Source: the human T2T-CHM13v2.0 reference genome, Homo sapiens
Reading direction: 5' to 3' (one strand)
Length of the DNA: 64,000 bases
NCBI RefSeq assembly: GCF_009914755.1
Contig: NC_060927.1
Below the pieces are notes generated by a model. The model did no database searches, was not told the DNA's origin, and was given only the letters and a program-made list of their open reading frames with translations. The translations under genes and the position numbers were made by a program. Of this stretch, positions 1 to 64,000 are shown one piece after another (the first letter of the stretch is position 1; each line of letters begins with the position of its first letter).

Positions 1-474
1 TGTCTTCTTTATCTGGTCAAAAATTCTTACTGGGAAGGGAATATGTCTTATTCACCTTCATATCTTCTATGCAGCTCAGCACAGTAACTTGACACATCAA
101 AGACTCATGAACCTATCTTAATAAGTTGGACTGCACCTTTAATAAATATTTATGTAATTATTTAATATATATCTATTATATTTCCCCATTACTATTTGCC
201 AGTGAGAAAATACTTCTTTCCCCATGTTAAATTCCTTTTAGAGGTAAAACAAAAAATTATCAGGCTTTTTTAAAATGCATCTCTCAGAGTTGGATATTTG
301 AAGATAAACTTAGGTTGTCTTTTGACTCATTCCAAATCATTTTACCCCACACATAAAAATTGGGGATCCTAGTATATATTTAACTCTCTGTCTTCAGTCA
401 AGAATGGGATAAATTATCCCTTAGAATTTAAACTTAAAAGTTTAATTTTATTTAGTTGTTTATCGCCAAAGTCT

Positions 475-1165
<691 letters not shown>

Positions 1166-2058
1166 AGTCTATTACTGCTATATTTTTGACACTTAACATT
1201 CCTTGTCAGTTAAGAAACTACTTATTATTCAAGTGTTTTAGTGTATTTCTCATTTGAAATTAAAATTTCTGCAATTTTAACTAAAATCCTCGAGAAAAGA
1301 TAAATTTTTCTGGCTAAGAAGGCCTGATCTATAAAGTATAAAAATGTGCATGCTAACCCCAAATATAGCAAATGCTAAGATTTTTTCATGTGAAAAGAAA
1401 AAATAATAATAATAATTTATATGATTTTATGAGGCATTCCTTATCTTGCCCCTAGACAGTGACAGAGGAAAGTGACTCTTGGCTCAGCTGGCTGAATGGT
1501 CATCCTGCACATGATTGCCGGGTAAGGTGACCTCAGTTATTCTGAGTTTACTATCATGAATCCTGGGCTTCTTGCCACTAAGACTACCTCTGAAACATAT
1601 TCTTGAATTTCCCTTACACACACTTTGCTAACAGGAATAATAAAGAAGTAGCCATTTATGTTTATACATTTATGTTCATTTGTGGCACACATCTGGAACT
1701 AGTACGTCTTTAAAGGTCCCTTCAACTGACCCCTTGCATCAAAGCCCTTTCTCAAAGCTAATCATTACAGCCAAATTTAGTGGTTATATATTAAAACGTG
1801 AAAAAGCATTTTGATAAGAGTTATAGGGTTGGCAAAAAAAATCTAATGAAACCATGGAGATACAAAAATAGCAATGTAGAAACATAAAGCTTTAAGTTAT
1901 TTTAAATTTCAGAGAGCTCAATTTAGCTCAACCAAAGCAGAAAAGAATATGAAATGATAATAAAGAAACAGAAATCACAAATCACTTTTGGGAAGTTTTT
2001 ATTGTACCACTAAGAGGTATTTTTCTGTCCTGAAGAATATCAATCTCTTAGCTTGAGA

Positions 2059-2530
2059 GTATTAAAGAAAAAAGTTATTCAGTGATACTTGTTAAAGCAT
2101 CATTTAGATACTTATTAAAGACTTTTTCAAGACCATTATAATAGGTATAGGAAGCACTGTAAGGGGGTCTTGCACTGGAGAAGAGAGATTGGGCTCAGTT
2201 CTAAATATGGCATTGACAAGTGGGAATTATTTATAGTCAAGGAGCAAGGTAGGGGTTATAGGATAGAAAGTTACTAACAGGAAACATCAGGGGTAAGCAA
2301 GATTTCTGGCTGAACAACTTAACAGAATTTCTGCTGAACACAGGCTGCAGTGATCAGTCATCACCTGGGAGATGGTAGAGGGTTAGGAACCTGATCAGAT
2401 ATCGAGGGTGAGCAGATATCAAGAGTCTTGGGGGTTCTTAGCAGGGATCACCCAAACTAGATTTACAAAGTACACACATGGGCCAAGGAGCGGGTTCAGA
2501 AGCCTGACTAAAAGTTTGGTCAAGCAAACA
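2059..2530 (-). mobile_element. ERV1 solo LTR (MER67/MER31-like)
   Basis: Reverse strand reads tgcttgaccaaacttttagtcaggcttctgaac...ctcgatatctgatcaggttcct, which resembles MER67 LTR consensus motifs. Confidence 0.7.
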
Positions 2531-2875
2531 GGTTTGGAATGCATCCCTCAATAAAGTACCAGGGGCTCTGAAAGAGTATAATTAATAAACCCTCAGGCAT
2601 AATCATAGATCCTGGTTATTTTACCTAAGCACAATTCTGCAATATTCCCCAGGGCCTACCCCTATCGTCATTCCCTAGAGCATAGATAGAATACAATGTG
2701 CCCAGCACTCAAACTGTAACTCTTTGGGAGGTGGCACTGGGTGCATGTTTTATATATAGTGAGAAGTTAATCAGGAAGCTCCCTACGCTACAGCACAGCA
2801 AAGGAAAGACTTGTAAAGAGCTGCCACTGTGTACAAAAAAAATTGTACAACACACTTACAAATAGACTGAGGTAA

Positions 2876-3206
<331 letters not shown>

Positions 3207-3281
3207 TCAAAAGGTTTTTTTAATTTTAGAAAACATAATCTTCAAAACAAAAGACATTCCCTGAAAGGATTTGGAGCTCTA

Positions 3282-3530
3282 GAATACAGGTGGATAGAAG
3301 AAATAAGTTCCAATTTTCAATAGCAGAGAAAGGTGGCTATAATTAACAACAATGTATTGTATATTTCAAAATAGCTAGAAGAGAAGATTTGAAATGTTAT
3401 CAACACATAAAAATGATAAATACCCAAGGTGATAGATGCCCTGAATACTCTGCATTCTATGCATGTAACAAAATATTACATGTAACCCATAAATGTGTGC
3501 AAATATTATGTATCTATGAAAAAATCAAAA
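3282..3530 (+). mobile_element. L1MA-type 3' UTR fragment
   Basis: Contains gtatatttcaaaatagctagaagagaagatttgaaatgtt...catgtaacaaaatattacatgtaacccataaat and an A-rich tail. Confidence 0.8.
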
Positions 3531-4142
3531 AAGTAAATACCAAACCTAACTAAATAAAAAAAGAATATAATTATATTAAGTATTTTAAATTTTATTTGAC
3601 AATTAAAGTATTGATTAAATTAGCATTTAAACATTCATGTGGATTTAATTAGGTAATAGGATAATTTAATAACTTAATCCGCTCAAGGTAAAAACATTAT
3701 AGCAACAGAATGGCATGCATGGGGGGATTGTAGTCCATAGGAAATAAAACTACCTATAGAAAAAAAAAATTAGAAACATCAAAGAATGGAAAGTCAATTA
3801 ACCGACTTAGAAGAATGGCTTGATGTAAACACTGCAAATGCAGATTGAAAGACAGCATTTAAAGGAATACTAAAGCTAAGTAATAAAACAGGAAGAATAC
3901 ACATTATCCAACATGGATATTTTTGGTAGCACTGAATAGAAAACTCCACAAACGTTACAGAAGAGACATATTAAAATATGACATAAGAAAGTTGCACAGG
4001 AAGGAAGAGAAGAGGAGGGAGACAGGAGGATAAGAAAAGTAGTAGGAGGATAAGAAGAAAGAGACAAAAATAAACTAGGCAGAACTATCTCAGCCTTTGT
4101 TCTAGGTACCTGAAATATGCTAACTCAGTATGGAACACATAC

Positions 4143-4260
4143 TTTTATTATCCCCATGTTCAGATGCTAAAACTGAGGCAGAGAGGGGTAAGTAACTTAC
4201 CCCAGGTCACAAAGCAAGTGGCAGAGCCAGAATTTAAACTTAGGTAGTCTAACTTTAGAG
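4143..4260 (-). mobile_element. MIR fragment
   Basis: Antisense MIR core: ttattatccccat...aaactgaggcagagagg...ccaggtcaca...agtggcagagccag. Confidence 0.8.
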
Positions 4261-4368
4261 AGCAAAAGAACACAAATTCTAGGAAATTTGAAAACAGTGA
4301 ATCATTAGTTTAATACTTGAGCCAAAAAAAAAGAAATTCAATTATCATTCTCATTTAAATTATAGTAG

Positions 4369-4958
4369 TGATAAAGATCCATTGTCTGGAGAAACTCCTT
4401 GGGTCCTTGGTCTTGGTTGAGAAAATTAGCAACATGGACATACATGGAGTGGTTTAAGGAACAGAAAGTTTATATTAAACTTTCAAGAAAGAAGAAAACA
4501 GCTCCCTTGTACAGAGGGAGGAGGGCTCTGAATGGAAAACCCCACATGTGGCAGAAAGCAATCGGTTCTATTGAGAGGCTGGAGGAGGCAGTGTCTGATT
4601 TGTTTGGGCCCAGGGGATTGGTTTGACCAGGTTTGTCATTCATGTAGCCTGCGGCGGGGCGGGGGGAGGGGGACTTGCCTTCCCACCCTAGCCTTTTAAT
4701 ATGCAAATGCTACCATGATGTCCTGCACACGTGGCAACAATGAACAAGTGGCGGGAACTGCCACACTGGGTGGACCTGGCTTCTAGCCACCGGTATTTGC
4801 ATATCAATGCTTGCAGGTCAGGTTTTTCAGGCCACTTTCTGTTAGAAAAGAAATGTTTGTTGGGGGGAGCTGCTTTTTTATTAAAAGAAAAAGCCTTGCT
4901 GAGGACTCTTTTACCCTCTCTAGGTGACTAAAATAATTTCTTAGTAATTCCTGTAATA
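4369..4958 (-). repeat. 3' LTR of the provirus
   Basis: Aligns to 13701-14282. On the minus strand it is immediately preceded by the polypurine tract GAGTGGGGGAAA (plus 4959-4970). Confidence 0.93.
4795..4809 (-). promoter_or_regulatory. SOX-OCT composite motif in the 3' LTR
   Basis: Minus strand CATTGATATGCAAAT. A second octamer ATGCAAAT lies at 4701-4708. Confidence 0.6.
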
Positions 4959-5059
4959 TTTCCCCCACTCAGGAGATGTCACCCTAACTGCTGTTGGGGG
5001 TTTTGGACAGCGACTGTTTCTGGCCACTTCTGATGAAAAGGGGAAGTGGGGAACAGCAG

Positions 5060-6917
5060 CTAGGGTTCCTCCTGGGGTCAATCTAAGGGTCCTCAGAAGA
5101 ATGGCATGTCGGTGAGTGGTTCTGTTTGTAGCACCATTTGGAGTTTGATTGCTTCTAGGTGAGAGGAAACAATTCTGGTTATAGTATTGAGTATAAAAGG
5201 TCCAAATATTAATATGAGACATATAAGCAAGAGGGGGCTTAATAAAGGAACTAACCAGTTTCATAAAGAAGACTGGAATTCATTAAAGAGGGATTGTAGC
5301 CACCTGGGGCTGAAGCCTGCATTTTCTCTTAGCCTGTCAATGACTTTGATATCATCTTTAAGTACCTGTAGGTTTTCCTCTACTTGACTATACGTGTTAA
5401 TCCAGAAGGAATATGTTTCATTTAAAAGTGCACAGGTACCTCCTATTTCAGCCATAAGGACATCTAAGGCCCATCTATTTTGTGCTACTACTCAGGCTAA
5501 AGAGTCATAGATTGCTGTTGTGCCTCTATGGCCCCTACAGTTGCCTTCCATCTTCATTGTATTATAACAGGAATATTAAGTACCAATCTGTCAAGGAGAG
5601 GGATGCCAGCAAACCAGAATAGACCTCTGGCTATAGAATTTCCCATCCATGGTTTTTCCAAGCTGGGATTGTCACGTGCATGCCCTCCTCAGTCTCCCCT
5701 TTCAGTTAAATCTCCATATGAGGGCATAGAAATGATAGAGCTCTTTGTCCAGTGTATTTGAGATAGTACAGTTTCTAGAAAAGAGCCTAAGTTAGGAATG
5801 TCCTCAGATGATGCTGCCATCTTAGTACAGTTTAAAAATAATAAGTCAGGAACTACTGCTACTACAGTACAGGTTCCCTTCCAATGCCTTGGAAAGATTA
5901 AATGTAGCCAGGAGCCACAAAGAAAATATAACCCTGTTCCTTGAAAGGATGGTTCTAAGCTGTGGCTTGTGAGAGACACCAGCAGATTTTTCTCATATCT
6001 TAGAAGTCTCCCCTCTTTACATATAACAAGGGCATCCTTGGGATAAGGATAGTCATTTATGATAAGATTTGGAATTTGAAATGCCAAGTGAGAAGGGTCC
6101 ACCTGAAAAATGGAGTTTTGAAAAATTAGGGACATAGTATTTCCTGGCCAGTATCTCAAATGATCCCTGTGGCAAGGGCTGCCGGTCCAGATGTCTCCAG
6201 TTTGCCCACAGATTTGTAGGCCACTACTATTAGCAAACATCATACAAGGGTCTAGAATTCCATGAGGGGGCATGTTTGGAAAGGCCTGTGTGTTATTCTT
6301 TCCATTATAGTCAAGGTGGTTACTTAGAGCATGCCATTCCCTTCGGGACTTCCAACCACAAGGAGAGGCTAGACTCCAAAAGCCCCCCACTCCCCCACTA
6401 AGGCTTCTGATCCTTTTAGATCACCCTTATGGCACTTTCCTCCCCACATCTTTGAACTATCAGCAATTACAAGTGTGATATTACAACATTTAAGATCTCC
6501 CAAGTATGGTCCTTCCTTGCTGCTTTTAAAGGAGAGGGAGGCGTTTGCTATTACCCAGTCAACTTTTCCCAGCCTGAAGGTGTGCAGCTTATCTGTGGGG
6601 AGAGCGTTCTTCCGAGTGTTTTCCTGAGAATAGTTACCCAGTTAAAATTGCTCCCATACCATGTCCCATTTACGCCTGATAAGTCTTTAAGGATTAAAGG
6701 TAAAACTAACAAAGGGAATCCTAAGAAGGTAAGTTCTGGGTCATTAAGAGGTTTCTTAGTGTTATTGAACTGAGCACACGGCTTAGGACAGATCCAATAA
6801 TTAGTCTTGTCATAAAAACGGGCCATGGCTGATATTGTAGGAGCTAATGGATGTGATGTGTTAGTTACTAAGTTTGATAAAAAGTTCTAGCAGACTTAGT
6901 GATAGTAAAACATTCAG
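5060..6917 (-). pseudogene. env: ERV env remnant (SU+TM), multiple stops and frameshifts
   Basis: SU fragments ...NYWICPKPC... and ...LYFLCGSWLHLIFPRHWKGTCTVVAVVPDL. Decayed furin site WTKS (probably RTKR). CKS-17-like ISD AQNRWALDVLMAEIGGTCALLNET, with the CX6CC motif decayed to YS. TM anchor LLSPLLLICLILIFGPFILN and cytoplasmic tail LEAIKLQMV. Confidence 0.9.
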
Positions 6918-6919
6918 GT

Positions 6920-7099
6920 TTACTTCCTGTCAGTAACGGCTATTCCTGTTATGAGGATGGTAATTAGGTAAAATGCTACAGTAATTGAGATTCTCTGTCT
7001 GATATTTCACCCAGAGGGTGCTACAGTATATAGTCCTACTGCAAATAGTAGAGTGAGTATAACAGTTCCTGCAAGGGTGGCGTAGTAAGTAATTTCCAT
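6920..7099 (-). pseudogene. Small hydrophobic ORF between pol and env (59 codons, one internal TGA)
   Basis: Translation MEITYYATLAGTVILTLLFAVGLYTVAPSG*NIRQRISITVAFYLITILITGIAVTDRK*. It has two hydrophobic stretches. Function is unknown. Confidence 0.5.
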
Positions 7100-7304
7100 C
7101 TAAAATTGTTATTTGCCAAGATATACAATTTCTCTTTGGAGCTCTATGAAGTTATAATGTAACTCTATGGATAATTAAAAATTCCCTTGCAAATATGCAT
7201 CAAAAAGAAGGTCTAATATTTGGTGACGAATCTCAAAAGGAGAGGTAGAAACAAAGTATTTGGTGAGGTAGGGGCGTGAGTAAGATAAGTAGTTCTCACT
7301 CAGT

Positions 7305-10300
7305 TACTTATCTTTTGGGATTTTCGGCTTAAGATCTCTTCTTTCTTCACATTGATATTCAGGACCTTCCTCTGGGCTGTCAGGGGTTGTTCCCTCAGCT
7401 TTCCAGGCTTCAATCTGAGTGTGATGTATCCAGGAGTCGATTCCTGTAGCTTTTATTGCCAAGGGAGTTGGGAGAAAGAACAGTGTAAGGCCCTTCCCAG
7501 CTTGGGCCTAGAGAAGGAGAGAAAGAGGAGAGAGCCTTTACCAGTACCAAATCTCCTGGGTTAAACAGAAGTGGTCCTCTTTTCTGGGATTGAGCTTTTG
7601 CTAATTGTGCTAATTCCTGTTGGAAGTGTGCCAGAGAGGTTACATGCTTAACTAACTCAGAGGTTTCCCGATCTAACGGAAAATCACTGGTGAGGAAAGG
7701 TCATCCATACAGCATCTCAAAAGGGCTAAGACCTAATTTAGAAGGGGTATTCTTATTCACAGCAAGGCCACGGGAAGAAGAGTGACCCAAGGAAGCTGAG
7801 TTTCTTGGGATAATTTTCTGAGGTGTCTCTTGATAATATCATTAGTTTTCTCCACCTTTCCTGAGGACTGGGGTCTCCAAGCACAATGGAGACGATATTC
7901 TATGCCTAGTGCTTTTGAGACCCCTTGTGTGACAGCTGCCTTAAATGAGGGCCATTGTCACTTTGAAAGGACTTAGGTAGACCAAAGCAGGGAGCTATTT
8001 CATTAACTAACACTTTTAATACCTCAGAGGCTTTTTCTGTGTGGCATGGAAATGCTTCTACCCAGCTAGTGAGGGTATCTACCCATACCAGGAGGTATTG
8101 AATGCCCTTCATCTTTGGCATGTGGGTGAAGTCTATCTGCCAGTCCTCCCCTGGATAACTTCCTATTCTTTGGGTTTGAGGAGGAAGGAGTTGCCTGTTC
8201 AGGGGAATATTTTTTTAAGACAGATTTTAGCATTAAAAACTTTCTTGACTGTTTTTAGTAAGTTCAATCCTGAAAACAATCTCTGATCACACTGATAAGT
8301 TTTATCCTTTCCCAGTTGAAAAGCTTGGTGAAGGATTTTAAGAACTTTCCATTGGCTGAGACTGGCAAGTGGAGTTTGCCATCCTCTGACTGTAGCCATC
8401 CTGTGGGCTGAAAAGTATAACCTCGACAAGTGGCCCATTCTGTTTCTGTAGGGGAGTACTTAGTTATTTTTTCGGAATCTTTTATGGAGCCTTCCCAGAT
8501 TAGAGGGTTTTGAAGTGTGTTGATGTCTTGAGGCTTCCTTGCTGCTGACTTAGCGGCCTGATCATCTAGTCTATTTCCTTAGGCTACCTCATCTGTTCCC
8601 TTTTGATGTCCCCTGAAATGCATAACTTCTATTTCTCATGGAAGGAAAACTGAAGATAATAACCTGATAATTTCCTGGTGATATTTTACAGGAGATCCAT
8701 TAGTGGTAAGAAAATGTCTTCCCTTCCAGATGACAGCATGAGCATGGAAAACCAGGAAAGCATACTTGGAGTCAGTGTAAATGTTAGCTACCTTTCCATT
8801 GTTTAATTTAAGTGTTATTGTCAGAGCTATTAGCTCAACTAATTGAGTGCTTGTGCTTGGAGGGAGAGATGTACTTTCAATGACGTCATTTAGAGAACTG
8901 CATATCCTGCCTTATGGATTCCTTGTTCTACAAAAGAGCTCTCATCTGTGAAGAGGGTCCAGTCTGGGTTCTCCAGGGGAGTTTCTCTGAGATCTTCCCT
9001 GGCTGCATAGGTCCGTATTATGACTTGTTCACAATCATATTCAGGTTCCCGAGTTTCCTTGCGGAGGAAAGTGTCTGGATGTAGGTAAGAACAAGTTTTT
9101 CATTTGATGTTGGAACCCTCTAACAGCAGGGCCTCCTAGTTGAACAGTCAGCTGTCTGTTAGCCAGAGGCTCCCTCTAGGGTACGGTAGTCCTGCCATGT
9201 TGTGTGGGGTGTAAACAGTTCAATCATTTCCCAGGGTTAATTTGGAGGCTTCTGGGACCATTGCCACTGAGGCAATGGCTCAGAGACATGCTGGCCATTG
9301 TTTAGCCACCAAATCAAGTTCCTTATTTAGGTAACCCACTGGTTGTTGAGCTGGTCCTTGGGTCTGTGTTAAAACTCCCAGGGCCATTCCCTTCCTTTGT
9401 GATACATACAGATTTAAGCCCTTCCCTACAGGAAGGTTGAGAGCTGATGCCTTAAGCAAGGCTTGCTTTAGCTGGTCAAAGGCCTTTTGAGCTTCAGGTT
9501 CCAAGGTTAAAAGATGAGTTTTAGTTCCCTTAGTTACTTTTATGAGATTATATAATAAATGGGTTATTTCACCATACCCAGGTATCCATAGTCTGCAAAA
9601 TCCTGTAATGCCCAAAAATCCTCTTAGTTGCTTGAGGGTTTTGGAGAGGAGGAAGGAGGAAATAGGCTTAATCCTTTCTTCCCCTAATGTTCCAATCCCC
9701 TCAGACAGCACTAAACCTAGGTGCTTCGCTGAGGCTTGACAAAGCTGGGCCCTGGGTTTTGAAACCTTATATCCTCTATTACTAAGAAGTTAAGGAGAGC
9801 TTCAGTGCCTTCCTGAGAAGCTTCCTCAGTTGGGGCACAGAGCAGAGTAACAACAACATCCTGCAAGACCCTAACTTGAGGATGCGAAAACTCAGAGAGG
9901 TCTTTTGACAGTGCCTGTTCAAACACATTCCTGAGGAAGCACTGTCCATGTTAATTGGGCAGTTTGGCCAGAGGGATCTTCGAAGGCAAAGAGGTATTGA
10001 GAGTCAGAATGTAACCGTATGCAGAAAAAGGCATCCTTTAAATCTAGAACTGTAAACCATTTAGTTCCCTCAGATATGTGAATTAACGGGGTATAGGGAT
10101 TAAATACCACTGGGTGGATTGGAACTACAGCTTCTTTAATGAGGCGGAACTAGTCCTGAACTAGTCTCCATTCCCCATTGGCTTTCTGCACTCCTAATAT
10201 TGGGGTGTTTCAGGGGCTACTATAGGGTTTGAGGAGGCCCTGCATCTTTAGGTTATTAATAATAACTTCTAACCCTTTCCTAGCCTCTGGCCTTAGGGGA

Positions 10301-10788
10301 TACTGCCTCTGATTAGGAAAAGAAGTAGGATTCTTAAGATGGATCTGGACTGGTCTAGCAGTTATAGCTTGACCTATTCTTCCTTGAGTTGCCCACATTT
10401 CTGGATTAATATTAGCTTCCATCAGGAGGGGACAAAGAGTTTGTCCTGGGGCTATAAGGATGCTTGCCCCTGTGTGAACAAGAATATCTCTACCCAATAA
10501 AAGAGTGAGACTTTCAGGCATGATTAAAAAGCCATTTGTAAATAATAGGCCCCCATCTTCAGCTAACAGATTGAGAAAAATATCAGGTTAGAGTTTTTCC
10601 TGAGACACCCCTCACAGTCTTGCTATGGGAAGAGGGGAGGCCTGGATTACAGAGAAGAGAGAGGCTGATTCCAGTATCCCTAAGGGATCTACCTTCCTTC
10701 CTTCAATTTCCAGAATCAGCCAGGGCTCCTGTGTGGTAATGGCAGTCTGAGCCCCAGCTGAAGCTGGGGGATTGAGCCCCGGGACCCA
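7305..10788 (-). pseudogene. pol: ERV pro-pol remnant (protease, RT, RNase H, integrase), disrupted
   Basis: Protease LLGRDIL. RT WFTVLDLKDAFFCI...LTWTVLPQ and LRGFLGITGFCRLWIPGY, with YVDD decayed to QDVVV. RNase H WTLFTDESSF. IN WQIDFTHMP...VWVDTLTSWVEAFPC, QSDNG and PQSSGKVEK. Confidence 0.95.
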
Positions 10789-12280
10789 TCAGTCCTGCTG
10801 GACCATCTGCAAGACAGGTCCTGAACCCAGTGAGCTCTGTTTCCAGGGGCAGTTTGATCTCCAGTGGTCTCTGCCATGGGCTGGACAGGGTTGAGGTGGC
10901 TTGTTCTTTCTGCCTGGGCATTCCTTCTTAAAATGCCCTGACTTTCCACATTAATAACAGCTGGTAGATGCACCTTGGAGATCCTGGACTTTGCAAGCTT
11001 GCAAGGCTGCTAATAGAGGCTCTGTCCTTCTCTTGTGTTTCCTCTCCTTTTCTTGGGCCTCCTCCTGATCCCTATTGTAAAAGGCTGAAGTGGCTATTCT
11101 CAGGAGGTTCTTTAGGGTGCTATCTGGTCCTATAGCTTACTTCTGCAGTTTCCTTCTAATGTTGGAAGCTGCCTGTGTAATAAACTTCTCCTTCAGGATG
11201 AGCTGTCCCTTGACTGAATCAGAGGATAAAGAGGCATGTCTTATTAGTGCCTCTCTCCACCTTTCCATAAAGGCTGTGGGTTTCTCATCTGGTTTTTGGT
11301 CTATCATGGACAGTTTAGAGTAATTAAGAGGTTTAGCCCTGGTTTATCGTAGGCCCTCTAATATGCACATTTAAAAGTGCTTTCTTTTCCATTTATCTGC
11401 TGAGTTATTGAGGTTCCAATCAGGGTTGTCTACTTGAACTGCTTCTCTTCCTAGTGGGAATGGAGTTTCCATTACTTCTTCACCTTCCCTATCTCCTTTT
11501 TTTCTCTTTGGTCTGCCATAGGAGATGTTGTTCATCTTCATATTTTTCTGCTGCCTGCAGAACTGCTTGCTTTTCAGCTTCAGTGAGGCCTGACTTAGGA
11601 GCAACATAACATCCCTCCATGTGAGGTCAAACACCTGAGTTAAATTTTGGAAAATTTCTATATATTTATTGGGGTCATCAGAAAATCTGCTTAAGTCTCC
11701 CTTTAATTGCTTAAGGTCCTGTAATGAGAAGGGAACGTGAACCCTCATGGCACGATTTTCATCAGGCACTTCCTGCAGAGATAAGAATGAAGTGGGGAAA
11801 GTGGGTAATACTGGAGATGGTGGACCTGGAGGACCTGATGGTATGATTGGAGGGGCTTCTGGATGAGGGGAACTGAGTTGAGACATTCAATAGCTGTCTC
11901 AGATTGCTCCTCTGGAATCTGCTTTAGCTCTGGGGGACTATTCCTTGTGGGCTTGCCTGTCATGCTGCTAAAAGAACTGGGTCAATTGTACAAAGCTTGT
12001 AAAGGTCTGGGTCGTCTCGCAGGGCAAAGAAAGCCTGTACATTGGGTATCTCAGACCATTTGTCCTTCCATCTGCAGAAAATATCTAATTGTTGGACAGT
12101 ATTAAAATGAAGGCTCCCCCCAGCAGGCCAGGTTTGTCTGTCTTAAAGATGGTAAGAAGGCCATGCCCTTATGCCATAGAATATGAGGTGCTCTTTCTAC
12201 AAAGTCTCAGGGTTGAAGCAGTCCCAGTGCTTTAGAATATACTCCAGGGGAGTACATGCTGAACATGATCTGTTACCCAT
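10789..12280 (-). pseudogene. gag: ERV gag remnant, disrupted
   Basis: Starts MGNRSCSACTPLEYILKHWDCF, an HERV-W-like MA. CA fragment VHVPFSLQDLKQLKGDLSRFSDDPNKYI. NC knuckles CY*CGKSGHFKKEC and CPAHGRDHWRSNC. Ends MVQQD-TGA, as in the HERV-W/ERV9 gag-pro junction. Confidence 0.93.
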
Positions 12281-12992
12281 CTAGAAAGAGAAGTGAGAAA
12301 AAGGTGTCTCTTTTGTCTCCTTCCTCTCTCTGTATAACCCAGAGTGGAGAAGAAGACAGTGGGAGCGTCCCCCCAACTGTTTTCCTTCCTTGGTTCCTGG
12401 GTCCCAGCACCCTGTTAAATGTGCTGCCCATGGTTGTATGTGTGACCCTCCAAGCCATGGCACCAAAGAAACCAAGCAACTGGGGCTAGTCATGCTCATT
12501 CAAGTAGCTCTAGTCCTCTGCCTGTGATTTCCCTTTGACTTCCTAGACTTGTGTGACCTGTGTGCCTCCCTTAAAAAAAATTGACCTTGGGAAAGATTAT
12601 ATAAAAGGCAAGTGTCCTTTAATGGAGGGAATGTGCTAGATTGCCTGCTACTATGGCCCGTGTTAAAGCCTTAACCCTTAGAAAAATGGTTCTGGTTAAC
12701 TTTCAGACTTAAAATCCCCTTACTAATTAAGGACTGTCTTATTGGAGACAGAATAGTTTCCTTAAAGGGATGTGGGGGCCTAATCGTGACTTTCCTGTTG
12801 ATGGGACAGGATCAGGACTCAAATTTGGCTGCAGAGGACAATTTACTCCTAATTGTTGAAGGCAGAATTTTCCTGTTCACAGAAGCAGCATAAAGCCTGG
12901 TTTCCAGTAGGAAGGGGCAAAAAGGAAAAATTAGGAAGCTGCGGTGGACTGTAGCGGACAAGCAATGCGTCTTATGAAGAGGGTGTCTATTT

Positions 12993-13007
12993 CCACTAGG
13001 TGGCGCT
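12993..13007 (+). promoter_or_regulatory. CTCF consensus motif in the ERV 5' leader
   Basis: CCACTAGGTGGCGCT matches CCASYAGRKGGCRS. Binding is not shown. Confidence 0.55.
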
Positions 13008-13678
13008 GTTGGCTTAGGAATACTATGTGCCACCAGCAGCATAGTAGGGACTCATCTCACAACCGGGGTTTCAGAGACCTCTGTTCCTAGAAGATTGCAA
13101 CAGCATTTTCCTGAGCTATAGCCCCGGTTATTACAGCATTTCCTGATCTTGCCTAACAGGATTACTTCCCTAGGCTGTAAAAATTCCCACACATTCGACA
13201 CACAAAGAGAATAAGAGGCATAGCGACCGTGGATAGAAACAGAAAAAAAGTTTTGCGACAGGATAACTGGGGATCTTTTACCAACACCTGGGCAGGCTGC
13301 TGGAGGCTGAGTCCGGTCCAGAAGCTTTTGAATAACACTAGGAAATGCCCTGGCCAGAAATTCTCAGTTGCTTCAGAACTTTTCCCCGCCTTATGCAATG
13401 GCTAATTTTCCCCATGAACAGAAAAGCTGGTTTGAAGCACGGCCAACATTCCCAATGACCCAGGATATTGGAGGGAGGGGGGTCTTCATGTTCTCCCCAG
13501 CAAGGCTGACATGCGAGTCTTTAAGAATGGCAGCCACACTAAGCATATCTAGATGGTTGACAGATGCTGTTATTGATTTGATTTGATTTTAAAATGGAAG
13601 CCAAGAGCCTCGGAATGAAAGGACAGGTTTTGAGTTTGCTCTTCTGCTCACCAACCCCAATGGATATTGTACCTTGGT

Positions 13679-13696
13679 TTCCCAGCCAACGCACCA
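13679..13696 (-). other. Primer-binding site for tRNA-Gly(TCC)
   Basis: Minus strand TGGTGCGTTGGCTGGGAA is 17/18 complementary to the tRNA-Gly 3' end TTCCCGGCCAACGCACCA; the mismatch is a CpG transition. It lies 4 nt from the 5' LTR end. Confidence 0.88.
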
Positions 13697-13700
13697 AAAA

Positions 13701-14282
13701 TGATATGGGTCTGTTGTCTGGAGAAACACCCAAGGTCCTTGTTCTCGCACGGAGAAAATTAGCGACACGGATACACGTGGAGTGGTTTAAGGAGTGGAAT
13801 GTTTAATAGGCAAGAAAGAAGAAAACAGCTCCCTCATACAGAGGGAGGAGGGCTCCAAATGGAAAACCCCACATGTAGCAGAAAGCAGTCGGTTATATTG
13901 GGAGGCTGGACGACGTGGTGTTTGGTTTGCATAGGAGCCAGGGGATTGGTTTGACCAGGTGTGTCATTCACATAGCCTGCAAAAAAGCCAGCTCTCCCAC
14001 CCTAGCCTTTAAATATGCACATATGGCTACCTGGCTGGTCACCATGATGTTCTGCATACGTGGCAACAAAGAAAAAGTCACGGGAACCACCATATTGGTT
14101 GGACCTGGCTTCTAGCCACCAGCATTTGCATATCAATGCTTGCAGGTCTGGTTTTTCAGGCCACTTTCTGTTAGAAAAGAAATGTTTTGGGGCTTGCTTT
14201 TTTATTAAAAGAAAAAGCCTTACCAAGGACTCTTTTCCCCTCTCTTGCTGCCTAAAATAATTTCTTAATAACTCCTGTAATA
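13701..14282 (-). repeat. 5' LTR of the provirus
   Basis: Homologous to 4369-4958 and adjacent to the PBS. Keeps an ATTAAA polyA-like signal on the minus strand (plus tttaat at ~13802). Confidence 0.93.
14124..14138 (-). promoter_or_regulatory. SOX-OCT composite motif in the 5' LTR
   Basis: Minus strand CATTGATATGCAAAT, identical to the 3' LTR copy. Confidence 0.6.
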
Positions 14283-14650
14283 CTAGTGATTCTTCAATCA
14301 GGAATACAACTTTTCTATAATTTGTGATTTCAAACGTGTCAAGATGGCAGTGACATCATTTTTTCCCATGTGCTTTCTGCTTCTTCGCTTAGAAAATCAG
14401 TGGCAGATTTCTCCCAGTAAAGAAGACATATTATTTTAATGTTGCCAAATATTTTATAAATTATTCCCTGACTTATGCTCAAACAGTGACTATAGTTGAA
14501 ACATCATCCTGCAATGAAGCTCAAAGTATACCAGTCTTACCTATGCGTTCAGAGCTTCAAACAGTTTTTAAAATCTCCGTCTTTAAACGTGAGAAGATAA
14601 GCAAGAATTAACAGTTGAAGAAGGCTTCTTTTGTGAAAGAAAAGTACTGG

Positions 14651-14676
14651 GAAAACAAAACAAAACAAAACAAAAA
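14651..14676 (+). repeat. (AAAAC)n microsatellite
   Basis: gaaaacaaaacaaaacaaaacaaaaac. Confidence 0.8.
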
Positions 14677-14785
14677 CTGGAGGAGAGAGATAATATAAAA
14701 AAGAAAATGTTTAAAGCTTATCGTTGTCTTAAAAGAAGTTTCATTAATTAAACAAAAAGAGCTTTCTGATTTTAAAATTACTGTA

Positions 14786-15095
14786 GGCCAGGCATAGCAG
14801 TTCGCACCTGTAATCCCAGCAATTTGGGAGGCCTAGGCAGGTGAATTACTTAAGCTCAGGAGTTCAAGACCAACCTGGGCAATATGGCAAAACCCCATCT
14901 CTACAAAAAATACAAAAATTAGCCAAGTATGGTGGCACATGTCTGTGGTCTCAGCCACTCAGGAGGCTGAGGTGGGAGGATGGCTTGAGCCTGGCAGACA
15001 GAGGTTGCAGTGAGCCTAGATCACATCACTGCACTCCAGCCCAGGGACAGAGCGAAACCCTGTCTCAATAAATAAATAAACAAACAAACAAATAA
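14786..15095 (+). mobile_element. AluJ, full length, with (TAAA)/(CAAA) tail
   Basis: Alu dimer with AluJ-type ggaggatggcttgagcc. TSD-like taaaattact on both sides. Confidence 0.92.
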
Positions 15096-16340
15096 AATTA
15101 CTATGGAGCTATAGAAATCAAAATAGTGTGGTACTGACATAAAGATAGGCCTATAAATAAGGTAATGGAACTGAGAGTCCAGAAGTAAAGCCTTCTAATT
15201 GTGTCAACTTTTTCTTCAAAAAATTTGCCAGGCCAATTCAATGAGAAAGGACAGTCTTTTCCACAACTAATTTTAGGACTATTGAATATCCAACATGCAG
15301 AAAGGATAAATTTAGGCCTTTATCTCAAACTATGCACACAAATTGACTCAATATGGATCAAAGATCTAAATGTAAGAGCTAAAACTGTAAAACTTTTAGA
15401 AGAAAATGCAGGAGAAAATCTTTTTGACCTTGGCTAGTCAATAATTTCTTAAATATAACATTGAGACCACAATCCATTAAAATAAATAAACTATAGTCAA
15501 ATTGGTCATCAAAATTAGAATCTTGGGTACTTCTAAAGAAATAGCTGACAGAATGAAAAGATAATCCACAGACTGGAAGAAAATATTTGCAATATGTTTC
15601 TGATAAGGCATTTACATCCAGAATATGTAAAGAACCAAATAGATGACAACAAGCTCAATAAAAACTTAAACAAAAAAATTAAATAGACAATTTACAAAAA
15701 AGAATAAAAAGACTCATCAGCACATGTAAAGACATTCAACATCATTAATTATTAGGTAAGTACCCTTTAAAACTATAGTAAGATACCAGTTCATTCGCAT
15801 TTGAATAACTATAAACATAAAAGACAGACAAAAATAACAAAAGTTGGTAGGGAAATGGAGAAACTTCATATATTGCTGATGGAAATGTAAAATGATACAG
15901 GCAGTCAGAAAATAGTTTGGCAGCTTCTTAAAAACTTAAACATGAACTTACTATGTGACCTAATAGTTTCTCTCCTAAATACCTACCCAAGAGAAGTGAA
16001 AGTTATTTCCACAGAAAGACTTACATCTCAAAGTTCATAGAAGCATTCACAGGAGCCTAAATATAGAAACCATTCAAATGTTCATTAACTTATAAATGAA
16101 TAAACAAAAATTGGTATATCCATTGAGTGAAATATTAGTCAACAATAAAAAAATGAACATATGTCATAATATGGATAAAATTATAAAAGCATTATACTGA
16201 GCAAAAGAAGCCAGATCAAATGATCACATATTATTAGATCCCACTTATATGAAATTTTCAGAAAAGAAAAATCTGTAGAGACAGAAAATAGGTTTGTGAT
16301 TAACTAGCTCTTGGGGTGGGAATGGAGAATCATCAAAAGT
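15096..16340 (+). mobile_element. Old L1 (L1MB/L1MC-like), ORF2 C-terminus and 3' UTR
   Basis: ORF2 remnant WIKDLNVRAKTVKLLEEN, followed by L1 3' UTR motifs (aaaagaagccaga, gtagagacagaaaataggtt). Confidence 0.85.
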
Positions 16341-16399
16341 AGTTGCTTCTGTGATGAGAATGATAGAGCTTAACCACTGAATGTTTTCTAAAGCTTTGA

Positions 16400-17060
16400 A
16401 ATTCTATTTCTTTCAAATTGATATGCATGTATTATTTTGACAAAAAGTATGTAAACATAGATATCCGTTTTAAAAAGTAGAGTATGGAAATTGAAGGAAT
16501 AACTTCACAGTGGAGAATTGTGGCAAACACAAACTTGGTTTGATGGTGAAGGTTAACATCATCAATGGTCAGTCATGTTGATAGCTTGCACCTGGATCTA
16601 CTGTGTTGACAACACTTTGCTCATGTATTCTTCCTCTGCAAAACCCATTACCCTAGTCTACCCTTGAGGAAAAGATCAGCCAATCCCAATTGAAGAACAG
16701 TCTACAAAATACTTGATCAGTAATCCTCAAAATGGTTAAATTAAAAAAAAAAATCAGGAAAGTCTGAGAAATTGTCACAGACCAGAGTAGGCTAAGGATA
16801 CGTGATGACTAAATGCAATATGGTATCCAGCATGGGATTCTGGAATCTTAGAGGAAAATAGTGATAAGTTGAATAAGTTGTTCAGTGTCATTACTAGTAA
16901 TGTGTCAATATTGGTTTCTTTGTTTTGATAAACGTACCATGATAATCTAAGATATTAACATAGAGGAGACAGGATGAGGGGTATAAAGGAATTCTCAGTA
17001 TTATTTTTGTAATTTTTCTGTATATTTAATACTATTATAAAATTAAAAAGCTTATAGAAA
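16400..17060 (+). mobile_element. L1MC/L1MD-type 3' UTR fragment
   Basis: Contains ttcacagtggagaa...gaaagtctgagaaattgtcacagaccagag...atgactaaatgcaatatggtatcc and an A-rich end. Confidence 0.75.
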
Positions 17061-17291
17061 AGAAAATGTATGTCTACAATGATGCTCACCTAATGTTGAA
17101 GATAGTTGTTTCTTGTGCCGTAGGAAATTGGCATCTTATGCTTGTTTTTCTTTTTAAAATTCTCTTTATTACATACATTCTTTATAATAATAATGTATTT
17201 TTTAAAATCATAGCATGATTTTTCTTATAAACAAAACTCAACAGCTATGATGCCCGGGTTTCTGGCTTGGAATACTAAATGGATGGTGATT

Positions 17292-17720
17292 ATATTAGCT
17301 AGCTATTACTGCCCTGGCACTACATAACAAACCACTCAAAACTCAATGGCTTACATTGGGTATTGGTTTTCTGTAGTTTAATGAGTTGGCTCTGAATGGG
17401 TAGGCTGAGCACCAGGCAGTGGGTTAGGTTCAAGTAAATACACATTCACCTTAGACCAGTATCTACCTACTACTTTTTCTCATAGCAATTGGTAAGACCA
17501 CAGACGATGAGAAGAAACACATGATACCACTCAATCTGGCCCCTAACAGGCCACTTTTCACTTTACCAACATTCCAGTGGCTGCAGTAAATCACATGGTC
17601 AAGCTCAACATTTAGCAGGTGGGAAAATATACCTTCTTCAGTGGGTAGCACTGCAAAGTTGCATATCAAAAGACATGGATGCATAATTATAATACAAAAA
17701 GTCCATTGATGATTAAATGC
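17292..17720 (-). mobile_element. Old MaLR LTR (MLT1G-J-like)
   Basis: Contains tacataacaaaccactcaaaactcaatggctta...cattccagtggctgcagtaaatcacatggtcaagctcaaca. Confidence 0.6.
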
Positions 17721-19103
17721 AATGATTTAATCTACCTTAGCAGTATAATCAACTAAGAGGAGAGCAACATTTCCTATCTACATTTTCATACAAAATAGGG
17801 AAAGCAATCAGTTCTGCTCCTCATGGGATGAAGGGTAGGAACCTGAGTTTTCAGCACTCCCGAAAGCATTAGCCCACTTCCAGAGCAGCTTCACCCCATC
17901 CTTTCCTTTGGGCGTGATGATGAGCATTCAGAATCTCCCACCCCTCCCCTTATAACAGAGCCTAATGAACAACAGACACAATACTGATACTGCTCCAGCA
18001 TGGATCTTCCCATTAAAAAGTATCTTTGATTTTCAAATAACTGTAGCTCTCTCTCCAAAGTCCCTTATAATTTTTTTCCCTTCTTTTTCCAAACATAACT
18101 TTCTTTTTTCACTTTTCCAAAAGTGTTTGACTAGGATTTTCATCTCATGATAATAATTAAAATCTCTAAGTGATTATAGACTAATAAAAATCCATCTCAC
18201 TTACTTCTGAACCATTCCACTGTAAGAAAACTACTATTGAACATCTCTAAGTCTTTATTTCCTGTTCCATAAAATGGAACAATTAACACATGTCTTCCTT
18301 CCGCAAATGATTATTTTGAGAATGGATCAGTTAATTCACCTGTAAACACTTTAAAATCTCTAAATTGTTCTATAGTAGAACATGTTAATATTTAATTAAA
18401 AATTATGCCAGTCTGTATATTCTGAGACTATTTACAAAAATTTGATGACCTGACCCCAATATTAAAGGGAGGTAGTTTTCTTTTTTTTCTCTTGTCAAAC
18501 GTATTGAACTCCAGAATTCTGTCTCATCAATCTTGCCTATTTCTGACAGCTAGTGCCATTGGAAGACATCCTATAAGAACAAATTTTTAGGTTTTGCCCA
18601 AAGAAAGTAGGTGATATCATTCCTAAGCTAAATTATTCAGCTTCTGGTTAGTTGCTGTAGAAATTAATGTATAACAGTATATTGCTAATTATTGAATGTG
18701 TTATTGCTTCACACCTAATTTTATGTTTTTATTTATTAATAGGCTTTTCTCATTTTAAGTAAAGGAATGTCTTTCACATCCATTATTCATTATTCATTAA
18801 CTGCTAGTTAAAACAAAGGTAAGATGTGATAGGAATGAAATTTTCTAAATAATAATAGTGTCGGGGAAACATTCCATTAATACCAGTGCATTAAACCTTC
18901 TCGAAACTCCACAATTTGGATATTTGTTACAATCTAGATATGTGGCTATACTATGGATTTTTTTTACATACAAAATTATGGCTTTAATTAAATGAAAGAA
19001 GTTGCTACTCATGCTGTGTTTATGGATTTTTCAGATCAGAATGAAACAAAAATAAGTTTTAGTGCTAATAAAATGTATTTTTAAAATACATTTATTTCAT
19101 CCA

Positions 19104-19686
19104 TGAGGGTGAAGGCCCTTGGACCTGTAAAGGCTGACTGAAAAATCACTGACACAAAGCAGATTGATTAATAGGAGAAAAGACTACAAATTTATTTAAC
19201 CTGTATGCACAGCAGCCTTCAGAATGAAGACTCAGCTTCCCAATGAGATGCGGAAGCTTAGATACCACGTTGAGGTTACGGAAAGAATAGGGGCTCAGAT
19301 CCTGGCAAACAGGTTAGAGGAATGGGAGAAGATGAATTATATTGAGGGGCAGTAAATGATTACCAGGGAGAAAAATTGCATCAGGGAACAGAAACTAACT
19401 TGTAAATAGTTACTTATAGTATTTAAATGATCCTTGGAAACAGTCATTTTCTTGAAAAAGAGTCTGTACAGGTGTGGTTATACCCTGGGTCCTCTTTTCT
19501 GCAACAGATAATGAGATAACAGGGTGGGGAACAGGACCAGTTGTTCTTGGTGAGTCAGTCCTATCTTTATGTAGATAGGGGAAAAGTCTCTTAAAACACT
19601 TGTTGATCTCTAATAATTTTTAATTTAAAACTTTCATTGTACCAGGGAGCCATAATTTGGTGTGAAATATTTTTATTTCCTTCACA
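19104..19686 (-). mobile_element. ERV1 (MER4-group / MER34-MER39-like) solo LTR
   Basis: Minus-strand start tgtgaaggaaataaaaatatttcacaccaaa, AATAAA-type signal near the 3' end, TG...CA termini. Subfamily is uncertain. Confidence 0.65.
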
Positions 19687-20298
19687 TAATTTACATATTG
19701 GTAACCGTAATAAGAAGGTGTTAGTATTTTTCAAGGCCCAGATTATGATGAATGCTTCTTGAGTTTTTTAAAAAAACACTCCAAAACAGTGAAAAAAATA
19801 TTAATGGCAAATAGAACATCAAACAATGTACATCGTACTAAATAGAACGTGTGCCATTTACAAGAACAGTGCAGATGAAGGGTAAGAATATTTGATACTT
19901 TCACACAAAATAAAAAAGACAAAAAAGATTTTCTTAAAGAGTATTAATTTTCAGTTGTTGAAATCTTAAAAATAACAACCTCCATTAACCAAAGCACAGC
20001 AATTGAAGACATTATCAGAGATATAAGCCAAGGCAGAACAAAAGGCCTGAAAGGAGGAGGCAAAGCCCAGTGAGACCATGGAGACCTCAGATGAAGACAG
20101 GCTTTTCACAACTCTTGCCTGTGTTACAATAGGCTGCTGACATTACCCCTCAAAATATTACCACTAAGCTATTACTGGAATCTATCTACATATTTCCATT
20201 TCCCTTCCAGTTGCTCACTTCACAAAAATGTGTCTAAGAGGAGATTTAACTGCAATACGGCTAGAGAGGTTGAGGACTAAGTCTTCCTGCATAAATTC

Positions 20299-20883
20299 TA
20301 TTAAACGGCTGCCAGGTTTGTATGTCTGCTGCATAGCAGCAGGCCAATTCACTGACAGTGGGGATGCAGCAGAGAAAGAGTTTAATAACTGCAAGGTGCC
20401 AAACAAGGAAATGGGAAGAATTCTCTCAAGTGCTCAAATCCGTTTCATTGAGGGGTCCTGAGCAAAGGCTTTTAAGGGGATTTGTGGAGGGTGAGAGGCT
20501 GGAAAATTTGGGGTCATCAATTCGTCAGGGTTAAGGGGGATGAAACTATCAGGATATGGTAACTGCATTCCTCCATGAGTCAGCTTCTTACTAGGCCTTC
20601 CAAACCAGCTGGCATCCATTAATATGCAGAACCTAAAGAAGAAGCTCAAACAGAATGCCTGTCATTTCACTATGTCTTTGATTTTATGTCTAGAACTGAA
20701 AAAGAACAAAGAGTCTTGTGACAAGGGATACGTTTTCCTGGGCTAGCTAGTAAGTGGCAACCAGCTACAAGGAAGTGAGCTAAAGGGCAAGCTGGCTTAG
20801 CGATTGCTGCTGGAAGCCTAATAGGATGTTATTTTATATTTTTTCTTAATTGATTTTATAAAATTTTGTTGGGGATGATTTCA
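20299..20883 (-). mobile_element. ERV1 solo LTR (LOR1/LTR26-like)
   Basis: Minus-strand start tgaaatcatcccc...ttttataaaatcaattaag. The 3' part has gcagcagagaaagagtttaat, typical of this LTR group. Confidence 0.65.
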
Positions 20884-22358
20884 ATGCTAGCTCTTCCAAC
20901 CAAGTTCTGTGACCTTATACCAGTTATGGGACACCTCTGTGCTTCACTCTCTACAAGTAAATGGCAGTACTCAGTGGGTGATTGCAAGGATTAAAAGATA
21001 GAATATATTACAGCAATTAGTAAAGGGCCAATATATGACACTAAATATTTTAGTTTGAATATTTGACTTCTTTGAGCATCATTATCTTCAAATAATTCAA
21101 ATTCTAGTGTCTTATGGGCACACTGGTTATATGTATGTTTCAACACTGTCTGCATGTTTTGGATTAACATAGACAGGATTTTATAAGTACAGATTTTCAC
21201 TTTTAGATATGAGTGACTTGGTTTCTAAATTACTTGCATTCAATGAGTAATTGCCACATCTTTTATTTTTGGTTTAGTCAGCACAGTCTCTTTAACATAA
21301 CAATTTATTCTCCACTTTGGCTTTTTACAACATGGTAGAACAGTCTGTTCTCCATGGGAGCTGTAAATAATAACACTAAAACACAAAATCTTGCATGCTA
21401 TGATAAAACCGCTGTTTTGGCCAAAATTATTGACATTCTGTAACCCATCTATGAAGGCATTTAATTGAAAGGCATATTTGAAATGTGGGAATTAATATTG
21501 TCTAACAAGAACAGATAGTGCTGGTGATTCTGTTCTTTTGGGTTTAGATGAGTCAAAAGATCTCAGTCAATTCCTAGTTTGGCAGGTAGAGCTGGGACCA
21601 TTAAATACTGAAGTATCTTTGAGTATTCATATGTTATATATTGATCTAGCTCTATGGGCTATCCCTCAGAAGTAATTGGGATTACTGTCTAGATTTCAAA
21701 ATTGCAACCTGATTTGATTTATGCTATACAATCCATTTAATCCCCACTTGTATGTGTGCACTGTAATTTCCACCTGGGTATACTCAATCTGCCAACCTGG
21801 AGTTTGTAGCAGACAAATAATTCATTTAACAGCTGTTAAATAGAGGAATCCACAGGTAGCTCTTATTCAAATGTTAATTACTCTCAGTGCCTTGCTCATA
21901 AACCCATACCAAGTCAGGTAATTTAAGTTCCATTGCAGAGAGATGCAAAGTAAGATAGGTTACAGGCATCCTAGTGAAAAGGAGGATGGACTTAGTCCTA
22001 GAACTGAATGTGCCTAGGACCAAAAACCAATACCAGCATGGATATGAAATAGTGATGGATATTTGTAGGACAGTTGTTGTTTCCCACATGGTAAGAGTTT
22101 GCAAAAGGCCTAATGGTGAGAAAGTCATTGCAAATTCAGACTGTGAAAAGAGGCTGGAAGGAGTCAACTGTAAAATTTCCAAACTATGAGACAGTGCTGA
22201 GCCAGGACAGAGGTAGTCTGTTGTCAGTTGTTTGAAATACACTAAGTAAAGGAAGAGTGCATTTGGAACCAAGCAGATGATTTTACTGAAGCCAGACAAT
22301 TTGAATGTTGTGTAGATGATCATTTTGTGCATGGTGATTCAGCAATGTGTTTGGGAGG

Positions 22359-22794
22359 TGTCAAAAGATAAAATCACAGCAAATTTAGCATAAAGATCTT
22401 CTTACTTGGCTTTTATTCACAATTCTAGAATCAGGCAACATCTCATTCTATAAAGTAGAATGAGTGTTCCAATAAGCCCAGCAGAGGAGGTTGGCTTTGT
22501 AGACAGAAAAAGGCTGAGGAAGGCAGAAACAGAACAAAAAGCAGATTGGTAATTTCAAAGTTACTTTCCTTGCAAAGGTTTCAGCAGAGGGGACTTCTTT
22601 ATCACGTCAGCTAAAACGTGTCTGTGGGGATGTGGCTATTCTCTCTCCTGACTTCTTGGGAAGTCTGATAACAACTTAGTTTTGGCATGTTGGTGTGGAA
22701 CTTCAGCATGAGTGACTCCATTTTGGTTTGATTTGTTGGACATAGTGCAGGAGCTCCGTCCAGACCAAGGGCTTCCTGTAAGTTTTATTTGACA
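22359..22794 (-). mobile_element. ERV1 solo LTR (LTR23/LTR56/MER65-like)
   Basis: TGTCAAA...TTTGACA termini. Minus strand has gagctcctgcacta...aaaccaaaatggagtcactcatgctgaagttcc. Confidence 0.7.
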
Positions 22795-25700
22795 AGGGGT
22801 TACTGGATTATCTTTTACCAGCAACTGTTCAGAAAAGACAAGTAACCTAAGGGAGAAAAAATCGATAGTATGATTTAGGATGAGTCAGTCTGCTACTCTG
22901 GACCTTAGTTTCTTTCTCTGTAAAATGAGGTGATTAAACTAAATAGGTCTTTGAGGTCCCATCACGCTGTCTGGTATTTGACTATCTCTGGGATTGCTAA
23001 AAAGGCAGGAACAGTGTGCTCTTATTTAGATACACCAAAAATGTCAAGTTCTAACTAAATGCTCATCTGCAAGGATGCCAAATCTTAGCAAACAAACATA
23101 AAATTAGGGTCAAACCAGGTGATCCAGGAGTAGGAAATGAGGGCTTTCTGAGGCTGACCTGCTTAGCCTCAGAACTCTTAATCCCTCTGCCCAATCAGCT
23201 CAACTATTCAAATTTATGTTTTTTTCATTTAATTACGTTGAGTATTGTTGAATATTTACTATGTACCAAATACCCCATAGATGCAAAGGTCTACACAGAC
23301 TAATGATTGGTAATTACAGATTTAATTCCATTTTTTCCATGTAAATATGTAAGATTTCACTTACATTTTTACCTTCGTGTTAGGTTGTAGGTACTTATAG
23401 AAGACAGACAGTGCATATAAACGATTATTTTTATTGTCACTTGACGAATACCCTTTGTTATTGGTGGAGGTGATAAAGAAGAATTTAATTCGAAGAAATT
23501 TTTTGTCTTGTAGGCACTGGAATATGCATTCTGTTTGGTGACAACTAAAGATTTGTCTTTAGAGTAAAATTCAGTTAATCTTTTGGTAGCTATCTTGAAC
23601 CTAGAGACAGAAAATATGTTTGCCAATTTCAAATGATAATTTTCCAGTAATGAATTGATTTTGATGTATTATGTGGGTTTATAAAAATCTTACCATTCAT
23701 CAATTATTGATTATCAAGAAACCTTCAGGCTCTGTTATTTTTTAATGATTACATGCATATGAAAATAGCAAACATATATACATACAGAAAATGTGGGCTT
23801 GCCTCCTTCAAAAAATACATAGATTTTACAAGATCTGTATATACGATATCCATCTCCTTGTTTTCTAAATCTTTTAATATTTTTCTTAACTTGATTCCCC
23901 TCTATTCGTTTGATCTATTATCTACTTTTACTGCATCTCTTTTCATCCAGAGTTGCCATCCTCACCCTTTTATAAGGAATACCCTCCATTTTTGCAACTA
24001 CATCCCCTGGGTATCTTTGTGCTATAAGGCCATAATAAGATGAGATGCCCAAATTTGGAGAAGATGTCAGTCTTAGAAGCTCTGTCATCTATTTTCAAGA
24101 AGCTACAATACTGACACACAGACTACTGATTCTTGCTTGTATCGCCTCAGATGTAACTTTATATCACTAAAATTGTTCCTTAAATACATTAGAATGTCCC
24201 CAGGAGATATTTCATGATCACAAACCAGTCCAAACTCATTTGACATCTCTGATCTTGTAATGGATACCACAGTTCTCACTAAAAATTGCCATGCTCCTTC
24301 CACTAATGTAAATGCCCTGAGTAGTACTACTACTAGTACTATTATCTCCTGCTACCATAAGGAATGCTCTGGAACCCAGGAGATGTCAAAGCAACATGGT
24401 TTTCTATTACAGTGTTTCTCAAAATAACCAGTGCACCAACTCTCAGTTAAGAAGAGTAAAGAGATTCTGCCAGAATGTAAATGAACACTCTTCCTCCTTC
24501 GTCAAGCCTATCTTGTTAGTATTAAAAGAAAAATATTAGCTGAACTAAACAATGTCCTCATTGACATGGTCAAGTTATGTTCTGATTCAAATTCCTTATC
24601 TCATCATGGACCAACTCATATAGACTGACACTGATCCGTGGACCACATTGTGTAGTTCTGCTCTATTGTGTGGTAGGGAAGAAAAATGGCTCTCCCTCTT
24701 CTGATATTCAACACTTTAAAAAGCATCTGAGCAGTAACACTGATGCCTCAGTGCTTGAAGAGTTTTCAGGGAAAGAGCCCATTTATGTTTATTCAAGGGA
24801 GAAGACTCACACTTGAGTCCATTGAGAAGTGGGGCTTGGACAATGTCTAATCCCATGCTTTCTTCACAATTAGCCCACTCCACCAACCACTAAGGCCTCT
24901 TTCTTGGATCAAGTTCATGATGCCAGATACTTTTCTCTTTTGTGATAAGGTCTCTTTTCCTCATTCCTCATGTAAATGGGCCTTTGGCAAGTCTGTCCCT
25001 CCGGATCACCAGATATGTCTTAATCCTGCTTAGACTCAAATTCATATTTAAACTGGGACTCAAGCCAGATGCATTTTTCAATGTCCTTATTCATTAGTTC
25101 ACCATTTATTGAGCAGTATGTGCCAGGAAGAACATGAAGTACAGAGGTGGATAGGGCATAGCATTTACCATAAAGAACCTGGAGAATAGTTGGGGATAAG
25201 AATGTATAAAAATGCATATAATATTACATTAACTCTAACTGTAATAAGACAAGTATAAAAAGATGGTAGGAGGCAGATGTGATATATGATTAAAAGAATA
25301 GAAAAATATTTTATTAAGCTACAGTTGAACAAGCTTTGCAGAATGTTTATGATTTATAATAAGGCAGAAGAGTTAATGCAAAAACAGCATTAAGAGGACT
25401 GATAAACTATTGGATGTTTTCATTTGTGTTATCATTTTATTTGTACCCACTCTGTGCCATGTGGAACTTGACCTCATTGTTGATAATTTCTCATGCTCTG
25501 GTCTTTACTGACTACATAAAATAAAAACAACCAGTGGATCCAGGACAATGCTGTATCCACTACTTTTTTCCAGTCATAATCTTAGCTTACGCCATATAAA
25601 CATCAAAAAAAAAAAAACCCATGATTTATTTCTGGTGTTTTATCAGACTAGTGCTTTGAAGATGTGAATAAAAGGACAATGATAGATCTAAATGGTTTGA

Positions 25701-26710
25701 AAGTTAATTTTATAGCAGCTATATTTGTGCAAGATGGTGATTATTATCTTGAAAGGCCTTACTATTATTTAAAAGCATTTCTCTTTAAGTCAGAGAAAAC
25801 TTTTATACTATCAGTAATTTTCCTGCATTCTCTCCATACTAAACTTAATTGCTTCCTGTGCTCCCTGTTAGATTGATTTGGATCTCATTAATGCACTGTC
25901 TAAAAGCTTTAGTTTATAAAAATGAATAATTTGATGAAGAATTACAATTAAGACTTGTTTCTTTAATAGCAATGTTAGTCAATTTAATGCAAATCAGTAT
26001 GGTATATTTGGTTCCATTTTGAGACTACTGCTTCCTATTATATTCCATTTCAGCTAAATTTCTTGTTGATCCTTAAGAAATAAACATGAGTAATAGCTCA
26101 CAAAGAAACTACCTCCCATTTCTTGTAGTATTGTAACATCTCAAAATGTTTACATGAATAGACAGAGGAAAAGCAACTCTTCTCACTTTACATAATAAAA
26201 AGATAACGGCTTCCTAGTGGGTGGCTGAGAGATTTCATGTCTTGAATACCAGGGAATATTTTGGGGAATATTTTGTTCTAGGCTTGTCTCTTAAAATAAT
26301 TCTATTCTCCTTAATGAAAGTAAACAAATAAATATCCTTCATGGTCGGCACAAGGAAGGAAAATTAGTGTAGGAAGCACCTGGACTGCATGACTTTGCTC
26401 TGTCCCCAAGGTTCCCTTTTCCCTTGGGGTCTCATTAATTGCCACTACAGTCATCCTCAGGGAGGAGGATACTTCCCCTTAACAGTGCCCTACACATCCT
26501 GCTCCACCTGCCCTGCTGAGGCTGTCTGGAACACTTAAATAAGTGTTGGAGAATAACAAAAGGAAAAACAATGTGAAGAATATTGACTATACATAATGTG
26601 ACTTGTAAGGCATCACTTACTATCTCTGTTCCCAGGCCACACGTGTGCTTGTATGACCTCAATAAAAAGTGGAGGGTCTTATCTAAATTCCTCTCTTCCT
26701 AGTAGAATGA

Positions 26711-27105
26711 TATATTAGGCCATTTTTGCATCACTATAGAGAAAAGAGATTTAATTGGCTTATGGTTCAGCAGGCTGTATAGGAAGCATGGCACCAGTAT
26801 CTGTTCTGCTTCTGGTGAGGGTCTCAAGGAGCTTTTTTGACTTATGGCAGAAGGTGAAGCAGGAGCGGGCACTTCATGGTAAGAGAGGGAGTAAGAGGGA
26901 GAAAAGAGAGGTGCCGTGCACTTTTAAACAAGCAGATCTTGTGTGAGCTGAGTGAGAACTAACTTATCACTAAGGGGGCAGTGCTAAACCATTCATAAGA
27001 GATCTGCCCCCATTATCAAATCACCTCTCACCAGGCCCCACCTCCAACACTGGAAATCGCATTTCAACATGAGATTTGGAGATGACAAACACTCAAACCA
27101 TATAA
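26711..27105 (-). mobile_element. MSTB-like MaLR solo LTR
   Basis: Contains tttaattggcttatggttc...ggaagcatggcaccag...ccaggccccacctccaacactgg...caaaccatat. TSD AATGA/AATGG. Confidence 0.85.
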
Positions 27106-27204
27106 AATGGCGAAAATATAAAAAGATGCTATCTTTCACCGATCATCAGATGCCTTATGGTCTAAGCTGAGAGAATGAGTTTAGCCCCTTTTTCCCATCT
27201 ACCA

Positions 27205-27330
27205 GCACAATGGTCCTTAAACTTTAGTGCCCACAAGAATCACGGTGGAATTAGTAAAAATGATAATCTGAAGACCCTACTTCCAGAAAGTTTGACTCAG
27301 TAGGACACAGGTACGCTATAATTTTCCAGA
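27205..27330. mobile_element. MER5A-like hAT MITE fragment
   Basis: Contains caatggtccttaaactttagtg...agaatcac...gaccctacttccaga...tgactcagtagg. Confidence 0.55.
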
Positions 27331-27448
27331 TATTTCTGGTTATTGTCTCTGAGAATGACCTTTAAGTAAAGTGAAACTTCATCCACAGTCTCAGCATAAC
27401 CTTGCAGTTTCCATAGCTTGATCCAAGCATAATGATCCTTTCAGAATA

Positions 27449-27660
27449 TAGGCATATCTCAGAGATACTGTGGATTCTCTGCTAGACTACCACAATAAAA
27501 CAAATATGGCAATAAAGTGTGTCACAAAAATATTTTTGGTTTCTCAGTGCATATAAAATTTATACAATGCTATAGTCTGTTAGGTGTGCAATAGCATTAT
27601 ATCTTTAAAAAACAATATACATACCTTAATTTATAGACACTTTATTGCTAAGAAATGCTA
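27449..27660 (-). mobile_element. Tigger1 terminal fragment
   Basis: TA followed by (c/t)aggcatatctcagagata...gactaccacaataaa...tttctcagtgcatataaaa...tttattgctaagaaatgcta, matching a Tigger1 end. Cut off by the L1 5' end. Confidence 0.85.
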
Positions 27661-27661
27661 A

Positions 27662-30600
27662 GGACCAGCAAGTGGAGCAAGATGGCAGAATAGAAAGTTC
27701 CCTCAATTATCCCCCAACCCCCACTCAAGGAGAACAGGTTAACAACTATCTCTACAGAAAAAACACCTTCATAAGAACTAAAAATCAGGTGAGCACTCAC
27801 AGTACCTGGCTTTAACTTCACATTGCTAAAAGAGGCACTGAAGAGATAGAAAAAAACAGTCTTGAATCACCAAAGCCACCACTCCCCCCTCGGCACTCCC
27901 ACACCACCTCCCGCCAACCTCCGGCAGCAGTGTGGTGCAGAGAGCATCTCTGGGCACTGGGGGAGAAAGAACAGAGCAATTGTGAGACATTGAACTCTGT
28001 GCTGTTCTGTTCTGTTAGAGCGGAAAGGAAACCCAGAGCAAACTCAGCTAACGCTACCCACAGAGGGAGCATTTAAAACCAGCCCTAGCTAGAGCGGCAT
28101 CAATGATCCCAATGGTCTGAACTTGAGCACCCACAAACCTTTCCACTGAGGGCCAAAATGCTCTTGGTCTCTAAGTAAACTTGAAAGGCAATCTAGGCCA
28201 TAAGGACAGCAAGCCCTAGGGCTGAAGTGGTCCCAGAGACAGTTGCAGGGAGCAGAGGTGGGGACACTGCATACTGAGACACCACTTGGGATAGCAAGAG
28301 AGGGCTGGCATCTCTCCCCTAAGCTGCACAGCTCACAGCTCCAAAAGAGACTCCTTCCCTCCCCTTGAGGAGAGGAAAAGCAAGAGTGAAGAGGACTTTG
28401 TCTTGCATCCTGGATACCAGCTCAGCTACAGCAGGATAGGGCATCAGTCAGAGTCAAGAGGCCCCCATTCCTGGCTCTAGCTCCCAGACAACATTTCTAG
28501 ACATACTCTGGGCCAGTAACCAGGGAGTGGTTATAGCAGGTTTTGGTCAAAACCCAGCACTGTGCTGGTTTCAGGTCTGACCCAGCACAGACACTGTGGT
28601 GGTGGCTACAGGGGTGCTTGTGTCACTCCACCCACAGTTTTAGGTGGCTCAGAACAGAGATAGAGACTCTATGTTTGGGAGAAAGTAAGGGAAGAGAAGA
28701 AGAGTCTTCCCCTGATAATCCAGAGAATTCTCCCGGATCTTATCCAAGACCATCAAGGTAGTACCTCTATGGGTCTGCAAGAACCACAGCGTTCCTGAAC
28801 TTGGGATTCCCCCTAAAACAGAAACAGCTTAGATCACAACACCAAAGTCATTTCAAATATCTGGAAAGCTTTCCCAAGAAGAAGAGCTTCAAATAAGCCA
28901 AGACAGTGAAGACTGCAATAAGCGTCTAACTCTTCAATGCCCAGACTCTGAAGAATGCCTACAAACATCAACACCATCCAGGAAAACATGACCTCACCAA
29001 ATGAACTATGTACAACACCAGGGACCAATGCTGGAGAAACAGAGATATGTAACCTTTCAGACAGAAAATTCAAAATAGCTGAGTCGAGGAAACGCAAAGA
29101 AATTCAAGATATTACAGAAAAAAATTCAGAATTCTATCAGATAAACTTAACTAAAATATTAAAATTAAAGAAACAATCAGAAATTCTGAAGCTGAAAAAT
29201 GCAGTTGGCATGCTAAAGAATGCACTAGAGTCCTTTAATAGCAGAATGGATCAAGCAGAAGAAAAAATTTAGTGAGCTTGAAGACAGGCTATTTGAAAAT
29301 ACACAGAGGAGACCAAAGAAAAAAGAATAAAAAACTGTAAGCACACCTACAGGATCTAGAAAATAGCCTCAAATGGACATATAAGAGTTATTGACCTTAA
29401 ACAGAAGGTAGAAAAAGAAATAGGGCTAGAAAACTTATTCAAAGTGATAACAGAGAACTTTGCAAACCTAGAGAAAGATATCAATATCTAAGCACAAGAT
29501 GGTTCTAGAATACCAAGCATATTTATTCCAAAGACTACCTCAAGATATTTAATAATCAAACTCCCAAAAGTCCAGGATAAAGACAGGATTCTAAAAGTGC
29601 AAGAGAGAAGAAACAAATAACATAAAATGGAGCTTCAATACATCTGGCAGCAGATCCTTCAATGGAAACCTTTCAGGCCAAGAGAGAGTGGTATGACATA
29701 TTTAAAGTGCTGAAGGAAAAAAGAACTTTTATTCTAGAATAGTATATCCAGTGAAAATAACCTTCAAACATGAAGAAAAAATAAAGATTTTCTGAGACAA
29801 ACAAAAGCTGAGGGATTTCAGCAATACCAGATCCATTCTACAAGAAATGCTAAAGAGAGTACTCTAATCAGAAAGAAAAAACATTAATGAGCAATAAATA
29901 ATTACCTGAAGTTACACAACTTACTGGTAATAGTAAATACACAGAAAAACTCAGAATATTATAACACCGTAACTGTGGCATGCAAACTACTCTATCCTAA
30001 GTAAAAAGACTAAACAATAAACCAATCAAAAATAATAACTACAACAATTTTTCAAGACCTAGTGAGTGCAATAAGATATAAAAAGAAACAACGAAAAGTT
30101 AAAAAGTGGGGGGATTAAGTTAAAGTCAGTTTTTATTAGTTTTCTTTTTGCTTGTTTGTTTGTTTCTTCATGCAAATATTGTGAAGTTGTTTTCAGGTTA
30201 AAATAATGGGTTATAAGATAGTATTTGCAAACCTCATTGTAACCTCAAGCCAAAAACCATAAAATGGATACACAAAAAAATAAAAAGCAAGAAACCAAAT
30301 CTTATTACCAGAGAAAATCATCTTCACTAGAGGAAGACATGAAGGAAAGAAAGGAGGAAGAAAAGACCACAAAACAATCAGAAAACAAATAAAGAAATGA
30401 TAGTAATAAGTCCTTACATATAAAAAAAAACATTGAATGTAATGGCCTAAACTCTCCCACCAAAAGACATAGGCTGAATGGGTGAAGAAACAAGGCCCAT
30501 TGATCTGTTGCCTACAGACAACACATTTCACCTGTAAAGACACACATAAATAAAAAATAAAGGGGTGAAAAAAATATTCCATGCCAGTGGAAACCAAGAA

Positions 30601-32767
30601 AGAGCAAGAGTTGCTATACTTATGTAAGACAAAACAGATTTCAGGACAAAAACTATAAGAAGAGACAAAAAAAGTCACAATATAATGATAAAGGGGTCAA
30701 TTCAGCAAATGGATATAACAATTTTGAATATATATGCATCCAACAAGGGAGTACACAGATATATAAAAGTAATATTATTAAAGCTAAGAGAGAGATAGTT
30801 CCCAATATAATAATAGCTGGAAGCCTGGCTTGGTGGCTCATGCCTATAATCCTAGCACTTTGGGAAGCCAAGGAGGACAGATCACCTGAGGTCAGAAGTT
30901 CAAGAGCAGCCTGGCCAACATGGCAAAACCCTGTCTATACTAAAAATACAAAAATTAGCCGGGCATGGTGGCACATACCTGTAGTCCCAGCTACTCAGGA
31001 GGCTGAGGCACCAGCATAACTTGAACCCAGGAGGCGGAGGTCGCAGTAAGCCTCCCAAAATCACACCATGGCACTCTGGCCTGAGTGGCAGAGTAAGACC
31101 CTATCTCAAAATAATAATTAATAATAATAATAATAATAATAGCTGGAGACTTCACCCCACTTTCAGCATTGGACAGATGTTCCAGAAAGAAAATCAACAA
31201 ACATCAGACTCAACCTGCACTATAGACCAATGAATCTAATAGATGTTTACAGACCATTTCATCTAAGAGCTGCAGAATACACATTCTTTTCCTCAGCATA
31301 TAAATCATTCTCAAGGATAGACCATAAGTTAGGTCACAAAGCAATTCTTAAAACATTCAAATAAATTGAAATAATATCACACAACTTTTCTGACCAATAT
31401 TGAATAAAACTAAAAACTAATAACAAAAGGAATCTTGGAAACAATACAAATATATGGAAATTAAACAATATGCTCCTGAATGACCAGTGGGTCAATGAAG
31501 AAATTAAGAAGGCAATTGAAAAATGTATTGAAACAAATGATAATGGAAATACAACATACAAAAACCTATGAGATACAGGAAAAGCAGTACTCAGAAGAAA
31601 GTTTATAGCTATAAGTGCCTACAACACTTGAATTAAACAATCTAATGGTGCATCTTAAGAACTAGAAAGCAAGAGCAAACAAAACCCCAAATTGTAGAAA
31701 AGAATAAAGTTCAGAGCAGAAATAAATAAAATTGAAATAAAAAATATAATATGAAAGATTAGTGAAACAAAAAGATTTTTTTGAAAAGTTAAACAAAATT
31801 GACAAACCTTTATCCACACTAAGAAATAAATAGAGGATTTAAACAAATGAAATTTAAAAAAAGACATTACAACTGATACTGCAGAAATTCAAAGGATCAT
31901 TAGAGACTACTATGAGCAATTACATGCCAACAACTTGGAAAATCTAGAAGAAATGGATAAATTCCTAGATACATACAGCCTACCAAGATTGAACCAAGAA
32001 GAAATCTAAAATCAGAACAGACCAATAACAAGCAACAAGATTGAAGTGGTAATCAAAAGTCTTCCCATAAAGAAAAGCCCAGGACTTGATGGCTTCCCTG
32101 CTGAATTCTACCATATATTTAAAGAACTAATATCAATCCTACTCAAACCATTCTGAAAAACAGAGAAGGAGGAAATACTTTTAAACCCATTCTATGAGGC
32201 CAGTATTATCCTGATACCAAAACCAGACAAAGACACATAAAAAAATAATTAAAAAAAAGAAACCTACAAGCCAGTATTTCTGATGAATATTGATGTAAAA
32301 ATCCTCAACAAAATACCAGCAACCAAATTCAACAATATATTAGAGTGGTCATCCATCATGACCAAGTGGGATTTATCCCTGGGATGCAAGGATAGTTGAA
32401 TATACACAAATCAATCAACATGATACATCATATCAACAGAATGAAGGATAAAAATTATACGATCATTTCAACTAATGCCGCAAAAGCATTTGATAAAATT
32501 CAACATCACTTCTTGATAAAAAAAATCCCTCAAAAAACTGGGTATAGAAGGAACATACTTCAACATAATAAAAGCCATGTATGACAGACACACAGCTAGT
32601 ATGACCCACATCATACTGAATAGGGAAAACTGAAAGCCTTTCCTCTAAGATCTGGAACATGACAAGGATGCACACTGTCTCCATTGTTATTCAACATAGT
32701 ACTGGAAGTCCTCACTAGAACAGTCAGACAAGAGAAAGATATAAAAGTCATCCAAATTGGAAAGGAC
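27662..32767 (+). mobile_element. L1M1/L1MA element with intact 5' UTR, ORF1, long inter-ORF spacer and ORF2 truncated in RT; 3' part missing
   Basis: 5' end gagcaagatggcagaatagaa. ORF1 remnant NTIQENMTSPNEL...LESFNSRMDQAEE (~28940-29890). ORF2 from ~30398 (EN and RT: [19 protein letters not shown]). Homology stops abruptly at atccaaattggaaagga. Confidence 0.9.
30822..31140 (+). mobile_element. AluSx-like with (AAT)n tail, inserted in the L1 ORF2
   Basis: Alu dimer. TSD ataataatagctgga on both sides. Confidence 0.93.
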
Positions 32768-34261
32768 ACATAAATGTAAATAAATGTCTTTTCTCTTAGC
32801 TTAGTTAGTATCATTTAACAAATTGTTATGTGCTCTTTTCTTTATAAGCTTTTGTCCTTCCTGTGCTTTTAATATGATAAATATTATTTAGTAATTAGGA
32901 AATCTTAACAGAGATTCCTAACATACCTACTTATCTCATTACCACTGAATGTCTTGCCTGCTGAAAGAATTCAGCTCAACGCTTCTCTATACACAAATGC
33001 AGGTCTCTTGAATTTTACTCCTACTAAACTGAACAGGTCTATTTATCTAACTGCAATCCCTTGAACACCAACAATTAAAGGTGCAATGAAAGACAAAAGA
33101 GCATTCAGTCTCAAGCCCTACCTGGAAGATCTTAAAATCTAATGAGAGAGAAAAAGCTGATACATAACTAACTAACAAACAAACTATTAACAAATGCTAT
33201 GGAAAAAGTGCAGGTAAAATGTTAGAAGAAATTAAATCTGCCATAATTTTCCTTACATATGTTTGCCTAAAGACTCAAAGAAATGCCTAAAAAAAAAAAA
33301 AAAAGGCAATTTCAATAGTTCTATTTCATCTGTTCTTTGTGAGCAAAAAATCCCCTTAACATTAATGTTAGTTGATTCACATTTTATTCATAAATCTTTA
33401 CTATTTAATTATAATACATAAGTACATAATTAAATGTTCATGCCCAAATCCTAGAATCCAAACACGTTTCTTTTTTTGAAATTGTAAGACCTTAATTTTA
33501 TACTCACCTGTCCACCTACCAAGATTCCTAATATAACAATTTGGATTTAAGCAACAACTTGTATTCAAGTGTAAGATATAATCTTGGTAATTTCAGTATG
33601 GTACTGAGTACTCTTTTATAGTATGTTCCTGAAACCCATATTGTTCCTATTATTTGTTATCTGATCCCTTAATATTAGATGATGCCCTCTGAAAACCTTC
33701 TTTTATTCCTAAATTTGCAACATAGTTTGTAGCATTTAGAGGCAAATAATTTCCTTGTGTAGCTTTGCTTTTCCATCACAATTTTAAGGTTTCAATCTTC
33801 ATGATATGTTTGGAGGATAAATTGTACAAAACAAATTATTTTCCTAAGTATCTAGGGCATTTTGTAGAGTTAAACAGATTTTTAAGGGATGGAATTATTT
33901 GAGGGATAAGTATGACATAAAACCCACTAAAATACTCCTTTTACCCCTCAAATTGAAAATAAAGGATTTAAATAAATGTGGAGAGGTAAGAATAACATCA
34001 CCAGGTAGCACCAATGCCAATTGGATATAAAAATGATTTCAAGCAATTGTCAATCAAGCGGTCATCAAGCCTAATTAATATTAGAACTGACATTATTTTT
34101 CCAGTTTAATAACACGGAGTTGAGTTACATTACCTGCTACAACCAAGGAGAAACCACAGAAACCACAGAATATTTAATATTTACTGGAAAACATTATTTA
34201 TTGGCCTGACTTTGATCGAACTATGTAATAATTACCTGAATTTAAACAGTATATTTACAGT

Positions 34262-34440
34262 AACCAGATGTGGACCCAAGTTGTAGGGTCCCAAAGTTTC
34301 TATAATTTGAGGGATCCCTTTATAGTAAATAACACAAAATTATTAATACAAACTTGTGTACAAAGTCTTGAAATATTTCAAAATGAGTGAGAGGACCTGA
34401 AGCATAAGCATCCTCAGCTTCATTGCGATACCCTGTGACC
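34262..34440. mobile_element. MER53-like hAT MITE
   Basis: Contains ctataatttgagggatcccttt...aatacaaa...ggacctgaagcataagcatcctcagcttcat. Confidence 0.55.
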
Positions 34441-34609
34441 AAGATATACAATGTTTACTGCAATATGTTTGGTTTTAGACCATACAGAGGTTCACTAAGT
34501 CTTCCTAGACAACTTAACCTTTGAAGATTATAAGATACTCTGTCTACTGGTTGGATAGGCTAGGCTACTTCAATTTAGGATATGCAGCTGTCTTCAATAT
34601 TCTTTCAAG

Positions 34610-34791
34610 CAATAATAGCTTAAAGCTCTGTCTCTGTAGTCAAATTTCTGGGACTTGAATCCTTACTCTACCCTTCTTGTGTGACCATGAGCAAATTACC
34701 TAACTACTGCTCAGGCTGCTTGCTCATCTGTAAAATAACAACAATAAGAATGCCAGTTTCATAGGATTGTTGGAGAATTAAACCATGATGT
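34610..34791 (+). mobile_element. MIR, 5' part (resumes at ~41146-41215 after the L1PB)
   Basis: tgtgtgaccatgagcaaattacctaac...ctcatctgtaaaata...cataggattgttggagaattaaa. The MIR tail continues after the L1. Confidence 0.75.
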
Positions 34792-37700
34792 GCAAAATGG
34801 TGGATAGAAGGCAGGACTAAATTGCAGCTCCCACTTGGATGGACAGAGCCATGTGTGGAGACTCACATGGTGAAATTTTGCTCCAGAACTACTGCAGGAA
34901 TACACCAGGAAAGCCAAGAGAATCCACAGACCCTCCGAAGGAAGTGGATTCCTCCTGCAGGACCCAGAAGACAGCCCAAATAGTGAGTGCACAAATTTTG
35001 AAAGTGGGAAACGGGCATCATGTGCTCCCAAACACACACCCTCACTGGGGAACCTGAAGATCTAGATTATGGGAGGGTTTGACCTTACCTGGAGCTGAGT
35101 CATATTAGACAGCCAAGTGAAATACAGGGGTAGAGGACGCAGTGGGAAAAACCCTGTGGGTTCTCTAAGTCCCCAGGAAAGCCATTTCTGACTTGTCTCA
35201 CAGGGGTGTTTGGGGTGGGCTGCCAGAGGTACTGGGAAAAGACCACAGAAAAAAGGAAACCTCCAGCTGAACTTCCTAACAATTCCAACCGAATGTGAAG
35301 TCTCCTGGCCAGAACTTGCAGGAGGGCATGAATCTAGTGTGCAGACTCAACAGGCAGGGGGATGCAAAAGCCTTGCTTGCTTTCTCAGCTGGGAGGCTTA
35401 TAGCCTTGGGCAACTTGACAGCCATGTTCACCCACTGCTTGGAAACAAACTCAGTGCTGTTGGTGGGGGTATGGTGGGAGTGAGACCGGCCTTTTGGGTT
35501 GCAAGGAAGCTGGATGAGGCCTGTAACTGCCAACTTTCCCCAACTTCCCTGAAAACCTGCATTACACAGCAGAGGCAGCCGTAATCCTCCTGGGAATATA
35601 ACTCCATTGACCTGGGAACCACATCCCAAGCCCAGCCTAAGGAGGGTCTGAGCTCAGAGACACCTAACCCTGTCCCCACCTGATGGTCCTTCCCTACCCA
35701 CCCTGGTAGCTGAAGACAAAGGGCATATTCTCTTGGGAGTTCTAGGGCCCCGTTCACAGCCTGATCCTTCCCTATACTACCTCAGCTGATGCTCTCTTGG
35801 AAGCACCACCTCCTGGCAGGAGGCCAGTCAGTGCAAAACTAGTGCACTAAACAACTGCAACTAAGGACCCTCACAGAGTCCATTTCACTTCCTGCCACCT
35901 CCATCAGAGTACAGTGCTGGTATCCATGGCTGAGAGGCCTGAAGATGGTTCACATCACAGGACTCTGTACAGACAACCTCCAGTACCAGCCTGGAGTCTG
36001 GCAGCCCTGCTGGGTGGCTAGATTTAGAAGAGAAATAACAATCACCTCAGTTCTGCTCTCAGGAAGCCACATCCCTAAAAAAGGGGGGATAGTACTACAT
36101 CAAGGGAACACCCTGTGGGACAAAAGAATCTGAACAGCAGCCTTGAACCCCAGATCTTCCCTCTGACATAGCCTACCCAAATGAGAGAAAAACAGAAAAA
36201 TAATTCTGGTAATATGACAAAAAAAGGTTCTTTAACAACCCCCACCCCAAAATCACACTAGCTTACCAGCAAAGGATCCAAACCAAGAGGAAATCCCTGA
36301 TTTACCTGAAAAAGAATTCAGAACGTCAATTATTAAGCTAATCAAGGAGGCACCAGAGAAAGGTAAAGTCCAATTTAAGGAAATTAAAAAAAAAAAAAAG
36401 ACACAAAGTATGAGGGGAGAAATCTTCAGCAAAATAGACAGCATAAATAAAAAATAATCACAACTTCAGGAAATAAAAGACACAGTCAGAGAAATGAAAA
36501 TGTACTGGAAAGTCTCAGCAATAGCATCAAACAAGCAGAAGAAAGAACTTCAGAGCTCAAATATAAGGTTTTCAAATTAACCCAATCCAACAAAGACAAA
36601 GAAAAGAGAATTTAAAAAAATGAACAAAGCCCCCAAGAAATTTGGGAGTATGTTAAATGACCTAACCTAAGAATAATTGGCATTCCTGAGGAAAAAGAGA
36701 AATCTAAAAGTTTGGGAAACATATTTAGGGAAATAATCAAGGAATACTTCACAGGCCTTGCTAGAGACCTAGACATCCAAATACAAGAAGCTCAAAAAAA
36801 AAACCTGGGAAATTCATCACAAAAAGATCTTCACCTAGGTACGTTGTCATCAGAATATCTGAAGTCAAGATGAAGGAAAGAATCTTAAGAACTTTGAGGC
36901 AAAAGCACCAGGTAACCTATAAAGGAAAAACTATCAGATTAACAGCAGATTTCTTAGCAGAAATCCTACAGACTAGAAGGGATTGGGGTCCTATCTTTAG
37001 CCTTCTTAAATAAAACAATTATCAGCCACGAATTTTCTGTCCTAAGCTTCATAAATGAAGGAAAGATACAGTATTTTTCAGATAAACAAATGCTGAGAGA
37101 ATTCGCTACTAACATGCTGGCACTACAAGAACTGCTACAAGGAGTTCTAAATCTTGAAACAAATTCTGGAAACACATCAAAACAGAATCTCTTTAAAGCA
37201 TAAATCTCACAGGACCTTTAAAAGAAAAATACCAAAAAATATAGGTATACAGGTAACAGCATGATGAATGTACCTCACATCTCAATACTAACATTGAATA
37301 TAAATGGCCTAAATGCTCCACTTAAAAGATATAGAATTGCAGAATGGTTAAGAATTCACCAGCTAACTATCTGCTGCCTTCAAGAGACTCACCCAACACA
37401 TAAGGACTCACATAAACTCAAGTTAAAGGGGTGGAAAAAGACATTCCATACAAATGGCCACCAAAAGCAATCAGGAGTAGCTATTCTTATATCAGAAAAA
37501 AACAAATTTGAAGCAACAGCACTTAAAAAAGACAAAAAGAGACATTATATAATGATAAAATGTTACAGTCCTAAATATATATGCACCTAACACTGGAGCT
37601 TCCAAATTTATAAAACAATTACTGCTAGACCTAAGAAATGAGATATACAGTAACACAAAAATAGTGGGGTCTTCAACACTCCACCGACAGCACTAGACAG

Positions 37701-40700
37701 GTTGTTAAGACAAAGTCAATAAAGAAACAATGGATTTAAACTATACCCTACAATAAATGAACTTAACAGATATTTATAGAACATTCTACTCAACAACTGC
37801 AGAATACACATTCTATTCATCAGCACATGGAACTTTCTCCAAGATAGACCACATAATAGGCCACAGAAAAGTCACAATAAATTTAAGAAAATTGACATTA
37901 TATCTAGTACTGTTTCAGATGACAATCAATCAAGATGGAAATTTAAAAATTCTTTGAACTGAACAATATAGTGGCACAATCTATCAAAACCTCTGGGACA
38001 CAGCCGAGACAGTGCTAAGAGGAAATTTCATAGCCTTAAGTGTCTACATCAAAAAGTCTGAAAGAGCACAAATAGACAACCTAATGTCACACCACAAGGA
38101 ACTAGAGAAACAAGAACAAACCAAACCCAAATCCAGCAGAAGAAAGGATATAACCAAGATCGGAGCAGAACTAAATTAAATTGAAACAAACAAACAAAAC
38201 CCATAAAAGATAAATGAAACAAAAAGCTGGTTATTTGAACAGATACATACAATTGATAGACCATTAGCAAGATTAACCAAGAAAAGGAGAGGATCCAAAT
38301 AAGCTCAATTAGAAACAGAATGGGAGATATTACAACCGACACCACAGAAATACAAAAGATCATTCAAAGCTACTATGAACACCTTTACATGCATAAACTA
38401 GAAAACCTAGAGGAGATGAAAACATTTCTGGAAACATATAACCCTCTCAACTTAAATCAGGAAATATTAAAAACCTGAACCAACCAATAACAAGCAGAGA
38501 GATTGAAATGGTAATAAAACAATTACCAACAAAAAAAAGTTCAGAACCAGACAGATTCACAGTTGAATTCTATCAGACATTCAAAGAAGAATTGGTACCA
38601 ATTCTATTGGCACTATTTTACAACATAGAGAGAGAATCCTCTCTAAATTATTCTATGAAGCCCATATAACCCTAATACCAAAATGAGGAAAAAACATAAT
38701 AACAAAAGAAAACTACATACCAATGTTCCCGATGAACATATATGCAAAAATCCTTAACAAAATACTAGCTAATTGAATCCAACAGCATATCAAAATAAAA
38801 TCCAATATAATCAATTGGATTTTATACCAGGGATGCAGGGATGTTTTAACATACACAAGTCAATAAATGTGATATGCCACATAAACAGAATTAAAAACAA
38901 AAATTATATGATCATCTCAATAGATGCAGAAAAAGCATTTGACAAAATCCAGTATCCTTTTATGATTAAATCCCTCAGCAAAATCAGCATAGAAGGGACA
39001 TACCTTAAGATAATAGAAACCACCTATGGTAACCCCACAGCCCACATAATACTGAACACGGAAAAGTTAAAAGCATTCACTCTGGGAACTGGAGCAAGAC
39101 AAGGATGCCCACTCTTACCACTTGCAACATAGTACTGGAAGCCTTAGCCATAGCAACCAGACAAGAGAAAGAAATAAAGCCCGTCTAAATTGATAAAGAG
39201 GAAGTCAAACTGTCACTGTTTGCTGATGATGATATTGTATACCTACAAAACCCTAAAGATTCCTCCAAAAACTCCTGGAACTGATAAATGAATTTGGCAA
39301 AGTTTCAGGATACAAACTTAATGTACACAAATTAGTAGCTCTGCTATACACCGACAATGACCAAGCAGAGAATCAAATCAAGAACTCAAACCCTTTTACA
39401 ATAGCTGCAAAAAAAAAAAAACCTTAGGAATATACTTAACCAAGGATGTGAATGACCTCTACAAGTAAAACTACAAAACACTGCTGAAAGAAATCATGGA
39501 TGACACAAATGGGAACACATCCTATGCTCATGGATGGGTAGACTCAATATTGTGAAAATGACATTATGCCAAAAGCAATCTACAAACTCAATGCAATTCC
39601 CATCAAAACACCACCAGCATTCTTCACAGAACTAGAAAAAACAATCCTAAAATTCATATGGAACCAAAAAAGAGCCTGCATACCTAAAGCAAAAGTAAGC
39701 AAAAAGAATAAATCTGGAGGCATCACATTACTTGATTTCAAAGTATACTATAAGGACATAGTTACAAAATAGCATGGTACTGGTATAAAAATAAGCACAC
39801 AGACCAATGGAACAGAATAGAGAACCCAGAAATAAACCCAAATACTTACAGCCAACTGATCTTCGATAAAGCAAACAAAAACATAAAGTTGGAATGACAC
39901 CCTATTCAACAAATGGTGCTGCGATAATTGACAAGCCACATGTAGGAGAATAAAATTGGATCCTCCTGTCTCATCTTTTACAAAAATCAACTCAAGATGG
40001 ATGAAGGACTTAAATCTAAGACCTGAAACTATAAAAATTCTAGAAGATAACATTAAAAAAACCCTTCTAGACATTGGCTTAGGCAAAGATTTCATGACCA
40101 ATAACCCAAAAGCAAATGCAATAAAAGACAAATAGGTGGGACTTAATTAAACTAAAGAGCTTTTGCACAACAAAAGGAACAGTAGCAGAGTAAACAGACA
40201 ACTTACAGAGTAAGAGAAAATCTTCGCATTCTACACATCTAACAAAAGACTAATATCCAGAATCTACAAGGAACGCAAACAAATTAGCAAGAAATAAACA
40301 ATTCTATCAAAAAGAATGCTAAGGACATGAATAGACAATTCTCACAAGAAGACATACAAATCGTCAACAAACATATGAAAAAATGCCCAACATCACTAAT
40401 TATCAGGGAAATGCAAATTAAAACCACTATGCAATACTACCTTACTCCCGCAAGAATGGCCATAATCAAAAAATAAAAAATAACAGATGTTGGAGTGGAT
40501 GCAGTGAAAAGGGAACACTTCTACACTGCTGGTGGGAATGTAAACTAGTACAACCACTATGGAAAATGGTGTGGAGATCCCTTAAAGAGCTAAAAGTAGA
40601 ACTACCATTTGATCCAGTAATCCCACCACTGGGTGTCTACCCAGAGAAAAAGAAGTCATTATACAAAAAAGATATTCGCACATGCATGTTTACAGCAGCA

Positions 40701-41145
40701 CAATTCAAAATTGCAAAAATGTGGAATCAACCCAAATGCCCATCAATCAATAAGTGGATAAAGAAACTGTGATATATATATATATATGTGATGGAATACT
40801 ACTCAGCCATAAAAAGGAATGAATTAATGGCATTCACAGCAATGTGGACAGAATTGGAGGCTAGTGTTCTAAGTGAAGTAACTCAAGAATGGAAAACCAA
40901 ACATCATATATTGTCACTCATAAGTGGGAGCAGAGCTATGAGGATGTGAAGGCATAGTAATGACACAATGGACTTTGGGGACTCGAGGGGAAAGGGTGAG
41001 AAGGGGTTGAGCCATTAAAAGACTATGTATATTTCTCAGGTGATGGGTGTACCAACATCTCACAAATCACCACTAAATAACTTACTTATGTAACCAAATA
41101 CCACCTGTTCCCCAAAAACCAATGGAAATATTTTTTTTAAAAAAA
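34792..41145 (+). mobile_element. Full-length L1PB1-like LINE, ORFs disrupted
   Basis: L1PB 5' UTR (aaatggtggatagaaggcaggacta...gcagctccc). ORF1 ~36181-37203. ORF2 from 37261 (PHISILTLNINGLNAPLKRYRIAEW...; FADD at ~39220). L1PB1 3' UTR. TSD aaa(c/g)catgatgt. Confidence 0.95.
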
Positions 41146-42760
41146 GCATGATGTAAAGCATGTGAAACATTCAACACAGTGACTTAACGCTTACCAAGTA
41201 GGCATTAATAGTCACTAAAAATTAAGAGCATTTGTGGACTTCAGGTACATGATTATTCCCATTTATTATGCATGGTAATTTCTACAGAGGCTTCCTTTCC
41301 GGATGACGCTGGTAGTATAACATCGTTGATATTCTATGCAGAGTTTGTTCTATTGGCGGATACCAAGCTTAAGCTTCAGAATAAAAGATACATCAAAGTA
41401 TGAAATTCTTTTATCATTTCATTCTATCTGAAAACAATTTTACAAAATTGTGCTATATATGTCACAGAAGTCTTAGATTTTTATTGTTCTTGAAATTAAC
41501 TTAATAAATATCAAATTTGATCTTTTGATCTCTAGATACTTTGATTTGTGAAAGTAAACCAAAAAATTATATCCTTGCATTTTAATCTAGCTGACCTAAG
41601 TGGCCTTACTTTTAATCTAGCTGACCTAAATATCAAAACACTTGATATATATGTGGACTAGAATTTCCCAAGTAGATTGATTTCTTCAAGGCAATTAAAG
41701 CAGTATAGAATAGAAGAAAGTTATTGAATGAATTGCTTTGGCTTCTTGATCAAAGATAGATAACTTTTTTTCCAGTTTGGATTCTAGAGAGTAAAGAAGA
41801 AAGTCTTGCAATAAAAAAGACTTTCTTGACTTTTTATATTGGAAAAGAAATAATTGATTCTATTCTCACCTTTAATATTTCCTTCTAAGGATTTTCTTCA
41901 GAGGCCATTGGATTTTGGTGAGCTTTGTTTTCACTTGATTAGGGCAACTGAGTTTCAAGCCCTTTTGCCTTCACAAATTCAAATATATTAATTCACATTT
42001 CACTTAATTTGTCCATTTGTCCATTTGTTTCTGAGAAACTGATGACGAGGAAGCATGTGCAGAAAGTCTGAATGTGTGTGTGTATTTGAGGGGCCATGGG
42101 ATACTGTTGGCTACAAACAAACATGAATCATATTTATTTTCTTATATGAGAAGAAGTTTGGATATGGAGGGTCACTAGTGTTGATTTAACTGATTAAGAA
42201 TGTCACAAAAGATTCAGGTTCTGTTCTGCTGCCCTTCATACATGGTAGCCCTATGTGCTGGCTACATTTGTCCTTTTCATCAGAAAAAGCAAAAGCCCCT
42301 CCAGAATCTTCTCTAGTAAATGCTTGCTTAAGTACATTGGCTAGAAGTGTGTTTTTCTTCCCCCCATAGCTGGGAGGCAGAGGAACTGAGAACCTGTCCT
42401 AAAACCCCTAATGGAAGCAAACAGAGAAGAAGGGAATACAAACATTATTATATTTGCTACCAAAGCAAACATAAAGAATACTTTACAATCATTATGCAAA
42501 AATTATATTCCAAGGCATCTTGACATCTACCATATTAATTAACAGAAATACACATTTCCTTACTGAATGATAATTGAGGTTCTTCTATATTTCAGGCTAA
42601 TTATTTAAAAACTTAATTGTTCATTCATTCTTTAAACATGTTTGAATGACAGCTGGTGGCCAGATACTATACTACTAAACACCATGGATAAATAAATAAA
42701 CTGTTCATAGTTTTCTTTCTCGGGAAGGAGAAAAACCATAAAACAAAATTAGTTATAGTA

Positions 42761-43328
42761 TGTGGTAGGTAGAAAAATGCTCCTACCCAAAAACGTTCAC
42801 ATCTTAATCTTGCGAACATGGTATGTTTCACAGCAAAAGAGAATCAAGGCAGCAGATGGAATTATCGTCACTAATCAGCTGGCTTGGAGATATGGAGATG
42901 GTTATGGATTATTCAGGTGGGTCCAATCTAATAACATGAGTCCTTAAATACAGAGGAAGAGACAGAGGGGATGTCAGAGAGCCAAGACATGAGAAGGACT
43001 TGACTTCCATGTCTGCAACAGTGGAGGAAAAGGGCCAAGAACAAAAGATGTGGCAGTCTCTAGATGAGAACATCCCTCAGCCTACAGCCAGCAAGAAAAC
43101 AGGAACCTTAGTCCTACAACTGCAAGGTTCTAAATTCTGCCAACAATCTGAATGAGTCTGGATGAGGATTCTTCCCCAGAGATTCTAGAAAGGGATGGAG
43201 ACAACCAGCACCTTAATTTTAGCCCAGTGAGACTTGTTATCTATGTAACTATAAGATGAAAAGGTTATGCCGTTTTAAAGCACTATGTTTGCAGTAATTT
43301 GTTAAGGCAGCAATAGAAGACTAATATA
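42761..43328 (+). mobile_element. MLT1D-like MaLR solo LTR
   Basis: tgtggtaggtagaaaaatgc...gcagatggaatta...cagccagcaagaaaacaggaaccttagtcctacaactgcaag...gtaatttgttaaggcagcaatagaagactaata. Confidence 0.85.
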
Positions 43329-43519
43329 GAGTTATATGTTAATGGCCACATTAAACAAAATATATATCATGACAAAGGCTTAAGAAACATCTGGAATATT
43401 TGGATGTCTTGGATGTTAAGAATCTTGGGTCTGTAAGTAATAAGAAGCCATCAAGAAATTTCAGCTGGGGATTTACACTAGTAAAATGAAAATTTACTTT
43501 CCAAAATTAACAGGATCAA

Positions 43520-43930
43520 TTTTCGTAGAAGCTCTATTTATAAGCACAAGAAATTGGAAACAAGCCAAATGTCTTTCAGCTGATGAATGGACAAACCAAT
43601 TGTGGCATATCCATACAATGGAGTACAATGCAGCATCAAAAAGAAACACACCGTAGACACCTGCAACAACTTGGATTAATCTCAGAGGGATTATGGTAAG
43701 TATCAGGAGCTAGTATATTGCCATTTATATGGCATTCTCAAAAAGACAAAACCACAGGGATGAAGAATGGGTGGTTGCCAGGGTTTAGAGATAGGGGTAG
43801 GGACGCATATTGCCTTAAAGCGAGAGCATGAGGGAACTACTGTGTATCCTGATGTGGTGATGTATGGGAGTCTAAATGTGAAAATTCATACAATTGTGCA
43901 TCGAAAATTAAGTTCAATTTTACTAATGAT
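43520..43930 (+). mobile_element. Old L1 (L1ME/MC) 3' fragment
   Basis: Contains aaattggaaacaagccaaatgtc...gaatggacaaaccaattgtggcatatccatacaatggag. Confidence 0.7.
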
Positions 43931-44143
43931 AATATATACATTTAGAGAAAGAAGAGACTGGCCTAGGGAAACCAGTAAGTCTCTAGAAACTCAAAACTAC
44001 TGGAGAAAAAGACCACATAGAACTATAACTGTTGTAGTGAATGGAAAAACCTGTTCAGAAGGTTTTCTCCAAAGGCAATAGCAGAAGGATTTTAGTATGA
44101 AAGAGGAAAGAGTAAAAGAAAATGTCTTCAAAACATGGATGAA

Positions 44144-44437
44144 GGCTGGGTGCGATGGCTCACACCTGTAATCCCAGCACTTTGGGAGGCCAAGACAGGA
44201 AGATTGCTTGAACCCAGGAGTCCAAGAGCCACCTGGAAAACACAGTGAGGCCCTGTCTCTACAAAAAATTTAAAAATTAGCCAGGTTTGGTGGTACATGC
44301 CTGTAGTCCCAGCTACATGGGGGGCTGAGGCAAACAGATTGCTTGAGCCTAAGAAGTCAAGGCTTCAGTAAGTCATGATTACACCACTGCACTCCAGCCA
44401 GGGTGACAGAGTGAGACCCTCTTTCAAAAAAAAAAAA
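44144..44437 (+). mobile_element. AluJ, full length
   Basis: Alu dimer with poly-A. TSD-like ggatgaag on both sides. Confidence 0.92.
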
Positions 44438-44495
44438 GCGGATGAAGGTGAACAATGATGTTAATATATATAGCGAGCACAGGAAAATGAACAGA

Positions 44496-44820
44496 TTTTT
44501 TACTATTATTATTATTATACTTTAAGTTCTGGGTTACATGTGCAGATCATGCAGTTTTGTTACATAGGTATACACGTGCCCTGGTGGTTTGCTGCACCCA
44601 TCAATCTGTCACCTACATTAGGTATTTCTCTTAATGTTATCCTTCCCCTAGCCCCCACAATCCCCAACAGGCCCTGGTGTGTGATGTTCCCCTCCCTGTG
44701 TCCATGTATTCTCATTGTTCAACTCCCACTTATGAGTGAGAACATGTGGTGTTTGGTTTTCTTATCTTGTGATAGTTTGCTGATTATGAAGGTTTCCAGC
44801 TTCATCCATGTCCCTTCAAG
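44496..44820 (-). mobile_element. 5'-truncated L1PA7/8-like 3' end
   Basis: attatactttaagttctgggttacatgtgcag...ccagcttcatccatgtccct. TSD gaacagatt. Confidence 0.9.
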
Positions 44821-45563
44821 TGGAACAGATTATTTTGATTAAATTCAGAATTCAACATGTTGAGTTTAGGTCACTGGTAGCATATTCTATCAACTTCCAA
44901 AAACACTGGACTGGAACTTAGGAGAGACTCAGATCTATCCTAGTGCTTTGGCAGCATGGGAATCTAGGTGGTAGCTGAAGCCATAGGAGAGAAAGTAGGT
45001 AGAACTTTTTCTACATAACCCTTTCCCAAATAACAATTTCCCAAGTCCTGCAATTTCTGGAACTTAAAATGAGGAACCTGTGGTTGACACTGTTAACTTA
45101 TTAAGGAGAGTGCTGTTTAGTCAGTCTCTTTACTGGTAGACATCTAGTATGGGGCATCTTCAGGAAAATGGACAAATTATTTTTGTGAATTAGTGTTCAG
45201 GATTTGTAGTGTGATAATCCATGCTTCCATAAAAAAAAAAAGCTATGTAATCACCGAATTAAAAGATTTTCTTGCTATTGAGTTTTCTGGTTGAAATAAA
45301 GCAGTGCACATTGTAACTTATTTTTGCGTTTTAGCTACTGTTTAAATCTTTGTTTACCTATCTCAGGCACACCTCAGGAACTAGTTCTTATTAAGGCTTA
45401 TAGATCAATGAAAGTTTGTAATTTTAAAGGGAGCCTCTTTATGGTGACTTAAATAGAAAGAACATATTCTTTAACCAGTGAGTAGAAACACTCTCCCTAC
45501 CATACAACACTGAAGACGTAAAGGGAAAAGTCTTCTAATTGAGGCAAAGCAAAGAAAAAGGCA

Positions 45564-47825
45564 TGTATTAGTCCCTTTTTATGCTGCTGATGAAGACATA
45601 CCTGAGACTGGAAAGAAAAAGAGGTTTAATTGAACTTGCAGTTCCATATGGCTGGGGAGGCCTCAGAATCATGGTGGGAGGTGAAAGGCACTTCTTACAT
45701 GGTGACGGCAAGAGGAAAAAGAAGAAGAAGCAAAAGCAGAAACCCCTGATAAACCCATCAGATCTTGTGAGAGTTATTTGCTATCAGGAGAATAGCATGG
45801 AAAGACTGGCCTCCATGATTAAATTACCTCCCCCTAGGTCCCTCCCACAACACGTTGGAATTCTGGGAGATACAATTCAAGTTGAGATTTGGGTGGGAAC
45901 ACAGCCAAACCATACCATTCTGCTCCTTCCAAATTTCATTACCTCACATTTCAAAATCAGTCACGCCTTCCCAACAGTCCCCCAAAGTCTTAACTCATTT
46001 CAGCATTAACTCAAAAGTCCATAGTCCAAAGCCTCATCTGAGAAAAGGCAACTCCCTTCCACCTATGAGCCTGAACAATCAAAAGCAAGCTAGTTATTTC
46101 TTAGATACAATGGGGGTACAGGTATTTGATAAATACAGTCATTCCAAATGGGAGAAATTTGCAAAAACAAAGGGGTTGCAGGGCCCATGCAGGGCAGTCA
46201 AATTTTAAAGCTCCAAAATTATCTCCCCTTTGACTCCAAGTCTCACATCCAGGTCACATTGATGCAAGAGATGGGTTCCCATGAGCTTGGGCAGCACTGC
46301 CTCTGTGGCTTTGCAGGGTACAGCCTCCCTCCTGGCTGCTTCCACGGGCCGTCATTGAGTGTCTGCAGCTTATCCAGGTGCACGGTGCAAGCTGTCAGTG
46401 GATCTACCATTCTGGGGTCTGGAGGATGGTGGCCTTTTCACAGCTTCATTAGGCAGTGCCCCAGTAGGGACTCTGTGTGAGGGCTCCAACCCCACATTTT
46501 CCTTCCACATTGGCCTAGCAAAGGTTCTCCGTGAGGGCCCTGCCCCTGCAGCAAACTTTTGCCTGGGTATCCAGGTGTTTCCATACATCTTCTGAAATCC
46601 AGGCAGAGGCTCCCAAACCTCAATTCTTGACTTCTGTTCACCTGCAGAACATCACATGGAAGCTGCCAAGGCTTGAGGCTTGCATCCTCTGAAGCCACAG
46701 CCCGAGCTCTATGTTGGCCCCTTTCAGCCACGGCTGGAGCAGCTGGGACACAGGACATCAAGTCCCTAGGCTACATACAGCGCAAGAACCCTGGGCCTGA
46801 CCCGTGAAACCACTTTCTCCTCCTGGGCCTCTGGACCTTTGATGGGAGGGGCTGCCCAGACGGTCTCTGACATGGCCTGGAGACATTTTCCCCATGATTT
46901 GAGGATTAACATTAGGCTCCTTGCTACTTCTGCAAATTTCTGCAGCCAGCTTGAATTTCTCCTCAAAAAAAAAAAAAAAAAAAGGATTTTTCTTTTCTAC
47001 TGAATCATCAGGCTGCAAATTTTCTGAACTTTTTTGCTCTGTTTCTCTTCTAAAACAGAATGCTTTTAACAGCACCCAAGACACCTTTGGAATGCTTTGC
47101 TGCTTAGAAATTTCTTCCATCAGATACCCTAAATCATCTCTCTCAAGCTCAAAGTTCCACAAATCTCTAGGGCAGGGGCAAAATGCCTCCAGTCTATTTG
47201 CTAAACATAGCAAGAGTCACCTTTGCTCCAGTTCTCAATAAGTTCCTCATCTCCATCTGAGACCACCTCAGCCTGGACCTTATTGTTCATATCACTAACA
47301 GCATTTTTGTCAAAGCCATTCAACAAGTCTCTAGGAGGTTCCAAACTTTCCCACATTTTCCTGTCTTCTTGTGAGCCCTCCAAACTGTTCCAACATCTTC
47401 CTGTTACCCAGTTCCAAAGTCGCTTCCAGATTTTCGGGTGTCTTTTTAGCAATGTCCCACTCCCAGTACCAATTTACTGTATTAGTCCATTTTCATGCTG
47501 CTGATAAAGACATACCTGAGACTGGGACGAAAAGAGGTTTAATTGGACTTACAGTTCCATATAGCTGGGGAGGCCTCAGAATCATGGTGGGAAGCAAAAG
47601 ACCTTACATGGTGGTGGCAAGAGAAAAATTAGGAAGAAGCAAAAGCAGAAACCCCTGATAAACCCTTCAGATCTCGTGAGACTTATTCACTATCACGAGA
47701 ATAGCAAGGGAAAGACTGTCCCCCATGATTCAGTTACCTCCCCCTGGGTCCCTCTCACAACTTGTGGGAATTCTGGGAGATACAATTAGTTGAGATTTGG
47801 GTGGGGACACAGCCAAACCATATCA
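45564..47825 (-). mobile_element. Full-length THE1A MaLR element (LTR 45564-45917, internal 45918-47477, LTR 47478-47825)
   Basis: Two THE1A LTRs (gcaaaagcagaaacccctgataaaccc). THE1-int ORF remnants (FCPCPRDLWNFELERDDLGYL). Perfect 5-bp TSD AGGCA at 45559-45563 and 47826-47830. Confidence 0.95.
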
Positions 47826-48444
47826 AGGCAACTTAAGATAAATTCATATCAACCTGATAATTAAAGTTTTTATGATAGCAATATCAGTGTCATCAGAACA
47901 AATTTGAAAAATGTTTGCTACATCCTTCAGAGTGATTTTCAAATGTTATATGTTTATCTTTTATGAAGACAGTTGGAAATAGAGTTTATTACCAAGTCTC
48001 TATGACATGGCCAAATTCACTGGCTAAGTGGATTTGCAATTTTCTGTTGTCTTAGTAATTGGCTGAGAGGCAAACAATCAGACTGACAGTGTGGTAAGCC
48101 AATTTGTTCATCAAGGAGATATAAAATCCTGGTTCAACTGTGCCTCAGTACACTTTCTGCAGTTGCCTGGCTGTTAGGAATTCATGTCCAGTTTGTGACT
48201 AAAGGGAAGGATTTGGGTTTTACATTGCAATTACTATCCTGCATAGGATGCGTCCATTGTTTACAGCAAGACAGTTCAGAAGCTGGCAATAGACCCAACC
48301 AATAAAGAAGGACAAATATTTGGGAGATGTCAAGGCCAGAGGGCAACAAAAGTTCCGTGTGGGAAATAATCATTTTTAAAGACACAGCAGGCATCAATTA
48401 AAATTGAGGCAAAATATCTTACATTTAAAATATTTAATTCTGTG

Positions 48445-49115
48445 TTAAAAGCCTCCTAACTGGCCCGACTGAGTCCACTCTGACCCCCTCCGGTTTATTC
48501 TCACCAGGACTGCCTCAGAAATTGGCTCCAAGGTGGAAATCTCAACAATGGGCTGCTGCTCCCTTGCTTCAGCCTAAAATCTTTCAATGGCTCCCCTTCT
48601 CCTTGGGATAAACACAATACTTGGCAGGCCTGTGAGGCTCTGCAATGCCCTGCCTTCACTTGCTTGTTCAGCACCATCATACACCACCCTTCCTTGCTCC
48701 CTGCTCCCAATCACACAGTCCTTTGTGTCCCTTGTTCTGGCTGTACTGTCCCTGCCATTGGTCTTTAAACACAGTTTTCTCTGAATGGAGGACTCTTCCC
48801 TCCCCTATTGCCTCATTAACTCCTACTCATCCTTCAGGTCTCAGCTCCAGGATGATTTCCTCAGTGAAGCCTCTTGAGACCTCCCTAAGTGCAGCCCTCC
48901 CGAAGTAAAGTTCGCACCCCATGCACCAGCTTGTATTACTTATTATGGTTGCCAACAGACTCCTTCATGTGATTATTTGATATTGTTTATCTCTGCTGCT
49001 AACAGTAAGCTCTGTGGCTGTGTATTTTTGCTTACTATTGCCTCCCCAGAACTGAGAAAAGTACCAGAAGACACAGACACTTAAAATGTACAGTATTTGC
49101 TGAATATACAAACAG
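48445..49115 (+). mobile_element. L2 3' fragment
   Basis: gcctcctaactgg...ctttcaatggctcccc...cctactcatccttcaggtctcagctc...tatttgctgaat. Confidence 0.7.
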
Positions 49116-49639
49116 ATGAGGTAAGAACATTTTCAGGGATTCTTGATCATATAACTTCTACACAGTGTTTATAGCACTGTCCTCCATTAAGTGAAGAAAC
49201 TACTCTATCATGCAGCGTAATACTTTCAATAACCAAGTGCTTAATGTAAGTTTAAGAAATACAGTTAAAGTCATATAGGCAGAATTATATTGACATATAG
49301 CTCAGAGAAATGTTGACAGTGGTTAGTTTTTATCAGTGTGAATAGGCTAAGAGCAGAGACAAAAAAATACCAGTTCTCCCACCTAGGGTAGGTGGCTCTA
49401 GGGAACACAACATGTAATGTCTTTACAAAGTTTCTGAGAGGTAGCCAAAACTCCTGGGTTAAACTGACTTAAAATCAGCTAATACTAAGAAGTTAACTTA
49501 GTCCTAGAGCAGAGGTTATAACTCAATAGACAAATTAGGGATCCATGAATCCAAGAGCTAACTCATAGAGTACCTCATAGAGTTAAAACTTCATTCTCTT
49601 CACTTTGTAGAAAAAAAAAATTAAGCACAACATACTTAA

Positions 49640-50240
49640 AAATATATATCTGTAGTCACATTCCTGGTGTGGGTCAATATCAGAATTAGAAATCAGATGG
49701 CAAAGATATTCCTTAATGGTTTCTATATGTGTAATACTATAGTGACTCTGTAGAAAAATGAATTTAAAAGATGAACTCATCCATATGTGACTGTGGAAAA
49801 CAACCCCTAATAAATATTTGGCAGATCTCTCAAAGCATTTTAAAAATGAAAATAAGTGTTACAAATTCTAAAAAGATAATAGCCAAGGCAATTGGTATCT
49901 CCAAAACTAAATATTTTTTAAAGAATCAGACTAGAAAGAAAATATAATCATGGAACTTAAGTTGGCTGAATGGTAAATAATAATTATATAGTTATAATAA
50001 AGTAATGATTATTAATTTAACAAAAAAGATATTACTATAATCATTGGGATGATTGGATAAATATAAAAATGGATAATGTCTAAAGTTGATAAATCAAGAA
50101 ATAACAGTATAAGTATCTTATGTAGAAATGTGGAGCTAAGTATATAAATGTTTTAAAGTATTATCTCTGGGGAGTAGGGATGAGTGGTAAAAGATGGTTG
50201 GAGTACGGCCTGCTATTGTTTTTCTGAAGCTTTCAGCACT
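49640..50240 (+). mobile_element. Old L1 (L1MC/ME) 3' UTR fragment, interrupted by LTR41
   Basis: AT-rich L1 3' UTR-like sequence (aaagttgataaatcaagaaataacagtataagtat). Appears to resume at 51088. Confidence 0.5.
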
Positions 50241-51087
50241 TGTTGCAGTCAAAGTCCAATTAGGAGAAAGAAAATACGCAGTGAGTTGAACAGGGAAATT
50301 TCAATATAAAAAAAATTGTAATAGGGAATTAGCTACTAAAGTGTGAAAAGGACACTCAAGCAGCCATTACCCCTAAGGCTGAGGTAGAGAACCCAAGGTA
50401 GGAAGAAATCTGGAAGATGCATCCGCCTCAGGGCTGAACCCCAGACCTTCTGTTAGAAGGTACAGCTGTGGCCTACTGTGTGGCATAAAAGTTTGCATCA
50501 GTGAGACTCACTCTGAAGACACCCTCTGGGAAGGCATCTTCAGGGTGATGCCACAAAAGTGGCACTCACCAGGAACTGCTCTCTGGGGTTCCAGAAGTTG
50601 TACCCATGAGAAGGTACCTCAGAAATTACTTGGAAGGGGTGGTGCTGGGAAAAGCCATCCACAGGGAGGTGCCATGCTTCATGACTCACTGTGAAGCCAC
50701 ATGAGGGGTACCAGGGAAGCTGTCTATGCTCCTTGGAATTCACTGTCAAGTTGCCCAAAGAGGTGCCAGAGGAAGCCATCCACAGGGAGAAGCCACACCA
50801 ATGGGACTTTCTGGGAAGCTGCTCTCTGAAATGTTATGAGAAGCTGCTTTTAGAAAGCAACATGACACGTTCTGCAGGAGGTTACTGAGAGGAGCAGGGA
50901 AGAGCCAGGAAGAGAAACCTCTGCCTTCTCCAGTGGCTCTCCAGAGCACTCTCCAGACAACATTTAACATTTACCACCACACTTGCTGGCAAAGGAGAAG
51001 TGCTTACACAGTCCATTTCTGGCTTTGCATTGCAGACAATGAAGGGTGAATTTGGAGCTGAGAGACAACAGATTGATAACTGGAACA
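50241..51087 (-). mobile_element. LTR41-like ERVL solo LTR
   Basis: Minus-strand start tgttccagttatcaatctgttgtctctcagctccaaattcaccctt. Internal repeats gccatccacagggag. TSD GCACT/GTACT. Confidence 0.7.
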
Positions 51088-51224
51088 GTACTTTTTGAAT
51101 GTGTTAAATAATGTACATTGATATAGGTCAAAATTAATCCTTTAAAAGCAGTTGCTAAAAAAAGTGCTGTTTGATGATATAATATGTTTCTTCCTATTTT
51201 TAAAGATTTATTCCTCTTTGATGG

Positions 51225-51584
51225 TGTATTAGTTTTCACACTGCTAAAAAGATACTACCTGAGACTGGGTAATTTATAAACAAAAAGGGCTTAGTTGACT
51301 CTCAGTTCCACATGGCTTGGGAGGCCTCAGGAGACTTACAGTCATGGCAGAAGGCAAAGGGGAAGAAACATTTTCTTCACAAGGTGGCAAGAGAGAGAGA
51401 GAACACAGGGAAAACTGCCACTTTTAACCCATCAGACCTTGTAAGAATTCTCTCACTATCACAAGAACAGCATGGGGAAACCACCCCCATGATCCAATCA
51501 CCTCCCACCAGGTCCCTCCCTCTACATGTGAGGACTGCAATTTGAGATGTGATTTGGGTGGGGACACAGAGCCAAAATACAGCA
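51225..51584 (-). mobile_element. THE1D-like solo LTR
   Basis: THE1C/D sequence (aaactgccacttttaacccatcaga...ccaggtccctccct). Perfect TSD GATGG. Confidence 0.9.
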
Positions 51585-52089
51585 GATGGTAAAAAATCGT
51601 GATACCCCCCCTTGCTCCCTTTCAATTTAGCATTTATAACAAATCATATTATCATCTTGAAGCGTGCTTGTTTTTTTTACCACCCACCCCAATTTATAAT
51701 TTTCCTGCACTTGATTCTTTGTTCCTAAATATATTTTATCACTATTTTATGACATGCATTTTTAAAGGTAGTCTCTATAGCTTCTAATAAGACGTAGTCC
51801 CAGCTTTCCAGATGTTTATTGTCTGGCTGAAGTCATAAAACAAGTTCAATTAAAACAATTAGGTAAAAACAAAATTCAGAACCTTATTAAGTAATCAATT
51901 TTGCAGGATGAAGATTTATGCTCTAGGAGTTCTTTGAAAAAATAATATCCAAATCATAACAGTGAGAGCGTCCTGAAGACTAAAACTGACCTTTAAAACA
52001 AGAAAATCATTTGTTTCAGCTGAGGGAAATAGAGGAGAGACAGAGAGAAGACATTACTTTGACCCTCAGGGACTTCCAAGGCATAGTGA

Positions 52090-52810
52090 AGCTCAGAGTT
52101 TGATTAACTGCCTTCTATGGGTCACCATAGTCTGACCCCACTGTCTCTCTAAATCATCTTTGACCCTGTTTGACATCAATTCTCTATTCCCTTCACTTTG
52201 GCTTATGTATTGCCCTGAACACATCTTGTTCATATTTCTATTAGACATTGTTCTTGAATCTTCTTTTTGGAATGCACCCTTCTCCCTCCTCTTCATCTGT
52301 CTGAGTCTTGCACTTCACCCAAGACCAAGTATCTTGACCTGCAAGAATTTTTCCCTATTCTAAATTTCCAAAGCACTTAATTCTATTCACTCATTGAAAG
52401 TCATAGTATTGTGTGATGAGGTAGAATAATAGAAAGGGCAAAGACCTATAGTTAGAAGTCTTAAGTTCAAGTCAACATCCTTGCTGTATTCCCTAACTTC
52501 TCTCAGTCTCAGTTTTTTTCACTGTAACAGGGTTGATGATACCTGTTTCATAGAGCTGTTGTGAGGATTGAATGATTTTGTATATTTATGTGTGGCCTGA
52601 AATTCTTGAAAATTTTTCTGAGTAAATCACATATAAGCTATGGCTGTGTGTGTGTATATGTGTGTATTTTCACACCATCTAGGATATAAACGTATAGAAG
52701 GAACAATGTCTAATAATTGTTCATATTCCCCTTAGCATCTAGTGCTAGCAAAGCACCTACTCCCAGTGCTTAGCAAATAGTAAACACTGAATAAACACTA
52801 ACTAGATGAA
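52090..52810 (+). mobile_element. Degenerate L2 with a nested MIR (~52410-52590)
   Basis: MIR core ctcagtttttttcactgtaacaggg...gctgttgtgaggattgaatga. L2 end cagtgcttagcaaatagtaaacactgaataaa. Confidence 0.55.
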
Positions 52811-55800
52811 TAGAACAAAGCCAGTTTCTGTAAAAATATAAAATGATCCATCTTCACTGCATTTACTTCATCCATCCTTGTTTGTACCCATTAGATGCCT
52901 CTGAGTTACAATATGAGTCACTGCAGACATTACTGATGAAGAAAAATTTAAACTGGTAACACTCATCTTTGCTACATCAAGCCATGGGTTTATAAAAGCA
53001 GTTTAGAACTTGTGAGCTGTCATAGCAGTGACACTCACTTAACACCTTTTGCAGACAGCAATTGCTGATAAGTGTTCTTTCAATGAAGTACTTAAATAAC
53101 TGGTATGACTAGGGATGTCAGTCACAGATCAGTCAAGTGGGAAATTTTAGGAAATCAATTTTGCCAGCAGCTGTGGAATTCCGGAATTTTTATCTTTTAA
53201 TATATAAGTCACGTTTAGGAAATTCCAAACCAACTGTTTTTGACAGATCACTTACGGGGGCAGGGTGGGAAGGGGCAGAGCTAACAGGTAGAGGTGGTGT
53301 TCTTTCTGCGTAAACAGGCTTTGGAGCAAGTCGTACTAGGGGAAAACAGCAACTATCATTTACTAGCCTCTTGGCAACAAGCCTTCTTTAAGTCTCAATG
53401 TTCTTCTGTGTAAGGTGGCAATAATGCAGTCGTGAGAATTAAAAGTGTCTAAAGCATCTACTACAGGGCCCTGTGTGGAACTCGGGTGATGAACAGTATG
53501 CGTGGTAGCTCGAAATGATATTTGAAAATGTGCCTTCAGGCCTATTCTGTGAAGTTTCCAACATCCAGGTTCAGAATGTAAGCCATCAGTATCACAGCCT
53601 CAACAAACACTCGTAACCCCACAGCTCATTAAATGTCTTGCCCAGGGTCATAGACTCAGTTAACAATTCACTTGAGCACAGGTCTGCTGCATTCAAGGTA
53701 ATTTCGAAAGCAAATGTATTTAACAACGTACACTACTCCTCCATCCCCCACCCGTTCCTCATGAACAACTCATAAATATCACTTGGCACTCACAGAATAA
53801 GTAGAACTCTATCTGACAGTATCTGATGGATTCAGTTATGATTAGTCAGAGTCCCTGCTTTAAGGGAAATTATGATTCCTTTGTTGTCTTCACTAAGATA
53901 CTAAGGTAAAAACTGTAACTGAATTTGATGAGATCTGACATTGTATCTCCTGAAGAACTTAACCTCTGTAAGATTCTTGGAACATAGTTGTGAAGGTTAA
54001 ATGAAATTAGATCTGTGAAGCACTTAGCACAGTGCCAAGCACATAGTGATTAACGACAACCACAATGGTATGATAACAAGTAGTTCCTATAAGGACAGCT
54101 CAAAGCATCTCCAGAAATATCAATCCTAGAAGCTGCTATAAAGGATTACGGTTTCTTTCAAACTAGATAGCTTTTCAAATGTTAAAATGATAGAAGGGAA
54201 AAATAGAAAACAGTTGCTATAAGGTAATTCTGTGACCTTCTTTTATTGTCAGTGGCTGATTGGGAATGCTGGGTTCTACCACCGGCAATGCTGCTGCTTT
54301 GCGGGGAGAATGTGAACAAATTAATTAATGTCATTGAGAGTCCGTTTCCTTTTGTAAAATGAGGCTGTTGGAATAGAAATGTTCAGATTGCTTTCAGCTC
54401 TGCTGTCCTATGAACCTTGAACATGGAATCTATTCTAGCAGTGGTAGAAGGGGGATCTGTGGTAACAAAGAACAGGAGCAGAAACAGGGGTAGAAAACCT
54501 TGGAGTTGAGATTAAAAGTGAAAATACTTTAGGGGAGTAGCCAAGCAATATATTTACTCAGAGGCATGGCTTTTTAAATGTCTGCCACTGGCGGCATGAC
54601 ATATTTGCTTGAACAGAGTTCCTATAGCAAGTTGACAATAATTTGATTTTCTCTGTTGCCTGACACTCTAACTTCTTATTTCCTAGGTTACCATAGTGCT
54701 CTCTCTAGCCACTGTCACTCAGTGGGCTCTTACTGGGCAGACTTAATATGATGCCAGTTTTGCGCAATGCTGTTTACTCTCTATCCCTTCAAATTAGATG
54801 CTCTTCTATTTCTGAAAATAAAATATCAACAATGCCACCAGACAAGTCTTCAACTTAGTAAACTCTCAAAAATACAGCCCTTCTATTTCTGTCTGCTGAG
54901 GACATGAGGATTCTTTCTGATTATGGAACAATGCGTGCAAGGGTGGGCCAGGGAGAGAACGTGCTGGATGTAATGGCCTGGAATCTCAAGTTAGAGTGCA
55001 GGCAGGTTTCCTCGAGGGAGCCTCTAAAAAGAGGGAAATACAGTGTGTGAAAACAGCAGAATCTTTCACCTCAGAGCAGGTAAAATAAACCAGATACCGA
55101 AGTTCATATCTGAGAACGAGGACACAGAAAGGTTTCCTTCACCAAAAACTTACCCTTCAAATTCTACTCAAGATTTTCATTTCCATTGCAAGTCACCAAG
55201 ACAGCTATTAGATGAATGCAATCATTAGAGGGGAAATGTTGATGCCCCACTCCTACAGTTTGTATAAGGGGGAATTTTCCCTCCAAACCTCCTTGCCTCT
55301 TGCCCTATTCTTACTTGTCTCCAAGGAGAAGGAGCGACTTACCTATTTAGTGAAGTGACCTGCATAGCTCATCTTCTCCCACCTCCTGTTCCCTTGGGAG
55401 CACCATTCCCACAGAGATAGAACATCTGCTTCTGCTGAAAGGATCCTGCCCTGAGAGGAGGCTGTGTCCAACCCTGTACATCAGGATTAGGAAGCCTGCT
55501 TGTGGGTGCATAGACATCACATTCCCCACAGTTAGATGTGCAATTAAGACAAGTACTACTTGATCTCTCATCATCCCTACTCTTTTGCCCTATGTCACAT
55601 TTTGTCAAAACACAGGTGAGCACGGTGAAGCTACTGTTGCTTCTCTCCAGTCATGAAACTAATATTAATGTGTATTCTAAGGAGAAATCTGCTACAACTT
55701 CCTCAGGGATTTCATAGTGTGAGAGTTAATTTACTTCTGTTGATTCCTTCTCTTTTCATTGCCTCTCATTCCACAAAAGTCCCATGCCAACCCATGGAAT

Positions 55801-56425
55801 TGATCATCAAGTAAAGCCATCTGTATAGCCCAGTGATTAATAAAACAGAATAGTGTAAACTAAAAAATGGGTTAGCTCCATCTTTAATGTATTTCAGCTA
55901 TCAATTTAACTAGAATCATAACTGTTTGGATTTGAACACTGCTATAGTGGAAATATAGGCTGAAAATAATCCTGTATCTATCTAAACTGGCTGAATTTAA
56001 CTAGAAGGAAACTTACATATAATCTGAATCTACTCTTTCTTTTGCATCTGAAGTACAATGACAGGCATAGAACAAGGAAAAAAGTAGCCAGATTTCTCAC
56101 CCTGGCTCTGTCACTGATCTGCCGTCTATCACTGATCTGGGTTAACCTTTCTGAAACTTGAATTTTTTTCTAGAAAATGGCAACAAAAATGGCTTACAAA
56201 ATGCTAGAAAGATTAAATTAGACAATACTGGGAACAATGTTTAAATTCCATAAAATTTATATACAAATGTAAATTGCAAATATCATAGATGAAAAAACTG
56301 AAAAGAGACAGAACATGACATGTCCAAGGTCACATAGCACTGTAGTTCCTTATCAAGACAAGACCCCATTTTCTTGTCTTTAAGCTTATTCCAGAGTTCC
56401 TAAAAATGAGGTCCAGGGATTACTT

Positions 56426-56580
56426 CTACTGTATTTATTTATTTAATTTTTAAAAAATTTTTCTTAATAGAGCAAGTTCTTGCTATGTTGCCCAGGCTGG
56501 TCTTGAACTCCTGGGCTCCAGTAATCCTCTTGCCTCTGCCTCCCTAAGTGCTGGGATTACCGTTGTGAGCATGCCCAGCT
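56426..56580 (-). mobile_element. FLAM_C / Alu monomer inserted in a MER5A-like element (~56390-56705)
   Basis: Antisense left-arm monomer with a T-rich tail. TSD aggtccaggga(t/a)tactt at 56409-56425 and 56582-56598. Confidence 0.88.
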
Positions 56581-57249
56581 AAGGTCCAGGGAATACTTTT
56601 AAATAAACATATTTTTGAGCCCCACTCCAACTCTAAATAAGAATTTCTAAGGCATGACCTTGAATCTTCATTTTAACAATGAACATTACATTTGGGAAAC
56701 ACTGTATCTGGTCCAAAAGTTTTTTAGTACTTACACAATGCTGCATTCTCATCAATTATAAATGTTACTTCTCCCCTTTATGTGAAAGCATATTCAAAGA
56801 ATCAGTTCAAAGTATCTCTCTCTATTTTAAGCTACTTGGGTCACTGTAAGTTAAAAGTACATCTTCTCACAATTTAAAAATTAAAATTCCTACAGCAAAA
56901 CATGTCCATCTTGAACTTTCCATTCTCAAAATATTTTTAATATTTTATTTCATCTTTTTAAAAAGTCAGTTTGGAACTCTTAACCGCAAGGTAGCAATAG
57001 GTACAGGTAAAATAAAAAATCATTAAACTACAGCACAAAGTATAATAACAGATAAAATTCAATTATGACAAATTTCATGAAACTACCATATGGCTATATT
57101 CTAATAGAATTGTGTTATGGTGAACATAATGCCAGAAATTAGGTCCAGGTTTGTGAAACTCGGGAAGCAAAATGGTTGATTTCCAACCTCTTTGAAGTGA
57201 ATTATCCAGTGAAACAAAGTGATTTTTATATCATATAGATGCAAAGGCT

Positions 57250-57550
57250 ATATCATGTAAGCGAGCTTCTGTGGAGCTGCTGGGTCTTACTGTGGGGCTC
57301 TGTTTCTGCAGGTGCTGGCCATGCAGGGACTTGGTCTCTGAATGAGATGAAGAGCCATTAGCCTATGAGCAGAGGAGCAGCATAACAGGACTTCCGTTTT
57401 CAAGACACCTCTTTGGCTGTGATGTTAGGAATGAGGTAGAAACAGGGAGACCAGTTAGAAGGTTGTCACCATAATCAAGGTACCAGCATGGGAGGGGTGA
57501 AAAGCAATCAGCCTCCGGATATACTTTAAAGGTAAAGTTGACAGGATTTG
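57250..57550 (-). mobile_element. L2 fragment
   Basis: gagccatt...tgagcagaggag...acagggagaccagttagaaggttg...ggatatactttaaaggtaaagttgacaggatttg. Confidence 0.65.
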
Positions 57551-59339
57551 ATCCTCAAATTCAATTTAACTAAGCATGCTCCGTCCATGCAGAAATGACT
57601 GCTCTACAGACATTTTTTAATAACCCTTTTTAACAGTTTTTTATTTTCATGGAAATAATCTTAAAAATGATGGATAGAATAATGTAATATACTATGTATT
57701 ATATAATATAAAATATAGTATAACTGTATATATTAAAAATCTAGTCACATATGCAACAAAATATATAATCTACACATATTCTTAGTGCAAGCATATTATG
57801 ACTAGGTGTGTCTAGTCTCAAGTTTATTTAACTAAATAATGTTTTGCTTTGTTTTATTCTAAGCCATGATATTCTGCAAATGCCATGTATTCTGTTAATG
57901 TAGCTATGAACAAATAGCTATACAGGTATTGTATTGCCATGTCCCCCCTCTTTGGTCTATGACATTAAAATACTGTATATCCAGTTTGAACTTTTCTTCT
58001 CTAAGCCAGCTCTGCTCAGAATGCAGCAGTCTCCTATTTTTCTTCTGTAGGCTTAGCTTATCATCTTGCCCCTCCATTGTCCTCCAAATTCTTAGTCTTT
58101 AAACTGATCTTGCCCTTACACACATTTCCCTCAGAAAATTTTTGTTCCACCTTACACATTGCTGACAAATTTTCTTCATCTTCCCTCCTTTTCTTCCTTG
58201 AGTTAGTCTCCTATTGGTGGACCAATCAGAGTAGGCCGTTTCCCTTCCCCCAGGAGGTTTATAGAACCATCTCTGCAAACTAACTAGAGATTCTGCGATT
58301 GAAGCCAAGATATCAGTTGAAGCTATAAATAAAAAGTAGCAGTCTAAGGTGAAGTAGTCTTTTTTTCTCTAAGTTATTTAGCACAACGCCATCATTTCAT
58401 CTCTTCTACACATTTTATTATTACATTGCATTTTAATATTCAGTATGACACCCCATATGAAATGCTGAAACCCCCTGTCGACACTTTATTGTGTATTCCA
58501 TTTTTTTCTGCATGGAATCTGAATATTATTTTATAAAATGTTTCTCTTAGATGAAATTAGAGAGTAAACCAGTGTTATTTAGGAATTCACAATTGCATAT
58601 CGACCCCCTATTGTGGAAAGATTAAGTGTGATTTCAAACAATAGAAGGCAATCCCAGGAAGAAATCATAAAGATGGGTATGTTGATTATGATGTCACAGT
58701 TTGGCTTTGGGTTAATATACCTCAGCAAAGATCTGATAATGGCTTTATCAGAGTCGTCGTTACACTTAGATGATCCACTTTGGCTACTTGGCAATCCAAA
58801 TTTTGCTTCAGCATTGAGGATCCTCCATGTACACTTTCATTTTAGATCTCTTTTCTTGTTTCAGTGGAATAAATTTGCTTTATAGTTGTCAGTAGATTAC
58901 AATATTCTTAGTTACTACCATTTTGTGTTAATTGCACCAGTCTTGACTTCTTCGTCAATATTGTTTTATAATTACACTTATGAAAGCACAGTCTGATTAT
59001 TATGCCTACTGTTTAAGAAAATCACAGGGTATTAATAGATCTGTATATAAGTAATCATTTTCCAGCGTGGTCTAATGACTATATCATCTCATTCATAAAA
59101 ATGTGTAAATTATATTCACCATATTATCAAACACCTGGACAGAAAATAAAATATTTGTTAAATGTCTGAGCAGAAAGAAAATTGCTTGGAATGAATGTTT
59201 CCATTTTCATCCTATCCACTATTATATTAGTTGATCCTTGGGAACAAAGTTTCTGTCATTTTATCCTTCGTTCACCTTCCTCCTCTCGAGTATGAGTCAC
59301 AGTTAATAATTACTATTATAAACAGAATTTTGTTGAGGA

Positions 59340-59560
59340 TAACAAACACTTATGTAGTATTTACTGTGGATCTAATACTGTTCTAAGAGCATTATGCATA
59401 ATAACATATACACATCAATCTTCACACCAACACTATGAGGTAAGTGCTATTACTAACCCCATTTACAGATGAGATAACTTGACTCATGTCATAACACTAG
59501 TAAGTGGTAGAGCTGTAAACTAAACACAGGGAAATCTTACTTGCCGCTCTTAACCCTATG
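59340..59560 (-). mobile_element. MIR
   Basis: aacacttatgtagtatttactgtg...cactatgaggtaagtgctattactaacccc atttacagatgag...tagtaagtggtagagctg. Confidence 0.75.
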
Positions 59561-61899
59561 CAACATCAACCCCACCCCACCATCCCATCCCTACCTAGGA
59601 GGAAGTGTGGCTTCAGTAGCAGTGATTTAGTCACGTTTTTAGGGGTGACATTTTCAAAAGAGATAAATATTATTAAGCACACGGGTGTAGACATTTATCT
59701 TTCTGTTTAAAGTGGGTACTTTTGGCTAAGGTCAGAATTCCTGGCCCCTTGGCCTTATAATATTGTGTTTCAGCTAGTACCCCAGTGCAACAATAACTTC
59801 TTAGCAGTATAGACAATGACTAAATAAAAGTTCATATAATTATGCAGAAAACGTAACCCATACCCATCACTCAAATAGGATAAAGCAAAAATATTTAGAT
59901 TTGCCAAGTCAACATGAGATGGTACCCACATTTCACAGAAAGGTTCTAAACTCAACCTTGTACTGCTTCTGTAGAGTTTGTATGGGTACAGAGGCACCAT
60001 TTACATCTTTAAGATTTAGGACCAAAACAGTGCAGAAAGAAAAACTTGTCTTTATTAAAATAAATATTAGATGAAACTCATTAGGCACCACCTATATGCC
60101 AGGACTATTGTAGACCAACAAAGGCTGAACTAGAGTGCACCTGGTTAAACAAAAAAAATGCGCCCCCACCCCAGGAAGTACAGAGAGGCTAAATATTTAA
60201 CATGGGATTTTGATATTAAACATTTTATACCAGGAATTTTATATCACTACAAATGCAACAAACTCAACAGGACTCCTTAGATTTCTGGCAATTTGTGTCT
60301 GTTCCTCACCACTACCCCAACATCTTGGAGGCCCTGGAGACACAATTATAAACAACACATCCTCTGCTCTCAGGTTCAACATCTGGAGATTTTTACACAG
60401 CCCTTATGACTTGTATGCACACCTTCTCCCTCACCTGCCTTCAGCGCATCCTCTGATTGACCCAGTTCTGAATAGCTCCTTGTAATTCTCATAGGTCATT
60501 TCTGTGTCTCTTCTCTTTCATCCCAGCTTGATCCACGACTGCTTCCAGGTTGTGGGCATGGATTTGCCCAGCACCTGTGCTCCCCTGAACCCCATCTGAC
60601 CCACTTTGAGCTCCCATACTTTGCTCCTGGGCATGCTTCCTGCTGGGCAAACACCTGGCTTGCCATTTGCTTGGTTTCTCTTGCAGCCTGGCTGCTCTTC
60701 TCACCCCCACCTCACCTCCCACCTCCCTGGGCCATAAGAGTGTGCACTTAAATCAGTATTTAGTTGTGGACATCCACGAGCATTTCACACAAAAATATTC
60801 CACTTTTTAAGCCAGGAAACAAAATGAAATCAAATACATGCTTAAAGGGTAATATATTCTTACAGTCTTTATCAGTTGAAATAAGAGATAAGTTTGCTCT
60901 TTTATCTTTATTTGAAATATTCAAACTTAAAGTTTCAGGAGATCTAAATAAATAACATGCTATTCAGATCACCACAGGCAGTAGAAAAGGACACTGTGTA
61001 AAACCCAGTTTGTAAATCTCCCAATAGTCAATTAGCATACCAATGTGAGCGATGAGTAGACCTTACAGCCTTTCCCAAGCAAACACAGTAATTAAAAACA
61101 AATTACAGTACAGCCTGGATGTGGTGCTTTACAATGTACCCCACCTGCCAACCAGCAGCTAAATTCATTCCAAGAATGTCTGGCCAATTAGCTGCTCCCC
61201 CATTGGGTAACTTGGGCTTCCTGTGTGAGCACCATTTGTGAGGCTCCACATTAGATTAGGCCTTTTGTTCTCAGAAGGCAGGAGATCTTCCAGGAGACTT
61301 GAGAGTGGGTCTCTATCTGGAAAAATTCTGCCTCAGCCAGAACATATATTCTTTGTACTTCACTTCACAAGAGGCTGGAGATATTCCAATCTCAACATCA
61401 GAATGGAATCTCTAGGTTCTAACAAGGAAATAATATTATTGCATATTTTTGCTACAGGTAATTGTAATTAGAAAAAGGAAAAAATCACACACTGGGTTTT
61501 GACATTTCCATCAAAGCCTCTTGGCAAAAAAAAAAATTCAAGTAAAATGTCTACTTTTTTCTCTCAGATAAAAATAAGTCCATGAAATCAGGACAAGTGA
61601 AATGTATTGGTTTGTCTTACAATTGGTTTTGTACATGTGTGTAGAAATAAAGAAGAATAGAATTAAAAAGGAAAATCCAGTGCTTGAATTTTACAGCTGA
61701 AAAAATTGAGACCCAAGGTTGAGAGAGGGAGAAGCAGAAGCAAAGCCTCACAGTTCTTTCCATTACACTATACTGTGAGTGAATTTATGTTTATGCAAAT
61801 ACTTATAATATGTATAGATTTCATGTATATAAACACAGGTGTCCAAATAGTTTTCCACATGAGTTTTTAGGTGAGATCATCATCTTCTGTAAACAGAGT

Positions 61900-62974
61900 T
61901 GTTCCTGGAAGGCAGGGACCCCAAACGGAGGGACCGGCTGAAGCCATGGCAGAAGAACGTGGATTGTGAAGATTTCATGGACATTTGTTAGTTCCCCAAA
62001 TTAACACTTTTATAATTTCTTATGCCTGTCTTTACTGCAATCTCTAAACATAAACTGTAAAGATTTCATGGACACTTATCACTTCCCCAGTCAATACCCT
62101 TGTGATTTCCTATGCCTGTCTTTACTTTAGTCTCTTAATCCTGTCAGCTGAGGAGGATGTATGTCGCCTCAGGACCATGTGATAATTGGGTTAACTGCAC
62201 AAATTGTACAGCATGTGTGTTTGAGCAATATGAAATCTGGGCACCTTGAAAAAAGAACAGGATAACAGCAATTGTTCAGGGAATAAGAGAGATAACCTTA
62301 AACTCTGACTGCTGGTGAGCCAGACGGAACAGAGCCATATTTCTCTTCTTTCAAAAGCAAATGGGAGAAATATCGCTGAATTCTTTTTCTCAGCAAGGAA
62401 CATCCCTGGGAAAGAGAATACACGCCTGGAGGTATAGGCCTATAAACAGCGCCCCCCCTCCGGGTGTGCCTGTCTCTTATGGTGGAGACTGCAGGGGTGA
62501 AAGAGACCCCAGTCTCCCATAGCGCTCCCAGGCTTATTAGGAAGAGGAAATTCCCGCCTAATAATTTTGGTCAGACCGGTTGCTCTCAAAACCCTGTCTC
62601 CTGATAAGATGTTATCAATAACGATGGTGCCTGAAACTTCATTAGCAATTTTAATTTCGCCCCGGTCCTGTGGTCCTGTGATCTCACCCTGCCTCCACTT
62701 GCCTTGTGATATTCTATTACCTTGTAAAGTACTTGATGTCTGTGACCCATACCTATTTGCACACTCCCTCCCCTTTTGAAAATTCCTAATAAAAACTTGC
62801 TGGTTTTTGAGGCTTGTGGGGCATCGCGGAACCTACCGACATGTGATGTCTCCCCCAGATGCCCAGCTTTAAAATTTCTCTCATTTGTACTCTGTCCCTT
62901 TATTTCTCAAGCTGGCCGATGCTTAAGGAAAATAGAAAAGAACCTACGTGAATATCAGGGCAGATTCCCTGATA
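61900..62974 (+). mobile_element. MER11A-like LTR (HERV-K11/HML-8), complete
   Basis: Starts tgtt..ggaag.cagggaccccaaacggagggaccggctgaagccatggcagaagaac. U3 tandem repeats, AATAAA at ~62788. Ends aacctacgtgaatatcagggcagattccctgata. Confidence 0.92.
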
Positions 62975-62985
62975 TCTGGCCCCCA

Positions 62986-63140
62986 TTTATGTTTAGAGAT
63001 CGCAGTAAAGAGAGGCATAAGAAATTATAAAAGTATTAATTTGGGGAACTAATAAATGTCCATGAAATCTTCACAATCCATGTTCTTCTGCCATGGCTTC
63101 AGCCGGTCCCTCCGTTTGGGGTCTCTGACTTCCTGCAACA
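62986..63140 (-). repeat. Inverted copy of the first 155 bp of the MER11 LTR (terminal inverted repeat)
   Basis: Reverse complement of 61900-62054, with 9 substitutions by manual comparison. Followed directly by CAGAGT, which also precedes the LTR. Confidence 0.95.
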
Positions 63141-64000
63141 CAGAGTCCAATAGCAAAGGATGTTGTTGATGGGAGCATTCTTATTTTAGGCCACAAGGTA
63201 AATGAGACCCCAATTATGTGGCTGTAGAATTTTTTTCTCTGTAAATTTGAAACATTTCATCACCCATTCAATAAGCATTTATTTAACAATGTCCATGTAC
63301 TAATCACATAGATAGTGAATCTCATGGCAAGAATAATAAGTAGACCTCAACTCTTGAGACAAAATCAATTATCACCAACTCATTTCTAGTGCTTGTGTTA
63401 AGGAGGATTCTGAGGAGCTATTTGAACTCAGAATAAAAAAAATGATTATGTATGATTTTCACTGACCATATTGAGTATAGGAATGGTAACACTGTGTTAG
63501 TTACATGGCATTTCTATGTAGTAGACTGTTCTTCTAGCTCCAATATTCCCTACAGAGTCTGTCTTCTCTGTTTCTGTTTAAATGTTTGCCTGAAGTTGTA
63601 CAAAAGGAGAGACTGTTTCTGTGTAATTGCTTCTCCTTTTTTTCCAACACAGAGAGAAGAAACGGAAGAATCATCCATGGAGTTAAGGTGAAAGCAGCAC
63701 AAATAGAGGAAAGTTTTAAAAAAATTGTTCACTAGGGAGGTATTTCCTGAATAGAACTTCCTAACTGCAGCTACAGACCATGTTAAAAGTGATTGATTTG
63801 CCTTAGCTACTGGCACAAAATATGGAGAGCATTTCAAAAAGGTTCTTTATAGTAAAACTTTGTTTTTCCTCTATGACTTATAATAGTGATTTATTGAGAA
63901 AATTCACCGTTTTCCAATGATAGATGCAGTCCAATCTTCCAGTTTATAACATTTTCTGAGTAACTTTATCAAATCAAGGAGTCTTTCTTCATCAAAATGA

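What the first reader, a model, noticed from the sequence alone, without database searches (positions are those of the whole stretch)
61894..63146. MER11 (HML-8) element integrated with two U3 ends: LTR + PBS stub + inverted U3, inside a perfect 6-bp TSD
Seen in sequence: CAGAGT (61894-99), a complete MER11 LTR (61900-62974), TCTGGCCCCCA (62975-85), the reverse complement of LTR nt 1-155 ending TGCAACA (62986-63140), then CAGAGT (63141-46). The arms differ at ~9/155 positions. Established: betaretroviral integrase makes 6-bp TSDs, HERV-K PBSs begin TGGCGCCCA (tRNA-Lys), and plus-strand strong-stop DNA is U3-R-U5 plus PBS. Inference: the right flank is a direct repeat, not an inverted copy of the left flank (which would read ACTCTG). 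So the structure existed before integration, and integrase used a U3 att site at both ends. A plausible origin is plus-strand strong-stop DNA that mis-primed from the PBS onto U3 (fold-back or aberrant second strand transfer). The result is a 1.24-kb retroviral mini-element with MITE-like terminal inverted repeats, not an ordinary solo LTR.
Basis: partly seen in the sequence, partly recalled or inferred. Interest (0 to 1): 0.85.

Follow-up and report, generated by a model that had tools for sequence, protein, structure and literature searches.

The report
HML-8 LTR with two U3 ends
A roughly 10-30-million-year-old retrovirus fossil on human chromosome 3 was pasted into the genome with the same viral end on both sides, which marks it as a rare by-product of faulty reverse transcription rather than an ordinary solo LTR.

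Summary
The window reads CAGAGT, then a full MER11C LTR (61900-62974), then TC plus 9 nt of the tRNA-Lys primer-binding site, then the reverse complement of LTR nt 1-155 (146 of 155 identical), then CAGAGT again in direct orientation.

Six-bp duplications are the norm for this family: 19 of 27 solo LTRs checked have perfect ones. A published hg19 repeat table lists both arms with the same spacing, so this is not an assembly artefact. An exhaustive scan found the 30-nt junction once in the genome, so there is no mobilised family.

The best reading is that integrase inserted an aberrant reverse-transcription product carrying a U3 end at both termini. It was probably made when plus-strand strong-stop DNA was joined 3'-to-3' to a second, 155-nt nascent plus strand.

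I found a second HML-8 element of the same topology at 12q21.31. An inverted LTR plus an 18-nt tRNA-type PBS replaces the 3' LTR, and the duplication matches 5 of 6.

The kind seems to be in print already (Hughes and Coffin 2002; I saw the title only). I therefore file this as a new member of a rare known kind. Orthologous primate loci could not be checked.

The parts
61894..61899 (.). left copy of the 6-bp target-site duplication (CAGAGT)
   Evidence: identical to 63141-63146 in direct orientation
61900..62974 (+). complete MER11C (HML-8) LTR, U3-R-U5, 1075 nt, with termini TGTT... and ...GATA
   Evidence: end-to-end alignment with other copies; same termini; hg19 table MER11C, new subfamily G4, cluster c12
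62975..62976 (+). TC dinucleotide that separates the U5 end from the PBS in all HML-8 5' LTRs examined
62977..62985 (+). first 9 nt of the tRNA-Lys primer-binding site (8 of 9 match). The last A could instead be the complement of U3 nt 156.
   Evidence: PBS of other loci; ARAGORN tRNA-Lys ctt copy in L103; nt 156 is T in 47 of 50 copies
62986..63140 (-). reverse complement of LTR nt 1-155 (start of U3), ending exactly at U3 nt 1 against the duplication
   Evidence: 146 of 155 identical to the left arm; median 95.5% to 50 other copies; hg19 table lists it as a 156-bp minus-strand fragment
63141..63146 (.). right copy of the 6-bp target-site duplication (CAGAGT)

Best explanation
This is a fossil of a single integrase-mediated insertion of an aberrant HML-8 (MER11C) reverse-transcription product that carried a U3 terminus at both ends.

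My inference is that its 3' end was joined 3'-to-3' to a second plus-sense strand whose 3' end lay at U3 nt 155/156, that is, a nascent strong-stop DNA. Each strand was then extended on the other. That gives a fully double-stranded 1.24-kb molecule whose two outer ends are both the polypurine-tract-defined U3 end.

Integrase then treated the two U3 ends as its pair of att sites and made the usual 6-bp staggered cut.

Shown: the anatomy, the duplication, the exact U3 termini, the single copy number, and a second element of the same topology.

Inferred: the strand-joining step, whether reverse transcriptase or host end-joining made the joint, and whether the molecule was this short when it integrated.

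No present-day function is indicated.
For: 1. Perfect direct 6-bp duplication at the outer edges of the composite. Six bp is the family norm: 19 of 27 perfect and 22 of 27 at least 5 of 6.

2. The right arm ends exactly at U3 nt 1, and the left part ends inside the PBS after the family-specific TC.

3. The arm differences are private to one arm or the other. The left arm is derived at nt 5, 13, 88 and 106, and also at nt 7 (a T found in 1 of 50 copies at a CpG site that varies G/A in the family). The right arm is derived at nt 17, 129 and 140. Nt 60 is a CpG site polymorphic in the family. States were tallied in 50 other copies. This fits one source sequence that diverged after insertion.

4. 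A second case lies at G000:C12:84079466-84087794.
- Gag, protease, RT, RNase H, integrase and env domains all lie on the minus strand.
- Its 5' LTR is on the minus strand. An inverted full LTR on the plus strand, plus TC and an 18-nt PBS, is joined to antisense env.
- The flanks are CCCGAC and CCTGAC: 5 of 6, the difference being a CpG transition.
- The two LTRs are 94.7% identical over 1081 nt and fall in the same published cluster, c14.
- The inverted copy has the tRNA-type PBS and the true 5' LTR has the genome-type PBS.
- The env acceptor site in two intact copies is partly complementary to the PBS 3' end: 5 Watson-Crick and 2 G:T pairs of 8.

5. The junction is unique: 1 hit at up to 3 mismatches in 30 nt, genome-wide. 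No second copy appeared among the 40 scored of 2762 candidates.

6. Both arms are present in hg19.
Against: - No orthologous or empty site could be examined, so the duplication is inferred from this one allele only.
- The PBS stub is only 9 nt with one mismatch. Its first 9 nt cannot tell a tRNA-templated PBS from a genome-templated one.
- Microhomology at the window's junction is at most 1 nt. Host end-joining is therefore as compatible as template switching.
- The 8-nt complementarity at the chr12 junction could be chance.
- An element that was longer at integration is not excluded.
- The search for further cases was not exhaustive. It covered only LTR-end-plus-PBS junctions within 1 mismatch of one 19-nt pattern, and some of those hits were not examined.
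Confidence: 0.7

Rival explanations
1. Longer at birth. The integrated DNA was a full-length or long element that already had two U3 ends, either like the chr12 case or as a provirus whose right end had been extended by PBS plus inverted U3. It was later reduced to 1.24 kb by an internal deletion or by LTR-LTR recombination. Integrase still used two U3 ends; only the 'mini-element' claim would fall.
For: The chr12 element shows that long U3-out/U3-out forms exist. Several other MER11 LTRs carry a PBS stub followed by a short U5-terminal stub inside a 6-bp duplication: L069 and L077 at 6 of 6, L062 at 5 of 6. Such loci could be solo LTRs derived from proviruses with aberrant right ends.
Against: This needs a second event. 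For the deletion version, one breakpoint would have to fall by chance inside the 18-nt PBS. Nothing in the sequence marks such an event.
Confidence: 0.15
2. Two-donor integration. The U3 ends of two separate viral DNA molecules were inserted together at one target site, and the two free inner ends were trimmed and joined by host non-homologous end-joining.
For: The junction has at most 1 nt of microhomology, which is typical of end-joining. The outer anatomy (two U3 ends, 6-bp duplication) would be the same.
Against: It does not explain why the left breakpoint falls in the PBS, just where strong-stop DNA ends. It also does not explain why the chr12 element's inverted LTR ends at exactly 18 nt of tRNA-type PBS.
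Confidence: 0.1
3. Post-integration rearrangement, or two independent MER11 insertions whose flanks match by chance.
For: None specific. MER11 copies are numerous: 2762 first-look candidates for the arm.
Against: - A chance 6 of 6 match at both exact ends is about 1 in 4096.
- No remainder of a second LTR lies on either side.
- A local fold-back duplication would invert the flank, which it does not.
- The arms share the family state at all but the 9 positions where they differ, and 8 of those 9 carry a state that is rare among the 50 other copies.
Confidence: 0.03
4. Assembly artefact (chimeric fold-back read).
For: None.
Against: Both pieces are annotated in hg19, an independent assembly, with the same spacing: a 1074-bp LTR, a 10-bp gap and a 156-bp fragment. 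The arms differ at 9 positions, unlike an artefactual perfect palindrome.
Confidence: 0.01

Closest known systems
[quoted passage not shown]
   Same: By its title, and by the way PMC3625200 cites it (for a mechanism of 'LTR inversion'), it describes an HERV-K-related element with transposon-like inverted ends. From recall only, it has inverted LTR sequence inside a short direct duplication, attributed to aberrant reverse transcription followed by integrase action.
   Different: The paper is not held. I saw only the title in a reference list. I recall it as concerning HML-2 rather than HML-8/MER11. I cannot exclude that its structure differs in detail, nor, with small probability, that it is this very locus.
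HERV-K124 (HML-2, human-specific; Shin et al. 2013, PMC3625200)
   Same: A 5' LTR followed by truncated 78-bp LTR pieces that are inverted relative to it. The authors invoke LTR inversion plus template switching (passages).
   Different: It is a different HERV-K group and holds two internal fragments. I did not examine its sequence, its duplication, or which LTR end is outermost.
HML-8 provirus 12q21.31 (listed in the HML8 census, PMC10194239)
   Same: Same family and same subfamily (G4). Same topology: both outer ends are U3, the inner joint is at the PBS, and there is a 6-bp direct duplication, 5 of 6.
   Different: It is 8.3 kb with gag-to-env retained, and its PBS is the full 18 nt. The census gives coordinates that fit the internal region plus one LTR, and its text has no occurrence of 'invert'.
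Ordinary MER11C solo LTR
   Same: Same LTR, same termini, same 6-bp duplication length.
   Different: In a solo LTR the right duplication abuts the U5 end. Here 166 extra nt (TC, PBS stub, inverted U3) lie between them.
MITEs / cut-and-paste DNA transposons
   Same: Terminal inverted repeats inside a short direct duplication. The DDE-type integrase chemistry is related (established knowledge).
   Different: There is no evidence of mobilisation: one copy in the genome. The repeats are retroviral U3, and the element has no way to be excised or copied.

Membership tests
MER11C / HERV-K(HML-8) LTR | Full-length alignment to other MER11C LTRs with the family termini | tested here: met
   1-1075 aligns to many copies at 89-94%; termini as in 29 other copies; published label MER11C, G4, c12
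MER11C / HERV-K(HML-8) LTR | 6-bp target-site duplication | tested here: met
   6 of 6, but around the composite rather than the LTR alone; family norm 19 of 27 perfect
Solo LTR (product of LTR-LTR recombination) | Duplication directly abuts both LTR termini | tested here: not met
   The 6 nt after the U5 end match the left flank at 1 of 6 (row L055). The matching copy lies 166 nt further on.
Provirus | Internal gag/pro/pol/env between two direct LTRs | tested here: not met
   Only 11 nt lie between the LTR and the inverted arm. The second LTR piece is inverted and 155 nt long.
Plus-strand strong-stop DNA derivative | U3-R-U5 followed by PBS sequence copied from the tRNA primer | tested here: inconclusive
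   LTR + TC + 9 nt matching the PBS at 8 of 9. The first 9 nt are shared by tRNA-type and genome-type PBS, so the template cannot be told. The chr12 relative does show the tRNA type.
Integrase-inserted element with two U3 att ends | Both outer termini are U3 nt 1, inside a direct duplication of the family's length | tested here: met
Integrase-inserted element with two U3 att ends | Empty pre-integration site with one copy of the 6-mer in an outgroup | not testable with these tools
   No primate genomes are held
Mobilised non-autonomous (MITE-like) family | Several copies sharing the same internal junction at different sites | tested here: not met
   The 30-nt junction occurs once at up to 3 mismatches, with 0 hits for the control. 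No second copy among 40 scored of 2762 candidates.

The most novel reading that the evidence does not exclude
HML-8 left a recurrent class of integrants derived from plus-strand strong-stop DNA: an LTR, a PBS or tRNA stub of variable length, and whatever supplied a second integrase end. That second end is either an inverted U3 (this locus; 12q21.31) or a 5-30-nt U5-terminal stub (at least five other loci, three of them with 5-6 of 6 duplications). If so, some 'solo LTRs' never were proviruses, and U3/U3 intasomes worked in the primate germ line. This may have been favoured because the MER11 U5 end carries a non-canonical TA where the inverted U3 end gives the canonical CA.
Probability: 0.3. 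Interest if true: 0.7.

Novelty: new member of a known kind. Interest (0 to 1): 0.5.

Why it matters
The locus is a natural record that a retroviral integrase can pair two U3 ends in vivo, and that dead-end products of reverse transcription can reach the germ line.

Together with the chr12 element and the PBS-stub LTRs, it gives sequence-level joints (PBS length, tRNA-type versus genome-type PBS, microhomology). Those joints constrain how plus-strand transfer fails.

Practically, repeat annotation splits such elements into unrelated fragments. Here they appear as MER11C on the plus strand and 'MER11B' on the minus strand. Censuses of solo LTRs, LTR-based dating and LTR enhancer screens therefore treat them wrongly.

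Tried and rejected
- **Gapped pattern.** I replaced it with the 30-nt junction scan.
- **Literature searches.** Searches for strong-stop/inverted/aberrant integration and for inverted-LTR phrases found no description of U3/U3 endogenous elements in the held library. One search, aimed at a recalled 1985 paper on defective retroviral DNA, found nothing useful. The precedent surfaced only through a reference list and cannot be read. Subramanian 2011 (PMC3228705) has no 'invert' in its text.
- **Supplements of the HML8 census.** They hold no chr3 entry for this locus.
- **Short 'MER11B G4' fragments in the hg19 table.** I pursued them as possible further inverted arms. The one checked (chr7:23414354, 156 bp) has only a same-strand neighbour and no facing LTR, so I dropped this line.
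- **C7:153243679 (L052).** It looked like an LTR plus PBS but is an ordinary solo whose 6-bp duplication happens to resemble a PBS.
- **L089 (C21) and other 1-mismatch pattern hits without a TGG(C/T)(G/A)CCC core.** L089 is not preceded by MER11-like LTR-end sequence in the 181 nt fetched. L063, L064, L066, L068, L071, L074-L076, L078 and L080 gave no LTR hit; L072 and L073 gave none either and were not displayed. About 13 further listed hits, plus the three 8p23 and one Y duplicates, were not examined.
- **LTR start of L087.** It was not found in the 91 nt fetched, so its duplication is untested.
Full report
**Observation**

CAGAGT lies at 61894-61899. A MER11 LTR runs from 61900 to 62974. 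Next come TC and TGGCCCCCA (62975-62985), then the reverse complement of the first 155 LTR bases (62986-63140), then CAGAGT again (63141-63146).

The repeat finder reports the arms as 155 nt, 94% complementary and 931 nt apart. A direct count gives 9 differences. The right flank is a direct copy of the left flank, not an inverted one.

**Family rules**

I fetched other MER11 copies from the window's own genome and found the following.
The 3' ends of 29 other copies stop at the same ...GATA.
- Twenty-seven full-length LTRs were neither followed by a PBS nor preceded by a polypurine tract. Of these, 19 have a perfect 6-bp duplication, 3 have 5 of 6 and 5 have fewer.
- In 16 HML-8 5' LTRs with the normal leader, the LTR is followed by TC and then a PBS beginning TGG(C/T)(G/A)CCCA.
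- ARAGORN reads the 75 nt after one such LTR (L103) as a complete tRNA-Lys(ctt) on the opposite strand. That ties this PBS to tRNA-Lys by a tool rather than by recall.

The 11 nt after the window's LTR are therefore the start of the PBS region, matching 10 of 11 including the TC.

**Not an artefact, not a family**

The supplementary table of Chen et al. 2025 (PMC12273786; supplement passages and part 88 read) lists two entries in hg19:
- chr3:176281096-176282170, plus strand, 1074 bp, MER11C, new subfamily G4, cluster c12;
- chr3:176282180-176282336, minus strand, 156 bp, labelled MER11B, G4, cluster c17.

The same structure is thus present in an independent assembly, annotated as two unrelated fragments. 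The main text of that paper has no occurrence of 'inverted'.

An exhaustive pattern scan of the 3.1-Gb genome for the 30-nt junction, allowing 3 mismatches, finds only the window itself and 0 hits for the reversed control. A DNA search with the junction region found no second copy among the 40 scored of 2762 candidates. The element is single-copy, so 'MITE-like' describes its shape only.

**History of the arms**

I tallied the state in 50 other copies at the 9 positions where the arms differ.
- The left arm carries the rare state at nt 5, 13, 88 and 106. At nt 7 it has a T seen in 1 of 50 copies, at a CpG site that varies G/A in the family.
- The right arm carries the rare state at nt 17, 129 and 140.
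- Nt 60 is a CpG site that varies in the family.

Each arm is about 95% identical to other copies (medians 94.5% and 95.5%). This is what two copies of one sequence, identical at insertion, would show after diverging in place.

The Kimura distance is about 0.06 (5 transitions, 4 transversions). With a recalled rate of about 0.2% per million years per lineage, that gives roughly 15 million years, with a wide error from only 9 differences.

**A second case**

The search with the U5 end returned two facing hits 6 kb apart on chromosome 12. In the merged region:
- a full LTR on the plus strand, followed by TC and the 18-nt PBS TGGCGCCCAACGTGGGGC, abuts 6.1 kb of internal sequence;
- the open frames of that internal sequence are all on the minus strand and carry Gag p24, protease, G-patch, RT, RNase H, integrase and HERV-K env domains;
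- the internal sequence ends at a minus-strand 5' LTR;
- the outer flanks are CCCGAC and CCTGAC, a 5 of 6 direct repeat whose one difference is a CpG transition (chance of at least 5 of 6 is about 0.005);
- the two LTRs are 94.7% identical over 1081 nt and sit in the same published cluster, c14.

The element's true 5' LTR has the genome-type PBS, followed by the usual leader. The inverted LTR has the longer, tRNA-type PBS and no leader. That is what plus-strand strong-stop DNA, which copies its PBS from the tRNA, should carry.

The joint lies in env, about 830 nt upstream of where the 3' LTR begins in an intact copy (against L036). Two intact copies show at that point an 8-nt stretch that can pair with the PBS 3' end, with 5 Watson-Crick and 2 G:T pairs. 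This is suggestive, not decisive.

The HML8 census (PMC10194239; passages) lists a 12q21.31 provirus of 7.2 kb, minus strand, MER11C, shared with gibbon, 28.5 million years old. It has no occurrence of 'invert'.

**Mechanism**

Both elements read as two plus-sense strands joined 3' end to 3' end.
- One strand is strong-stop DNA, ending after 8-9 nt of PBS in the window and after 18 nt on chr12.
- The other is a plus strand whose growing end lay at U3 nt 155/156 (window) or in env (chr12).
- Each strand, extended on the other, yields a complete duplex whose two outer ends are the polypurine-tract-defined U3 end. This explains why both arms stop exactly at U3 nt 1.

A strictly intramolecular fold-back would give a hairpin with one double-stranded end only, so I prefer the two-strand version.

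Who made the joint is not shown. Nt 156 is T in 47 of 50 copies, so the A at 62985 could belong to either partner. That leaves 1 nt of microhomology, compatible with template switching or with end-joining.

Integrase then paired two U3 ends. The MER11 U5 end is ...TA, not the canonical ...CA, in all 36 rows, whereas an inverted U3 end gives ...CA. This may have helped, but that is speculation.

**What cannot be settled**

- Whether the element was 1.24 kb when it integrated, or was a longer U3/U3 element reduced later.
- Whether two separate viral DNAs each gave one U3 end.
- No orthologous locus was available, so the empty site is untested.

**Context and novelty**

Shin et al. 2013 (PMC3625200; passages and reference list) describe HERV-K124, with truncated LTRs inverted relative to the 5' LTR. 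[quoted passage not shown] That paper is not held. I saw its title only, and I recall it as describing this kind of structure for an HERV-K element.

My own searches found no other description, but most subscription journals are not covered. I therefore rate the window's element as a new member of a rare, already described kind. What is added here is an HML-8 pair of cases and their joints.

**Function**

No function is indicated. In the published MPRA table, the LTR's frame-2 fragment is scored 'None' in both cell types (passage). The element lies in an intron of the predicted lncRNA LOC105374230, according to the annotation supplied with the task.

Noticed in passing
G000:C12:84079466-84087794 (L051+L054; hg19 chr12:84494877-84503194): An HML-8 provirus on the minus strand. 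In place of its 3' LTR there is an inverted full LTR plus an 18-nt tRNA-type PBS joined to antisense env. The direct duplication matches 5 of 6 (CCCGAC/CCTGAC). The census lists it as 12q21.31 without remark on the inverted LTR.
   Followed up: yes
L069 (C2:191996834), L077 (C5:164860565), L062 (CX:128610282), L061 (C15:89738550), L098 (CY:18577753 and its twin at 19141275): MER11 LTRs followed by TC, 8-15 nt of PBS and then a short copy (5 to about 30 nt) of the LTR's own U5 terminus before the flank. The duplications are 6 of 6 (L069 GATATG, L077 GCCATG) and 5 of 6 (L062); the other two are untested. These could be strong-stop-derived integrants, or solos from proviruses with aberrant right ends.
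   Followed up: partly
L103 (C11:54695314), L084 (C7:98371263), L087 (C7:12733117): MER11 LTRs followed by long antisense copies of tRNA-Lys(ctt). L103 holds a complete 75-nt tRNA by ARAGORN and lies in a provirus with env 4.6 kb downstream. L084 matches 48 of 54 and then an Alu flank that shares a few bases with the tRNA copy. L087 matches 45 of 57 and is then followed by a 10-nt U5 stub. This is read-through of the primer far beyond the usual 18 nt.
   Followed up: partly
36 MER11 LTRs in loci L005-L070: The MER11 U5 terminus is ...(G/A/T)ATA, that is TA rather than the canonical retroviral CA, while the U3 terminus is the canonical TG. The dinucleotide between U5 and the PBS is TC.
   Followed up: partly
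L056, L057, L058, L065, L092-L096, L100 and others: Most HML-8 proviruses carry a PBS that matches tRNA-Lys over only about 14 nt (one A missing, then a T-rich leader). A few loci carry the full 18-nt match. It is unexplained how the shorter form persisted through replication.
   Followed up: no
L070 (C3:22219882; hg19 chr3:22255541-22257447): A 5' LTR, a PBS and 8 nt of leader, joined directly to LTR nt 292 onward in the same orientation. This is a tandem LTR-plus-partial-LTR with the whole interior missing.
   Followed up: no
hg19 chr9:23388703-23389776 (supplement of PMC12273786): A 1028-bp minus-strand MER11C abuts a 47-bp plus-strand MER11 fragment at its U3 end. This may be another inverted-terminus oddity. 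The sequence was not examined.
   Followed up: no
window 61956-62138: An approximately 90-nt tandem duplication inside U3 (76-79% between units), present in the other copies too (secondary hits). The inverted arm ends 8 nt into the second unit.
   Followed up: no
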